Assembly (NCBI GenBank): GCA_038217285.1
Contig: JBBQPO010000202.1
Coordinates: 1-11,529 of the forward strand
Length of the DNA stretch: 11,529 nucleotides
Origin: Chthonomonadales bacterium
GTDB lineage: Bacteria; Armatimonadota; Chthonomonadetes; Chthonomonadales; Chthonomonadaceae
Reading direction: 5' to 3'
In this document: positions 1 through 11,529 of the stretch, piece after piece
How positions within the stretch are numbered: the first letter of the stretch is position 1
How the letters are laid out: each line of letters opens with the position of its first letter
The notes under the pieces: model-generated
Databases searched by the model: none
What the model saw: the letters and a program-made list of their open reading frames with translations, nothing else
Told to the model about the DNA's origin: nothing
Program-made: the position numbers and the translations under genes

Positions 1-38
1 GGTGATCTAGGCCGATGCCCTCTGTTCCAGGAGTGTTC
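1..38 (+). repeat. Direct repeat copy 1 (may extend beyond the left edge)
   Basis: GGTGATCTAGGCCGATGCCCTCTGTTCCAGGAGTGTTC matches 1655..1692 at 36/38 positions. Confidence 0.9.
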
Positions 39-92
39 ATTTACCTCTCCTATCGAATAGAGTAGAAGCGCGTCGAACTGTATTCCGTGAGA

Positions 93-665
93 TTATTTCT
101 CCCACAGTAGTTCCTGAATATGTTGCGCCATGATCGCTTCCCCACCAGCATGCTCGTATTCTAGCTCTCCTTCCCAGCGGTAACGTACGTGCCCTTTCTT
201 GTCGAGCAGATAGACCGTCGGCCAGAAATGCTGTTCCCAGCGATTCCAGTTCTCGCCTTTCTGATCGAGCAGGATCGGGTATGTGATCCCGAGGCGCTTT
301 ACCCGTCGAACGACGTTGGCCGCCACCTTCTCTTCCTCGGTTTCAGGAGTATGGATACCGAGAATCACGACACCCTTCCCAGCAAACTGCTTTTGCCATC
401 TGCCGTAACTCGGCAGGTTCCTTCGACAGTTGATTCAACCGAAGGTCCAGAACTCGATCACCGTCACTTTGCCTTTGCGGGAAGCTATCTTGATCGATCT
501 GTTCTGGGGCGTGTTGAGCCACGCACCGCCGACGAGTTCCGGGGGAACCACGTCCATCTCGACGGGTTGCTGCGCCTGGGCGGCCCCGAGCGATCCGACG
601 AGCGCGAGAGCCACGCCGAATGCTCGCAGGCTCTTCGCTGGCGAGTATGGAAATCGAAATGTCAC
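93..665 (-). CDS. Exported thioredoxin-fold redoxin (TlpA/DipZ-like), probable selenoprotein with UxxC motif (Sec at codon 77, TGA 437..435), 190 aa
   Basis: ORFs 435..710 and 93..368 are in one frame, separated only by a TGA. Readthrough gives ...KGKVTVIEFWTFG-U-INCRRNLPSYGRWQKQFAGKGVVILGIHTPE...WPTVYLLDKKGHVRYRWEGE, matching the FWTFGCINC/GIHTPE/WPT motifs of DipZ-like redoxins. GTG start at 665 has AAGGAG 7 nt upstream. The N-terminus is signal-peptide-like (AFGVALALVGSLGAAQA). Confidence 0.9.
385..431 (-). promoter_or_regulatory. Candidate bacterial SECIS element of the redoxin
   Basis: The mRNA 3' of UGA has an upper stem CUGCCG/CGGCAG (416..400) with loop AGUUA starting 25 nt after UGA (G at loop position 2). 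A possible lower stem is AACUGU/GCAGUU. Confidence 0.7.
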
Positions 666-749
666 CTCTTCTCTCCTTCTCCGGTTGTTCCAGGACACCG
701 CCTTCGGCACAGAGGGACGGCCGTCTCCGCCAGTCCCGAGACTATCTCG

Positions 750-785
750 GATGATTATATACAGAACGGTCTGTATATAATCATC
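750..785. promoter_or_regulatory. Perfect 16-bp inverted repeat, probable TetR operator overlapping -10-like boxes
   Basis: GATGATTATATACAGA-ACGG-TCTGTATATAATCATC lies between the divergent redoxin and tetR genes. It contains TATAAT on both strands (776..781 plus, 759..754 minus). Confidence 0.75.
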
Positions 786-960
786 TACCCTTCTTTAGTT
801 GAGACAGTCGGGCGAAAGGTTCACGAGAATACCGCCCCGTTCTACCGCCTCGCCTTCTGGACACAGCCACTCTCTTTCCACTACAAGGCTGGATGGGAAA
901 CATAAGTTCCCAACTCCCAGAATCTCCGAAGACAGCATTCGTTCTTCCAGGCGTCGCCTC

Positions 961-989
961 CTGAAGCCACGATTTGAAAGAGGTATACT
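961..989 (+). promoter_or_regulatory. Possible sigma70-type promoter of tetR
   Basis: CTGAAG-17 nt-TATACT, ending 25 nt upstream of ATG 1015. The -35 box is weak. Confidence 0.35.
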
Positions 990-1014
990 GGGAGGAATAG
1001 AAGGGAGAGAGACT

Positions 1015-1587
1015 ATGCGCGGAGAGGCCCGTGAAAAAATATTGGAGACAGCGTGCCGACTGTTCTATGAAAGCGGCCTCCATGCGACTGGTATCGACAC
1101 GATTGTGGCACAGTCGGGTGTCACCAAGATGACGCTCTACAAACACTTTGCCTCCAAGCAGGAGTTGATTCTGGCGGTGCTGCAGCGTCGCGATGAAGAG
1201 TGGCGTTGCTGGTTTCAGCAGGCGGTGGAAGCGCGGGCGGAGCAGCCTGCAGAGCGACTGCTCGCCCTCTTCGATGCGCTCAAGAGCTGGTTCGAGCAGG
1301 AGGATTTCAAAGGGTGCGCTTTCCTGAAAGCAGCGGCGGAGTATCCCGACCCGTCGCACCCGATCCACCGTATCGTGGTGGAGCATATCCGAAGGGTCGG
1401 TGACTATGTCGTGGGACTGACCACACAGGCGTGCGCCCGGAACCCGGCGGCCCTGGCCGACGCCCTCAACCTGCTTATCATGGGCGCGATCGCCATCGCC
1501 TTTGCAGGCGATCAACGTCAGATCGTGGAGAAAGCCCATGATTCGGCACGGGTGCTTTTAGTCGCCCACGGTGTCACTCTCCGATAA
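1015..1587 (+). CDS. TetR/AcrR family transcriptional regulator, 190 aa
   Basis: N-terminal HTH AREKILETACRLFYESGLHATGIDTIVAQSGVTKMTLYKHFASKQELI, plus an FKGCAF motif typical of a Cys-containing TetR subgroup. ATG 1015 follows purine-rich GGGAGAGAG. Confidence 0.93.
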   Translation: MRGEAREKILETACRLFYESGLHATGIDTIVAQSGVTKMTLYKHFASKQELILAVLQRRDEEWRCWFQQAVEARAEQPAERLLALFDALKSWFEQEDFKGCAFLKAAAEYPDPSHPIHRIVVEHIRRVGDYVVGLTTQACARNPAALADALNLLIMGAIAIAFAGDQRQIVEKAHDSARVLLVAHGVTLR

Positions 1588-1654
1588 CCAGAGGCGCAGG
1601 CAGGTCCCACCGCGAACTTTGGTCGATGAAACGACGTATTCCGATGAAATAGAC

Positions 1655-1692
1655 GGTGATCCAGGCCGATGCCCTCTGTTCCAGGAGTATTC
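1655..1692 (+). repeat. Direct repeat copy 2, containing the AGGAG RBS of the DUF1003 gene
   Basis: GGTGATCCAGGCCGATGCCCTCTGTTCCAGGAGTATTC, 36/38 identical to 1..38. Confidence 0.9.
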
Positions 1693-1694
1693 CC

Positions 1695-2219
1695 ATGCGT
1701 CCCAATGTAACCGAGCCTACTATGTCCGGCCAGTCGTCTGCGAATGTCTCCCCGATTCTGCTTCCCGAGCCCAAGCTCTCTCGCCTCGATCGCATCGGAA
1801 TCGCTCTCATCGAAAAGTTCGGTTCAATGGGATTCGTCTTGATTGTGCTGGTGTGGACCATCTTGTGGTGCGGCTATAACATTCTTGCCTCGGAAGTGAA
1901 GTCCCTGCACTGGAAAGCCTTTGATCCGTTCCCCGCATTCGTAGCCTATCTGCTCGTTTGTGTGATGATCCAGATGTTTCTGCTGCCGCTTATCCTGGTC
2001 AAACAGAACCTACAAGCCAAACACGATGACGCCCACGCTGAATTCGATTTCCAGACGAACCTCAAAGCGGAAAAGAATATCTGCAAGGTGCTGGAACAGT
2101 TGGATAGGCGCAATAAGGCGCTTCTGGAGCTTGTGCCTCAGCAGTCGCACAACGTCGACAAACTGGCGAGCGCAACGGAAGAGAATCCTCAGCGAAATAG
2201 ATCCCAATCCTCAGTGTGA
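1695..2219 (+). CDS. DUF1003-like membrane protein, 174 aa
   Basis: DRIG...FGSMGF, hydrophobic helices, FDPFPAF, PLILVKQN and AEFDFQTNLKAE resemble DUF1003 motifs. AGGAG lies 7 nt before ATG 1695. Confidence 0.82.
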   Translation: MRPNVTEPTMSGQSSANVSPILLPEPKLSRLDRIGIALIEKFGSMGFVLIVLVWTILWCGYNILASEVKSLHWKAFDPFPAFVAYLLVCVMIQMFLLPLILVKQNLQAKHDDAHAEFDFQTNLKAEKNICKVLEQLDRRNKALLELVPQQSHNVDKLASATEENPQRNRSQSSV

Positions 2220-2229
2220 TCGATGACCC

Positions 2230-2258
2230 TTGACAGAACGAACAGCCTGAGCCATAAT
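2230..2258 (+). promoter_or_regulatory. Sigma70 promoter of the ars operon
   Basis: TTGACA (2230..2235)-17 nt-CATAAT (2253..2258). Confidence 0.8.
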
Positions 2259-2265
2259 AATTCAA

Positions 2266-2279
2266 CATTTCGCGAAATG
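2266..2279. promoter_or_regulatory. Probable ArsR operator
   Basis: Perfect palindrome CATTTCGCGAAATG between the -10 box and the arsR ATG, with AT-rich imperfect flanks (ATAATT...AATTAT). Confidence 0.7.
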
Positions 2280-2287
2280 AGAAAATT

Positions 2288-2671
2288 ATGAATCCACAGG
2301 ATCGGAATCCATTGGCGAACGAACGTCCAGACGTGGTCGCGATGTTCCGCGCGTTGGGAGATCCGACGCGGCTGCACATCTTCGAGTTTTTACGTTCGTG
2401 CTGCTGTCCGGTAGCCGTCGAGGAGTCCGGCGCCGTGCGGCCTGTCACCGGACCGACCGTCGGCGAGGTCTGCTGTCATGTGACAGGCGCCGAACAGATC
2501 AACTCGAAAATCTCGCATCACTTGAAGGAGCTGCGTCTGGCCGGTCTCATCACGGTCGAGCGGCGCGGCAAGAACATGATCTGCGGCGTGAACCGCGAAG
2601 CCGTCGCAGCGCTGGCCTCGTACCTGGCCCGCGAGATCTCGGACAACACAGAGAGCGGCTCTTGCTGCTGA
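2288..2671 (+). CDS. arsR: ArsR/SmtB family metalloregulator, Cys-rich
   Basis: FRALGDPTRLHIFEFL...TVGEVCC...ISHHLKELRLAGLITVERRGK winged-HTH signature. First gene of the ars operon. Confidence 0.92.
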   Translation: MNPQDRNPLANERPDVVAMFRALGDPTRLHIFEFLRSCCCPVAVEESGAVRPVTGPTVGEVCCHVTGAEQINSKISHHLKELRLAGLITVERRGKNMICGVNREAVAALASYLAREISDNTESGSCC

Positions 2672-2692
2672 CACATACGGGAGAAAATAGTA

Positions 2693-3577
2693 ATGGCAGA
2701 AACAGTCAAGCTTACGGATAGAAACGATGTACGCGATCTGGTACGCGAAAAGTACGGTGCAGCGGCCCTGACGGTCTTGAACGGCGAAGGCGCGGCGTGC
2801 TGTGGCGGCAATACGGGAGGCGGCAACGATGCGTGCTGTGGCGGCGACACTATCACAGGCGGTCTGTATGACGATGTAGAAGCCGCAAGCATCCCCGAGG
2901 CGGCGCTGCTGGCCTCCCTCGGATGCGGCAATCCTACAGCGCTGGCAGCGCTCAAGGGGGGCGAAGTCGTGCTCGATCTCGGTAGCGGGGGCGGTATCGA
3001 CGTGCTGCTCTCGGCAAGGCGGGTGGGCCCCACCGGATTTGCCTATGGTCTGGATATGACCGATGCCATGCTCGCGCTCGCCGAAAAGAACAAAGCGGAA
3101 AGCGGCGCGAAGAATGTGGCGTTCCTGAAAGGGCATATCGAAGAGGTACCCCTTCCCGACAACGCGGTCGATGTCATTATCTCCAACTGCGTGATCAACC
3201 TCTCTGCCGACAAAGACGCCGTCCTGCGCGAAGCCTTCCGCGTCCTGAAACCCGGCGGACGGTTTGCCGTCTCGGATGTGGTCGTGGAGGGGGAGCTTCC
3301 TCCGGCCGTGCGTGCCGATATGGAGGCTTATGTCGGCTGCGTGGCCGGTGCGCTGGAAGTGAACGACTATCTCGCCCGGCTCGCCAGGGCCGGCTTTGTA
3401 GACGCCTCGATCGAGCCGACCCGCCGCTATACCTTCGCAGACCTGGAAGAAGCAACCTGCTGCTCTCCCGAGGTGGCCGCACTGCCTGCGGAGGAAAAAG
3501 CCGCGCTCGATGGCCGCGTTATGGGAGCTTTCATCCGTGCCGTGAAGCCGGCGGCCTCCTGCTGCGAGCCGGCGTGA
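2693..3577 (+). CDS. arsM: Arsenite S-adenosylmethionine methyltransferase (Cys type)
   Basis: Contains SLGCGNP, VLDLGSGGGID, ISNCVINL, VLKPGGRFAVSD and YVGCVAGA, the canonical ArsM Cys motifs. RBS GGGAG. Confidence 0.95.
   Translation: MAETVKLTDRNDVRDLVREKYGAAALTVLNGEGAACCGGNTGGGNDACCGGDTITGGLYDDVEAASIPEAALLASLGCGNPTALAALKGGEVVLDLGSGGGIDVLLSARRVGPTGFAYGLDMTDAMLALAEKNKAESGAKNVAFLKGHIEEVPLPDNAVDVIISNCVINLSADKDAVLREAFRVLKPGGRFAVSDVVVEGELPPAVRADMEAYVGCVAGALEVNDYLARLARAGFVDASIEPTRRYTFADLEEATCCSPEVAALPAEEKAALDGRVMGAFIRAVKPAASCCEPA
2795..2845 (+). repeat. 15-bp direct repeat within arsM encoding ACCGG twice
   Basis: GCGTGCTGTGGCGGC at 2795..2809 and 2831..2845. Confidence 0.85.
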
Positions 3578-4341
3578 AGCCCTTCCTCGAAGCGAAGAGG
3601 GTTCCTGTGGACGACGGCATGATGCGCCGCTATACGGCGGAGTTTGTCGGCACATTCGGCATCGTGTTCGCTCCTGTGGCGCTCTCCGCCACAGGCAGCC
3701 TGCACGGCAGCGAAAGCGGACTGATGGCGGCCGCCTGGGTTTCTGGGCTCGCCGTGCTCGCGATGATCTACGCGCTCGGTCCTATCTCTGCGGCCCATTT
3801 CAACCCGGCCGTGACTCTGGGTTTCGCGCTCGCGGGGCGGTTCCCGTGGCGCTACGTTGTGCCCTACTGGATCGCGGAGTTCCTCGGCGGCATCGCTGCA
3901 GCGGCCCTGGCAGCCCTGCTCTTCGGCGGTGGGCATGGGGTCCATATTCCCGCCAACGGCCTGCTTGTTCGCGCCGTGGCGGTCGAGGCCGTGCTGACCT
4001 TCTTCCTGATGCTGGTCGTCATCGCGGTTGCGACCGATAAGCGGGCGAACGGCGCGATCCCCGGTCTCGCCATCGGGCTCACCGTCGTCTTCGACGTCCT
4101 GATCGGCGGTCCGGTCACGGGCGGCTCGATGAACCCGGCGCGCTCCCTTGGCCCCGCCCTTTTCGGCGGCCCAGCCGCGCTTGCCGTCTACTGGGTCTAC
4201 GTCGTCGGTCCTGTCCTGGGAGCGGTAGTGGCAGCCTGGCTCTACGAGCACATTCGTGGCGGCGAGCACCACGCACAGGGCGCGCCAAACGACATTTACG
4301 CAGCGCTGCAAGAGATCGAAGAGAAGGCCCACGAGGCGTAA
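3574..4341 (+). CDS. MIP family aquaporin/aquaglyceroporin, probable arsenical channel
   Basis: AEFVGTF, AHFNPAVT and GGSMNPARS (two NPA motifs) with hydrophobic helices. GTGA overlap with the arsM stop; the start could instead be 3607 or 3619. Confidence 0.93.
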   Translation: MKPFLEAKRVPVDDGMMRRYTAEFVGTFGIVFAPVALSATGSLHGSESGLMAAAWVSGLAVLAMIYALGPISAAHFNPAVTLGFALAGRFPWRYVVPYWIAEFLGGIAAAALAALLFGGGHGVHIPANGLLVRAVAVEAVLTFFLMLVVIAVATDKRANGAIPGLAIGLTVVFDVLIGGPVTGGSMNPARSLGPALFGGPAALAVYWVYVVGPVLGAVVAAWLYEHIRGGEHHAQGAPNDIYAALQEIEEKAHEA

Positions 4342-4374
4342 GAGCGTCCCATAGCGCAAGAGGAGAACATTCGT

Positions 4375-4829
4375 ATGGCAACACGCATCGCCATTTTTTC
4401 GGACATCCACGCCAACCTACCTGCCATGGAGGTTACAGCCCGGCATATTCAGCAGGGCGGCTATGACGGCGTCTACTGTCTCGGCGATGTGGGCGGATAC
4501 GCGGCGCAACCAAACGAGGTTCAACAGCTCCTTATGGGAATGGGCTGCCCGACCGTGATGGGCAACTACGACGAAAGCGTTGGGTTCGAGAAAGACGACT
4601 GTGGCTGCCTCTACATCAAGCCCTTCGACATCGAGATGAGCAATATCTCGTTTCTCTGGACCCGCGCGCAGGCTACTGTGTCCTGACGCTCGACGGTCAG
4701 AATGTCAGCGCCGAGCAGGTCCGCCTGCCCTACCCGGTTGAGACCGCCTGCGAACGCCTGCTCGCGGCCGGCCTTCCCACCTACTTCGCCGACTATCTCC
4801 GAAAAGCCGGCAACGTTACACCAGCCTGA
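4375..4829 (+). pseudogene. Calcineurin-like metallophosphoesterase with internal deletion and frameshift
   Basis: The N-terminal part (4375..4670) has SDIHAN, CLGDVGGY and MGNYD. A different frame at 4659..4829 reads DPRAGYCVLTLDGQNVSAEQVRLPYPVETACERLLAAGLPTYFADYLRKAGNVTPA*, the typical family C-terminus. The middle HGSP, GHTH and GSVG motifs are missing. Confidence 0.85.
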
Positions 4830-4951
4830 GTAGACGTCAACACCGGTACGTTCTCGCCTGCCGCACCTACGAGACACCGACAGGCAGAGGCGGCGCTCCT
4901 CCCGAAGAGGCGGTTCGCGCCGCGATCCGGCCTGCGGTCTGACCTGTTCTG

Positions 4952-6739
4952 CTACGGAACGCGGGGGACGGAGAGATACGTCGTGTAACTTTCGGCCTTC
5001 ACCTTGTAGAACGGCAGAAAGGTCATCGTATTATGGTGCGTGTGGAACGTAGGAAGCCCGCCGGGGTGCTTTACAACGTCCACACCAGCTTTGCCTCCAG
5101 GAACCGAAACAGGCTTGTCGGAGAGAGCTACCAGGAGCAGTGGCCCGTAGAGCAGCGCCTGGCGGTCCGGCGTCTCGGAGGCGATGGCCTCGGAGTGCAG
5201 CGCCATCGGGAACGTGACCTGAAGCGTATCTCCCTCGTGCCATAACCGCTCCACTTCGAGGAACGTCCCCGGCACGGCCTTTACCTGCGTGACTTTGCCT
5301 CTGATTTTAACGGTTACAGGCTTCGCTGTCCAGCCAGGGACGCGCACATGCAGCGCAAAGCGCACAGGCTTTTGGGAATGCACCGTCAGCGTCGTCGTAT
5401 CTGTCTCCGGGTAGAGCGTGGTCTGCTCGACCGTGACAGCCTGCGGCCCCTCCTTCCAGTGCACCTGCGAAGGTGTGAAGAGGTTGACGTAGAGGCCGTG
5501 CGCAGCGTGGAAATAGATGTCGAGCGGATAGTCTGCGGTGATCTGTGCATACGTCCCCGAACAGCAGGGCCAGGCCGCGCCGAAGTAGGCTTTCTTGGTT
5601 CCGGAGCGATAGTTCGAATAGTAGAAGGTCTTGCCGTCCGGCTGCATGGGAAGCGTCGCGAGCATACCGTTGAAGAGGACGCGTTCCATGTTGTCGCCGT
5701 ATTTGGCGTCTCCGGTAAACCGCAGCAGATAGCGGTCGAGGTTGACGTTGGCGTAGGAGCCGCATGGCGTCTCGAAGTGGTTGTCGACGCTCTCGATGGA
5801 TTCTGCGAGCTTCCCCTGCCCCGGTGTCACGAACCGCTCGAGTGGCCCCCATCCGCCCGAAGCGTACATCTGCGTGGTGGTAAGGAACGTCCAGGCGTTC
5901 TCTATCGCCTTGAAGTACTTTTCATCGCCTGTCACTTCATAGGCTTTGGCCGCTGACAACAGGGTGTTGACATGGCTGTAGGCGTGATGGTCCGGTGTAA
6001 ACGCATTGATGCCATTTGCGAAGGGGTCGTAGTACTCCTTGCTGTAGTCGTACTCTTTCGCCATATCGAGATACCGCGGATCTTGCGTAAGCGCATAGCA
6101 GTTGTAGAGATTTTCGGGCAGCGTGTACCATTCGTCTCGTCGGCGCGGCAGGTTCTTCACCGCCCAGTCGGTCATCTGCTTGAGAACGACGAGTCCCTCC
6201 GCATTGCCGGTCAGCGTATAAGCGTCCCGCATCCCGATGCAGTTCTTATCGTAGAGGTAGTTCGGCCACTCCCGGAAGACCTTCTCGGACGAGTAGAAAT
6301 AGCCGTCTGGCGCTAAGGTTTCGTGGAAACCGTGCACCAGTCGGGCGACCTTCTCCTTATACCGCACATCTCCCGTATTGGCGTACATCCGGGCCAGGGC
6401 GGAGACATACTGCCCGAAAGGATGCGCTCCGGCGAAGCCGTCCGGATCGTACCAACCGCCCATCGGTTTGCCGGGCGCGGGAAGTCCGGCGCGTTTGCGG
6501 AAGCCGTTGAGCAGATTGTCCTCCGACAGCGATAGAAAGAAGTCGCGCGCTTCCAGGGCCTGGGTTCCCAGAGGGCCGCCTTTCAGAGTGACGTCCTGAT
6601 AGCCAAAGGGCTGCACGAGGCCCGAAGATCGGTGTGCCTCCAGAGCGACTGCCTTCTGGGCCGGGGCGCTCTGCTGGCAGAAGAGCCCTCCAGCAAGTAC
6701 AAGCAGGGCGCAAAGTCCTACTCCAGTCAACTTCTTCAT
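4952..6739 (-). CDS. Secreted glycoside hydrolase, GH127/GH146 (beta-L-arabinofuranosidase-like, DUF1680), 595 aa
   Basis: Signal peptide, then GGW...GQYVSALA, HAYSHV, YASGG, ETPCGSY, YGDNMER.LFN, WPCCSGT, LYVNLF, QTTLYP, RVPGW and YGPLLL motifs. Confidence 0.88.
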   Translation of the reverse strand: MKKLTGVGLCALLVLAGGLFCQQSAPAQKAVALEAHRSSGLVQPFGYQDVTLKGGPLGTQALEARDFFLSLSEDNLLNGFRKRAGLPAPGKPMGGWYDPDGFAGAHPFGQYVSALARMYANTGDVRYKEKVARLVHGFHETLAPDGYFYSSEKVFREWPNYLYDKNCIGMRDAYTLTGNAEGLVVLKQMTDWAVKNLPRRRDEWYTLPENLYNCYALTQDPRYLDMAKEYDYSKEYYDPFANGINAFTPDHHAYSHVNTLLSAAKAYEVTGDEKYFKAIENAWTFLTTTQMYASGGWGPLERFVTPGQGKLAESIESVDNHFETPCGSYANVNLDRYLLRFTGDAKYGDNMERVLFNGMLATLPMQPDGKTFYYSNYRSGTKKAYFGAAWPCCSGTYAQITADYPLDIYFHAAHGLYVNLFTPSQVHWKEGPQAVTVEQTTLYPETDTTTLTVHSQKPVRFALHVRVPGWTAKPVTVKIRGKVTQVKAVPGTFLEVERLWHEGDTLQVTFPMALHSEAIASETPDRQALLYGPLLLVALSDKPVSVPGGKAGVDVVKHPGGLPTFHTHHNTMTFLPFYKVKAESYTTYLSVPRVP

Positions 6740-7494
6740 CGATTTACTCTCTTTCCGGTGGTCTTACGTGCGACCACTTCCGCAACCATTACTTTTGGGT
6801 CTGTGGTTCTGGCGTTGCGCAATGCGCGAAGCAAGACCACCTCGCCAAACCCGGCGGCCCGAAACTCCTCAAGGAAAGCCCCGCTCTCCTTTGCGCCGGC
6901 AATTCAAGTGAACCAGTCAGCCGCGCTGTTTTGGCTTTCCGCAGGCAAGGGGCCGGTCAAGACAAGCTCCGCCGCATAGACAGATCCCCCTGTTTTGAGA
7001 ACGCGCGACAACTCAGAAAATATCTGCTCCCGGTAGGGATTCAGGTTGAAAATGCCGTTGATGAGGGCGACATCAATACTCGCGTCTTTGATCGGCAACT
7101 GTTCCGCGTCTGTTAGATATACGTTGACATTCGCAGCCCGCATCTCGGCTGCGGCCAGTCGGGCGCGGCCCGCCATCTCCGCACTAAAATCGATGGCGAT
7201 CACCTTGCCCTGCTCTCCGGTGCGTCTGGCCGCAATGAGCGTGTCCAGACCTGCCCCTGCGCCCAGGTCAAGAACGGTCGCTCCTGCCGGTATCCTGGCA
7301 AAGAGACTCACATTCGAGATACCGCAAAATCCTTCTACCGATGTGGCTGGGATCGTATCGAGCAAAGTAGACGGATAGCCTAAATCCTCCGCCAGGGCCC
7401 GTCCGGTGGGAAAAGGCAAATGGCGCGCGGTCTGCTGTGCGATCGAGGAATAGACATCTCTTACTCCGTCGCGGAGTGCGGTTGTGCCGTTCAT
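6736..7494 (-). CDS. ArsM-like class I SAM methyltransferase, probable selenoprotein (Sec at codon 197, TGA 6906..6904), 252 aa
   Basis: ATG 7494 with AGGAAGG RBS. Motifs FPTGRALAEDLGY, VLDLGAGAGLD, IDFSAEM, INGIFNL and VLKTGG. After DWFT-TGA the frame continues IAGAKESGAFLEEFRAAGFGEVVLLRALRNARTTDPKVMVAEVVARKTTGKRVNR*, homologous to the ArsM segment GCVAGALEVNDYLARLARAGF. The terminal TGA overlaps the GH127 ATG (ATGA). Confidence 0.88.
6871..6891 (-). promoter_or_regulatory. Candidate bacterial SECIS element of the methyltransferase
   Basis: The mRNA hairpin AAGGAGAGC-GGG-GCUUUCCUU (9 bp, one G-U) begins after 12 nt 3' of the UGA. The G-containing apical loop is at +22..24. Confidence 0.72.
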
Positions 7495-7565
7495 AAAAAA
7501 CCTTCCTGGCTCTGTCTTGAAGGAAGGATACCGGGCCAGGGTGAATAAAGCAAATACAGATTTAT

Positions 7566-7580
7566 TTATACAGCCTATAA
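7566..7580. promoter_or_regulatory. Candidate LysR binding box (T-N11-A)
   Basis: TTATA-CAGCC-TATAA dyad in the AT-rich 96-bp gap between the divergent methyltransferase and lysR genes. Confidence 0.5.
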
Positions 7581-7590
7581 GGAAAATATT

Positions 7591-8508
7591 ATGACAGAGA
7601 AATACAACCTTTACCCGCTTCATATCTTTCAGCTCGTGGCACGGCATAGCAGCGTCACCGGCGCTGCACAGGAGCTCTGCATCAGTCAACCTGCTGTCTC
7701 GTCTCACCTTAAAGCGCTGGAAGCCAGATACAAAGAGGCGCTTTTTGAGCGGACGCCGCGCGGTATGCTGCTCACGCCTGCCGGTGCGGCGGTCGCCGAG
7801 CACGCGAGCCGCATCTTTGCGCTCCTGGAAGAGATGGAAGCAGTGGTGAACGCCACACGCGGAGAGGTCAAGGGGATTGTGACCATGGCCGCCTCCAGTA
7901 CTCCTGGCGCCTACCTTGTTCCCCGGCTCCTGCGACGCTTTCAGGACCGCTATCCCGACGTGCAAGCGACACTCCTCGTCGGAGACAGCAGGGAGGTGCT
8001 TTCCTGGCTGCGAGATTACCATGCAGCGCTCGGTGTCGTCGGCGAAACGGACATGGAAGACGGACTGATCCGGGAGGAGATCGCGCAGGATGAACTGCGA
8101 CTCATGACAGCGGCGACGGACGATCTGTGTCGGAGGGAAGAGATCAAGGCGGAGCATCTTTACGGGCGTACGCTGTTCCTGCGGGAACCCGGCTCCAGTA
8201 CACGTGCCGGGGCGCAAACGCTCCTGTATGATTGGCAGAAAGACTTTGCACGGATCGTCGAACAGCACAGCATAGAAGCCATCAAGCAACAGGTCATCGC
8301 CGGGCTAGGCGTTGCCGTTCTCTCCTCCTGGGCTACCGAACTTGAAGAAAAGGCGGGTCTGCTCTGCCCTGTCCGGGATACCCGGTTTTGGCAGAGGCGT
8401 AAGTTTTACCTGGTGCGCCGCGCGGATCGCCCACTCCTCGGCGGAGCGGCGGCGCTCTGGGACTGTCTGGCCTCCTGCCCGCGTACATCCGGTGGTAGCC
8501 CTCCCTAG
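7591..8508 (+). CDS. LysR family transcriptional regulator (CysL/YeiE-like)
   Basis: HTH SVTGAAQELCISQPAVSSHLKALE...LFER...LTPAG. The effector domain has ASSTPGAYLVP, GDS and REPGSSTR. RBS TAAGGA. Confidence 0.93.
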   Translation: MTEKYNLYPLHIFQLVARHSSVTGAAQELCISQPAVSSHLKALEARYKEALFERTPRGMLLTPAGAAVAEHASRIFALLEEMEAVVNATRGEVKGIVTMAASSTPGAYLVPRLLRRFQDRYPDVQATLLVGDSREVLSWLRDYHAALGVVGETDMEDGLIREEIAQDELRLMTAATDDLCRREEIKAEHLYGRTLFLREPGSSTRAGAQTLLYDWQKDFARIVEQHSIEAIKQQVIAGLGVAVLSSWATELEEKAGLLCPVRDTRFWQRRKFYLVRRADRPLLGGAAALWDCLASCPRTSGGSPP

Positions 8509-8682
8509 CCCCACATGCGACCACCCTCTCTAGCGGTGTACTGCTGCGCTCTTTATGACTTCCCTTCTCGGCTCTACACTCGCAGGAAGAATATCGAGTC
8601 AGCGCGAACTAAAGGATAGGCAGAGTTAGGAAGGCCCACTGGCAGAACTTCGACGTTAACGGCTGGATTGAGGAGACAAACT

Positions 8683-9144
8683 ATGAGCGAACTGGTGAGC
8701 ATCGTTTACAAGCCGCGCAAGGCAACGCCTACGGAGGACGGCTATACGCGGGTGCCCCGGCAGCAGGCGCTGCTGGTGGCCGACTACGGCATCGAAGGCG
8801 ACGCCAAAGGCGGCAGCCCGAAACGCCAGCTGAATGTGATGTCGGTTCGCGCGGTGCAGGAGTTGACCGCAGAAGGTTTTCAGGGAGCGCCCGGCCAGTT
8901 GGGGGAGCAGTTGATTGTGGCGGGTGTGGAGGTGGACACCCTACCACTTGGAACTCGATTATACATCGGCGAGCAGGCCTGTGTGGAGATTGTGGAGCCG
9001 CGCACCGGCTGCGGCAAGTTCGAGCGGTATCAGGGCAGATCGCCCCAGGAAGCAGCGGGACGCATGGGTATGATGGCCCGTGTAGTAATAGGCGGGGAGA
9101 TTGCGGTCGGCGATCCTGTGAGGGTCGCAGACAGCGTCCGATGA
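8683..9144 (+). CDS. MOSC domain protein (YiiM-like), 153 aa
   Basis: GIEGD, RQLNVM, PGQLGEQL, PRTGCGK (conserved Cys) and ARVVIGGEIAVGD. GAGGAG RBS before ATG 8683. Confidence 0.88.
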   Translation: MSELVSIVYKPRKATPTEDGYTRVPRQQALLVADYGIEGDAKGGSPKRQLNVMSVRAVQELTAEGFQGAPGQLGEQLIVAGVEVDTLPLGTRLYIGEQACVEIVEPRTGCGKFERYQGRSPQEAAGRMGMMARVVIGGEIAVGDPVRVADSVR

Positions 9145-9174
9145 CCCCCTTACCCCAAAAAGGGCTGCGGAGTT

Positions 9175-9903
9175 TCACTCCATGTGGAAGGAGACGATTC
9201 CTTCGGTGGTGGTGAGCAGCAAATTGAACTTTTGCCTGTCGAAGGTGCGCGGGAGCTGCACCCGCAGGCGCATCAGACGGGTGGCTCCCATCGGACTTTT
9301 GTGGAGAGAGCCGTCTCCGGGAGAGCTGTTGATTCCATAGACGACGAAACCCTGCGAACAGAGCAGTTCCAGGATACGGGCCACGGTTTCGCTGGACTCA
9401 TGCACTTCGATATCGATATTCTGGACCGGCTGCACAATTTTCAGGACGTATTCCAGGCGCTGCACCAGGGTCAGGGTGACCAGTACGATACCGGTCGTCA
9501 GGATCGCGAGTTCGCCGAGGCGCGGGCTGGCTCCGAGGGTGATTCCGATGGCGGCCGTCGCCCAGATGCTGGCGGCGGAGGTCAGGCCGCGCACGGTGAC
9601 GCCGTCGCGCAGAATGGCTCCCGCCCCCAGAAATCCGATCCCGGAGACGATCTGCGCCGCGATATGCCCCGGATCGCCCCGCATTCCGCCGCGCACCCCG
9701 AGGCCGATCTCCACAGAGGTTATCGTCAGGATTGTCGATCCGACGCAGACCAGGATGTGCGTTCGCAGCCCTGCCGGATTGCCGTGCCACTGCCGCTCCA
9801 GGCCGATGAGTCCGCCGAGCAGCACCGCCAGCAGCGTAACGACCCCTTGGCCTCCGAACGACGACGGATCTATACGATGCCCGAAAAACAGGTCGCTATC
9901 CAC
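9175..9903 (-). CDS. mgtC: MgtC/SapB family membrane protein, 242 aa
   Basis: LGGLIGLER, AGLRTHILV, DPGHIAAQIVSGIGFLGAGAI and GLTSAASIW motifs. GTG 9903 is preceded by GGAGGAGG at 5 nt. Confidence 0.92.
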   Translation of the reverse strand: MDSDLFFGHRIDPSSFGGQGVVTLLAVLLGGLIGLERQWHGNPAGLRTHILVCVGSTILTITSVEIGLGVRGGMRGDPGHIAAQIVSGIGFLGAGAILRDGVTVRGLTSAASIWATAAIGITLGASPRLGELAILTTGIVLVTLTLVQRLEYVLKIVQPVQNIDIEVHESSETVARILELLCSQGFVVYGINSSPGDGSLHKSPMGATRLMRLRVQLPRTFDRQKFNLLLTTTEGIVSFHME

Positions 9904-9923
9904 GCGCACCTCCTCCGACCGAC

Positions 9924-9953
9924 TTGACAGTCGCGGGTAACAGGCTATATACT
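9924..9953 (+). promoter_or_regulatory. Sigma70 promoter candidate for the DUF2252 gene
   Basis: TTGACA (9924..9929)-18 nt-TATACT (9948..9953). Confidence 0.6.
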
Positions 9954-9960
9954 ACCACCA

Positions 9961-9980
9961 TCTTAATATCTTCTTAATAT
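9961..9980. promoter_or_regulatory. Tandem direct repeat with 11-bp period, OmpR/PhoB-type binding site candidate
   Basis: TCTTAATAT-CT-TCTTAATAT between the divergent mgtC and DUF2252 genes. Confidence 0.55.
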
Positions 9981-10019
9981 TTTACCGCGCTTGTTTTTGT
10001 TTCGAAAGGATCTCTCTCC

Positions 10020-11099
10020 GTGAACATCCGCAAGGCCACCACGCTGTACGAGCAGTGGCTCGGCAGCTTTACTCCGTTGATCGCGCCGGACCTGGATTTC
10101 AAACATCAGCAGATGGCGACCGGGGCGTTCCCGTTCTTACGCTCCACCTTCTACCGCTGGATGCAGGTCTGGCCCGACGTCTGCCACGAGTTGGCGACCG
10201 CGCCGACCGTGCTCTCCGTCGGGGATCTGCATGTGGAGAACTTCGGTACCTGGCGCGACCGGGAGGGACGCCTGGTCTGGGGGGTGAACGACTTCGATGA
10301 GACGGCCCACCTGCCCTACACCAACGATCTGGTGCGCCTGACGACCAGCGCCCACCTGGCTATCGAGGCCAACCATCTCTGTGTGACGTGCGTGGCGGCG
10401 GGCGCGGCGATTCTCTCCGGTTACCGCGCCGGTCTGAAGGCGGGCGGGCGGCCCTTCGTTCTCGCGGAAGACCACACATGGCTGCGCAGCATTGCGACCA
10501 GCCACCTGCGGGATCCCGTCGCTTACTGGCAGAAGTTGAACGCCCTGCCGGACGTCAAACTCAATGTCCCGGAAACCGCCTCGAATGCGCTCGAGCACAT
10601 GCTGCCCATCGTGGGAATCCCGTATGTCGTGAAGTCACGCATCGCCGGGCTGGGCAGTCTGGGTCATCCGCGCTATGTGGCTCTCGGCGACTATCAGGGC
10701 GGCAGGTTTGCACGCGAAGCGAAGGCGCTGGTGCCCTCTTCCGCGGTCTGGGCGCGGGATACGATGGACGCACCGGAGATCTTCTATCAGACGATCATTG
10801 ATCGGGCTGTGCGCGCCATAGACCCCACTGTGCAGTTGCAGGGACACTGGATCGTGCGACGACTCGCTCCGGACTGCGCGCGAATCGAGTTGGCCTCGCT
10901 GCCAGAGGAGCGGGCGGAGACGCAACTGCTCTATGCCATGGGTTGGGAAACTGCCAATATCCATCTGGGCACGAAGGGCATCGCGAGAGAGGTGCTGCGG
11001 GATCTGCAGAAGCGCAAAGGCAAATGGCTGGATACGGCGGCGCAGGCGATGGCCAGGGCGACAACGGCGGACTGGGAAGCTTGGAAACGGCAGAAGTAG
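10020..11099 (+). CDS. DUF2252 family protein (kinase-like fold), 359 aa
   Basis: FPFLRSTF, VGDLHVENFG, NDFDE and AGLGSLG motifs. AAAGGA lies upstream of the GTG. Confidence 0.85.
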   Translation: MNIRKATTLYEQWLGSFTPLIAPDLDFKHQQMATGAFPFLRSTFYRWMQVWPDVCHELATAPTVLSVGDLHVENFGTWRDREGRLVWGVNDFDETAHLPYTNDLVRLTTSAHLAIEANHLCVTCVAAGAAILSGYRAGLKAGGRPFVLAEDHTWLRSIATSHLRDPVAYWQKLNALPDVKLNVPETASNALEHMLPIVGIPYVVKSRIAGLGSLGHPRYVALGDYQGGRFAREAKALVPSSAVWARDTMDAPEIFYQTIIDRAVRAIDPTVQLQGHWIVRRLAPDCARIELASLPEERAETQLLYAMGWETANIHLGTKGIAREVLRDLQKRKGKWLDTAAQAMARATTADWEAWKRQK

Positions 11100-11529
11100 C
11101 GGGAGGAGGAGGGCTGTTCTGCACTGGGTTGTTCTGCACGACGACCAGAGCGCGAACCCGCGTGACGGGCCGCGCGTCGCGGTTCACCGCCCGAATCTCC
11201 AGTACGTGCTCGCCCTCCTCCACATTGCGGGTATTCCACAGATAGACGAAGGGCGCGGTGTTCTGCGCGGCGATGAACTTGCCGTCCACCATATAGGTGA
11301 CGGCAGTGATGGGGTCGGGTTCCCCTTCCGGCACCTGTGCGCGTAAGGTGAGTGTCCCCGCGACGACCTTGCGTCCCGCGCTGCGGGCGCGGGCAAGCGC
11401 CCCGGCGGCATACTCCTTCTGCAAGGCAGTCACCTGCACGCGAACGGCTTCCTGGAGCGCGTCTTCGCGCTGCGCCTCCGTCTGTCCGACCTTCGCCGTC
11501 GGCAACGGCAGTCGGACATGGAACACAAA
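10795..11529 (-). CDS. 3' part of a protein with a C-terminal bacterial Ig-like domain (open at the right edge; true end uncertain)
   Basis: VTYMVDGKFIAAQNTAPFVYLWNTRNVEEGEHVLEIRAVN is an Ig-like (Big) domain pattern. The frame is open at 11529, and the first stop is at 10797..10795, inside the DUF2252 gene. Confidence 0.7.
   Translation of the reverse strand, partial: FVFHVRLPLPTAKVGQTEAQREDALQEAVRVQVTALQKEYAAGALARARSAGRKVVAGTLTLRAQVPEGEPDPITAVTYMVDGKFIAAQNTAPFVYLWNTRNVEEGEHVLEIRAVNRDARPVTRVRALVVVQNNPVQNSPPPPATSAVSKLPSPPLSPWPSPAPPYPAICLCASADPAAPLSRCPSCPDGYWQFPNPWHRAVASPPAPLAARPTRFARSPERVVARSSVPATAQWGLWRAQPDQ

Follow-up and report, generated by a model that had tools for sequence, protein, structure and literature searches.

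An in-frame UGA at the redox centre of a predicted exported thioredoxin-fold oxidoreductase from a Chthonomonadales bacterium

The redoxin gene and its reading frame

We analyzed a stretch of 11,529 nucleotides from a Chthonomonadales bacterium (contig JBBQPO010000202.1, positions 1 to 11,529), referred to below as the window. Near its beginning, the minus strand carries a redoxin gene whose frame contains one internal TGA. The features of this gene are as follows:

93..665, minus strand: redoxin gene, candidate selenoprotein; 190 codons, GTG start at 665..663, TAA stop at 95..93
673..678, minus strand: AAGGAG motif resembling a ribosome-binding site, 7 nt upstream of the GTG
573..665, minus strand: signal-peptide-like N-terminus, residues 1-31, with A-Q-A preceding Q32 (read by eye)
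435..437, minus strand: in-frame UGA, residue 77, opening the U-I-N-C redox motif
426..428, minus strand: TGT encoding Cys80, which closes UxxC as its resolving residue
400..416, minus strand: SECIS-type hairpin, stem CUGCCG (416..411) with CGGCAG (405..400), loop AGUUA (410..406)

Positions 665..93 of the minus strand form a single frame whose sole in-frame stop before the terminal TAA is TGA 437..435. The residues flanking the UGA read VTVIEFWTFG-U-INCRRNLPSYGRWQK, or in a longer reading ...VTVIEFWTFG-U-INCRRNLP..., and the second redox residue, C80, is invariant in a 34-sequence alignment. The earlier note had described one frame intact to TAA 95..93, a UGA exactly at the first Cys of a CxxC motif, a CUGCCG-AGUUA-CGGCAG hairpin and a signal-peptide-like N-terminus. 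All four were confirmed: the 190 codons contain no other internal stop, the motif reads FWTFG-U-INC, the hairpin lies at 416..400, and basic residues, a hydrophobic core and A-Q-A before Q32 were found by inspection. It had also held that gene calling splits the gene into two ORFs. Translation table 11 indeed divides the frame into ORFs 435..710 and 93..368, and the protein database contains the window's own 76-residue N-terminal ORF (P0249); the C-terminal ORF was absent from the database rows returned, so that the claim stood for the N-terminal half and not for the other.

We prefer the start at 665 to the ORF-maximal start at 710 because AAGGAG lies upstream of it and because homologs start at the equivalent place, where they read M-x-x-F-R-F in agreement with GTG 665..663. 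The AAGGAG motif probably acts as the ribosome-binding site. Among the N-terminal fragments of this family from other contigs, 12 of 20 are exactly 76 residues long, as is P0249.

In the N-terminus, R4, K11 and R14 are basic, the 13 residues A15-G27 make up a hydrophobic core, and A29-Q30-A31 stands directly before Q32; by inspection, residues 1-31 hold no Cys, hence no lipobox, and no RR or twin-arginine motif. Homologs display the same N-terminal layout, and residues 1-33 are unstructured, with low pLDDT, in an AlphaFold model of the protein. These characters suggest that the redoxin is exported from the cytoplasm.

The gene downstream of the redoxin starts at 39..37 and runs off the window end. 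On the other side lies a divergent TetR gene, and a 36-nt perfect palindrome (785..750) separates it from the redoxin gene; the pair suggests a local repression that the TetR protein may exert.

Family, fold and closest relatives

Three Pfam profiles score above their curated cut-offs: AhpC-TSA PF00578 (50.2 bits, cut-off 26), Redoxin PF08534 (37.0, cut-off 26.6) and, marginally, Thioredoxin_8 PF13905 (27.1, cut-off 27), placing the protein among the thioredoxin-fold, TlpA/ResA-type, Prx-like families. The NCBIfam models gave 54.8 bits for StoA (cut-off 210), 52.7 for ResA (170), 32.7 for DsbE (123) and 26.5 for TlpA (230). All of these lie far under the cut-offs, and membership in the ResA, StoA, DsbE or TlpA equivalogs was rejected. 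As judged from these scores, the redoxin is a relative of the StoA, ResA, DsbE and TlpA reductases and a member of none.

The AlphaFold model, computed from the 34-sequence alignment, reached a pLDDT of 88.7 and a pTM of 0.80. It places U77 at the N-terminal end of helix 78-93, following strand 67-73, and W148-P149, a pair invariant in the alignment, immediately before strand 150-154. The CxxC-type motif is thus found at a helix N-terminus, and P149, the conserved proline ahead of a later strand, is presumably the cis-proline. The N-terminal Cys is the nucleophile in CxxC reductases, and in the model the position of residue 77 is the classical site of that Cys.

A peroxiredoxin proper, that is, an AhpC/TSA peroxidase, was rejected as an identity. 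The peroxiredoxin active-site motif is P-x-x-x-T/S-x-x-C, and the window protein reads V-I-E-F-W-T-F-G-U, with T74 three residues before U77 and no Pro four residues before T74; its second redox residue stands at +3, as in reductases.

The best match of solved structure is the C-terminal domain of Mycobacterium tuberculosis DipZ (2hyx), with E 7.7e-34 by sequence and 2e-16 by Foldseek. The sequence matches that rank after DipZ are the Trx-like domains of NHLRC2 and SOQ1, then ResA and TlpA, and Foldseek gives the same proteins, with DipZ on top. The fold is thioredoxin-like and nearest to the DipZ C-terminal domain (2hyx, 5cyy), to which residues 37-171 align and with which the protein has a W-x-x-x-C-I-N-C-x-R motif and an H-T-P-E block in common. 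The two differ in that DipZ has Cys where the window protein has a predicted Sec, and the solved DipZ chains, at 352-360 residues, comprise more than this domain alone. Full-length DipZ is fused to a CcdA/DsbD-type membrane domain, whereas the window protein stands alone behind its predicted signal peptide.

ResA, StoA, TlpA and DsbE/CcmG, which are exported or membrane-anchored CxxC reductases, provide the closest NCBIfam names and structural TM values of 0.6-0.67, but their identity to the window protein is about 20%. No cytochrome c or Cu-centre maturation gene was found near the redoxin, where other neighbours recur. The N-terminal thioredoxin-like domain of Neisseria PilB/MsrAB (2jzr, 2fy6) gives a weak match (E 8e-4; NCBIfam PRK14018 over residues 39-165). 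Some redoxin relatives (L043, P0063) are fused to MsrB in the same order as in PilB/MsrAB, although the similarity is distant and the window gene has no Msr domain. Taken together, the fold, the motif and the kinship with DipZ, ResA and TlpA lead us to predict a reductase acting outside the cytoplasm.

UGA and hairpin in related genomes

Cys occupies the residue-77 position in 119 of the 120 best listed database homologs, the remaining one (P0015) reading W. In genomes, the same codon is TGC or TGT at 74 of 80 related loci and TGA at six; the scan used one genome per species and returned 80 loci, and TGA loci are under-sampled in it because one of its two patterns began with the Cys. The TGA loci come from MAGs assigned to Chthonomonadales or Chthonomonadaceae (L001, L002, L006), from a MAG labelled Actinomycetota (L022), and from Planctomycetota (L070) and Gemmataceae (L074). 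Coding similarity continues in frame on both sides of the TGA in these loci. Short database proteins tell the same codon from the outside: of 69 matches, 21 end exactly at FWTF[GSD], one of them being P0249, and at least 31 more start after the redox motif.

The earlier note had proposed that Cys and UGA would pair across homologs, and had named a TGA unique to this assembly as the contrary case. The pairing is borne out by the counts above, and the contrary case is absent, given the six TGA loci and the 20 ORFs of other contigs that end at FWTF[GSD]. On a maximum-likelihood tree of 81 domains (a quick analysis under LG+G4 with SH-aLRT support only and no rows omitted), the TGA state requires at least 4 changes, and the window redoxin clusters with L001 and L002 (support 95).

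The hairpin starts 18 nt after the UGA and its loop 24 nt after it. It has a 6-bp stem and a 5-nt loop with G at loop position 2, and RNAfold gives -10.2 kcal/mol for the 30-nt context and -8.7 kcal/mol for the bare hairpin. The legend of Fig. 2 of a recent review defines the bacterial SECIS (bSECIS) model by a 4-16 bp stem, a 3-9 nt loop that has G within its first two positions, a distance of 16-37 nt from the UGA and an MFE <= -7.5 kcal/mol (PMC13188914). Scored with our own contiguous-stem implementation of this model, the window hairpin passes, and 6 of 7 TGA genes satisfy the model vs 1 of 74 Cys genes; the hairpin of L070 scores -7.3 and is just short of the -7.5 limit.

A small hairpin is present in all seven TGA genes, the window's included, with a loop that carries GU and starts 24-26 nt after the UGA; the SECIS-like hairpin that the earlier note had described thus has a counterpart at the same place in every TGA gene. 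The identical CUGCCG-AGUUA-CGGCAG, with its loop at 24 nt, is found in the window, L001, L002, L006 and L022. L070 has UCCCUG-GUA-CAGGGA and L074 has ACCCGUG-GUA-CGCGGGU, both with the loop at 26 nt, and between these two, two stem pairs are altered on both sides; pairs were compared one by one in L070 and L074 only, because in the middle of the loop the planctomycete hairpins are offset from the others by one column.

Synonymous codon use was compared in the five genes that share one and the same hairpin; their proteins are only 55-75% identical. Where two proteins have the same residue, they use the same codon in 56/56 pairs inside the hairpin (six codons) vs 442/844 in the rest of the gene, a contrast in which the codon pairs are not independent and the Fisher p-value is only indicative. 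This synonymous conservation is the strongest evidence for the hairpin. The mean local fold energy was -10.1 kcal/mol in TGA genes vs -5.7 kcal/mol in Cys genes (Mann-Whitney p = 1.8e-4), with 15 of 74 Cys genes folding locally as well as or better than the weakest TGA gene. These Cys-gene folds are a looser CUGCC...GGCAG pairing that arises from Leu-Pro and Trp-Gln codons. The hairpin also shapes the protein: at this place the TGA forms read S-Y-G-R/S-W or W-Y-R/A-D/G-W, and most Cys forms read x-Y-A/D/N-R/K-W.

Against this stands a chance background, in which 19 of the 246 TGA trinucleotides in the window pass a simple SECIS model, and the 66-nt fold around the UGA showed no extra stability relative to shuffled sequence (z = -0.65). 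The signal is the geometry of the hairpin and not overall stability; the hairpin alone is weak evidence, and its strength comes from the other genomes. An Rfam search of the whole window with E up to 1 reported nothing for this hairpin or for the second one described below. Its only match, PreQ1-III at 4689..4791, was taken as chance (22.1 bits, threshold 63).

UGA decoding and the proposed role of the redoxin

A second window gene also has an internal in-frame TGA, and lies next to a divergent regulator:

6736..7494, minus strand: ArsM-like SAM methyltransferase, candidate selenoprotein; TGA 6906..6904 in DWFT-U-IAG, true stop TGA 6738..6736
6871..6891, minus strand: hairpin downstream of the methyltransferase UGA, with a stem of 9 bp and a GGG loop at a spacing of 21 nt; -10.2 kcal/mol
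7591..8508, plus strand: LysR-family regulator, divergent from the methyltransferase gene

The best NCBIfam matches of the methyltransferase are the arsenite-methyltransferase selenoprotein models and PRK11873. Of the 120 homologs listed for it, 115 terminate in W-[FLY]-x immediately ahead of the UGA codon, three read W there and go on into a conserved tail, and none has Cys. The canonical ArsM in the window (2693..3577) reads Y-V-G-C-V-A-G at the place of the methyltransferase UGA. The LysR gene has LysR_Sec_metab, a selenium-metabolism-associated model, as its best NCBIfam match (191.9 bits, under the curated cut-off of 250). An arsenite methyltransferase with a UxxG motif appears in a review's list of known selenoproteins (PMC13188914).

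Of the 14 window genes, 8 end at TGA as an ordinary stop, and there is therefore no genome-wide reassignment. With two independent genes that have TGA at a redox Cys no more than 7 kb apart, the organism probably decodes UGA as Sec. The earlier note had counted the redoxin as independent support for UGA recoding by this organism, a reasonable view given that the ArsM-like methyltransferase also has TGA at the ArsM cysteine position. Neither tRNA-Sec nor SelA, SelB or SelD was found in the 11.5-kb window, no tRNA-Sec was found by ARAGORN in the flanks of the 80 related loci, and no SelA, SelB or SelD was found among 87 ORFs of >=230 residues at the six TGA loci, all of these stretches being too short to count against Sec. 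The 87 ORFs were scanned out of 98, the other 11 overlapping the redoxin and neighbours already scanned.

In our assessment, 665..93 very probably encodes one 190-residue thioredoxin-fold thiol-disulfide oxidoreductase in which UGA codon 77 is read as Sec within a U-I-N-C centre. One competitor is a broken gene, with the TGA arising by nonsense mutation or through a sequencing error and with both ORFs as what is left of it. The caller does end an ORF here (P0249, 76 residues), and the window sequence does not prove translation past the TGA; yet the same TGA codon occurs in 6 of 80 other genomes, 20 more database ORFs break off at this residue, beyond the TGA the reading frame continues and the protein keeps 55-75% conservation, the codons of the hairpin do not drift, and the TGA state needs at least 4 changes on the tree. 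This makes a broken gene very unlikely. We consider it just as improbable that UGA normally terminates translation and yields a 76-residue exported peptide, with the part beyond it produced on its own or left unexpressed. Elsewhere in the window UGA stops translation efficiently, but a 76-residue product would consist only of the predicted signal peptide, a linker and a single strand of the fold and would lack the redox centre; what follows the UGA shows neither a conserved start nor a ribosome-binding site, and callers place its start differently in different records. An organism-wide use of TGA for an ordinary amino acid (Trp or Gly) would fit the W recorded in the redoxin homolog P0015 and in three methyltransferase homologs, records that are most simply explained by an alternative code applied by the caller. 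It is hard to reconcile with the 8 of 14 window genes that end in TGA, the methyltransferase gene being one of them, with a terminal TGA that shares bases with the start ATG of the gene after it. Read-through would add unconvincing tails to TGA-ended frames, and internal TGA is confined to two family-supported genes, at the redox Cys in both; we regard such a reassignment as extremely improbable. The data contradict all three of these readings: a broken gene, a changed code and deliberate termination.

Only one alternative is serious, and it touches the identity of the inserted residue while leaving the recoding itself in place. SelB may decode the UGA and its hairpin partly or wholly with a Cys-accepting tRNA (tRNA-ReC / SelC*), which would give a CxxC redoxin or a selenium-dependent mixture of Sec and Cys forms. 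A tRNA-ReC is described as decoding UGA as Cys when a SECIS follows and as present in 5/5 Armatimonadota genomes with UXXU hydrogenases, where it stands beside canonical SelC (PMC13582414). The nearest relatives of the window are Chthonomonadales, in the phylum Armatimonadota, and the evidence from UGA and hairpin fits Cys insertion equally well. Against it, canonical SelC is also present in those same genomes (PMC13582414), and the methyltransferase family, cut at the UGA in 115 of 120 listed members, has the pattern of established selenoproteins. We judge insertion by a Cys-tRNA unlikely, and Sec rather than Cys is presumably the inserted residue. A facultative site, taking Sec via tRNA-Sec with selenium and Cys via SelB-dependent tRNA-ReC without it, is doubtful. 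If it were real, a working envelope reductase would always be made and would be upgraded when selenium is present, and the low cost of forming the hairpin would account for the repeated switches between Cys and Sec, at least 4 on the family tree. One route would be a change from Ala-Arg to Gly-Arg codons, giving a new 3' arm for the existing Leu-Pro CUGCC.

Under the preferred reading of UGA as Sec, the hairpin 24 nt downstream would be a bacterial SECIS that brings SelB with Sec-tRNA(Sec) to the ribosome at the UGA. The signal peptide would take the redoxin across the cytoplasmic membrane, with cleavage after A-Q-A or retention as a membrane anchor. Outside the cytoplasm, Sec77 would be an exposed nucleophile acting on the substrate, presumably a disulfide or sulfenic acid, and Cys80 would resolve the resulting selenenylsulfide. 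The most likely job would be the supply of electrons to repair or redox enzymes of the envelope, because relatives are fused to MsrB or stand beside cytochrome b561 and a molybdopterin oxidoreductase. The earlier proposal of a Sec thiol-disulfide oxidoreductase is supported by the UGA/Cys pairing, the recurrence of UGA, the conserved hairpin and the fold, and its predicted extracytoplasmic location by sequence features.

The neighbourhood evidence comes from neighbouring ORFs clustered within ±3.5 kb in 81 neighbourhoods. Cytochrome b561 (PF01292) occurs in 18/81 and molybdopterin oxidoreductase (PF00174) in 17/81, usually directly downstream, and these neighbourhoods include three of the six TGA loci (L006, L022, L074). 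An ECF sigma factor is found in 31/81 and a zf-HC2 anti-sigma factor in 14/81; in L043 and P0063, MsrB is part of the redoxin polypeptide itself. This setting suggests a role in the repair of oxidative damage in the envelope, with the redoxin as a possible electron donor. By tblastx, no gene order is common to the window and the 80 loci except at L075, whose redoxin has an ArsR-ArsM-MIP cluster at a distance of about 1.6 kb; the link between the redoxin and arsenic genes is weak because it appears at only 1 of 80 loci.

The redoxin can be related to selenoproteins already described. UxxC thioredoxin-fold proteins are the commonest kind of predicted bacterial selenoprotein (PMC1088965), and Prx-like thiol:disulfide oxidoreductase selenoproteins (PF00578, UxxC/UxxU) are 'predicted with high confidence' in two reviews (PMC13188914, PMC9312934). 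The redoxin resembles the latter in its best Pfam match, PF00578, its UxxC motif with Sec first and its thioredoxin-like fold, and falls among them because of the reviews' naming rule of domain plus Sec motif; the class is thus assigned by that rule and not by comparison with the family's example accession, and the passages of PMC13188914 and PMC9312934 name no DipZ-like subfamily. It also resembles the thiol-disulfide isomerase-like selenoproteins (cd02966 / PF13905, UxxC) and the UGC-containing TlpA family selenoprotein in its TlpA/ResA-type fold and UxxC, but differs in the marginal PF13905 match (27.1 vs 27) and in having U-I-N-C, not UGC. Sec-containing UxxC thioredoxin-fold redoxins have long been known from computation. 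The available text of the 2026 review (PMC13188914) does not contain 'signal peptide', 'periplasm' or 'Armatimonad', and that of the BSepDB paper does not contain 'Armatimonad', 'Planctomycet' or 'disulfide'. In open-access text we found no report of a DipZ-type exported selenoprotein subfamily or of its presence in Chthonomonadales, and little on Armatimonadota selenoproteins, Sec hydrogenases being one reported case.

The evidence supports the redoxin as a real selenoprotein of a known kind and not a broken gene. For annotation, this means that two genes of the window are split or truncated by standard gene calling, and that relatives in public data are likewise cut: 20 other redoxin fragments and 115 of the 120 listed methyltransferase entries. 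The general picture of bacterial selenoproteins is unchanged; what they gain is a predicted exported, DipZ-type reductase in Chthonomonadales-like Armatimonadota and in Planctomycetota. With Cys and Sec forms in close relatives and a very short, well-defined SECIS, the redoxin family would be convenient for asking what benefit Sec brings to an envelope reductase and how a SECIS originates inside coding sequence.

A candidate second selenoprotein and its neighbours

Within the window, an ArsM-like methyltransferase gene is a candidate for a second selenoprotein. The features of this region are as follows:

6736..7494 (-), ArsM-like SAM methyltransferase, candidate selenoprotein, with UGA within DWFT-U-IAG
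6906..6904 (-), in-frame TGA of the methyltransferase gene
6891..6871 (-), hairpin of the methyltransferase gene
7591..8508 (+), LysR regulator, divergent from the methyltransferase gene
4952..6739, GH127 beta-L-arabinofuranosidase gene, with ATG at 6739..6737

The gene caller's shortened version of the methyltransferase, database protein P0123, comprises 196 residues. Among the homolog matches listed, 115 of 120 have the same end point as P0123, and the UGA position is read through as W in 3 of the 120. The true stop of the methyltransferase (TGA, 6738..6736) shares bases with the GH127 start codon in an ATGA overlap at 6736..6739, from which we infer that a single mRNA carrying both genes would read one UGA as candidate selenocysteine and another UGA as stop. 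The top NCBIfam match of the LysR regulator was the selenium-metabolism-associated LysR family, with a score of 191.9 bits that falls short of the cut-off (250).

Arsenic genes, a broken-looking gene and the redoxin flanks

Further features of the window are listed here:

2288..2671 (+), ArsR, with C-terminal end S-G-S-C-C
2693..3577 (+), canonical ArsM (PRK11873, 338.9 bits)
3574..4341 (+), MIP-family channel, third gene of the arsenic cluster 2288..4341
4375..4830 (+), metallophosphoesterase (YfcE-like) gene, broken-looking
750..785, 36-nt palindrome without mismatches, two arms of 16 nt around a centre of 4 nt, in the interval that separates the redoxin start (665) from the divergent TetR gene
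799..1587, TetR ORF, divergent from the redoxin gene
1..38 and 1655..1692, 38-nt direct repeat, 95% identical, flanking the segment with the redoxin and TetR genes

The ArsR, ArsM and MIP-family channel trio is also present in L075, a locus from an Armatimonadetes MAG, approximately 1.6 kb from its Cys-form redoxin. The metallophosphoesterase gene looks broken: one frame encodes 103 residues and ends at a TGA, after which a C-terminal-looking stretch (GYCVLTLDGQNV...YLRKAG) lies in a different frame, and the middle part seems to be absent. The palindrome is a candidate operator. Because the TetR_N domain starts at ORF residue 81, the true TetR start is likely near 1015. The left repeat copy abuts the window edge and may therefore extend beyond 38 nt, and the right copy shares bases with the 5' end of the DUF1003 ORF.

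Unusual redoxin homologs and a possible origin of the SECIS hairpin

In database protein P0015 (6 member sequences), a full-length redoxin homolog, the Sec/Cys position is occupied by W (FWTFGWINC); the underlying codon is probably TGA, read with a different genetic code. In locus L022, from a MAG labelled Actinomycetota, the TGA-form redoxin (10001..10525) has exactly the same hairpin as the Chthonomonadales TGA forms and clusters on the tree with L011, a Chthonomonadaceae Cys form; together, these observations suggest that either the gene was transferred or the locus was wrongly binned.

Many Cys-form genes (loci L003-L080) already contain a CUGCC...UGGCAG complement, encoded by Leu-Pro and Trp-Gln codons at codons +7 to +15 past the Cys codon. 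TGA-form genes have an extra 3' arm, CGGCAG (Gly-Arg codons), nearer in than UGGCAG. This ready-made complement and the closer second arm suggest a route by which a few codon changes could create a SECIS in the redoxin family.

Follow-up and report, generated by a model that had tools for sequence, protein, structure and literature searches.

The window, an 11,529-nucleotide stretch of DNA from a Chthonomonadales bacterium, contains a gene for an ArsM-like methyltransferase and a divergently oriented lysR gene, with genes for a glycoside hydrolase and a MOSC protein on either side (Table 1). The selenocysteine (Sec) methyltransferase, the divergent lysR, the 96-bp gap between them, its dyad, and the MOSC gene, which the initial annotation had combined into a candidate selenium/sulfur module, are all present where it had placed them. 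A separate ArsR-ArsM-aquaporin operon, which includes a canonical ArsM (2693-3577), lies in the window at 2288-4341, about 3 kb from the LysR-methyltransferase pair, and the earlier suggestion that this pair is independent of the ArsR system is in line with the two units being distinct.

Table 1. Features of the LysR-methyltransferase locus, with positions counted from the first nucleotide of the window.
Feature	Position	Strand	Basis
GH127-family glycoside hydrolase, 595 aa	4952..6739	-	Translation, domain search
ArsM-like SAM-dependent methyltransferase gene, predicted selenoprotein, 252 aa	6736..7494	-	Translation; Pfam; NCBIfam; structure model
SECIS-like hairpin, 8-bp stem and G-rich 3-nt loop, starting 13 nt past the UGA	6872..6890	-	Covariation
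In-frame UGA, predicted selenocysteine U197, equivalent of CmArsM Cys224	6904..6906	-	PDB alignment to 4fr0/4kw7
Divergent control region, 96 bp, 37.5% GC	7495..7590	.	Base composition; 8 aligned orthologous intergenic regions
Putative sigma-70-type methyltransferase promoter, -35 TTGCTT (7553-7548), 17-nt spacer, -10 TATCCT (7530-7525)	7525..7553	-	Conservation only
Candidate LysR recognition site, perfect dyad TTATA-N5-TATAA with T-N11-A	7566..7580	.	Palindrome search; alignment
LysR-type transcriptional regulator of 305 aa, oriented divergently to the methyltransferase	7591..8508	+	Pfam; NCBIfam
MOSC gene	8683..9144	+	PF03473 at 1.9e-11

The methyltransferase frame begins with an ATG at 7494 on the minus strand, reaches an in-frame TGA at 6904-6906, and continues over 55 further open codons to its terminal stop, a TGA at 6736-6738. 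The in-frame TGA is predicted to encode selenocysteine, and the methyltransferase is accordingly classified from its sequence as a selenoprotein, a claim of the initial annotation that is supported by the alignment to Cys224, the reading frame kept past the TGA, a covarying hairpin, and the Sec machinery of the genome. Canonical ArsM carries a Cys at the aligned position, and the same codon is a TGA in all 6 other orthologs from species genomes as well as in all 28 metagenome ortholog loci that span the U197 position. Furthermore, the 48-55 codons past the TGA are conserved in all orthologs. Among the best 120 database homologs, 111 have a length of 185-210 aa, which indicates that gene callers ended them at the TGA codon.

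The bacterial SECIS is a stem-loop located a short way 3' of the UGA, and a hairpin lies at such a distance in the methyltransferase gene. Across 30 orthologs, 94.2% of its 240 cells pair, compared to 50-66% with a slid partner strand, and compensatory changes were identified in 3 pairs (12 cells). The covariation score was matched by none of 500 shuffles, with the stem sitting in conserved coding sequence, and a search against Rfam gave no match to the hairpin. In the source genome, SelA (523 bits), SelB (396 bits), SelD (362 bits), and tRNA-Sec (73 bits) were all identified above their curated cut-offs, and selD has a TGA of its own.

The protein matches Methyltransf_31 in a Pfam search (8.3e-24), and the top 10 PDB fold matches of its structure model (pLDDT 87.7) are all ArsM entries, with TM-scores up to 0.70. 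In comparison to CmArsM/AS3MT (4fr0, 4fs8, 6cx6, and 8xt7), the model suggests the same fold over the SAM- and arsenic-binding domains (TM 0.66-0.70), with the reactive residue at the Cys224 position. Arsenic is bound in ArsM by Cys72, Cys174, and Cys224, together with Cys44. In contrast to CmArsM/AS3MT, however, the window enzyme not only has Sec in place of Cys224 but also lacks the C-terminal domain and equivalents of Cys44, Cys72, and Cys174, which align with T30, I59, and G147, respectively, the glycine being common to all orthologs. Since all three cysteines are missing, the protein does not represent a canonical arsenite methyltransferase. C57 of the window protein is unconserved: none of the metagenome orthologs has a Cys at this position, where the residue is A, T, V, or S, and the corresponding residue is F in a homolog that is 92% identical to the window methyltransferase. 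Judging from these alignments, Sec197 is predicted to be the sole conserved reactive residue.

The top NCBIfam matches of the methyltransferase are selenocysteine ArsM-type families, yet every one of them falls far below its cut-off (NF047649, 182 of 510 bits; NF041536, 172 of 460 bits; NF041537, 160 of 575 bits). Unlike the proteins described by these models, the window protein has a single domain and a single Sec, without AhpD, DUF2284, or a UXPK-star tail. Selenocysteine-containing "arsenite methyltransferase" selenoproteins with a UxxG motif are listed in reviews (PMC13188914, PMC9312934), and the window protein resembles these in its ArsM-type SAM methyltransferase domain and a U-I-A-G motif that places Sec at the Cys224 position. 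A selenium-related LysR subfamily of Sec-decoding organisms, LysR_Se/HrsM, which adjoins selA/selB/selD and has a subfamily-specific proline in the substrate-binding domain, is likewise described (Lin et al. 2015, PMC5322559, and supplementary figure S5 therein). As ArsM-like enzymes with selenocysteine and LysR regulators linked to selenium have both been published, the description of the locus as an undescribed system was overstated; what is new here is the pairing of LysR with the Sec methyltransferase and the cysteine-less branch, while both kinds of component have been described already.

The LysR protein contains HTH_1 (5.1e-21) and LysR_substrate (3e-35) domains according to Pfam and belongs to the CbbR/CcpC/YeiE group, with 5y2v, 5z72, and 8sbh (the YeiE effector domain) as the nearest solved structures. 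Its top NCBIfam match, with 191.9 bits compared to a cut-off of 250, is NF040786 ("selenium metabolism-associated LysR"), and the same model is the top match for the 2 orthologs that were scanned (L062 and L157, 199.5 and 207.7 bits). However, two unrelated LysR genes of the source genome outscore the window LysR on NF040786 (229.6 and 217.8 bits), and therefore this score alone is not discriminating. Of these two genes, one (contig C238) faces a 427-aa polytopic membrane protein, which we take to be YeiH-like, and the other an aconitase. The assignment of the window LysR to a CysL/YeiE type holds for the broad subfamily only: it scores 149.9 bits on the YeiE model NF040889, far from the cut-off of 480, and the gene facing the presumed YeiH-like protein is a different one. 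The likeness to LysR_Se/HrsM comprises the two domains, the top match to NF040786, and the adjacency to a selenium-related gene, whereas the score below the NF040786 cut-off and the position of the window LysR clade beside selenoprotein genes (methyltransferase or rhodanese) instead of selA/selB/selD set it apart.

The control region between the two genes differs in composition from the whole window (60.1% GC), with equally AT-rich segments accounting for 0.5% of all 96-bp windows. While T-N11-A by itself is readily expected by chance, it here forms the core of the perfect palindrome TTATA-N5-TATAA. This is the sole match in the window when 1 mismatch is allowed, and at least 1 match occurs in 5 of 200 shuffles. 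The half-site of the palindrome on the lysR side (TTAT on the minus strand, 7577-7580) does not vary among the 8 loci compared. The same is true for the hexamers of the putative methyltransferase promoter, in which all 8 aligned intergenic regions share TTG..TTA and TA..CT without variation; a consensus promoter scan did not flag this promoter.

A divergent LysR was found beside the methyltransferase at 6 of the 7 ortholog loci in species genomes, including the window. The linked loci have gaps of 72-111 bp and otherwise differing flanking genes, and the pair is retained across three taxonomic families. It is worth noting that the LysR-linked methyltransferases form a single supported clade (SH-aLRT 97), and therefore the 6 linked loci amount to approximately one origin. 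Furthermore, 8 additional metagenome contigs probably carry both genes, as contigs of the same length occur in both match lists. Of the metagenome ortholog loci, 12 were classed as extending 700 bp or more upstream of the methyltransferase match, and none of these has a LysR of the window type; a single one, L123, has a different and distant LysR (238.9 bits on NF040786), which is divergent from the methyltransferase ortholog. In L069, the methyltransferase is present without a LysR, and the gene order at one locus is ArsR-SelD-TauE-methyltransferase. The proposal that LysR controls the divergent gene is consistent with the linkage at 6 of 7 loci and with an operator and a promoter that appear conserved over 8 loci.

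The linkage expected around methyltransferase homologs was thus found for LysR but not for the MOSC gene, which is absent from all 8 related methyltransferase loci. Conversely, none of 13 loci with MOSC orthologs in related genomes has a LysR or methyltransferase gene within 1.5 kb, and in G031, G041, G042, and G045 the MOSC gene is located on other contigs. In the window, the MOSC gene starts 174 bp past the lysR stop, and the intervening DNA contains a weak hairpin resembling a terminator (8531-8547). Its inclusion as a module member is contradicted by these counts (0 of 8 and 0 of 13), and it is a chance neighbor that is independent of the LysR-methyltransferase unit.

The LysR orthologs at the 5 other paired loci and at 2 additional loci share 54-72% identity with the window LysR. 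At the latter two, in G041 and G042, the regulator faces a rhodanese of 112-114 aa, which is predicted to contain selenocysteine, with a TGA at the active-site Cys and the sequence U-N-R-G at the active-site loop. Sec-containing rhodanese-like selenoproteins are listed in a review table (PMC13188914); such a gene is absent from the window and represents the alternative target faced by the LysR clade. Overall, the divergent gene has an in-frame TGA at a catalytic Cys position at all 8 loci of this clade (54% identity or more), and LysR homologs at 45-46% identity (G005 and G006) face no recognizable selenoprotein gene. Of the 7 genomes with the LysR clade, 5 have a SelB that scores above its cut-off; G031 has a partial one that falls below it (222.5 bits), and none was identified in G045, a genome that is 83% complete. 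SelB is common in the order (51 of its 68 genomes), and hence little can be read from co-occurrence with the Sec trait. Because the genes faced by the clade encode two selenoproteins unrelated to each other and the best curated match is a selenium-associated LysR family, the regulator may respond to a selenium-related signal, i.e., selenium supply or selenium stress, for which we see roughly even odds. Frequent neighbors of the related loci are metal and metalloid resistance genes (ArsR, MerR, RND and CDF efflux, and ChrA), and a toxic-metalloid signal therefore fits as well as a selenium one.

Based on this comparative evidence, we favor, with a probability of about 60%, a two-gene unit in which LysR controls the divergent selenoprotein ArsM-like methyltransferase. 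LysR would bind the conserved AT-rich operator in the intergenic region and control the promoter of the methyltransferase gene. The UGA would be recoded via the hairpin 13 nt downstream together with the machinery encoded by selA, selB, selD, and tRNA-Sec, and a soft substrate, either a chalcogen or a metalloid (Se, Te, or As species), may be held on Sec197 and methylated, an action that would be distinct from that of the canonical three-cysteine arsenite methyltransferase. It appears very improbable that the adjacency has no regulatory meaning, with LysR only autoregulating or controlling another gene and the TGA representing a genuine stop or a lesion in a pseudogene. Such a reading could appeal to the single clade formed by the linked loci, but the pair is kept over three families with differing flanks and a conserved operator and promoter, and the conserved codons past the TGA as well as the covarying hairpin do not fit a stop.

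The module originally envisaged, in which a LysR of the CysL/YeiE kind responds to an oxyanion of sulfur or selenium such as sulfite or selenite and induces methylation and detoxification of selenium or metalloids by the methyltransferase together with MOSC, seems unlikely. It would agree with the membership of LysR in the CbbR/CcpC/YeiE group, its nearest structures, the occurrence of YeiE among the NCBIfam matches, the conserved LysR-methyltransferase linkage, the common metal and metalloid resistance neighbors, and TauE-family anion exporters at two related loci (L064 and L094). However, the MOSC gene is not linked, the YeiE model is missed by a wide margin, and a clade that also faces the unrelated rhodanese selenoprotein in two genomes points to a selenium-related signal rather than to an oxyanion sensor tuned to the methyltransferase substrate. 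More doubtful still is that the enzyme is simply an arsenite methyltransferase with selenocysteine, which would give the window a second ArsM in addition to the canonical one, with LysR responding to arsenic. The ArsM fold, the Sec at the Cys224 position, the nearby ars operon, and the listing of UxxG arsenite methyltransferases as selenoproteins (PMC13188914) speak for this, as do ArsR genes that adjoin the LysR-methyltransferase pair in L062 and the methyltransferase ortholog in L094. Against it stand the missing cysteines, the lack of conservation of C57, and a score on the ArsM model NF008823 of 163.6 bits (cut-off 263), compared to 338.9 for the true ArsM of the window. Moreover, among 79 readable alignments, the TGA is restricted to forms without a Cys174 equivalent, with Sec and Gly combined in 51 and Sec and Cys in 0.

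Within the favored two-gene unit, a more specific and rather improbable scenario is that the LysR clade, outside the curated LysR_Se family, is a selenium sensor that activates selenoprotein enzymes acting on reactive selenium. Depending on the genome, these would be the Sec rhodanese or one or two ArsM-like methyltransferases with Sec but without the other cysteines. The methyltransferase would be dedicated to selenium, binding selenide to Sec197 in an enzyme Se-Se adduct and methylating it. If true, this would constitute a previously uncharacterized route of selenium volatilization or detoxification, apart from arsenic methylation.

The GH127 gene has no evident functional link and is outside the conserved unit, with a copy (73% identity) 3' of the methyltransferases at one other locus only, L063. 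Its ATG (6737-6739) and the methyltransferase stop form a 4-nt overlap (ATGA), and both genes are therefore probably co-transcribed.

The ArsM-like methyltransferase encoded divergently from the LysR regulator is, judging from comparison across its orthologs, close to certainly a selenoprotein. Its frame runs from the ATG at 7494 to a TGA at 6904-6906 and continues for 55 further codons to a second TGA at 6736-6738. A single TGA occupies the same codon in all 6 further species-genome ortholog loci (57-63% identity), in which the C-terminal sequence past the TGA is conserved as well, and TGA was also present in all 28 metagenome loci covering the site (29 ortholog loci in all, defined by at least 49% identity). 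The vast majority of the best database homologs (111 of 120) are 185-210 aa long, i.e., they end at the UGA codon, and three full-length database homologs carry a Trp at this position, where the gene caller appears to have read TGA as Trp. Since gene callers truncate the family at UGA in this way, environmental 'arsM' surveys may misclassify such genes.

Furthermore, an 8-bp hairpin is located at 6872-6890, beginning 13 nt past the UGA. Across 30 orthologs, its positions are paired in 94.2% of 240 cells, compared to 50-66% in slid controls, and compensatory changes occur in 3 pairs, with the observed covariation score matched by 0 of 500 shuffles; part of this conservation is due to the A-K-E-G-G-A-F-L stretch being under coding constraint. 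The comparative analysis of the hairpin was needed because folding the SECIS region as a single sequence (z-score of 0.31) is uninformative alone. In an Rfam scan of the whole window, neither a SECIS nor any other family of relevance was recovered, the sole match being a chance-level PreQ1-III. The window's own genome encodes SelB, SelA, a TGA-containing SelD, and tRNA-Sec, each above the curated cut-off. Here, the genes for tRNA-Sec, SelA, and SelD, the last of which has an in-frame TGA of its own, are clustered on one contig (C99:2297-8015), and SelB is found on another (C189).

Features of the window, with positions on the forward strand.
Feature	Position	Strand	Remark
TetR regulator	1045-1587
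DUF1003 protein	1656-2219
ArsR, ArsM, MIP-channel operon	2288-4341
Metallophosphoesterase	4375-about 4850		broken
GH127 hydrolase	4952-6739	minus
Sec methyltransferase	6736-7494	minus	252 aa
Gap methyltransferase/LysR	7495-7590		96 bp
LysR	7591-8508	plus
MOSC	8683-9144	plus
MgtC	9175-9909	minus
DUF2252	10020-11099

The gene calls and coordinates of the initial annotation proved correct upon re-reading of the window. However, its proposal of a selenium/sulfur module comprising the Sec methyltransferase, LysR, and MOSC held only for the first two genes. A MOSC homolog was found in none of the 8 related methyltransferase loci, and none of 13 MOSC loci has LysR or the methyltransferase within 1.5 kb. 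Of 42 family genomes, 17 encode a MOSC ortholog, mostly those lacking the methyltransferase-LysR pair, and in genomes with both, they are on separate contigs. MOSC is a chance neighbour, and the unit consists of LysR and the Sec methyltransferase. On the other side of the methyltransferase, the GH127 gene overlaps its stop codon (ATGA) and is probably co-transcribed with it in the window, but recurs at only one related methyltransferase locus (L063).

The linkage of the methyltransferase with LysR, in contrast, was borne out in relatives. A tblastn search of the window proteins against methyltransferase neighbourhoods identified a divergent LysR ortholog (54-72% identity) in 5 of 6 other species-genome loci, with gaps of 72-111 bp in the linked loci and with varying genes in the remaining flanks. 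One related locus (L069) contains the methyltransferase without LysR. Together with this sequence, the LysR-linked methyltransferases form one clade in a quick IQ-TREE tree (SH-aLRT 97), so that the linkage would have arisen approximately once and then been kept across three taxonomic families. Ortholog-level methyltransferases from metagenomes fall outside the LysR-linked clade in this quick tree, and a window-type LysR was found in 0 of the 12 metagenome ortholog loci classed as having 700 bp or more of sequence upstream of their match, one of which (L123) encodes a different divergent LysR (238.9 bits on NF040786, a model for selenium metabolism-associated LysR proteins). Eight further metagenome contigs probably carry both genes, since contig sizes coincide in the match lists of the methyltransferase and LysR (2740, 13127, 2455, 10720, 3447, 9268, 16607, and 2737). 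Metagenome relatives of both proteins, where named, bear Terriglobales, Acidobacteria, Blastocatellia, and Chthonomonadales labels.

Within the control region, TTAT (7577-7580 in the window, where it is half of a perfect dyad at 7566-7580) is invariant in 8 of 8 aligned intergenic regions, as are TTG..TTA at the -35 position and TA..CT at the -10 position. The conserved -35/-10 elements were missed by a promoter scan, which suggested an implausible site across the lysR ATG. Regulation of the methyltransferase by LysR is probable. In the literature searched, as far as its text was available, no description of a LysR-Sec methyltransferase pair was found. A dedicated regulator with a defined control region provides an experimental handle on the methyltransferase, as the inducer of the promoter is likely identical or closely tied to the enzyme substrate or the selenium status of the cell.

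The reverse search with LysR, performed on the order (68 genomes) and a sample of the phylum (401 genomes), revealed 8 loci in 7 genomes at an identity of at least 54%. The LysR clade as a whole comprises hundreds of members above 60% identity. While 6 of these face the Sec methyltransferase, the LysR orthologs of the other two (genomes G041 and G042), which have kept the same operator and -35 element, face a rhodanese of 112-114 aa with a TGA at the active-site cysteine, supported by Pfam Rhodanese matches across the TGA (1.4e-24 and 3.2e-22). Thus, a selenoprotein gene, from either of two unrelated families, lies opposite LysR in all 8 loci of the clade. No selenoprotein partner was found opposite LysR homologs at 45-46% identity. 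NF040786 is the best NCBIfam match of the window LysR and of two orthologs scanned, all of them under the cut-off; two other LysR genes of the same genome, partnered with a polytopic membrane protein and an aconitase, outscore the window LysR on this model. A LysR_Se subfamily adjoining selA/B/D, with HrsM as the archaeal member, has been described in the accessible part of Lin et al. 2015 (PMC5322559). The partners of the clade would be consistent with a selenium-related effector for LysR.

The two rhodanese genes (L157:2613-2954 and L158:1093-1428) share the motif U-N-R-G and are followed by a gene for a fatty-acid-hydroxylase-family membrane protein. In the long leader of L157, a 15-nt sequence is directly repeated (about 2477-2491 and 2544-2558). 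On a metagenome contig (L094:2744-5714), four co-oriented genes in a row encode ArsR, SelD, a TauE-family exporter, and an ortholog of the Sec methyltransferase; the frame of this SelD (324.5 bits) starts at position 39 of the model, as though truncated by an upstream TGA. TauE is likewise encoded in the lysR-side operon of L064.

Regarding the type of enzyme, the ten top-ranking PDB matches of the AlphaFold model of the methyltransferase (pLDDT 87.7, pTM 0.89) are ArsM structures (TM-scores up to 0.70); the score of the protein on the ArsM model NF008823 is 163.6 bits, under the cut-off of 263. A HMMER alignment to the reference CmArsM placed U197 at Cys224, and G147, I59, and T30 at Cys174, Cys72, and Cys44, respectively. 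A C57-U197 selenenylsulfide pair was considered as a conserved feature and rejected, as the C57 position holds A, T, V, or S but never Cys in metagenome orthologs and F in a 92%-identical homolog. With the other three cysteines replaced and C57 not conserved, Sec is the sole conserved reactive residue. The ArsM-like fold and this residue pattern would be in line with a chalcogen or metalloid substrate.

For 80 metagenome loci (L074-L153) with 84 alignments in total, positions 197 and 147 could both be read in 79 alignments. Sec at 197 was combined with Gly at 147 in 51 alignments and with Cys in none, while Cys at 197 occurred with Cys at 147 in 20 alignments and with Gly in 8. TGA is thus confined to forms without the Cys174 equivalent, and all 20 forms retaining the latter have Cys at the Cys224 position. 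Since two peptide patterns were used to pick the loci, which also include sequences related to one another, these counts represent a pattern rather than a statistic. TGA at the Cys224 position is shared by several distinct ArsM-like subfamilies lacking the Cys72 and Cys174 equivalents, with the motifs WFA-U-IAGAKEG, LWTG-U-IAGALLE, WFR-U/C-IGGALPE, WSD-U-IAGAVTR, and WFQ-U-IGGA.

Sec-containing ArsM-like methyltransferases have been known as selenoproteins for years, the original reference for the UxxG arsenite methyltransferase reportedly being Fomenko et al. 2007. Two reviews (PMC13188914, PMC9312934), in their available parts, include 'arsenite methyltransferase, UxxG' among known selenoproteins and list multi-Sec methyltransferase fusions with Haft & Tolstoy 2025 (mSystems) as the source. 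For Sec forms without the arsenic-binding cysteines, no substrate was found in the accessible portions of the literature.

A second Sec paralog (34-37% identity) lies after the methyltransferase in genomes G021 and G045. The two are separate genes in G021 (L061); in G045, two ArsM-like domains share a single frame of approximately 524 aa (L062:9277-10848 and L063:7998-9569) that contains TGA twice (U197 and U466/467), which would make this fusion a tandem double selenoprotein. No second Sec paralog was detected in the window's genome at E<=1e-20. A search of genome contigs with the single methyltransferase protein returned only distant methyltransferases (29-41% identity).

The ArsM in the ars operon of the window is canonical, reaching 338.9 bits on NF008823 (cut-off 263) and having Cys-rich N- and C-termini. 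It is preceded by ArsR and followed by a MIP/aquaporin-type channel, the start of which overlaps the ArsM stop. The metallophosphoesterase probably represents a pseudogene or else an assembly fault, as its N-terminal 103 aa end at a TGA in one frame, about 55 aa resembling the C-terminus are found in a second frame, and the middle part is absent. Further neighbours of Sec methyltransferase orthologs include an Rv1681-like radical SAM gene directly upstream on two metagenome contigs (L078:3794-4612 and L087:1149-1964; 285-302 bits, under the cut-off of 380) and an adjoining PNP_UDP_1 phosphorylase-family gene (L068 and L093).

What the first reader, a model, noticed from the sequence alone, without database searches (positions are those of the whole stretch)
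6736..7494. Hidden selenocysteine-containing ArsM-like methyltransferase (WFT-U-IAGA)
Seen: the ORF appears to stop at TGA 6906..6904, but the frame continues 55 more sense codons that align with the neighbouring ArsM (YVG-C-VAGALEVNDYLARLARAGF vs WFT-U-IAGAKESGAFLEEFRAAGF). A 9-bp hairpin with a G loop follows the UGA, and the extended ORF ends in an ATGA overlap with the next gene. Known: that Cys is one of the conserved As-binding/catalytic cysteines of ArsM/AS3MT, and bacterial Sec insertion needs a hairpin just 3' of UGA. Inference: this is a Sec-dependent methyltransferase that standard gene callers truncate.
Basis: partly seen in the sequence, partly recalled or inferred. Interest (0 to 1): 0.92.

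Follow-up and report, generated by a model that had tools for sequence, protein, structure and literature searches.

The report
Selenocysteine ArsM-like methyltransferase, cut short by annotation
A methyltransferase gene that looks as if it stops early most likely reads its internal TGA as selenocysteine, at the spot where arsenic methyltransferases carry an arsenic-binding cysteine; enzymes of this kind are already known, but this stand-alone branch is cut short in public databases and lacks the other arsenic-binding cysteines.

Summary
The minus-strand gene 7494..6736 has an in-frame TGA (6906..6904, codon 197), then 55 sense codons, and ends in an ATGA overlap with a GH127 gene. A 9-bp hairpin with a GGG loop starts 12 nt after the TGA and meets the published bacterial SECIS model.

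The TGA aligns with Cys224 of the solved ArsM structure. Of 119 close homologs, 115 end exactly one residue before this column. Of 150 more distant representatives, 43 end there and 81 have Cys there. The 55 downstream residues are conserved in readthrough translations. In a confident model (pLDDT 94.7) they form a helix and the last two strands of the fold.

The Sec reading is therefore well supported, about 0.85. It is not new in kind: Sec-containing arsenite methyltransferases with a UxxG motif have been in print since 2007. The differences are these:
- This branch lacks the Cys72 and Cys174 equivalents.
- It passes no NCBIfam cut-off.
- It is probably paired with a conserved divergent LysR regulator.

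Its substrate is unknown. Homolog DNA, the Sec machinery and selenium incorporation could not be checked.

The parts
6739..7494 (-). Full coding sequence of the selenoprotein methyltransferase (252 codons, Sec at codon 197). The stop TGA follows at 6738..6736.
   Evidence: Translation with TGA=U. Pfam Methyltransf_31, 84 bits. The N-terminus matches homologs. AF2 model pLDDT 94.7, pTM 0.92. The 12 best Foldseek PDB hits are all ArsM/AS3MT.
6904..6906 (-). In-frame TGA, proposed Sec codon (residue 197), in the motif U-I-A-G (UxxG).
   Evidence: It aligns with Cys224 of CmArsM and with the Cys of the window's ArsM. 81 of 150 representatives have Cys here and 43 of 150 end just before it. 115 of 119 close homologs end just before it.
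6871..6891 (-). SECIS-like hairpin: 9-bp stem (6891..6883 with 6879..6871) and GGG loop (6882..6880). There are 12 nt between the TGA and the stem; the loop starts 21 nt after the TGA.
   Evidence: It meets all four constraints of the bSECIS model quoted in PMC13188914 section 5: loop 3-9 nt, stem 4-16 bp, G in the first two loop positions, spacing 16-37 nt, MFE <= -7.5 kcal/mol. There is no Rfam match.
6739..6903 (-). The 55 codons after the Sec codon. They encode a helix (residues 204-213) and the last two beta-strands (216-226, 235-244) of the methyltransferase fold.
   Evidence: AF2 pLDDT is 96-97 in this stretch. The sequence is conserved in the readthrough translations P0005, P0016, P0020, P0122, P0130 and in Cys-form homologs. 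The GC pattern by codon position matches the upstream part.
6736..6739 (-). ATGA overlap: stop of the methyltransferase and start of the GH127 gene.
7501..7507 (-). Shine-Dalgarno-like AGGAAGG, 6 nt before the ATG.
   Evidence: Sequence read.
7591..8508 (+). Divergently transcribed LysR-family regulator, probably a conserved partner of the methyltransferase.
   Evidence: Pfam HTH_1 plus LysR_substrate. The best NCBIfam hit is NF040786, selenium metabolism-associated LysR, at 191.9 bits, below its cut-off of 250. 9 contig lengths are shared between the lists of methyltransferase and LysR homologs, against about 1.7 expected by chance.
4952..6739 (-). GH127-family glycoside hydrolase with an N-terminal signal-like segment, co-oriented and overlapping. 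It is probably co-transcribed.
   Evidence: Pfam PF07944, 187.6 bits, and PF20736, 88.9 bits.

Best explanation
The gene at 7494..6736 (minus strand) encodes a 252-residue SAM-dependent methyltransferase.

How the TGA is read: codon 197 (UGA) is decoded as selenocysteine. This is inferred from the anatomy and was not observed. The hairpin 12 nt downstream acts as the bacterial SECIS that recruits SelB carrying Sec-tRNA(Sec). Without recoding, translation ends after residue 196 and the product lacks the last helix and the last two strands of the fold.

Where the Sec sits: it occupies the position of CmArsM Cys224 (human AS3MT Cys206), one of the two arsenic-binding cysteines needed for every methylation step.

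What is missing: the other arsenic ligands, the Cys72 and Cys174 equivalents, are absent across this whole branch. The selenolate is therefore the only soft ligand at the substrate site. The most likely chemistry is that a metalloid or chalcogen substrate is held by a single Se-X bond next to the SAM methyl group and is methylated there. The substrate is unknown.

Regulation: the gene is probably controlled by the divergent LysR regulator and co-transcribed with the GH127 gene.

What is shown: the Cys/Sec column, the truncation pattern in homologs, conservation of the downstream peptide, the fold, and the hairpin geometry. What is inferred: actual Sec insertion, the role of the hairpin, the substrate and the regulation.
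For: 1. Cys/Sec pair. The TGA aligns with Cys224 of CmArsM in the PDB sequence alignment. 81 of the 150 best cluster representatives carry Cys at the column.
2. Truncation at one column. 115 of 119 non-self close homologs (56-92% identity) and 43 of 150 representatives end within two residues of column 196.
3. Downstream coding. Five readthrough translations at 50-58% identity (P0005, P0016, P0020, P0122, P0130) keep the frame and the sequence for about 47 residues after the column. Cys forms such as P0139 and P0138 align over query residues 7-244. GC by codon position is 0.636/0.491/0.600 downstream against 0.607/0.495/0.633 upstream.
4. Fold. In the AF2 model (pLDDT 94.7) residues 198-244 form a helix and two strands at pLDDT 96-97. 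The 12 best PDB fold matches are all ArsM/AS3MT, TMq 0.63-0.71.
5. Hairpin. It meets the four bSECIS constraints (PMC13188914 section 5). About 2% of the window's TGA sites have one as good.
6. TGA is a normal stop in this window, which argues against genome-wide recoding. The canonical ArsM ends at TGA with its profile matched to position 271 of 272.
7. Precedent. Arsenite methyltransferase with motif UxxG is listed as a selenoprotein family (PMC13188914 table; PMC5029168 table: 39 organisms, 41 proteins; PMC2398784 table). Acidobacteria are listed with 3 selenoprotein families (PMC1794560 Table 2). NCBI names two close homologs as Terriglobales.
8. A motif after the column. The six sequences of the query's branch that are read past the column, including the query itself, all carry G-A-K-E, three residues, then F-L. 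In the window these codons form the stem. None of the 81 Cys forms carries it.
Against: - No DNA of any close homolog was seen, so a TGA at the column in relatives is inferred from truncation only. Covariation in the hairpin could not be tested.
- Three of 119 close homologs show W at the column. Among the 150 representatives there are 3 G, 1 R and 1 V. One G row, P0261, has Cys one residue earlier and is probably misaligned. If these residues are real and not TGA read under other codes, the position tolerates non-nucleophilic residues.
- There is no Rfam match for the hairpin, and its 63-nt context is not unusually stable.
- No selA, selB, selC or selD and no tRNA gene lies in the window, so the host's Sec trait is unknown.
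- The LysR neighbour does not reach the cut-off of the selenium-associated LysR model. Where NCBI names its close homologs, the name is generic LysR.
Confidence: 0.85

Rival explanations
1. The TGA is a true stop. The gene makes a 196-residue protein, or is a decaying pseudogene, and the 165 nt downstream are untranslated spacer before the GH127 gene.
For: This is what gene callers report for the window (P0002) and for 115 of 119 close homologs. An open frame of 55 codons after a stop is not rare by itself in 60% GC DNA.
Against: A pseudogene would not break at the same column in 158 separate non-self database clusters. The downstream peptide is conserved at 50-58% overall identity in readthrough translations and in Cys forms. 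The truncated product would lack a helix and the last two strands of the fold, which are modelled at pLDDT 96-97. The stop column is a functional Cys in relatives.
Confidence: 0.05
2. The UGA is read through, but not as Sec. Either a near-cognate tRNA inserts Trp or another residue, or the host reads TGA as a sense codon throughout (NCBI tables 4 or 25).
For: Three close homologs carry W, and three representatives carry G, at the column in database translations.
Against: TGA ends at least three other genes of the window. One is the canonical ArsM, whose family profile is matched to position 271 of 272. The W rows and two of the three G rows are nested among truncated rows in the tree, and P0148 (G) is sister to a truncated row with support 100. 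This fits the same TGA being translated by a different table in some pipelines. The homologous residue is Cys in 81 of 150 representatives, and a SECIS-like hairpin sits at the expected spacing.
Confidence: 0.06
3. The TGA is an assembly or sequencing error for TGC or TGT, and the protein is an ordinary Cys enzyme.
For: One base separates TGA from TGC or TGT, and Cys forms of the subfamily exist (32 of 150 representatives with Gly at column 147 and Cys at column 197).
Against: The same truncation occurs in 158 non-self cluster representatives from several sources (jgi, lgn, ena, ncbi). In the tree, the 41-row clade that holds the query contains no Cys form.
Confidence: 0.02

Closest known systems
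Sec-containing arsenite S-adenosylmethyltransferase. This is the selenoprotein family listed under PRK11873/NF008823 with motif UxxG and example WP_011987699.1, credited to Fomenko et al. 2007 in the review PMC13188914. It is also counted in PMC5029168 and PMC2398784.
   Same: An ArsM-type SAM methyltransferase domain with Sec in a UxxG motif (here U-I-A-G). This is the column of CmArsM Cys224 and human AS3MT Cys206.
   Different: The window's protein scores 164.3 bits against the NF008823 cut-off of 263 and lacks the Cys72 and Cys174 equivalents. I could not obtain the sequence of the published example, nor the 2007 paper, so I cannot say whether the published family also lacks those cysteines.
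Canonical ArsM/AS3MT: CmArsM (PDB 4FR0, 4FSD, 6CX6), human AS3MT (8XT7), and the window's own ArsM at 2693..3577.
   Same: The fold (TMq 0.63-0.71), the N-terminal ArsM-type segment, the SAM-binding motif, and a Cys224-equivalent nucleophile.
   Different: The Cys72 equivalent is Ile or Val, the Cys174 equivalent is Gly, and no Cys44-type N-terminal cysteine is conserved. At 252 residues it has no C-terminal domain; CmArsM chains are 377-383 residues. According to PMC3877260 (passages read), As(III) needs three thiol ligands and MAs(III) needs two, with Cys174 and Cys224 required for both steps.
Double and triple selenoproteins with an ArsM-like domain: NF041537 (ArsM/AhpD), NF041536 (ArsM/DUF2284) and NF047649 (methyltransferase/UXPK-star), credited to Haft and Tolstoy 2025 in PMC13188914.
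   Same: These are the best NCBIfam matches over the methyltransferase domain (182, 161 and 172 bits), and they share the UxxG Sec motif.
   Different: All scores are far below the cut-offs (510, 575, 460). There is no second domain and no second Sec. The window's canonical ArsM scores about the same against these models (176, 154, 170 bits), so there is no special kinship.

Membership tests
Bacterial selenoprotein gene (Sec-UGA with bSECIS) | In-frame UGA with protein-level conservation on both sides | tested here: met
   Readthrough and Cys-form homologs align over query residues 7-244.
Bacterial selenoprotein gene (Sec-UGA with bSECIS) | Cys in homologs at the UGA column (Cys/Sec pair) | tested here: met
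   81 of 150 representatives have Cys. The column equals CmArsM Cys224.
Bacterial selenoprotein gene (Sec-UGA with bSECIS) | TGA at the same column in homologs from other organisms | tested here: inconclusive
   This is inferred only. 115 of 119 close homologs and 43 of 150 representatives end at the column.
Bacterial selenoprotein gene (Sec-UGA with bSECIS) | [quoted passage not shown] | tested here: met
   GGG loop, 9 bp, 21 nt, -11.3 kcal/mol. The background rate is 6 of 246 TGA sites. The model was read in PMC13188914 section 5.
Bacterial selenoprotein gene (Sec-UGA with bSECIS) | selA, selB, selC and selD present in the genome | not testable with these tools
   Only 11.5 kb is available. 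There is no tRNA in the window.
Bacterial selenoprotein gene (Sec-UGA with bSECIS) | Selenium found in the protein | not testable with these tools
   This needs 75Se labelling or mass spectrometry.
ArsM / AS3MT (NF008823) | Score at or above the curated cut-off | tested here: not met
   164.3 bits against 263. The window's true ArsM scores 338.9.
ArsM / AS3MT (NF008823) | Cys72 equivalent (third As(III) ligand) | tested here: not met
   Ile59 in the query; V, I, L or T in the truncated homologs. The query's Cys57 lies two residues upstream and is Phe in the 92%-identical P0003.
ArsM / AS3MT (NF008823) | Cys174 equivalent (As ligand needed for all steps) | tested here: not met
   Gly147 in the query and in all 159 truncated database proteins, a count that includes the window's own.
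ArsM / AS3MT (NF008823) | Cys224 equivalent | tested here: met
   Present as the TGA codon, read as Sec.
ArsM / AS3MT (NF008823) | Class I SAM methyltransferase fold with the ArsM-type N-terminal segment | tested here: met
ArsM-domain multi-Sec selenoproteins (NF041537, NF041536, NF047649) | Curated cut-off reached, plus a second domain with a further Sec | tested here: not met
   182, 161 and 172 bits against 510, 575 and 460. The protein ends at residue 252 with one Sec. None of 15 subfamily members passes any cut-off.
LysR_Se / NF040786 (for the neighbouring regulator) | Curated cut-off reached | tested here: not met
   191.9 bits against 250, and the next family scores 176.5. Among the 119 listed homologs, those that NCBI names are called generic LysR.

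The most novel reading that the evidence does not exclude
This branch is not an arsenite methyltransferase. It is a one-ligand selenoenzyme in which a single selenolate holds a substrate that has only one free valence, and SAM methylates that substrate. Candidate substrates are dimethylarsenite (giving trimethylarsine), a methylated or persulfide-like selenium or tellurium species, or another soft electrophile. The reasoning follows the ligand count quoted in PMC3877260: As(III) binds three thiols, MAs(III) two, DMAs(III) one. A dedicated, conserved divergent LysR regulator would make the pair a substrate-responsive module that public annotation misses across several phyla.
Probability: 0.15. 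Interest if true: 0.7.

Novelty: new variant of a known kind. Interest (0 to 1): 0.42.

Why it matters
- Annotation. At least 158 non-self database clusters of this branch are recorded as proteins of about 196 residues that lack part of their fold. Where a source names them, it calls them arsenite methyltransferase, SAM-dependent methyltransferase or methyltransferase domain-containing protein. Surveys of arsenic-methylation genes in soil metagenomes may therefore count truncated non-ArsM proteins as ArsM. Surveys of selenoproteins may miss a widespread soil family.
- Biochemistry. An ArsM-type site reduced to a single Sec is a natural test of what one selenolate can do in metalloid or chalcogen methylation.
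- Limits. The principle of Sec at this ArsM cysteine is already in print, so the gain is incremental unless the substrate proves to be new.

Tried and rejected
- Genome scan for relatives. Its hits came in through the generic peptide AIDFSAEM. All 12 loci are unrelated methyltransferases at 29-41% identity, and none is informative at the column. No DNA of true relatives was obtained.
- Search with the C-terminal 60 residues alone. It gave 17 candidates and none scored. This looks like a limit of the word index, because P0005, P0016 and P0020 do contain the region.
The origin of those residues stays open.
- Rfam found no family for the hairpin and nothing else in the window.
- Plasmid searches. 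tblastn found only ArsM-type genes and generic methyltransferases below 40% identity, and blastn found nothing.
- A possible anti-Shine-Dalgarno hairpin in the 5' leader is not more stable than shuffles (z 0.51) and was dropped.
- LysR as a selenium-specific regulator: below the cut-off, and homologs carry generic names. It is kept only as a weak lead.
The 196-aa standard-code product gave clusters with representatives of 198-204 residues, whose commonest phyla include Acidobacteriota, Actinomycetota, Chloroflexota, Thermodesulfobacteriota and Methylomirabilota. These are leads only.
- Papers not held: Fomenko 2007, Haft and Tolstoy 2025, Haft and Gwadz 2023, Kim 2009. They are cited only through the review that lists them.
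- BSepDB paper (PMC13326102): a term search of its main text found no mention of arsenite, methyltransferase or Acidobacteria.
Full report
**What is in the sequence**

The gene lies on the minus strand. Its ATG is at 7494..7492, six bases after an AGGAAGG Shine-Dalgarno-like motif. The frame reaches a TGA at 6906..6904 (codon 197) and runs on for 55 sense codons to a second TGA at 6738..6736. That second TGA overlaps the ATG (6739..6737) of a GH127 glycoside hydrolase gene as ATGA. The database entry for the window's own gene is the 196-residue truncated product (P0002).

**The hairpin**

Twelve nucleotides after the TGA there is a 9-bp stem (6891..6883 with 6879..6871) closed by a GGG loop. 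The loop starts 21 nt after the TGA. The 25-nt stretch folds at -11.3 kcal/mol, z -2.74, and 2 of 200 shuffles fold as well.

This meets all four constraints of the bacterial SECIS model as quoted in section 5 of the review PMC13188914, which I read:
- a loop of 3-9 nt;
- a stem of 4-16 bp with G in the first two loop positions;
- 16-37 nt from the UGA to the loop;
- MFE of -7.5 kcal/mol or lower.

As a control I applied the same rules to all 246 TGA trinucleotides on both strands of the window. Six have a hairpin at least as stable, and two of those six are this same hairpin. Nineteen reach -7.5 kcal/mol.

The hairpin alone is therefore moderate evidence. The 63-nt context is not unusually stable (z 0.18), and Rfam has no match.

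**The column**

A sequence search of the PDB aligns the protein with CmArsM (4FR0 and others, E 5e-17). The TGA codon falls on Cys224, Gly147 on Cys174 and Ile59 on Cys72. BLASTP against the canonical ArsM encoded 3 kb away (2693..3577) puts the TGA opposite the Cys of C-V-A-G-A.

[quoted passage not shown] Cys72 (human Cys61) is the third ligand for As(III).

**Homologs**

| Set | Ends within 2 residues of column 196 | Residue at column 197 | Does not reach the column |
|---|---|---|---|
| 119 non-self proteins among the best 120 (56-92% identity) | 115 | W in 3 | 1 |
| Best 150 cluster representatives | 43 | Cys 81, Gly 3, Arg 1, Val 1, gap 1 | 20 |

All 159 truncated proteins, a count that includes the window's own, have Gly at the Cys174 column and V, I, L, T, A or M at the Cys72 column. 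Forty representatives show the canonical Cys/Cys/Cys pattern. Thirty-two have Gly at column 147 with Cys at column 197.

Cys forms such as P0139, P0138, P0217 and P0181 align with the query over residues 7-244. They share its distinctive N-G-I-(F/Y)-N-L and R-N-A-R-T motifs.

I built a FastTree tree of 149 rows on residues 1-196 only. Sixteen rows were dropped for short coverage, and only 14 of the 120 close homologs were included. Support is SH-like only. The tree shows the following:
- The query sits in a 41-row clade (support 99) with 30 truncated rows, 3 W, 2 G, 1 gap, 5 undetermined and no Cys.
- The canonical clade (44 rows, support 97) holds no truncated row.
- Truncated rows also occur scattered among the Gly147/Cys197 forms, so Sec and Cys have been exchanged several times.

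**Downstream of the TGA**

Five database translations read through the column (P0005, P0016, P0020, P0122, P0130; 50-58% identity). They keep the frame and the sequence for about 47 residues after it. GC by codon position is the same downstream (0.636/0.491/0.600) as upstream (0.607/0.495/0.633).

An AlphaFold2 model built on a 69-row alignment has pLDDT 94.7 and pTM 0.92. Residues 198-244 form a helix and the last two beta-strands at pLDDT 96-97. The 12 best PDB fold matches are all ArsM or AS3MT, TMq 0.63-0.71. A product ending at residue 196 would lack part of the core sheet.

**Results against the Sec reading**

All three can be encoded by codons one base away from TGA. W is also what NCBI table 4 gives for TGA, and G is what table 25 gives.
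- The three W rows come from one source (jgi) and sit on contigs of 1.1-1.5 kb. From memory, metagenome gene callers sometimes choose table 4 on short contigs.
- One of the three G rows, P0261, has a Cys one residue earlier and is probably misaligned.
- Genome-wide recoding in this host is unlikely. TGA ends the canonical ArsM with its profile matched to position 271 of 272, and it also ends two other genes.
- The host's Sec machinery is unknown, and there is no tRNA gene in the window.

**A motif that may reflect the SECIS**

The query and the five readthrough sequences of its branch all carry G-A-K-E, three residues, then F-L after the column. In the window, the K-E and F-L codons form the outer six pairs of the stem. 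None of the 81 Cys forms carries the motif. This fits an RNA constraint on the coding sequence. It could also be plain clade conservation.

**What it is not**

- Against NCBIfam the protein scores 164.3 bits on arsenite methyltransferase NF008823, whose cut-off is 263. The window's true ArsM scores 338.9.
- Its best hits are the ArsM-domain selenoprotein models NF041537, NF047649 and NF041536 (182, 172, 161 bits against cut-offs of 510, 460 and 575). The canonical ArsM scores about the same on these.
- None of 15 tested members of the subfamily, Sec or Cys forms, passes any cut-off.
- It is therefore ArsM-like but not an ArsM, because two of the arsenic ligands are missing.

**Neighbourhood**

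Upstream, an ArsR-ArsM-MIP channel operon (2288..4341) is a typical arsenic module.

The divergent LysR regulator (7591..8508) has NF040786, selenium metabolism-associated LysR, as its best NCBIfam hit. The score is 191.9 bits against a cut-off of 250, and the next family scores 176.5. Where NCBI names its close homologs, the name is generic LysR, from Acidobacteria, Blastocatellia and Chthonomonadales.

Nine 'longest contig' lengths are identical between the methyltransferase hit list and the LysR hit list: 2455, 2737, 2740, 3447, 9268, 10720, 11233, 13127 and 16607. About 1.7 matches are expected by chance. The matches are concentrated among the top hits of both lists.

This is indirect evidence that the gene pair is conserved. 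On the three shortest contigs the two genes would have to be adjacent.

**Taxonomy**

NCBI names two close homologs as Terriglobales. Acidobacteria are listed with 3 selenoprotein families in Table 2 of PMC1794560 (passage read).

**What is already in print**

- The review PMC13188914 (table passages read) lists arsenite methyltransferase (NF008823, motif UxxG, WP_011987699.1, credited to Fomenko et al. 2007) among prokaryotic selenoproteins. It also lists three multi-Sec ArsM-domain families, credited to Haft and Tolstoy 2025.
- PMC5029168 (table passage) counts 41 such selenoproteins in 39 organisms.
- PMC2398784 (table passage) counts 8 in the ocean metagenome.
- The primary papers were not held. 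I therefore cannot say whether the published family has the same cysteine-poor pattern.
- None turned up a description of a stand-alone acidobacterial form, but these searches cover open-access text only.

**Verdict**

This is a genuine selenoprotein gene with probability about 0.85. It is a stand-alone variant of the known ArsM-type UxxG selenoproteins, it is cut short in public annotation, and its single-Sec substrate site argues against ordinary As(III) methylation. The substrate is unknown.

Noticed in passing
window 2288..4341 (+): A canonical arsenic module. It comprises an ArsR-like regulator (2288..2671, cysteine-rich), ArsM (2693..3577, NF008823 at 338.9 bits, above its cut-off) and a MIP/aquaglyceroporin-type channel (3574..4341). 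The channel's GTG start overlaps the ArsM stop as GTGA.
   Followed up: partly
window 4375..4686 (+): A metallophosphoesterase ORF of only 103 residues that matches just the first part of Pfam Metallophos_2 (profile positions 2-63 of 154). After its stop the frame turns into low-complexity sequence rich in R, S and P. It is probably a truncated remnant.
   Followed up: partly
This suggests a conserved divergent gene pair.
   Followed up: partly
window 7501..7526 (-): The Shine-Dalgarno-like AGGAAGG can pair with CCUUCCU about 13 nt upstream, a possible anti-SD hairpin followed by U6 and the AUG. The 60-nt leader is no more stable than shuffles (z 0.51).
   Followed up: yes
window 4952..6739 (-): A GH127-family hydrolase with a signal-like N-terminus, translationally coupled (ATGA) to the methyltransferase. 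This is an unexpected operon partner. Whether the pairing is conserved could not be checked.
   Followed up: no
protein P0065: A 275-residue homolog that follows the family up to about residue 170 and then diverges into unrelated sequence. It looks like a frameshifted copy or an assembly error.
   Followed up: no
window 10020..11099 (+) and 10795..11529 (-): A DUF2252 ORF matches only profile positions 6-120 of 392. It overlaps by about 300 nt a long open-ended ORF on the other strand, so one of the two calls is probably spurious.
   Followed up: no
Atlas clusters: The nearest clusters to the 196-residue product have representatives of 198-204 residues and 50-440 members. Their commonest phyla are Methylomirabilota, Actinomycetota, Acidobacteriota, Chloroflexota and Thermodesulfobacteriota. 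Truncated ArsM-like calls may therefore be widespread well beyond Acidobacteria.
   Followed up: no

Follow-up and report, generated by a model that had tools for sequence, protein, structure and literature searches.

We found, in the stretch of DNA analyzed here (11,529 nucleotides, called the window), a methyltransferase gene with a TGA in its frame at 6906-6904. On genomic evidence, the gene is almost certainly intact and this TGA is translated as selenocysteine (Sec) at codon 197. The parts of the gene are as follows.

6736..7494, minus strand: full coding sequence for 252 amino acids with the predicted Sec197; a class I SAM-dependent methyltransferase of ArsM-like fold (translation, a model with pLDDT 89.8, and Foldseek)
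6904..6906, minus strand: in-frame UGA, codon 197, in the column of CmArsM Cys224 by alignment; motif U-I-A-G (UxxG)
6739..6903, minus strand: read-through tail, residues 198 to 252, with a helix (204-213) and two strands (216-225 and 235-244), from the predicted fold and conservation
7249..7275, minus strand: SAM-binding glycine-rich motif VLDLGAGAG, residues 74 to 82, from the sequence
6736..6739, minus strand: ATGA overlap between the methyltransferase gene and the downstream GH127 glycoside hydrolase gene

An earlier, sequence-only reading of this DNA had held that the frame stays open past the TGA and overlaps the next gene. Translation of 7494..6736 on the minus strand bears this out: the TGA at codon 197 is followed by 55 sense codons and a closing TGA (6738-6736), which overlaps the ATG (6739) of the GH127 gene (4952-6739). 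The alignment of the tail with the neighboring ArsM, also claimed there, was recovered free of gaps (WFT-U-IAGAKESGAFLEEFRAAGF versus YVG-C-VAGALEVNDYLARLARAGF; 33% over 170 amino acids, E of 2e-28). Residues D76, G78, and G80 of the SAM motif are invariant in 76 sequences; in the read-through tail GA-KE and RNART are conserved and the final 8 residues are variable.

Conservation of the UGA and the selenocysteine machinery

The TGA is kept in all 87 loci that cover the column, namely, the window and 86 other homologous loci at 51 to 65% identity. Among the homologous loci, 71 of the 80 closed frames extend exactly 47 codons beyond the TGA, and conservation is 0.757 in the tail versus 0.708 in the upstream part. 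The column aligned with the TGA is Cys in canonical ArsM and in the closest sister clade. Thus, homologs carry TGA or Cys at this position with conservation on both sides, as the earlier reading had anticipated.

The Sec machinery was looked for in the genome and is complete: selA, selB, selC, and selD are all present, all over their cut-offs; the tRNA-Sec has the anticodon UCA; and selD carries an in-frame TGA and a hairpin of its own. selA was found in all 7 genomes with the TGA form of the methyltransferase, and no selA match was found in G285, the sole genome with the Cys form, which is 84% complete. This co-occurrence is weak evidence, since selA is common in the window's family (34 of 42 genomes). 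Among the non-self protein matches, 114 of 119 stop at the residue preceding the UGA. Together with the sel genes and the Cys of the sister clade, these early ends support the proposal that gene callers have cut short a Sec-dependent methyltransferase.

A covarying hairpin follows the UGA

6871..6891, minus strand: SECIS-type hairpin with a 9-bp stem (6891-6883 with 6879-6871) and a 3-nucleotide loop (6882-6880) whose start lies 21 nucleotides past the UGA, from fold, conservation, and covariation

The hairpin with a G loop that had been noticed 3' of the UGA is present, with one G-U pair. Bacterial SECIS elements have a loop of 3 to 9 nucleotides, a stem of 4 to 16 bp, a G in the first two loop positions, a distance of 16 to 37 nucleotides from the UGA, and a minimum free energy of at most -7.5 kcal/mol (PMC13188914, Fig. 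2 legend). The hairpin agrees with all four published constraints (3 nucleotides, 9 bp, GGG, 21 nucleotides from the UGA, and -11.3 kcal/mol). Its energy alone is unremarkable: 15 of 200 shuffles of the 31-nucleotide piece fold equally well (z of -1.58), and three longer pieces gave z of -0.10 to 0.51. A stem of at least 9 bp with a G-led loop at equal spacing follows 1.15% of 22,172 TGA triplets sampled from this genome.

Across the homologous loci, 91.1% of the cells of the stem are paired and 16 cells are changed on both sides; none of 500 shuffles paired as highly, and slid controls gave 47 to 64%. The loop G is found in 83 of 83 loci, though the residue that it helps encode varies (Gly, Asp, or Val). 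Wobble positions of the stem also favor pairing: the third base of the Phe/Leu codon is C in 80 of 83 (background TTC, 56%), and Lys is encoded by AAG in 68 and AAA in 5 (background, 54%). It is the conservation of the TGA and the covariation of the stem, rather than the folding energy, that more strongly support the reading as Sec.

These data bear on two readings without Sec. In one, which is very improbable, the TGA is a true stop after a 196-amino-acid protein, or else it reflects a pseudogene carrying a nonsense mutation or faulty assembly. Databases do call a 196-amino-acid protein (P0002), and long frames in this genome end most often in TGA (661 of 1,520). However, the identical TGA stands in every one of the other loci with a tail conserved like the rest, and a chain ending at residue 196 would lack one helix and the final two predicted strands. 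Over 6600-7567, the window is matched without any difference by a contig from run X1, possibly the source sample. Contigs of X2 to X4 cover the codon, with no difference at 6904-6906 among the rows listed (40 of 90). We consider this reading largely refuted. We give just as little credence to a UGA decoded as Trp, Gly, or Cys, whether by a different code or by simple read-through. Trp stands at the column in three proteins from databases (P0005, P0016, and P0020), and representatives at 50% identity include two with Gly, one with Arg, and one with Trp, all compared as protein sequences. Against this, TGA terminates ordinary genes in the genome, the only tRNA found with a UCA anticodon is tRNA-Sec (tRNA-Trp has CCA), every locus with DNA has both TGA and a SECIS-type hairpin, and the sister clade has Cys rather than Trp. 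Gene calling under a table in which TGA is Trp may explain the Trp forms; none of the three matches any compared locus above 67%.

The protein retains one of four arsenic-handling positions

7054..7056, minus strand: Gly147 at the ArsM Cys174 position (NGIFNL versus NCVINL by alignment; Gly in 76 of 76 sequences)
7318..7326, minus strand: Cys57-Gly-Ile59, with Ile59 at the ArsM Cys72 position by alignment

The top Foldseek matches of the predicted model are ArsM/AS3MT structures (E of about 3e-16, TM up to 0.73), and identity is about 25% to solved ArsM structures and 33% to the neighboring ArsM (2693-3577), which has a three-cysteine motif and lies 3 kb from the methyltransferase gene. The sequence-only reading had described an ArsM-like enzyme with a conserved Cys position. 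This stands for the fold and the Cys224 column but not for Cys44, Cys72, and Cys174, which are Thr30, Ile59, and Gly147; Sec197 is the single retained position of the four. No Cys occurs in the Cys44 or Cys72 column in 76 sequences, and position 59 is Val, Ile, or Thr in all of them. Cys57, the sole Cys of the window protein, is two residues off the Cys72 column and is present in 5 of 76.

Compared with canonical ArsM/AS3MT (CmArsM, PDB 4fr0/4kw7/6cx6; CrArsM, 5evj; human AS3MT, 8xt7), the window protein shares the fold and SAM motif and matches at the Cys224 position with Sec in place of Cys, but it lacks three of the four conserved Cys residues and the C-terminal ArsM extension and falls in a separate clade in a quick tree. 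Because the equivalents of Cys44, Cys72, and Cys174 are absent, the protein falls outside canonical ArsM, and canonical arsenite methylation should not be assumed.

Known selenoproteins and the Cys-bearing sister clade

Sec-containing ArsM-like methyltransferases are a kind already catalogued, and the recoding itself is not new. An "arsenite (S-adenosyl)methyltransferase" selenoprotein of the NF008823/PRK11873 type, with UxxG and one Sec, has been tabulated (PMC13188914, PMC9312934, PMC5029168); its catalogued representative, WP_011987699.1, is credited to Fomenko et al. 2007 in PMC13188914. The window protein shares the ArsM-like domain, UxxG motif, and single-domain layout, and its frame has only one internal TGA, in keeping with one Sec. 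It differs by scoring under the NF008823 cut-off (164.3 of 263 bits; the neighboring ArsM scores 338.9), and the three missing Cys residues may be a further difference from the representative.

The best-scoring models for the window protein are those of the NCBIfam fusion selenoproteins ArsM_AhpD_UU (NF041537), MTase_UXPK_star (NF047649), and ArsM_DUF2284_UU (NF041536), which are credited to Haft and Tolstoy 2025 in PMC13188914 and have the UxxG motif in its table. UxxG is shared, and the matches cover model positions of about 12 to 228, but the scores are far under the cut-offs (182 of 510, 172 of 460, and 161 of 575 bits, respectively); a related "type B" domain outscores the window protein on these models (197 to 219 bits). 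The fusion selenoproteins have a second domain and further Sec, whereas the window frame closes 55 codons after the UGA and has neither.

The Cys-bearing sister clade (DWFRCIGGA; for example, P0134, P0137, P0138, P0142, and the G285 gene) shares Gly at Cys174, FPxG, RNART, and an equal tail length with the window protein, and both fall in one 60-row clade (SH-aLRT of 97), a placement given by the quick tree only. It has Cys for Sec, the G285 gene is 37% identical to the window protein, and some members carry an ArsR domain or a cysteine desulfurase-type domain as a fusion partner, whereas the window protein has no fusion. We found no family name for this sister clade, and no description of the window protein's branch in the literature searched, although an earlier description of it may exist. 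The main text of deep-Sep does not contain the word "methyltransferase." A single-protein search of genome contigs returned 12 distant methyltransferases and no close relatives.

Regulator and gene neighborhood

7591..8508, plus strand: divergent LysR regulator, the probable regulator of the methyltransferase gene, from NCBIfam and shared arrangement
7525..7553, minus strand: tentative sigma70-type promoter (TTGCTT-17 nt-TATCCT), chosen by visual inspection, with similar sites in three related loci

Among NCBIfam models, the regulator matches the selenium-metabolism-associated LysR best, with 191.9 bits against a cut-off of 250, and the LysR/methyltransferase arrangement recurs in G021 (two loci), G007, and G101. 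The promoter site was below the threshold of a promoter scanner, which did not list it. A conserved dyad, CATAA..CCTTAT, of the intergenic region at 7495-7590 was rejected as an operator because the lysR start codon and ribosome-binding site explain it. Functional coupling with GH127 as a family property was also rejected; GH127 is adjacent in 1 other locus among those compared.

Genes of a sulfur- or selenium (S/Se)-handling type were found near the methyltransferase in 12 of 56 metagenome loci with scanned neighbors, a count that has no background control, includes related sequences, and relies on model matches mostly below cut-off. Relatives with Gly at Cys174 include one protein with a fused class V aminotransferase/cysteine desulfurase domain and three with fused TusA-like domains, of which one is below the Pfam cut-off. 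These fusions sit in the Cys-bearing sister clade or in more distant ones, outside the clade of the window protein. An arsenosugar-type glycosyltransferase, over cut-off, is a neighbor at one locus (L084).

A tentative function and its alternatives

We tentatively propose, in a statement that includes the substrate class and that as a whole seems quite possible, that the protein is a Sec-inserted ArsM-fold enzyme with a single site, whose Sec captures a reduced S/Se species that is then methylated. SelB would bind the hairpin 3' of the UGA and deliver Sec-tRNA, giving the 252-amino-acid SAM methyltransferase. The selenolate of Sec197 would take up reduced sulfur or selenium in a singly bound form; candidates are persulfide or perselenide S or Se delivered by a carrier (desulfurase, TusA, or rhodanese), or else methylthiol or methylselenol. 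SAM would methylate the captured species, and a cellular thiol may release the methylated, volatile product. Since Sec197 is the only S/Se side chain conserved at the metalloid site of ArsM, a single-site enzyme appears most likely. The substrate class is suggested, without a background control, by neighbors and fusions of the cysteine desulfurase, TusA, and rhodanese kinds, that is, by the 12 loci and the fused Gly174 relatives. Counting against it is a single-Cys enzyme from Thermus (TtArsM), reported to methylate arsenite (PMC8649762). The surroundings also speak against it, in that the neighborhood is not conserved, heavy-metal efflux genes recur, and an ars operon is 2 to 4 kb away.

It is doubtful that a widespread, almost Sec-only ArsM-fold clade gave up arsenite and now acts as an S/Se methyltransferase using sulfane sulfur or selenium of carrier proteins. 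If true, this would be an unrecognized bacterial route to volatile methyl-S/Se compounds, synthesis of the enzyme would be linked to selenium supply via UGA recoding and the LysR regulator, and metagenome surveys would miscount an S/Se methyltransferase as truncated arsM. Hundreds of database proteins of the branch end early, at residue 196, and many bear the label "arsenite methyltransferase"; this label on proteins lacking the arsenic-binding cysteine pair can inflate arsM counts in environmental surveys. With Sec as the only conserved S/Se residue, the enzyme offers a clean test of the role of Sec in a SAM enzyme, for which the canonical Cys ArsM of the same genome is a control.

A noncanonical arsenic methyltransferase, in which Sec197 would hold a singly coordinated organoarsenical, for example DMAs(III), or would bind As(III)/MAs(III) assisted by glutathione, Cys57, or a partner protein, is in our judgment rather unlikely. 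In its favor, the nearest solved structures, both by sequence and by fold, are those of ArsM/AS3MT, TtArsM is reportedly active with one Cys, and the window holds an arsR-arsM-aquaporin operon. The residue at Cys224 holds DMAs(III) alone in a published scheme (PMC6138428), and DMA is bound by one Cys (PMC3877260). In P0124, a representative protein, a Cys174-type ArsM domain is joined to a Gly174-type domain. However, CmArsM and human AS3MT require the equivalents of both Cys174 and Cys224 to add the first two methyl groups (PMC6138428, PMC3877260), and the Cys174 column here is invariably Gly. None of arsC, acr3, arsB, arsD, and arsH is among the best 5 matches of 145 neighbor proteins (61 loci), the LysR-methyltransferase-GH127 block of G021 C80 has no adjacent ars operon in the 11 kb read, and the regulator is of the LysR rather than the ArsR type. 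Some other soft metal or metalloid (Sb, Te, Bi, or Hg), or an acceptor methylated via a methyl-Sec intermediate, is less probable still as the substrate of a Sec-containing enzyme, no neighbor family being conserved across the branch; in its favor, copper ATPase, RND metal efflux, chromate efflux, and heavy-metal regulator genes recur nearby, one Gly174 relative is fused to MerC, and an Rv1681-type radical SAM gene is present in three loci.

A methyltransferase gene continues through an in-frame UGA

The sequence-only reading proposed a hidden Sec-containing, ArsM-like methyltransferase. These features bear on that proposal:

7494 to 6736, minus strand: methyltransferase gene
6906 to 6904, minus strand: in-frame TGA, codon 197
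6891 to 6871, minus strand: hairpin 3' of the UGA
2693 to 3577: neighbouring ArsM gene

Reading through codon 197 yields 252 residues, with 55 sense codons between this TGA and the final TGA, which shares bases with the ATG of a GH127 gene. The region aligns without gaps to the neighbouring ArsM (33% over 170 aa), placing codon 197 on the Cys of YVGCVAGA. The continuation, the Cys column and the overlap were thus as the sequence-only reading had described them. An AlphaFold2 model (76-row alignment, Cys in place of Sec) reached a pLDDT of 89.8, residues 181 to 200 being less certain (60 to 71), and its top Foldseek matches were ArsM/AS3MT structures. Past residue 197 it has a helix and two strands. 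In class I methyltransferases these two strands complete the sheet, and thus a 196-residue product would be incomplete.

The UGA is conserved among homologs

We found that gene callers do truncate this protein, as had been claimed: among 119 homologs (the best 120 of 717 matches, less the window's own truncated call), 114 stop at the residue preceding the UGA. Of the other five, three continue past it with Trp, one stops three residues sooner and one departs from the alignment at residue 182. At the DNA level, we examined the window, six loci of related genomes and, from 324 confirmed metagenome loci, the 80 that ranked best. All 87 carry TGA at this column and none carries Cys; ranking loci by score favours good tails, yet it would equally favour Cys forms. 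Of the 80 closed frames, 71 have exactly 47 further codons, seven run 48 to 55 and two run 268 to 269; seven more frames leave the contig. Column conservation (76 sequences) was 0.757 past the UGA versus 0.708 ahead of it, so the conserved flanks sought by the sequence-only reading were found. In G032, a genome of the same genus, the ortholog has decayed (L141, 3259-3600): the 5' part is broken up, and some 55 codons upstream of the TGA are gone from the middle of the gene, while the TGA and hairpin are still there.

Representatives at 50% identity were searched with a profile, and the best 150 of 1,103 matches (1e-30) fed a quick tree of 151 rows, with the alignment cut ahead of the Sec column and short rows excluded. 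The window protein falls in a 40-row clade (SH-aLRT 98) made up of 18 TGA loci plus 22 representatives. Among the latter Cys is absent: 17 terminate at the column, 3 fall short of it and 2 carry Gly. Two excluded short representatives have Arg and Trp there. The 60-row clade around the window protein's clade also contains a six-row Cys clade (DWFRCIGGA). selA is present in all seven genomes that have the TGA form; G285, with the Cys form and 84% complete, gave no selA match. As 34 of 42 genomes of the family have selA, this co-occurrence is read here only as consistent with Sec insertion.

The UGA is followed by a SECIS-like hairpin in a genome with Sec machinery

The 9-bp, G-loop hairpin reported earlier is present, with loop GGG, and fits all four bacterial SECIS constraints that PMC13188914 gives with its Fig. 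2. Its energy is unremarkable by itself (15 of 200 shuffles equally good; longer pieces with z about 0), but a comparable stem and G-led loop at the same spacing follows only 1.15% of 22,172 TGA triplets sampled in the genome. Across 83 distinct 45-mers, the 8-pair stem stays paired in 91.1% of cells and double changes number 16, and 0 of 500 shuffles matched either value; kinship among the 45-mers can exaggerate results of this sort, and the same sequences supplied the structure. The two measures that tally pairs or kinds of pair did not stand out (105 and 119 of 500 shuffles). Slid-register controls were 47 to 64% paired, and the outermost pair of the window's stem is kept in just 16 of 83. 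All 83 have G as the first base of the loop, whether the codon there gives Gly, Asp or Val, and stem wobble positions lean toward pairing relative to codon use of the same genes. These last two features are independent of the covariation test's limits.

The source genome (95% complete) holds the genes that the sequence-only reading had said to look for: tRNA-Sec (anticodon UCA), selA, selB and selD. Its selD itself has one in-frame TGA with an 8-bp, G-loop hairpin. A TGA=Trp code is ruled out, because long frames of this genome otherwise end most often in TGA (661 of 1520) and the tRNA-Trp found has anticodon CCA.

A reading without Sec could point to the three Trp homologs. Against the 87 TGA loci, the loop G and the machinery, we consider it very improbable. 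Sec insertion at codon 197 is almost certain on this comparative evidence, and the gene appears to be a real selenoprotein gene, rightly recognised from sequence alone. Sequence and comparison show the intact gene, UGA conservation, SECIS, machinery, ArsM fold and loss of three cysteines.

The protein lacks three of the four ArsM cysteines

"ArsM-like" holds for the fold and for the Cys224 column of CmArsM, the canonical reference; it does not hold for the other cysteines. The methyltransferase keeps just the Cys224 equivalent, as Sec197, whereas Cys44, Cys72 and Cys174 are Thr30, Ile59 and Gly147 (Gly in 76 of 76 family sequences). Against NF008823 it reaches 164 bits, under the cut-off of 263, and the neighbouring ArsM reaches 339. 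Thus, canonical ArsM identity fails. The Sec-dominated branch passes no NCBIfam cut-off among ArsM-like models. Cys57, its sole Cys, is kept in 5 of 76. At residue 79 (7257-7259, minus strand; motif I), where 74 of 76 family members have Cys, this protein has Ala and is left with a single Cys besides its Sec.

The kind itself is catalogued. In PMC13188914, "Arsenite methyltransferase, NF008823, UxxG, 1 Sec" stands among the experimentally verified entries, with Fomenko 2007 as the source, and three fusion families are credited to Haft and Tolstoy 2025; PMC9312934 and PMC5029168 also have the family. The window gene belongs to this known kind. The literature searched, a set outside the key family papers and supplements, did not describe any branch without the other three cysteines.

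Neighbours and residues bear on the substrate

Sec197 would be a single reactive residue beside SAM, and the substrate would be singly coordinated. Reduced S/Se species rank first, as a tentative choice somewhat short of even. S/Se-handling-type genes lie beside the methyltransferase in 12 of 56 metagenome loci, several of them related and counted with no background control:

Neighbouring genes of S/Se-handling type, by locus
Putative selenate ABC binding protein or close relative: L053 (over cut-off); L068, L080, L094, L100, L122 (below)
Cysteine desulfurases: L087, L099, L110
ArsR-rhodanese fusions: L080, L109
TusA with DsrE2: L081
Sulfide:quinone reductase fragment: L064

The gene is divergent from a LysR gene, a pairing also in G021 (twice), G007, G101 and L061. 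The LysR's top model is the selenium-metabolism-associated LysR, under cut-off, and two other LysR genes of the genome outscore it there. Pfam models were run on 28 representatives that are longer or carry Cys. The fusion partner is a class V aminotransferase (cysteine desulfurase-like) in one, a TusA-like domain in three, and an ArsR, a MerC and a DsbA-like domain in one each.

Arsenicals come second and seem rather unlikely. According to PMC6138428, As(III) to MAs(III) requires all four Cys, the binding site is Cys174 plus Cys224, and DMAs(III) is bound via Cys224 only; for human AS3MT, PMC3877260 describes a matching pattern. The single-Cys Thermus enzyme, for which PMC8649762 reports arsenite methylation, cautions against over-reading Cys loss. 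One locus (L084) has an arsenosugar-type glycosyltransferase neighbour. Among the matches listed for 145 of 153 selected neighbour proteins at 61 loci (56 of 80 metagenome loci; median 2.9 kb) against NCBIfam, there was no arsC, acr3, arsB, arsD or arsH, and no general neighbour family. Other metals, or a methyl-Sec relay, are less likely still; metal efflux genes recur as neighbours.

Other features of the window and related loci

At L053, L084, L127 and L128, a block that pairs a small protein with an Rv1681-type radical SAM gene recurs beside the methyltransferase; at L084, where glycosyltransferases and a second radical SAM join it, the block may form a biosynthetic cluster. In the window, the ars operon (arsR, arsM, aquaporin, broken metallophosphoesterase) is convergent with the GH127 gene; contig C80 of G021 has the LysR-methyltransferase-GH127 block without it. 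Further window features are:

4375 to 4830, plus strand: metallophosphoesterase; frame stops at 4686, with a plausible C-terminal piece in another frame; looks broken, as by internal deletion
8668 to 9144, plus strand: MOSC-domain gene (sulfur-carrier-related fold), after LysR
1 to 38 and 1655 to 1692: 38-bp direct repeat (36 of 38 identical) bracketing TlpA-like and TetR genes; the contig starts at the first copy
93 to 710, minus strand: probable second selenoprotein gene

In the last, ORFs 435-710 and 93-368 join by read-through of TGA 437-435 into a 205-aa TlpA/ResA-like thioredoxin fold with WTFG-U-INC (UxxC), and a 6-bp hairpin with loop AGUUA lies 3' of the TGA. Another thioredoxin-fold gene (G000, contig C110, 11068-11538) stops at the motif's first Cys (WDYG*GFC) and is likely a further selenoprotein gene. 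In G021, one reading frame joins the methyltransferase to a second, different ArsM-like domain (SFAGVGNP / SNGVLNL / LWTG-U-IAGAL), which has a TGA and a hairpin of its own. This tandem two-Sec protein of about 520 aa occurs in two copies (L136, 5014-6570 on C80; L135, 6278-7850 on C224) and clears the NF008823 cut-off just through the sum of its domains. L054 has both types as adjoining genes, and G020 has the second type by itself.

What the first reader, a model, noticed from the sequence alone, without database searches (positions are those of the whole stretch)
6904..7340. Sec paralog has a rewired active site compared with the Cys ArsM 3 kb away
Seen: ArsM has SLGCGNP, SNCVINL and GCVAGA. 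The paralog has EGFCGISN, INGIFNL (Cys replaced by Gly) and T-U-IAGA, no vicinal CC pairs, and only one Cys. Known: ArsM binds As(III) through several thiols. Inference: a single selenolate replacing the multi-thiol site suggests a different substrate or step, such as methylation of a methylated arsenical, Sb or Se/Te/S species, or methyl transfer via Se-methyl-Sec. The two enzymes may divide labour.
Basis: partly seen in the sequence, partly recalled or inferred. Interest (0 to 1): 0.78.

Follow-up and report, generated by a model that had tools for sequence, protein, structure and literature searches.

The report
Single-selenocysteine ArsM-like methyltransferase gene
This is a real selenocysteine-encoding gene for a methyltransferase that looks like the arsenic-methylating enzyme ArsM but keeps only one of its four metal-binding residues, so it probably handles a different substrate or step, and databases routinely cut it short at the selenocysteine codon.

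Summary
The gene is real but longer than the finding's span. It runs 7494..6736 on the minus strand and encodes 252 residues, with an in-frame TGA at codon 197 (6906..6904).

**Evidence for selenocysteine:**
- All 80 related genomic loci plus the window carry TGA at this codon.
- The 55 codons after it are conserved as protein.
- A covarying hairpin that fits the bacterial SECIS model follows.
- TGA is an ordinary stop in 5 of 10 other window genes.
- A second candidate selenoprotein gene lies at 93..710.

Cys57 does not match ArsM's GCG cysteine and is not conserved (5 of 79). The family therefore has none of ArsM's four cysteines as Cys. The Cys72 equivalent is Val/Ile, the Cys174 equivalent is Gly (79/79), and the Cys224 equivalent is Sec (79/79).

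**Placement.** The model folds like ArsM, but the protein scores below every NCBIfam cut-off. In my tree it sits in a separate "Gly-type" clade, next to Cys-using relatives.

**Novelty and function.** Sec-containing "arsenite methyltransferases" (UxxG) have been in print since 2007-2008, so the kind is known. Function is untested. I favour methylation of a substrate held on the single selenolate. Division of labour with the neighbouring ArsM has little support: 1 of 81 loci.

The parts
6736..7494 (-). CDS of the selenoprotein methyltransferase: ATG 7494..7492, 252 sense codons, TGA stop 6738..6736
   Evidence: AGGAAGG lies 7 nt upstream of the ATG. Pfam Methyltransf_31 84.3 bits. AlphaFold2 model pLDDT 91.1.
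6904..6906 (-). In-frame TGA, codon 197, read as selenocysteine; position equivalent to Cys224 of CmArsM
   Evidence: TGA at this codon in 81 of 81 sequences.
6871..6891 (-). SECIS-like hairpin AAGGAGAGC-GGG-GCUUUCCUU; 9 bp, loop GGG, 21 nt between the UGA and the loop, -11.3 kcal/mol
   Evidence: It meets the four bSECIS criteria quoted in PMC13188914 section 5. Of the pair cells, 92.3% are paired, against 50-65% when the partner is slid.
7036..7059 (-). NGIFNLNP motif (residues 146-153); Gly147 stands where ArsM has Cys174 (SNCVINL)
   Evidence: Asn146 and Gly147 in 79/79.
7318..7326 (-). Cys57-Gly58-Ile59; Ile59 is the Cys72 equivalent and Cys57 is a non-conserved cysteine two residues upstream
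   Evidence: position 57 is Cys in 5/79; position 59 is Val 74, never Cys.
7243..7275 (-). SAM-binding motif I, VLDLGAGAGLD (residues 74-84)
   Evidence: D76, G78, G80, D84 invariant in A3.
7591..8508 (+). Divergently transcribed LysR-family regulator, 96 nt from the methyltransferase start
   Evidence: The same divergent LysR occurs in L001, L002, L003, L005 and L018; the cluster is present in 7 of 81 loci.
2693..3577 (+). Canonical Cys-type ArsM, inside arsR (2288-2671) - arsM - MIP channel (3574-4341)
93..710 (-). Second candidate selenoprotein gene of the window (TlpA/ResA-like, FWTFG-U-INC; TGA at 437..435). It bears on whether the organism decodes Sec.

Best explanation
**Shown.** The gene at 7494..6736 (-) encodes a 252-residue selenoprotein with the fold and SAM-binding motifs of ArsM/AS3MT.
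- It belongs to a large, phylum-spanning family in which the only invariant (seleno)cysteine is Sec197. Sec197 sits at the position of CmArsM Cys224.
- The Cys174 position is always Gly and the Cys72 position is Val/Ile.
- A SECIS hairpin follows the UGA.
- In my tree the family lies outside canonical ArsM, inside a 'Gly-type' clade whose other branches carry Cys at the same position.

**Inferred.** It is an active SAM-dependent methyltransferase that cannot chelate As(III) with three thiolates as ArsM does.
1. It holds its substrate by one covalent Se-X bond on Sec197, next to the SAM methyl group.
2. The lone pair of the bound atom attacks the methyl group.
3. A thiol (glutathione or thioredoxin) then attacks the selenium and releases the methylated product, leaving a selenenyl-sulfide that is reduced.

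**My ranking of X:**
- a chalcogen species (selenide/perselenide, sulfane sulfur, tellurium): about 0.35;
- a methylated arsenical such as DMAs(III), which needs only one ligand: about 0.25;
- something else: the rest.

The gene is probably controlled by the divergent LysR regulator as a stress or detoxification gene.
For: **Sec decoding**
- TGA at this codon in 81/81 sequences.
- The post-TGA region is conserved as protein, with G200, A201, E210, F216 and N227 invariant in 79 rows.
- In the DNA alignment, third-codon positions vary while first and second positions are fixed.
- The hairpin meets all four bSECIS criteria in 77/81.
- Compensatory changes: 18 cells changed on both sides against 3.6 in shuffles, 0/500 shuffles as high.
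- TGA is the stop of 5 of 10 other window genes, and none of them has an in-frame TGA.
- A second UxxC candidate selenoprotein with its own hairpin lies in the window.

**Fold**
- Model pLDDT 91.1.
- Best PDB matches are CmArsM 4fr0 (TMq 0.71), CrArsM and human AS3MT.

**Site make-up:**

**Separate clade:**
- Among the best 150 representatives, 47 have Cys at both the 174 and 224 positions, and 39 of these also have the Cys72 equivalent.
- 99 have Gly at 174. Of these, 44 end just before position 224, 33 have Cys there, and none has Cys at the 72 position.

**Established ArsM chemistry** (PMC6138428, passages read; PMC3877260, abstract)
- All four Cys are needed for As(III) methylation.
- Cys174 and Cys224 bind MAs(III).
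- DMAs(III) hangs on Cys224 alone.

**Context hints towards sulfur, selenium or thiophilic stress**
- Cys-type relatives are fused to a NifS/IscS-like desulfurase (P0148), TusA (P0170, P0159, P0211), a DsbA-like domain (P0203), MerC or MerTP (P0158, P0169, P0164) and an ArsR HTH (P0143).
- ArsR-rhodanese genes lie near 5/81 loci and metal-efflux genes near 14/81.
Against: - No activity, selenium incorporation or substrate was tested.
- No Sec machinery or tRNA-Sec lies in the window, and there is no Rfam hit.
- The hairpin lies in coding sequence (K-E-G-G-A-F-L), so part of its conservation is protein constraint. The 86-nt fold as a whole is no better than shuffles (z = 0.74).
- Gene neighbourhoods are weakly conserved: the largest neighbour cluster occurs in 10/81 loci. 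I ran no background control, so the sulfur and metal themes are leads only.
- The fusions are in cousin clades, not in this family.
- SAM cannot methylate cationic metals, so the Mer and efflux context does not point to a substrate by itself.
- Glutathione could supply the missing ligands, as As(GS)2-Se-enzyme, so arsenite is not excluded.
- The tree is a 'quick' search with SH-aLRT only. I picked its rows by motif from the hits most like the query.
Confidence: 0.5

Rival explanations
1. It is a specialist for the last arsenic methylation. DMAs(III) released by a canonical ArsM binds to the single selenolate and is methylated to volatile trimethylarsine.
For: In the canonical cycle DMAs(III) is held by Cys224 alone and falls off (PMC6138428, passages). 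DMA3+ binds one cysteine (PMC3877260, abstract). Sec197 is at exactly that position. A full arsR-arsM-MIP operon lies 3 kb away in the window. JGI names many family members 'arsenite methyltransferase'.
Against: Only 1 of 81 loci has a canonical ArsM within the DNA held. No arsenic-specific gene (arsenite pump or arsenate reductase) appeared among the recurrent neighbour clusters. The gene has its own LysR unit on the other strand, separated from the ars operon by two unrelated genes. Genome-wide co-occurrence could not be tested.
Confidence: 0.22
2. It is an ordinary arsenite methyltransferase with the same substrate range as ArsM. Sec simply replaces Cys224, and glutathione or solvent provides the other ligands.
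For: ArsM-like fold. The best NCBIfam matches are all ArsM-type models. The literature lists Sec-containing 'arsenite methyltransferase' with a UxxG motif (PMC13188914 table).
Against: 164.2 bits against the 263-bit cut-off of NF008823. Gly at the Cys174 position in 79/79 and no Cys at the Cys72 position. In CmArsM all four Cys are required for As(III), and the Cys174-Cys224 pair for MAs(III) (PMC6138428). A published ArsM survey keeps only sequences with at least 3 of the 4 Cys (PMC5552862 methods passage). The family is a separate clade.
Confidence: 0.1
3. Sec197 is itself the methyl acceptor (a Se-methyl-Sec relay or a single-turnover trap), or the protein is a SAM- or ligand-sensing non-enzyme.
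For: A selenolate beside the SAM methyl group is a very good nucleophile (established chemistry). One cousin is fused to an ArsR DNA-binding domain (P0143).
Against: I know of no precedent in this fold. Family-wide conservation of the whole MTase core across many phyla fits a turnover enzyme. The window protein has no DNA-binding domain.
Confidence: 0.06
4. The TGA is a true stop. On this reading the product is a 196-residue truncated protein or the gene is a pseudogene, or TGA is read as Trp/Gly under another genetic code.
For: Of the 120 database proteins listed, 117 stop at or before this point. Three JGI calls read W there, and three representatives have G at that position.
Against: The TGA is kept in 81/81 sequences across distant phyla, with conserved in-frame coding sequence behind it. 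A SECIS hairpin with covariation follows. Cys stands at the same column in sister clades. TGA ends 5 of 10 other window genes and also this gene itself.
Confidence: 0.03

Closest known systems
Canonical As(III) S-adenosylmethionine methyltransferase ArsM/AS3MT (CmArsM, PDB 4FR0/4FSD; the window's own ArsM at 2693..3577)
   Same: Class I SAM-methyltransferase fold: Foldseek TMq 0.71 to 4fr0, phmmer E 5e-17, 33% identity to the window's ArsM over 170 residues. The reactive residue sits at the Cys224 position within a (C/U)xxGA motif.
   Different: No Cys at the Cys44, Cys72 or Cys174 positions (Val/Ile and Gly instead) and Sec at 224. Below the NF008823 cut-off. Separate clade. No C-terminal domain and no vicinal CC pairs. 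Not in an ars operon.
Published selenoprotein family 'arsenite (S-adenosyl)methyltransferase' (Fomenko et al. 2007 as cited; Zhang & Gladyshev 2008, PMC2398784; Peng et al. 2016, PMC5029168; reviews PMC9312934 and PMC13188914)
   Same: One Sec in a UxxG motif in an ArsM-like protein (U-I-A-G here). Cys homologues are common. The family is widespread in bacteria: 39 organisms in the PMC5029168 table, and 8 Sec against 245 Cys sequences in the GOS table of PMC2398784.
   Different: I could not obtain the representative sequence (WP_011987699.1). It is therefore unchecked whether the published family is this clade and whether it also lacks the Cys72 and Cys174 equivalents. The passages I saw say nothing on this.
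NCBIfam fused selenoproteins NF041537 (ArsM/AhpD), NF041536 (ArsM/DUF2284) and NF047649 (methyltransferase/UXPK-star)
   Same: These are the best-scoring NCBIfam models for the methyltransferase part: 182.3, 160.6 and 171.6 bits. The review table lists a UxxG Sec motif for them (PMC13188914).
   Different: Scores are far below the cut-offs (510, 575, 460). The window protein has no second domain and only one Sec.
Cys-type 'Gly-type' relatives (for example P0137, P0138, P0180 with DWFRCIGGAL; P0333 of Sulfurifustis variabilis)
   Same: Same FxG(V/A)xx, NG(I/V)xNL and W..(C/U)IxGA architecture. P0137, P0138, P0180 and P0216 are sister to the Sec family (SH-aLRT 98). They too fall below the NCBIfam ArsM cut-off.
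   Different: Cys instead of Sec. Several are fused to NifS-like, TusA, MerC/MerTP, DsbA-like or ArsR domains. None has a characterised function that I could find.
Bacterial H2S/methanethiol S-methyltransferases MddH, MddM1 and MddM2 (PMC11445057, PMC12904073). This is a comparison of how it may work, not of membership.
   Same: Small cytosolic SAM methyltransferases that methylate a chalcogen nucleophile. mddH is reported next to metal transport and resistance genes (PMC11445057 passage), as are some loci here.
   Different: They are described as UbiE/UbiG-family proteins with no Sec, and no ArsM likeness is reported.

Membership tests
Canonical ArsM/AS3MT arsenite methyltransferase | ArsM-type class I SAM-methyltransferase fold with SAM-binding motif | tested here: met
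Canonical ArsM/AS3MT arsenite methyltransferase | Four conserved cysteines (CmArsM Cys44, 72, 174, 224). At least 3 of 4 are required in the survey of PMC5552862, and all four are needed for As(III) methylation (PMC6138428). | tested here: not met
   Ile59 at position 72, Gly147 at 174, Sec197 at 224, and no N-terminal Cys. This holds family-wide.
Canonical ArsM/AS3MT arsenite methyltransferase | Score above the curated cut-off of NCBIfam NF008823 | tested here: not met
   164.2 bits against 263. The window's true ArsM scores 338.9.
Canonical ArsM/AS3MT arsenite methyltransferase | Groups with canonical ArsM in a tree | tested here: not met
   The 25 canonical rows sit on one side of a branch (96). 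The query lies in the other part (quick tree, rows chosen by me).
Canonical ArsM/AS3MT arsenite methyltransferase | Methylates As(III) with SAM | not testable with these tools
   Needs an enzyme assay.
Bacterial selenoprotein | In-frame UGA conserved among orthologues, with coding conservation on both sides | tested here: met
   81/81.
Bacterial selenoprotein | [quoted passage not shown] | tested here: met
   Window: 9 bp, GGG loop, 21 nt, -11.3 kcal/mol. 77/81 meet all four criteria. Covariation.
Bacterial selenoprotein | Homologues with Cys at the Sec position | tested here: met
   33 of the 150 best representatives are Gly-type with Cys there. The sister clade also has Cys.
Bacterial selenoprotein | Sec machinery (selA, selB, selC, selD) in the genome | not testable with these tools
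   None lies in the 11.5-kb window. Indirect support comes from a second UxxC candidate at 93..710.
Published Sec 'arsenite methyltransferase' family (UxxG) | Single Sec in a UxxG motif in an ArsM-like protein | tested here: met
   U197-I-A-G200; motif as listed in the PMC13188914 table.
Published Sec 'arsenite methyltransferase' family (UxxG) | Same clade as the published representative WP_011987699.1 | not tested
NCBIfam NF041537 / NF041536 / NF047649 fused selenoproteins | Score above cut-off and a second (AhpD, DUF2284 or UXPK-star) part with a further Sec | tested here: not met
   182.3/510, 160.6/575 and 171.6/460. Single domain and one Sec.

The most novel reading that the evidence does not exclude
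The family would be an unrecognised class of selenoenzyme. It would be a SAM methyltransferase that uses one selenolate as a covalent handle (Se-Se, Se-S, Se-Te or Se-As bond) to present a chalcogen or a dialkyl-arsenic centre to SAM, and then releases the volatile methylated product by thiol attack on selenium. If so, hundreds of environmental genomes now scored as carrying a truncated methyltransferase or 'arsM' would in fact carry a selenium-dependent chalcogen or late-stage arsenic volatilisation enzyme. In its closest relatives this enzyme is paired or fused with a second Sec methyltransferase type.
Probability: 0.3. Interest if true: 0.8.

Novelty: new member of a known kind. Interest (0 to 1): 0.5.

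Why it matters
**Annotation.**
- 117 of the 120 database relatives listed stop at or before the TGA.
- A search with the C-terminal 88 residues found only 3 proteins, one of them a TGA=W call.
- No NCBIfam model reaches its cut-off.

The family is therefore read as a 196-residue fragment almost everywhere.

**Arsenic-cycle surveys.** I count 25 of the 120 listed proteins with JGI's name 'arsenite methyltransferase'. Yet the family lacks the residues that established work holds necessary for As(III) methylation. Counts of arsM based on general models may be inflated by these genes.

**Enzymology.** A Sec/Cys pair at a single surviving active-site position, in a clade with Gly at the partner position, is a clean natural experiment on what the Cys224 residue can do alone.

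Tried and rejected
- **Rfam and tRNA.** Rfam at gathering threshold gave 0 matches on the window. ARAGORN found 0 tRNA or tmRNA genes.
- **Whole-region fold.** Folding the 86 nt after the TGA as a whole is no better than shuffles (z = 0.74). Only the local hairpin is supported.
- **Conserved operon partner.** Among 687 neighbouring ORFs of 81 loci, the largest cluster occurs in 10 loci. GH127, the gene overlapping the stop in the window, is downstream in none of the 65 other loci scanned.
- **Cys form or read-through annotation of this exact family.** None was found, though that tool relies on shared words.
- **Papers not reachable.** Haft & Tolstoy 2025 (mSystems) is not held under either id and was not found by phrase. 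Fomenko 2007 is not held, and a search for AS3MT + Fomenko + selenocysteine gave 0 papers. Their statements reach me only through the review's table and reference list.
- **Search for prior description.** Searches 'selenoprotein + arsenite methyltransferase + selenocysteine' (7 papers) and 'ArsM + selenocysteine' (13 papers) listed no paper on the active-site make-up of Sec ArsM-like proteins. That is the only basis for saying I did not find it in print.
- **MddH and MddM papers.** They gave no link to ArsM-like proteins.
- **ESM Atlas look-up.** I did not pursue that step.
- **Model coordinates.** They are not available to scripts, so the distance from Sec197 to SAM could not be measured.
- **Collections.** Genome-wide co-occurrence with sel genes or arsM stayed unchecked.
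Full report
**What is there.** On the minus strand an ORF starts at ATG 7494, with AGGAAGG 7 nt upstream. It runs in frame through a TGA at 6906..6904 (codon 197) and ends at a second TGA at 6738..6736. That stop overlaps the ATG of the next gene, a GH127 glycosidase, as ATGA. Read through, the product is 252 residues. Pfam sees only general class I methyltransferase domains (Methyltransf_31, 84.3 bits). The + strand ORF 2693..3577 is a canonical ArsM: it scores 338.9 bits on NCBIfam NF008823 against a cut-off of 263. It sits in an arsR-arsM-MIP channel operon.

**The one error in the observation.** BLASTP of the two window proteins (33% identity over 170 residues) and phmmer against CmArsM chains (E 5e-17) align the paralog's only cysteine, C57, with Leu and Tyr respectively. 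That is two residues before the GCG cysteine (CmArsM Cys72), and Ile59 lies opposite that cysteine. Gly147 (NGIFNL) lies opposite Cys174 (SNCVINL), and codon 197 lies opposite Cys224 (GCVAGA). The protein thus has none of the four ArsM cysteines as Cys, and Sec at one of them.

**Is the TGA a Sec codon?**
- A word-indexed search found 730 relatives with E <= 1e-10. Of the 120 listed, 117 cover no more than 78% of the query, meaning they end at or before this codon. The three that go on (P0004, P0015, P0019) read W there, as a code-4 gene call would.
- A scan of one genome per species confirmed 358 relatives, and the best 80 were kept. By record title they come from Armatimonadota/Chthonomonadales, Planctomycetota, Acidobacteriota, Chloroflexota, Methylomirabilota/Rokubacteria, Nitrospirota, Syntrophorhabdus and other 'delta proteobacteria', Binataceae and others.
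- All 80 and the window have TGA inside W[FL][AST]-U-[IVL]xGA (81/81). The consensus continues in frame as IAGAKEGGAFLxEFRxAGF...RNARTKNP...AAEV to a stop about 55 codons later.
- In the 48-nt DNA alignment the first and second codon positions are fixed while third positions vary.
- A hairpin begins 13 nt after the UGA. In the window it is AAGGAGAGC-GGG-GCUUUCCUU, at 6891..6871. On 80 distinct sequences, 92.3% of pair cells are standard pairs, against 50-65% when the partner is slid by 1-3 columns. Eighteen cells are changed on both sides against 3.6 in shuffles, and 0 of 500 shuffles reach that.
- Against the bSECIS criteria quoted in PMC13188914 (section 5, read in full), the window's hairpin has a 9-bp stem, loop GGG, 21 nt spacing and -11.3 kcal/mol. 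77 of 81 sequences meet all four criteria. The other four miss only the energy limit, by at most 1 kcal/mol.
- TGA is the normal stop of 5 of 10 other genes in the window, and none has an in-frame TGA. This excludes a changed genetic code.
- A second candidate selenoprotein lies at 93..710 (-). It is a TlpA/ResA-like thiol-disulfide oxidoreductase reading FWTFG-U-INC, with a 6-bp hairpin (loop AGUUA, -10.2 kcal/mol) about 24 nt after its TGA. That fits an organism that decodes Sec.
- Caveats: no Sec machinery or tRNA-Sec lies in the window, Rfam has no match, and the hairpin is inside coding sequence.

**Family anatomy.** I aligned 79 full-length sequences: the window plus 78 loci. L002 was left out because it runs on in frame into a second methyltransferase, and L037 because it has a deletion.

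| Window position | ArsM equivalent | Residue in the 79 rows |
|---|---|---|
| 57 | none (two residues before Cys72) | Cys 5, Ala 50, Ser 12, Thr 11, Val 1 |
| 59 | Cys72 | Val 74, never Cys |
| 146-147 | 147 = Cys174 | Asn-Gly 79/79 |
| 197 | Cys224 | TGA 79/79 |

The only other common cysteine is in the GxGxG SAM motif (76/79), and the window has Ala there. Sec is therefore the single invariant (seleno)cysteine.

**Fold and placement.**
- An AlphaFold2 model built on this alignment has mean pLDDT 91.1 and pTM 0.90. Its best PDB matches are CmArsM (4fr0, TMq 0.71), CrArsM and human AS3MT.
- All NCBIfam scores are below cut-off: NF041537 182.3/510, NF047649 171.6/460, NF008823 164.2/263, NF041536 160.6/575.
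- A full HMMER pass over 1.84 billion representatives gave 15,879 hits at E <= 0.001.
- Of the best 150, 47 have Cys at both the 174 and 224 positions, and 39 of these also have Cys at 72. Another 99 have Gly at 174. Of those 99, 44 end just before 224, 33 have Cys at 224, 18 are fragments or frameshifted, and 4 carry G or R. None has Cys at 72. Four further hits do not fit either class.
- I built a 70-row tree (IQ-TREE quick search, SH-aLRT only, midpoint root). Its rows were 21 family rows, 25 canonical and 24 other Gly-type, all picked by me by motif. It puts the canonical rows on one side of a branch (96) and makes the Sec family a clade (99). Its sister (98) is a Cys-type group with DWFRCIGGAL (P0137, P0138, P0180, P0216).
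- So the protein does not nest in ordinary ArsM. The Sec/Cys alternation at one column is the classic signature of a functionally critical residue.

**Context.**
- The gene is divergent from a LysR regulator (7591..8508). The same arrangement holds in its closest relatives L001, L002, L003 and L005, and in L018. The cluster is present in 7 of 81 loci.
- Otherwise neighbours vary: an ABC exporter in 10/81, radical SAM in 8/81, ArsR-rhodanese in 5/81, and any of CusB/RND/CDF/P-type ATPase within 5 kb in 14/81.
- Single cases include MerT, MerR, ZIP, Rrf2 and HesB.
- I ran no background control, so these are leads only.
- Only the window has a canonical ArsM within the locus (1/81).
- Cys-type cousins are fused to a NifS/IscS-like desulfurase (P0148), TusA (P0170, P0159, P0211), MerC (P0158, P0169), MerTP (P0164), a DsbA-like domain (P0203) and an ArsR HTH (P0143).

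**Mechanism.** In CmArsM all four cysteines are needed for As(III) methylation. Cys174 and Cys224 hold MAs(III) and aromatic arsenicals. [quoted passage not shown] A site with only the 224 residue cannot run that cycle on As(III).

I therefore infer a methyltransferase that holds its substrate by one Se-X bond beside SAM, methylates it, and is freed by thiol attack on selenium. The sulfur-carrier fusions of the cousins and the ArsR-rhodanese neighbours make me rank a chalcogen species first (about 0.35). DMAs(III) comes second (about 0.25). Canonical As(III) methylation with glutathione supplying the other ligands is not excluded (about 0.1). None of this was tested.

**What is known.** Sec-containing 'arsenite S-adenosylmethyltransferase' appears in several sources:
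- the GOS selenoproteome table, with 8 Sec and 245 Cys sequences (PMC2398784, passages);
- a 2016 census, with 39 organisms and 41 proteins (PMC5029168, table passage);
- two reviews, which list it under 'experimentally verified', with motif UxxG, representative WP_011987699.1 and reference Fomenko 2007 (PMC9312934 and PMC13188914, table passages and reference list).

The U-I-A-G of the window fits that motif, so the kind is known. I could not fetch the representative or read Fomenko 2007 or Haft & Tolstoy 2025. It is therefore open whether the published family is this clade and whether its loss of the other cysteines has been noted. My searches listed no paper on that point. A published ArsM phylogeny kept only sequences with at least 3 of the 4 cysteines (PMC5552862, methods passage). 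That rule would exclude this family.

**Verdict.** This is a genuine, systematically mis-annotated selenoprotein gene. It is a new member of the known group of Sec-bearing ArsM-like methyltransferases, and its family-wide single-Sec site argues against canonical arsenite methylation. The suggested partnership with the nearby ArsM does not gain support. Interest is moderate.

Noticed in passing
window 93..710 (-), TGA at 437..435: Two same-frame ORFs are joined by a TGA. Together they read as one TlpA/ResA/StoA-like thiol-disulfide oxidoreductase with FWTFG-U-INC in place of CxxC. A hairpin CUGCCG-AGUUA-CGGCAG (-10.2 kcal/mol) lies about 24 nt after the TGA. This is a second candidate selenoprotein in the window. 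The NCBIfam hits are below cut-off (StoA 54.6/210, ResA 52.5/170).
   Followed up: partly
L001 3366..4151 (+); L002 about 6019..7395 (+): In the closest relative, a second and different Sec methyltransferase follows the family gene directly. It has SFAGVGN, ISNGVLNL and DLWTG-U-IAGAL. In L002 the two run on in one frame without a stop. This second type has full-length Cys forms, for example P0333 of Sulfurifustis variabilis. Several metagenome contigs appear to hold both types, because hits share the same longest-contig lengths. The window lacks this partner.
   Followed up: partly
proteins P0148, P0143, P0170, P0159, P0211, P0158, P0169, P0164, P0203, P0188, P0263: Gly-type methyltransferase domains occur fused to a NifS/IscS-like cysteine desulfurase, an ArsR HTH, TusA, MerC, MerTP, a DsbA-like thioredoxin domain and DUF2652 (the last in Sec-type proteins).
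   Followed up: partly
window 4375..4686 (+) and on to about 4950: The metallophosphoesterase ORF after the MIP gene stops after 103 residues and matches only profile positions 2-63 of 154. A stretch that may be its C-terminal part reads in another frame. This is probably a frameshifted or decayed gene.
   Followed up: no
window 7544..7566: AATAAA-N11-TTTATT inverted repeat in the 96-nt gap between the LysR gene and the methyltransferase gene. It resembles the T-N11-A box of LysR-type regulators (consensus recalled, not tested). A second repeat, CCTTCCT/AGGAAGG, lies at 7501..7527.
   Followed up: no
window 6736..6739: The methyltransferase stop (TGA) and the GH127 start (ATG) overlap as ATGA. 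GH127 carries a signal-peptide-like N-terminus. It is not downstream of the family gene in any of the 65 other loci scanned, so the pairing looks incidental.
   Followed up: partly
proteins P0129, P0121, P0147, P0260: One representative has Arg and three have Gly at the Sec column. Arg (CGA is one base from TGA) could be a real replacement. Gly may be a code-25 gene call.
   Followed up: no
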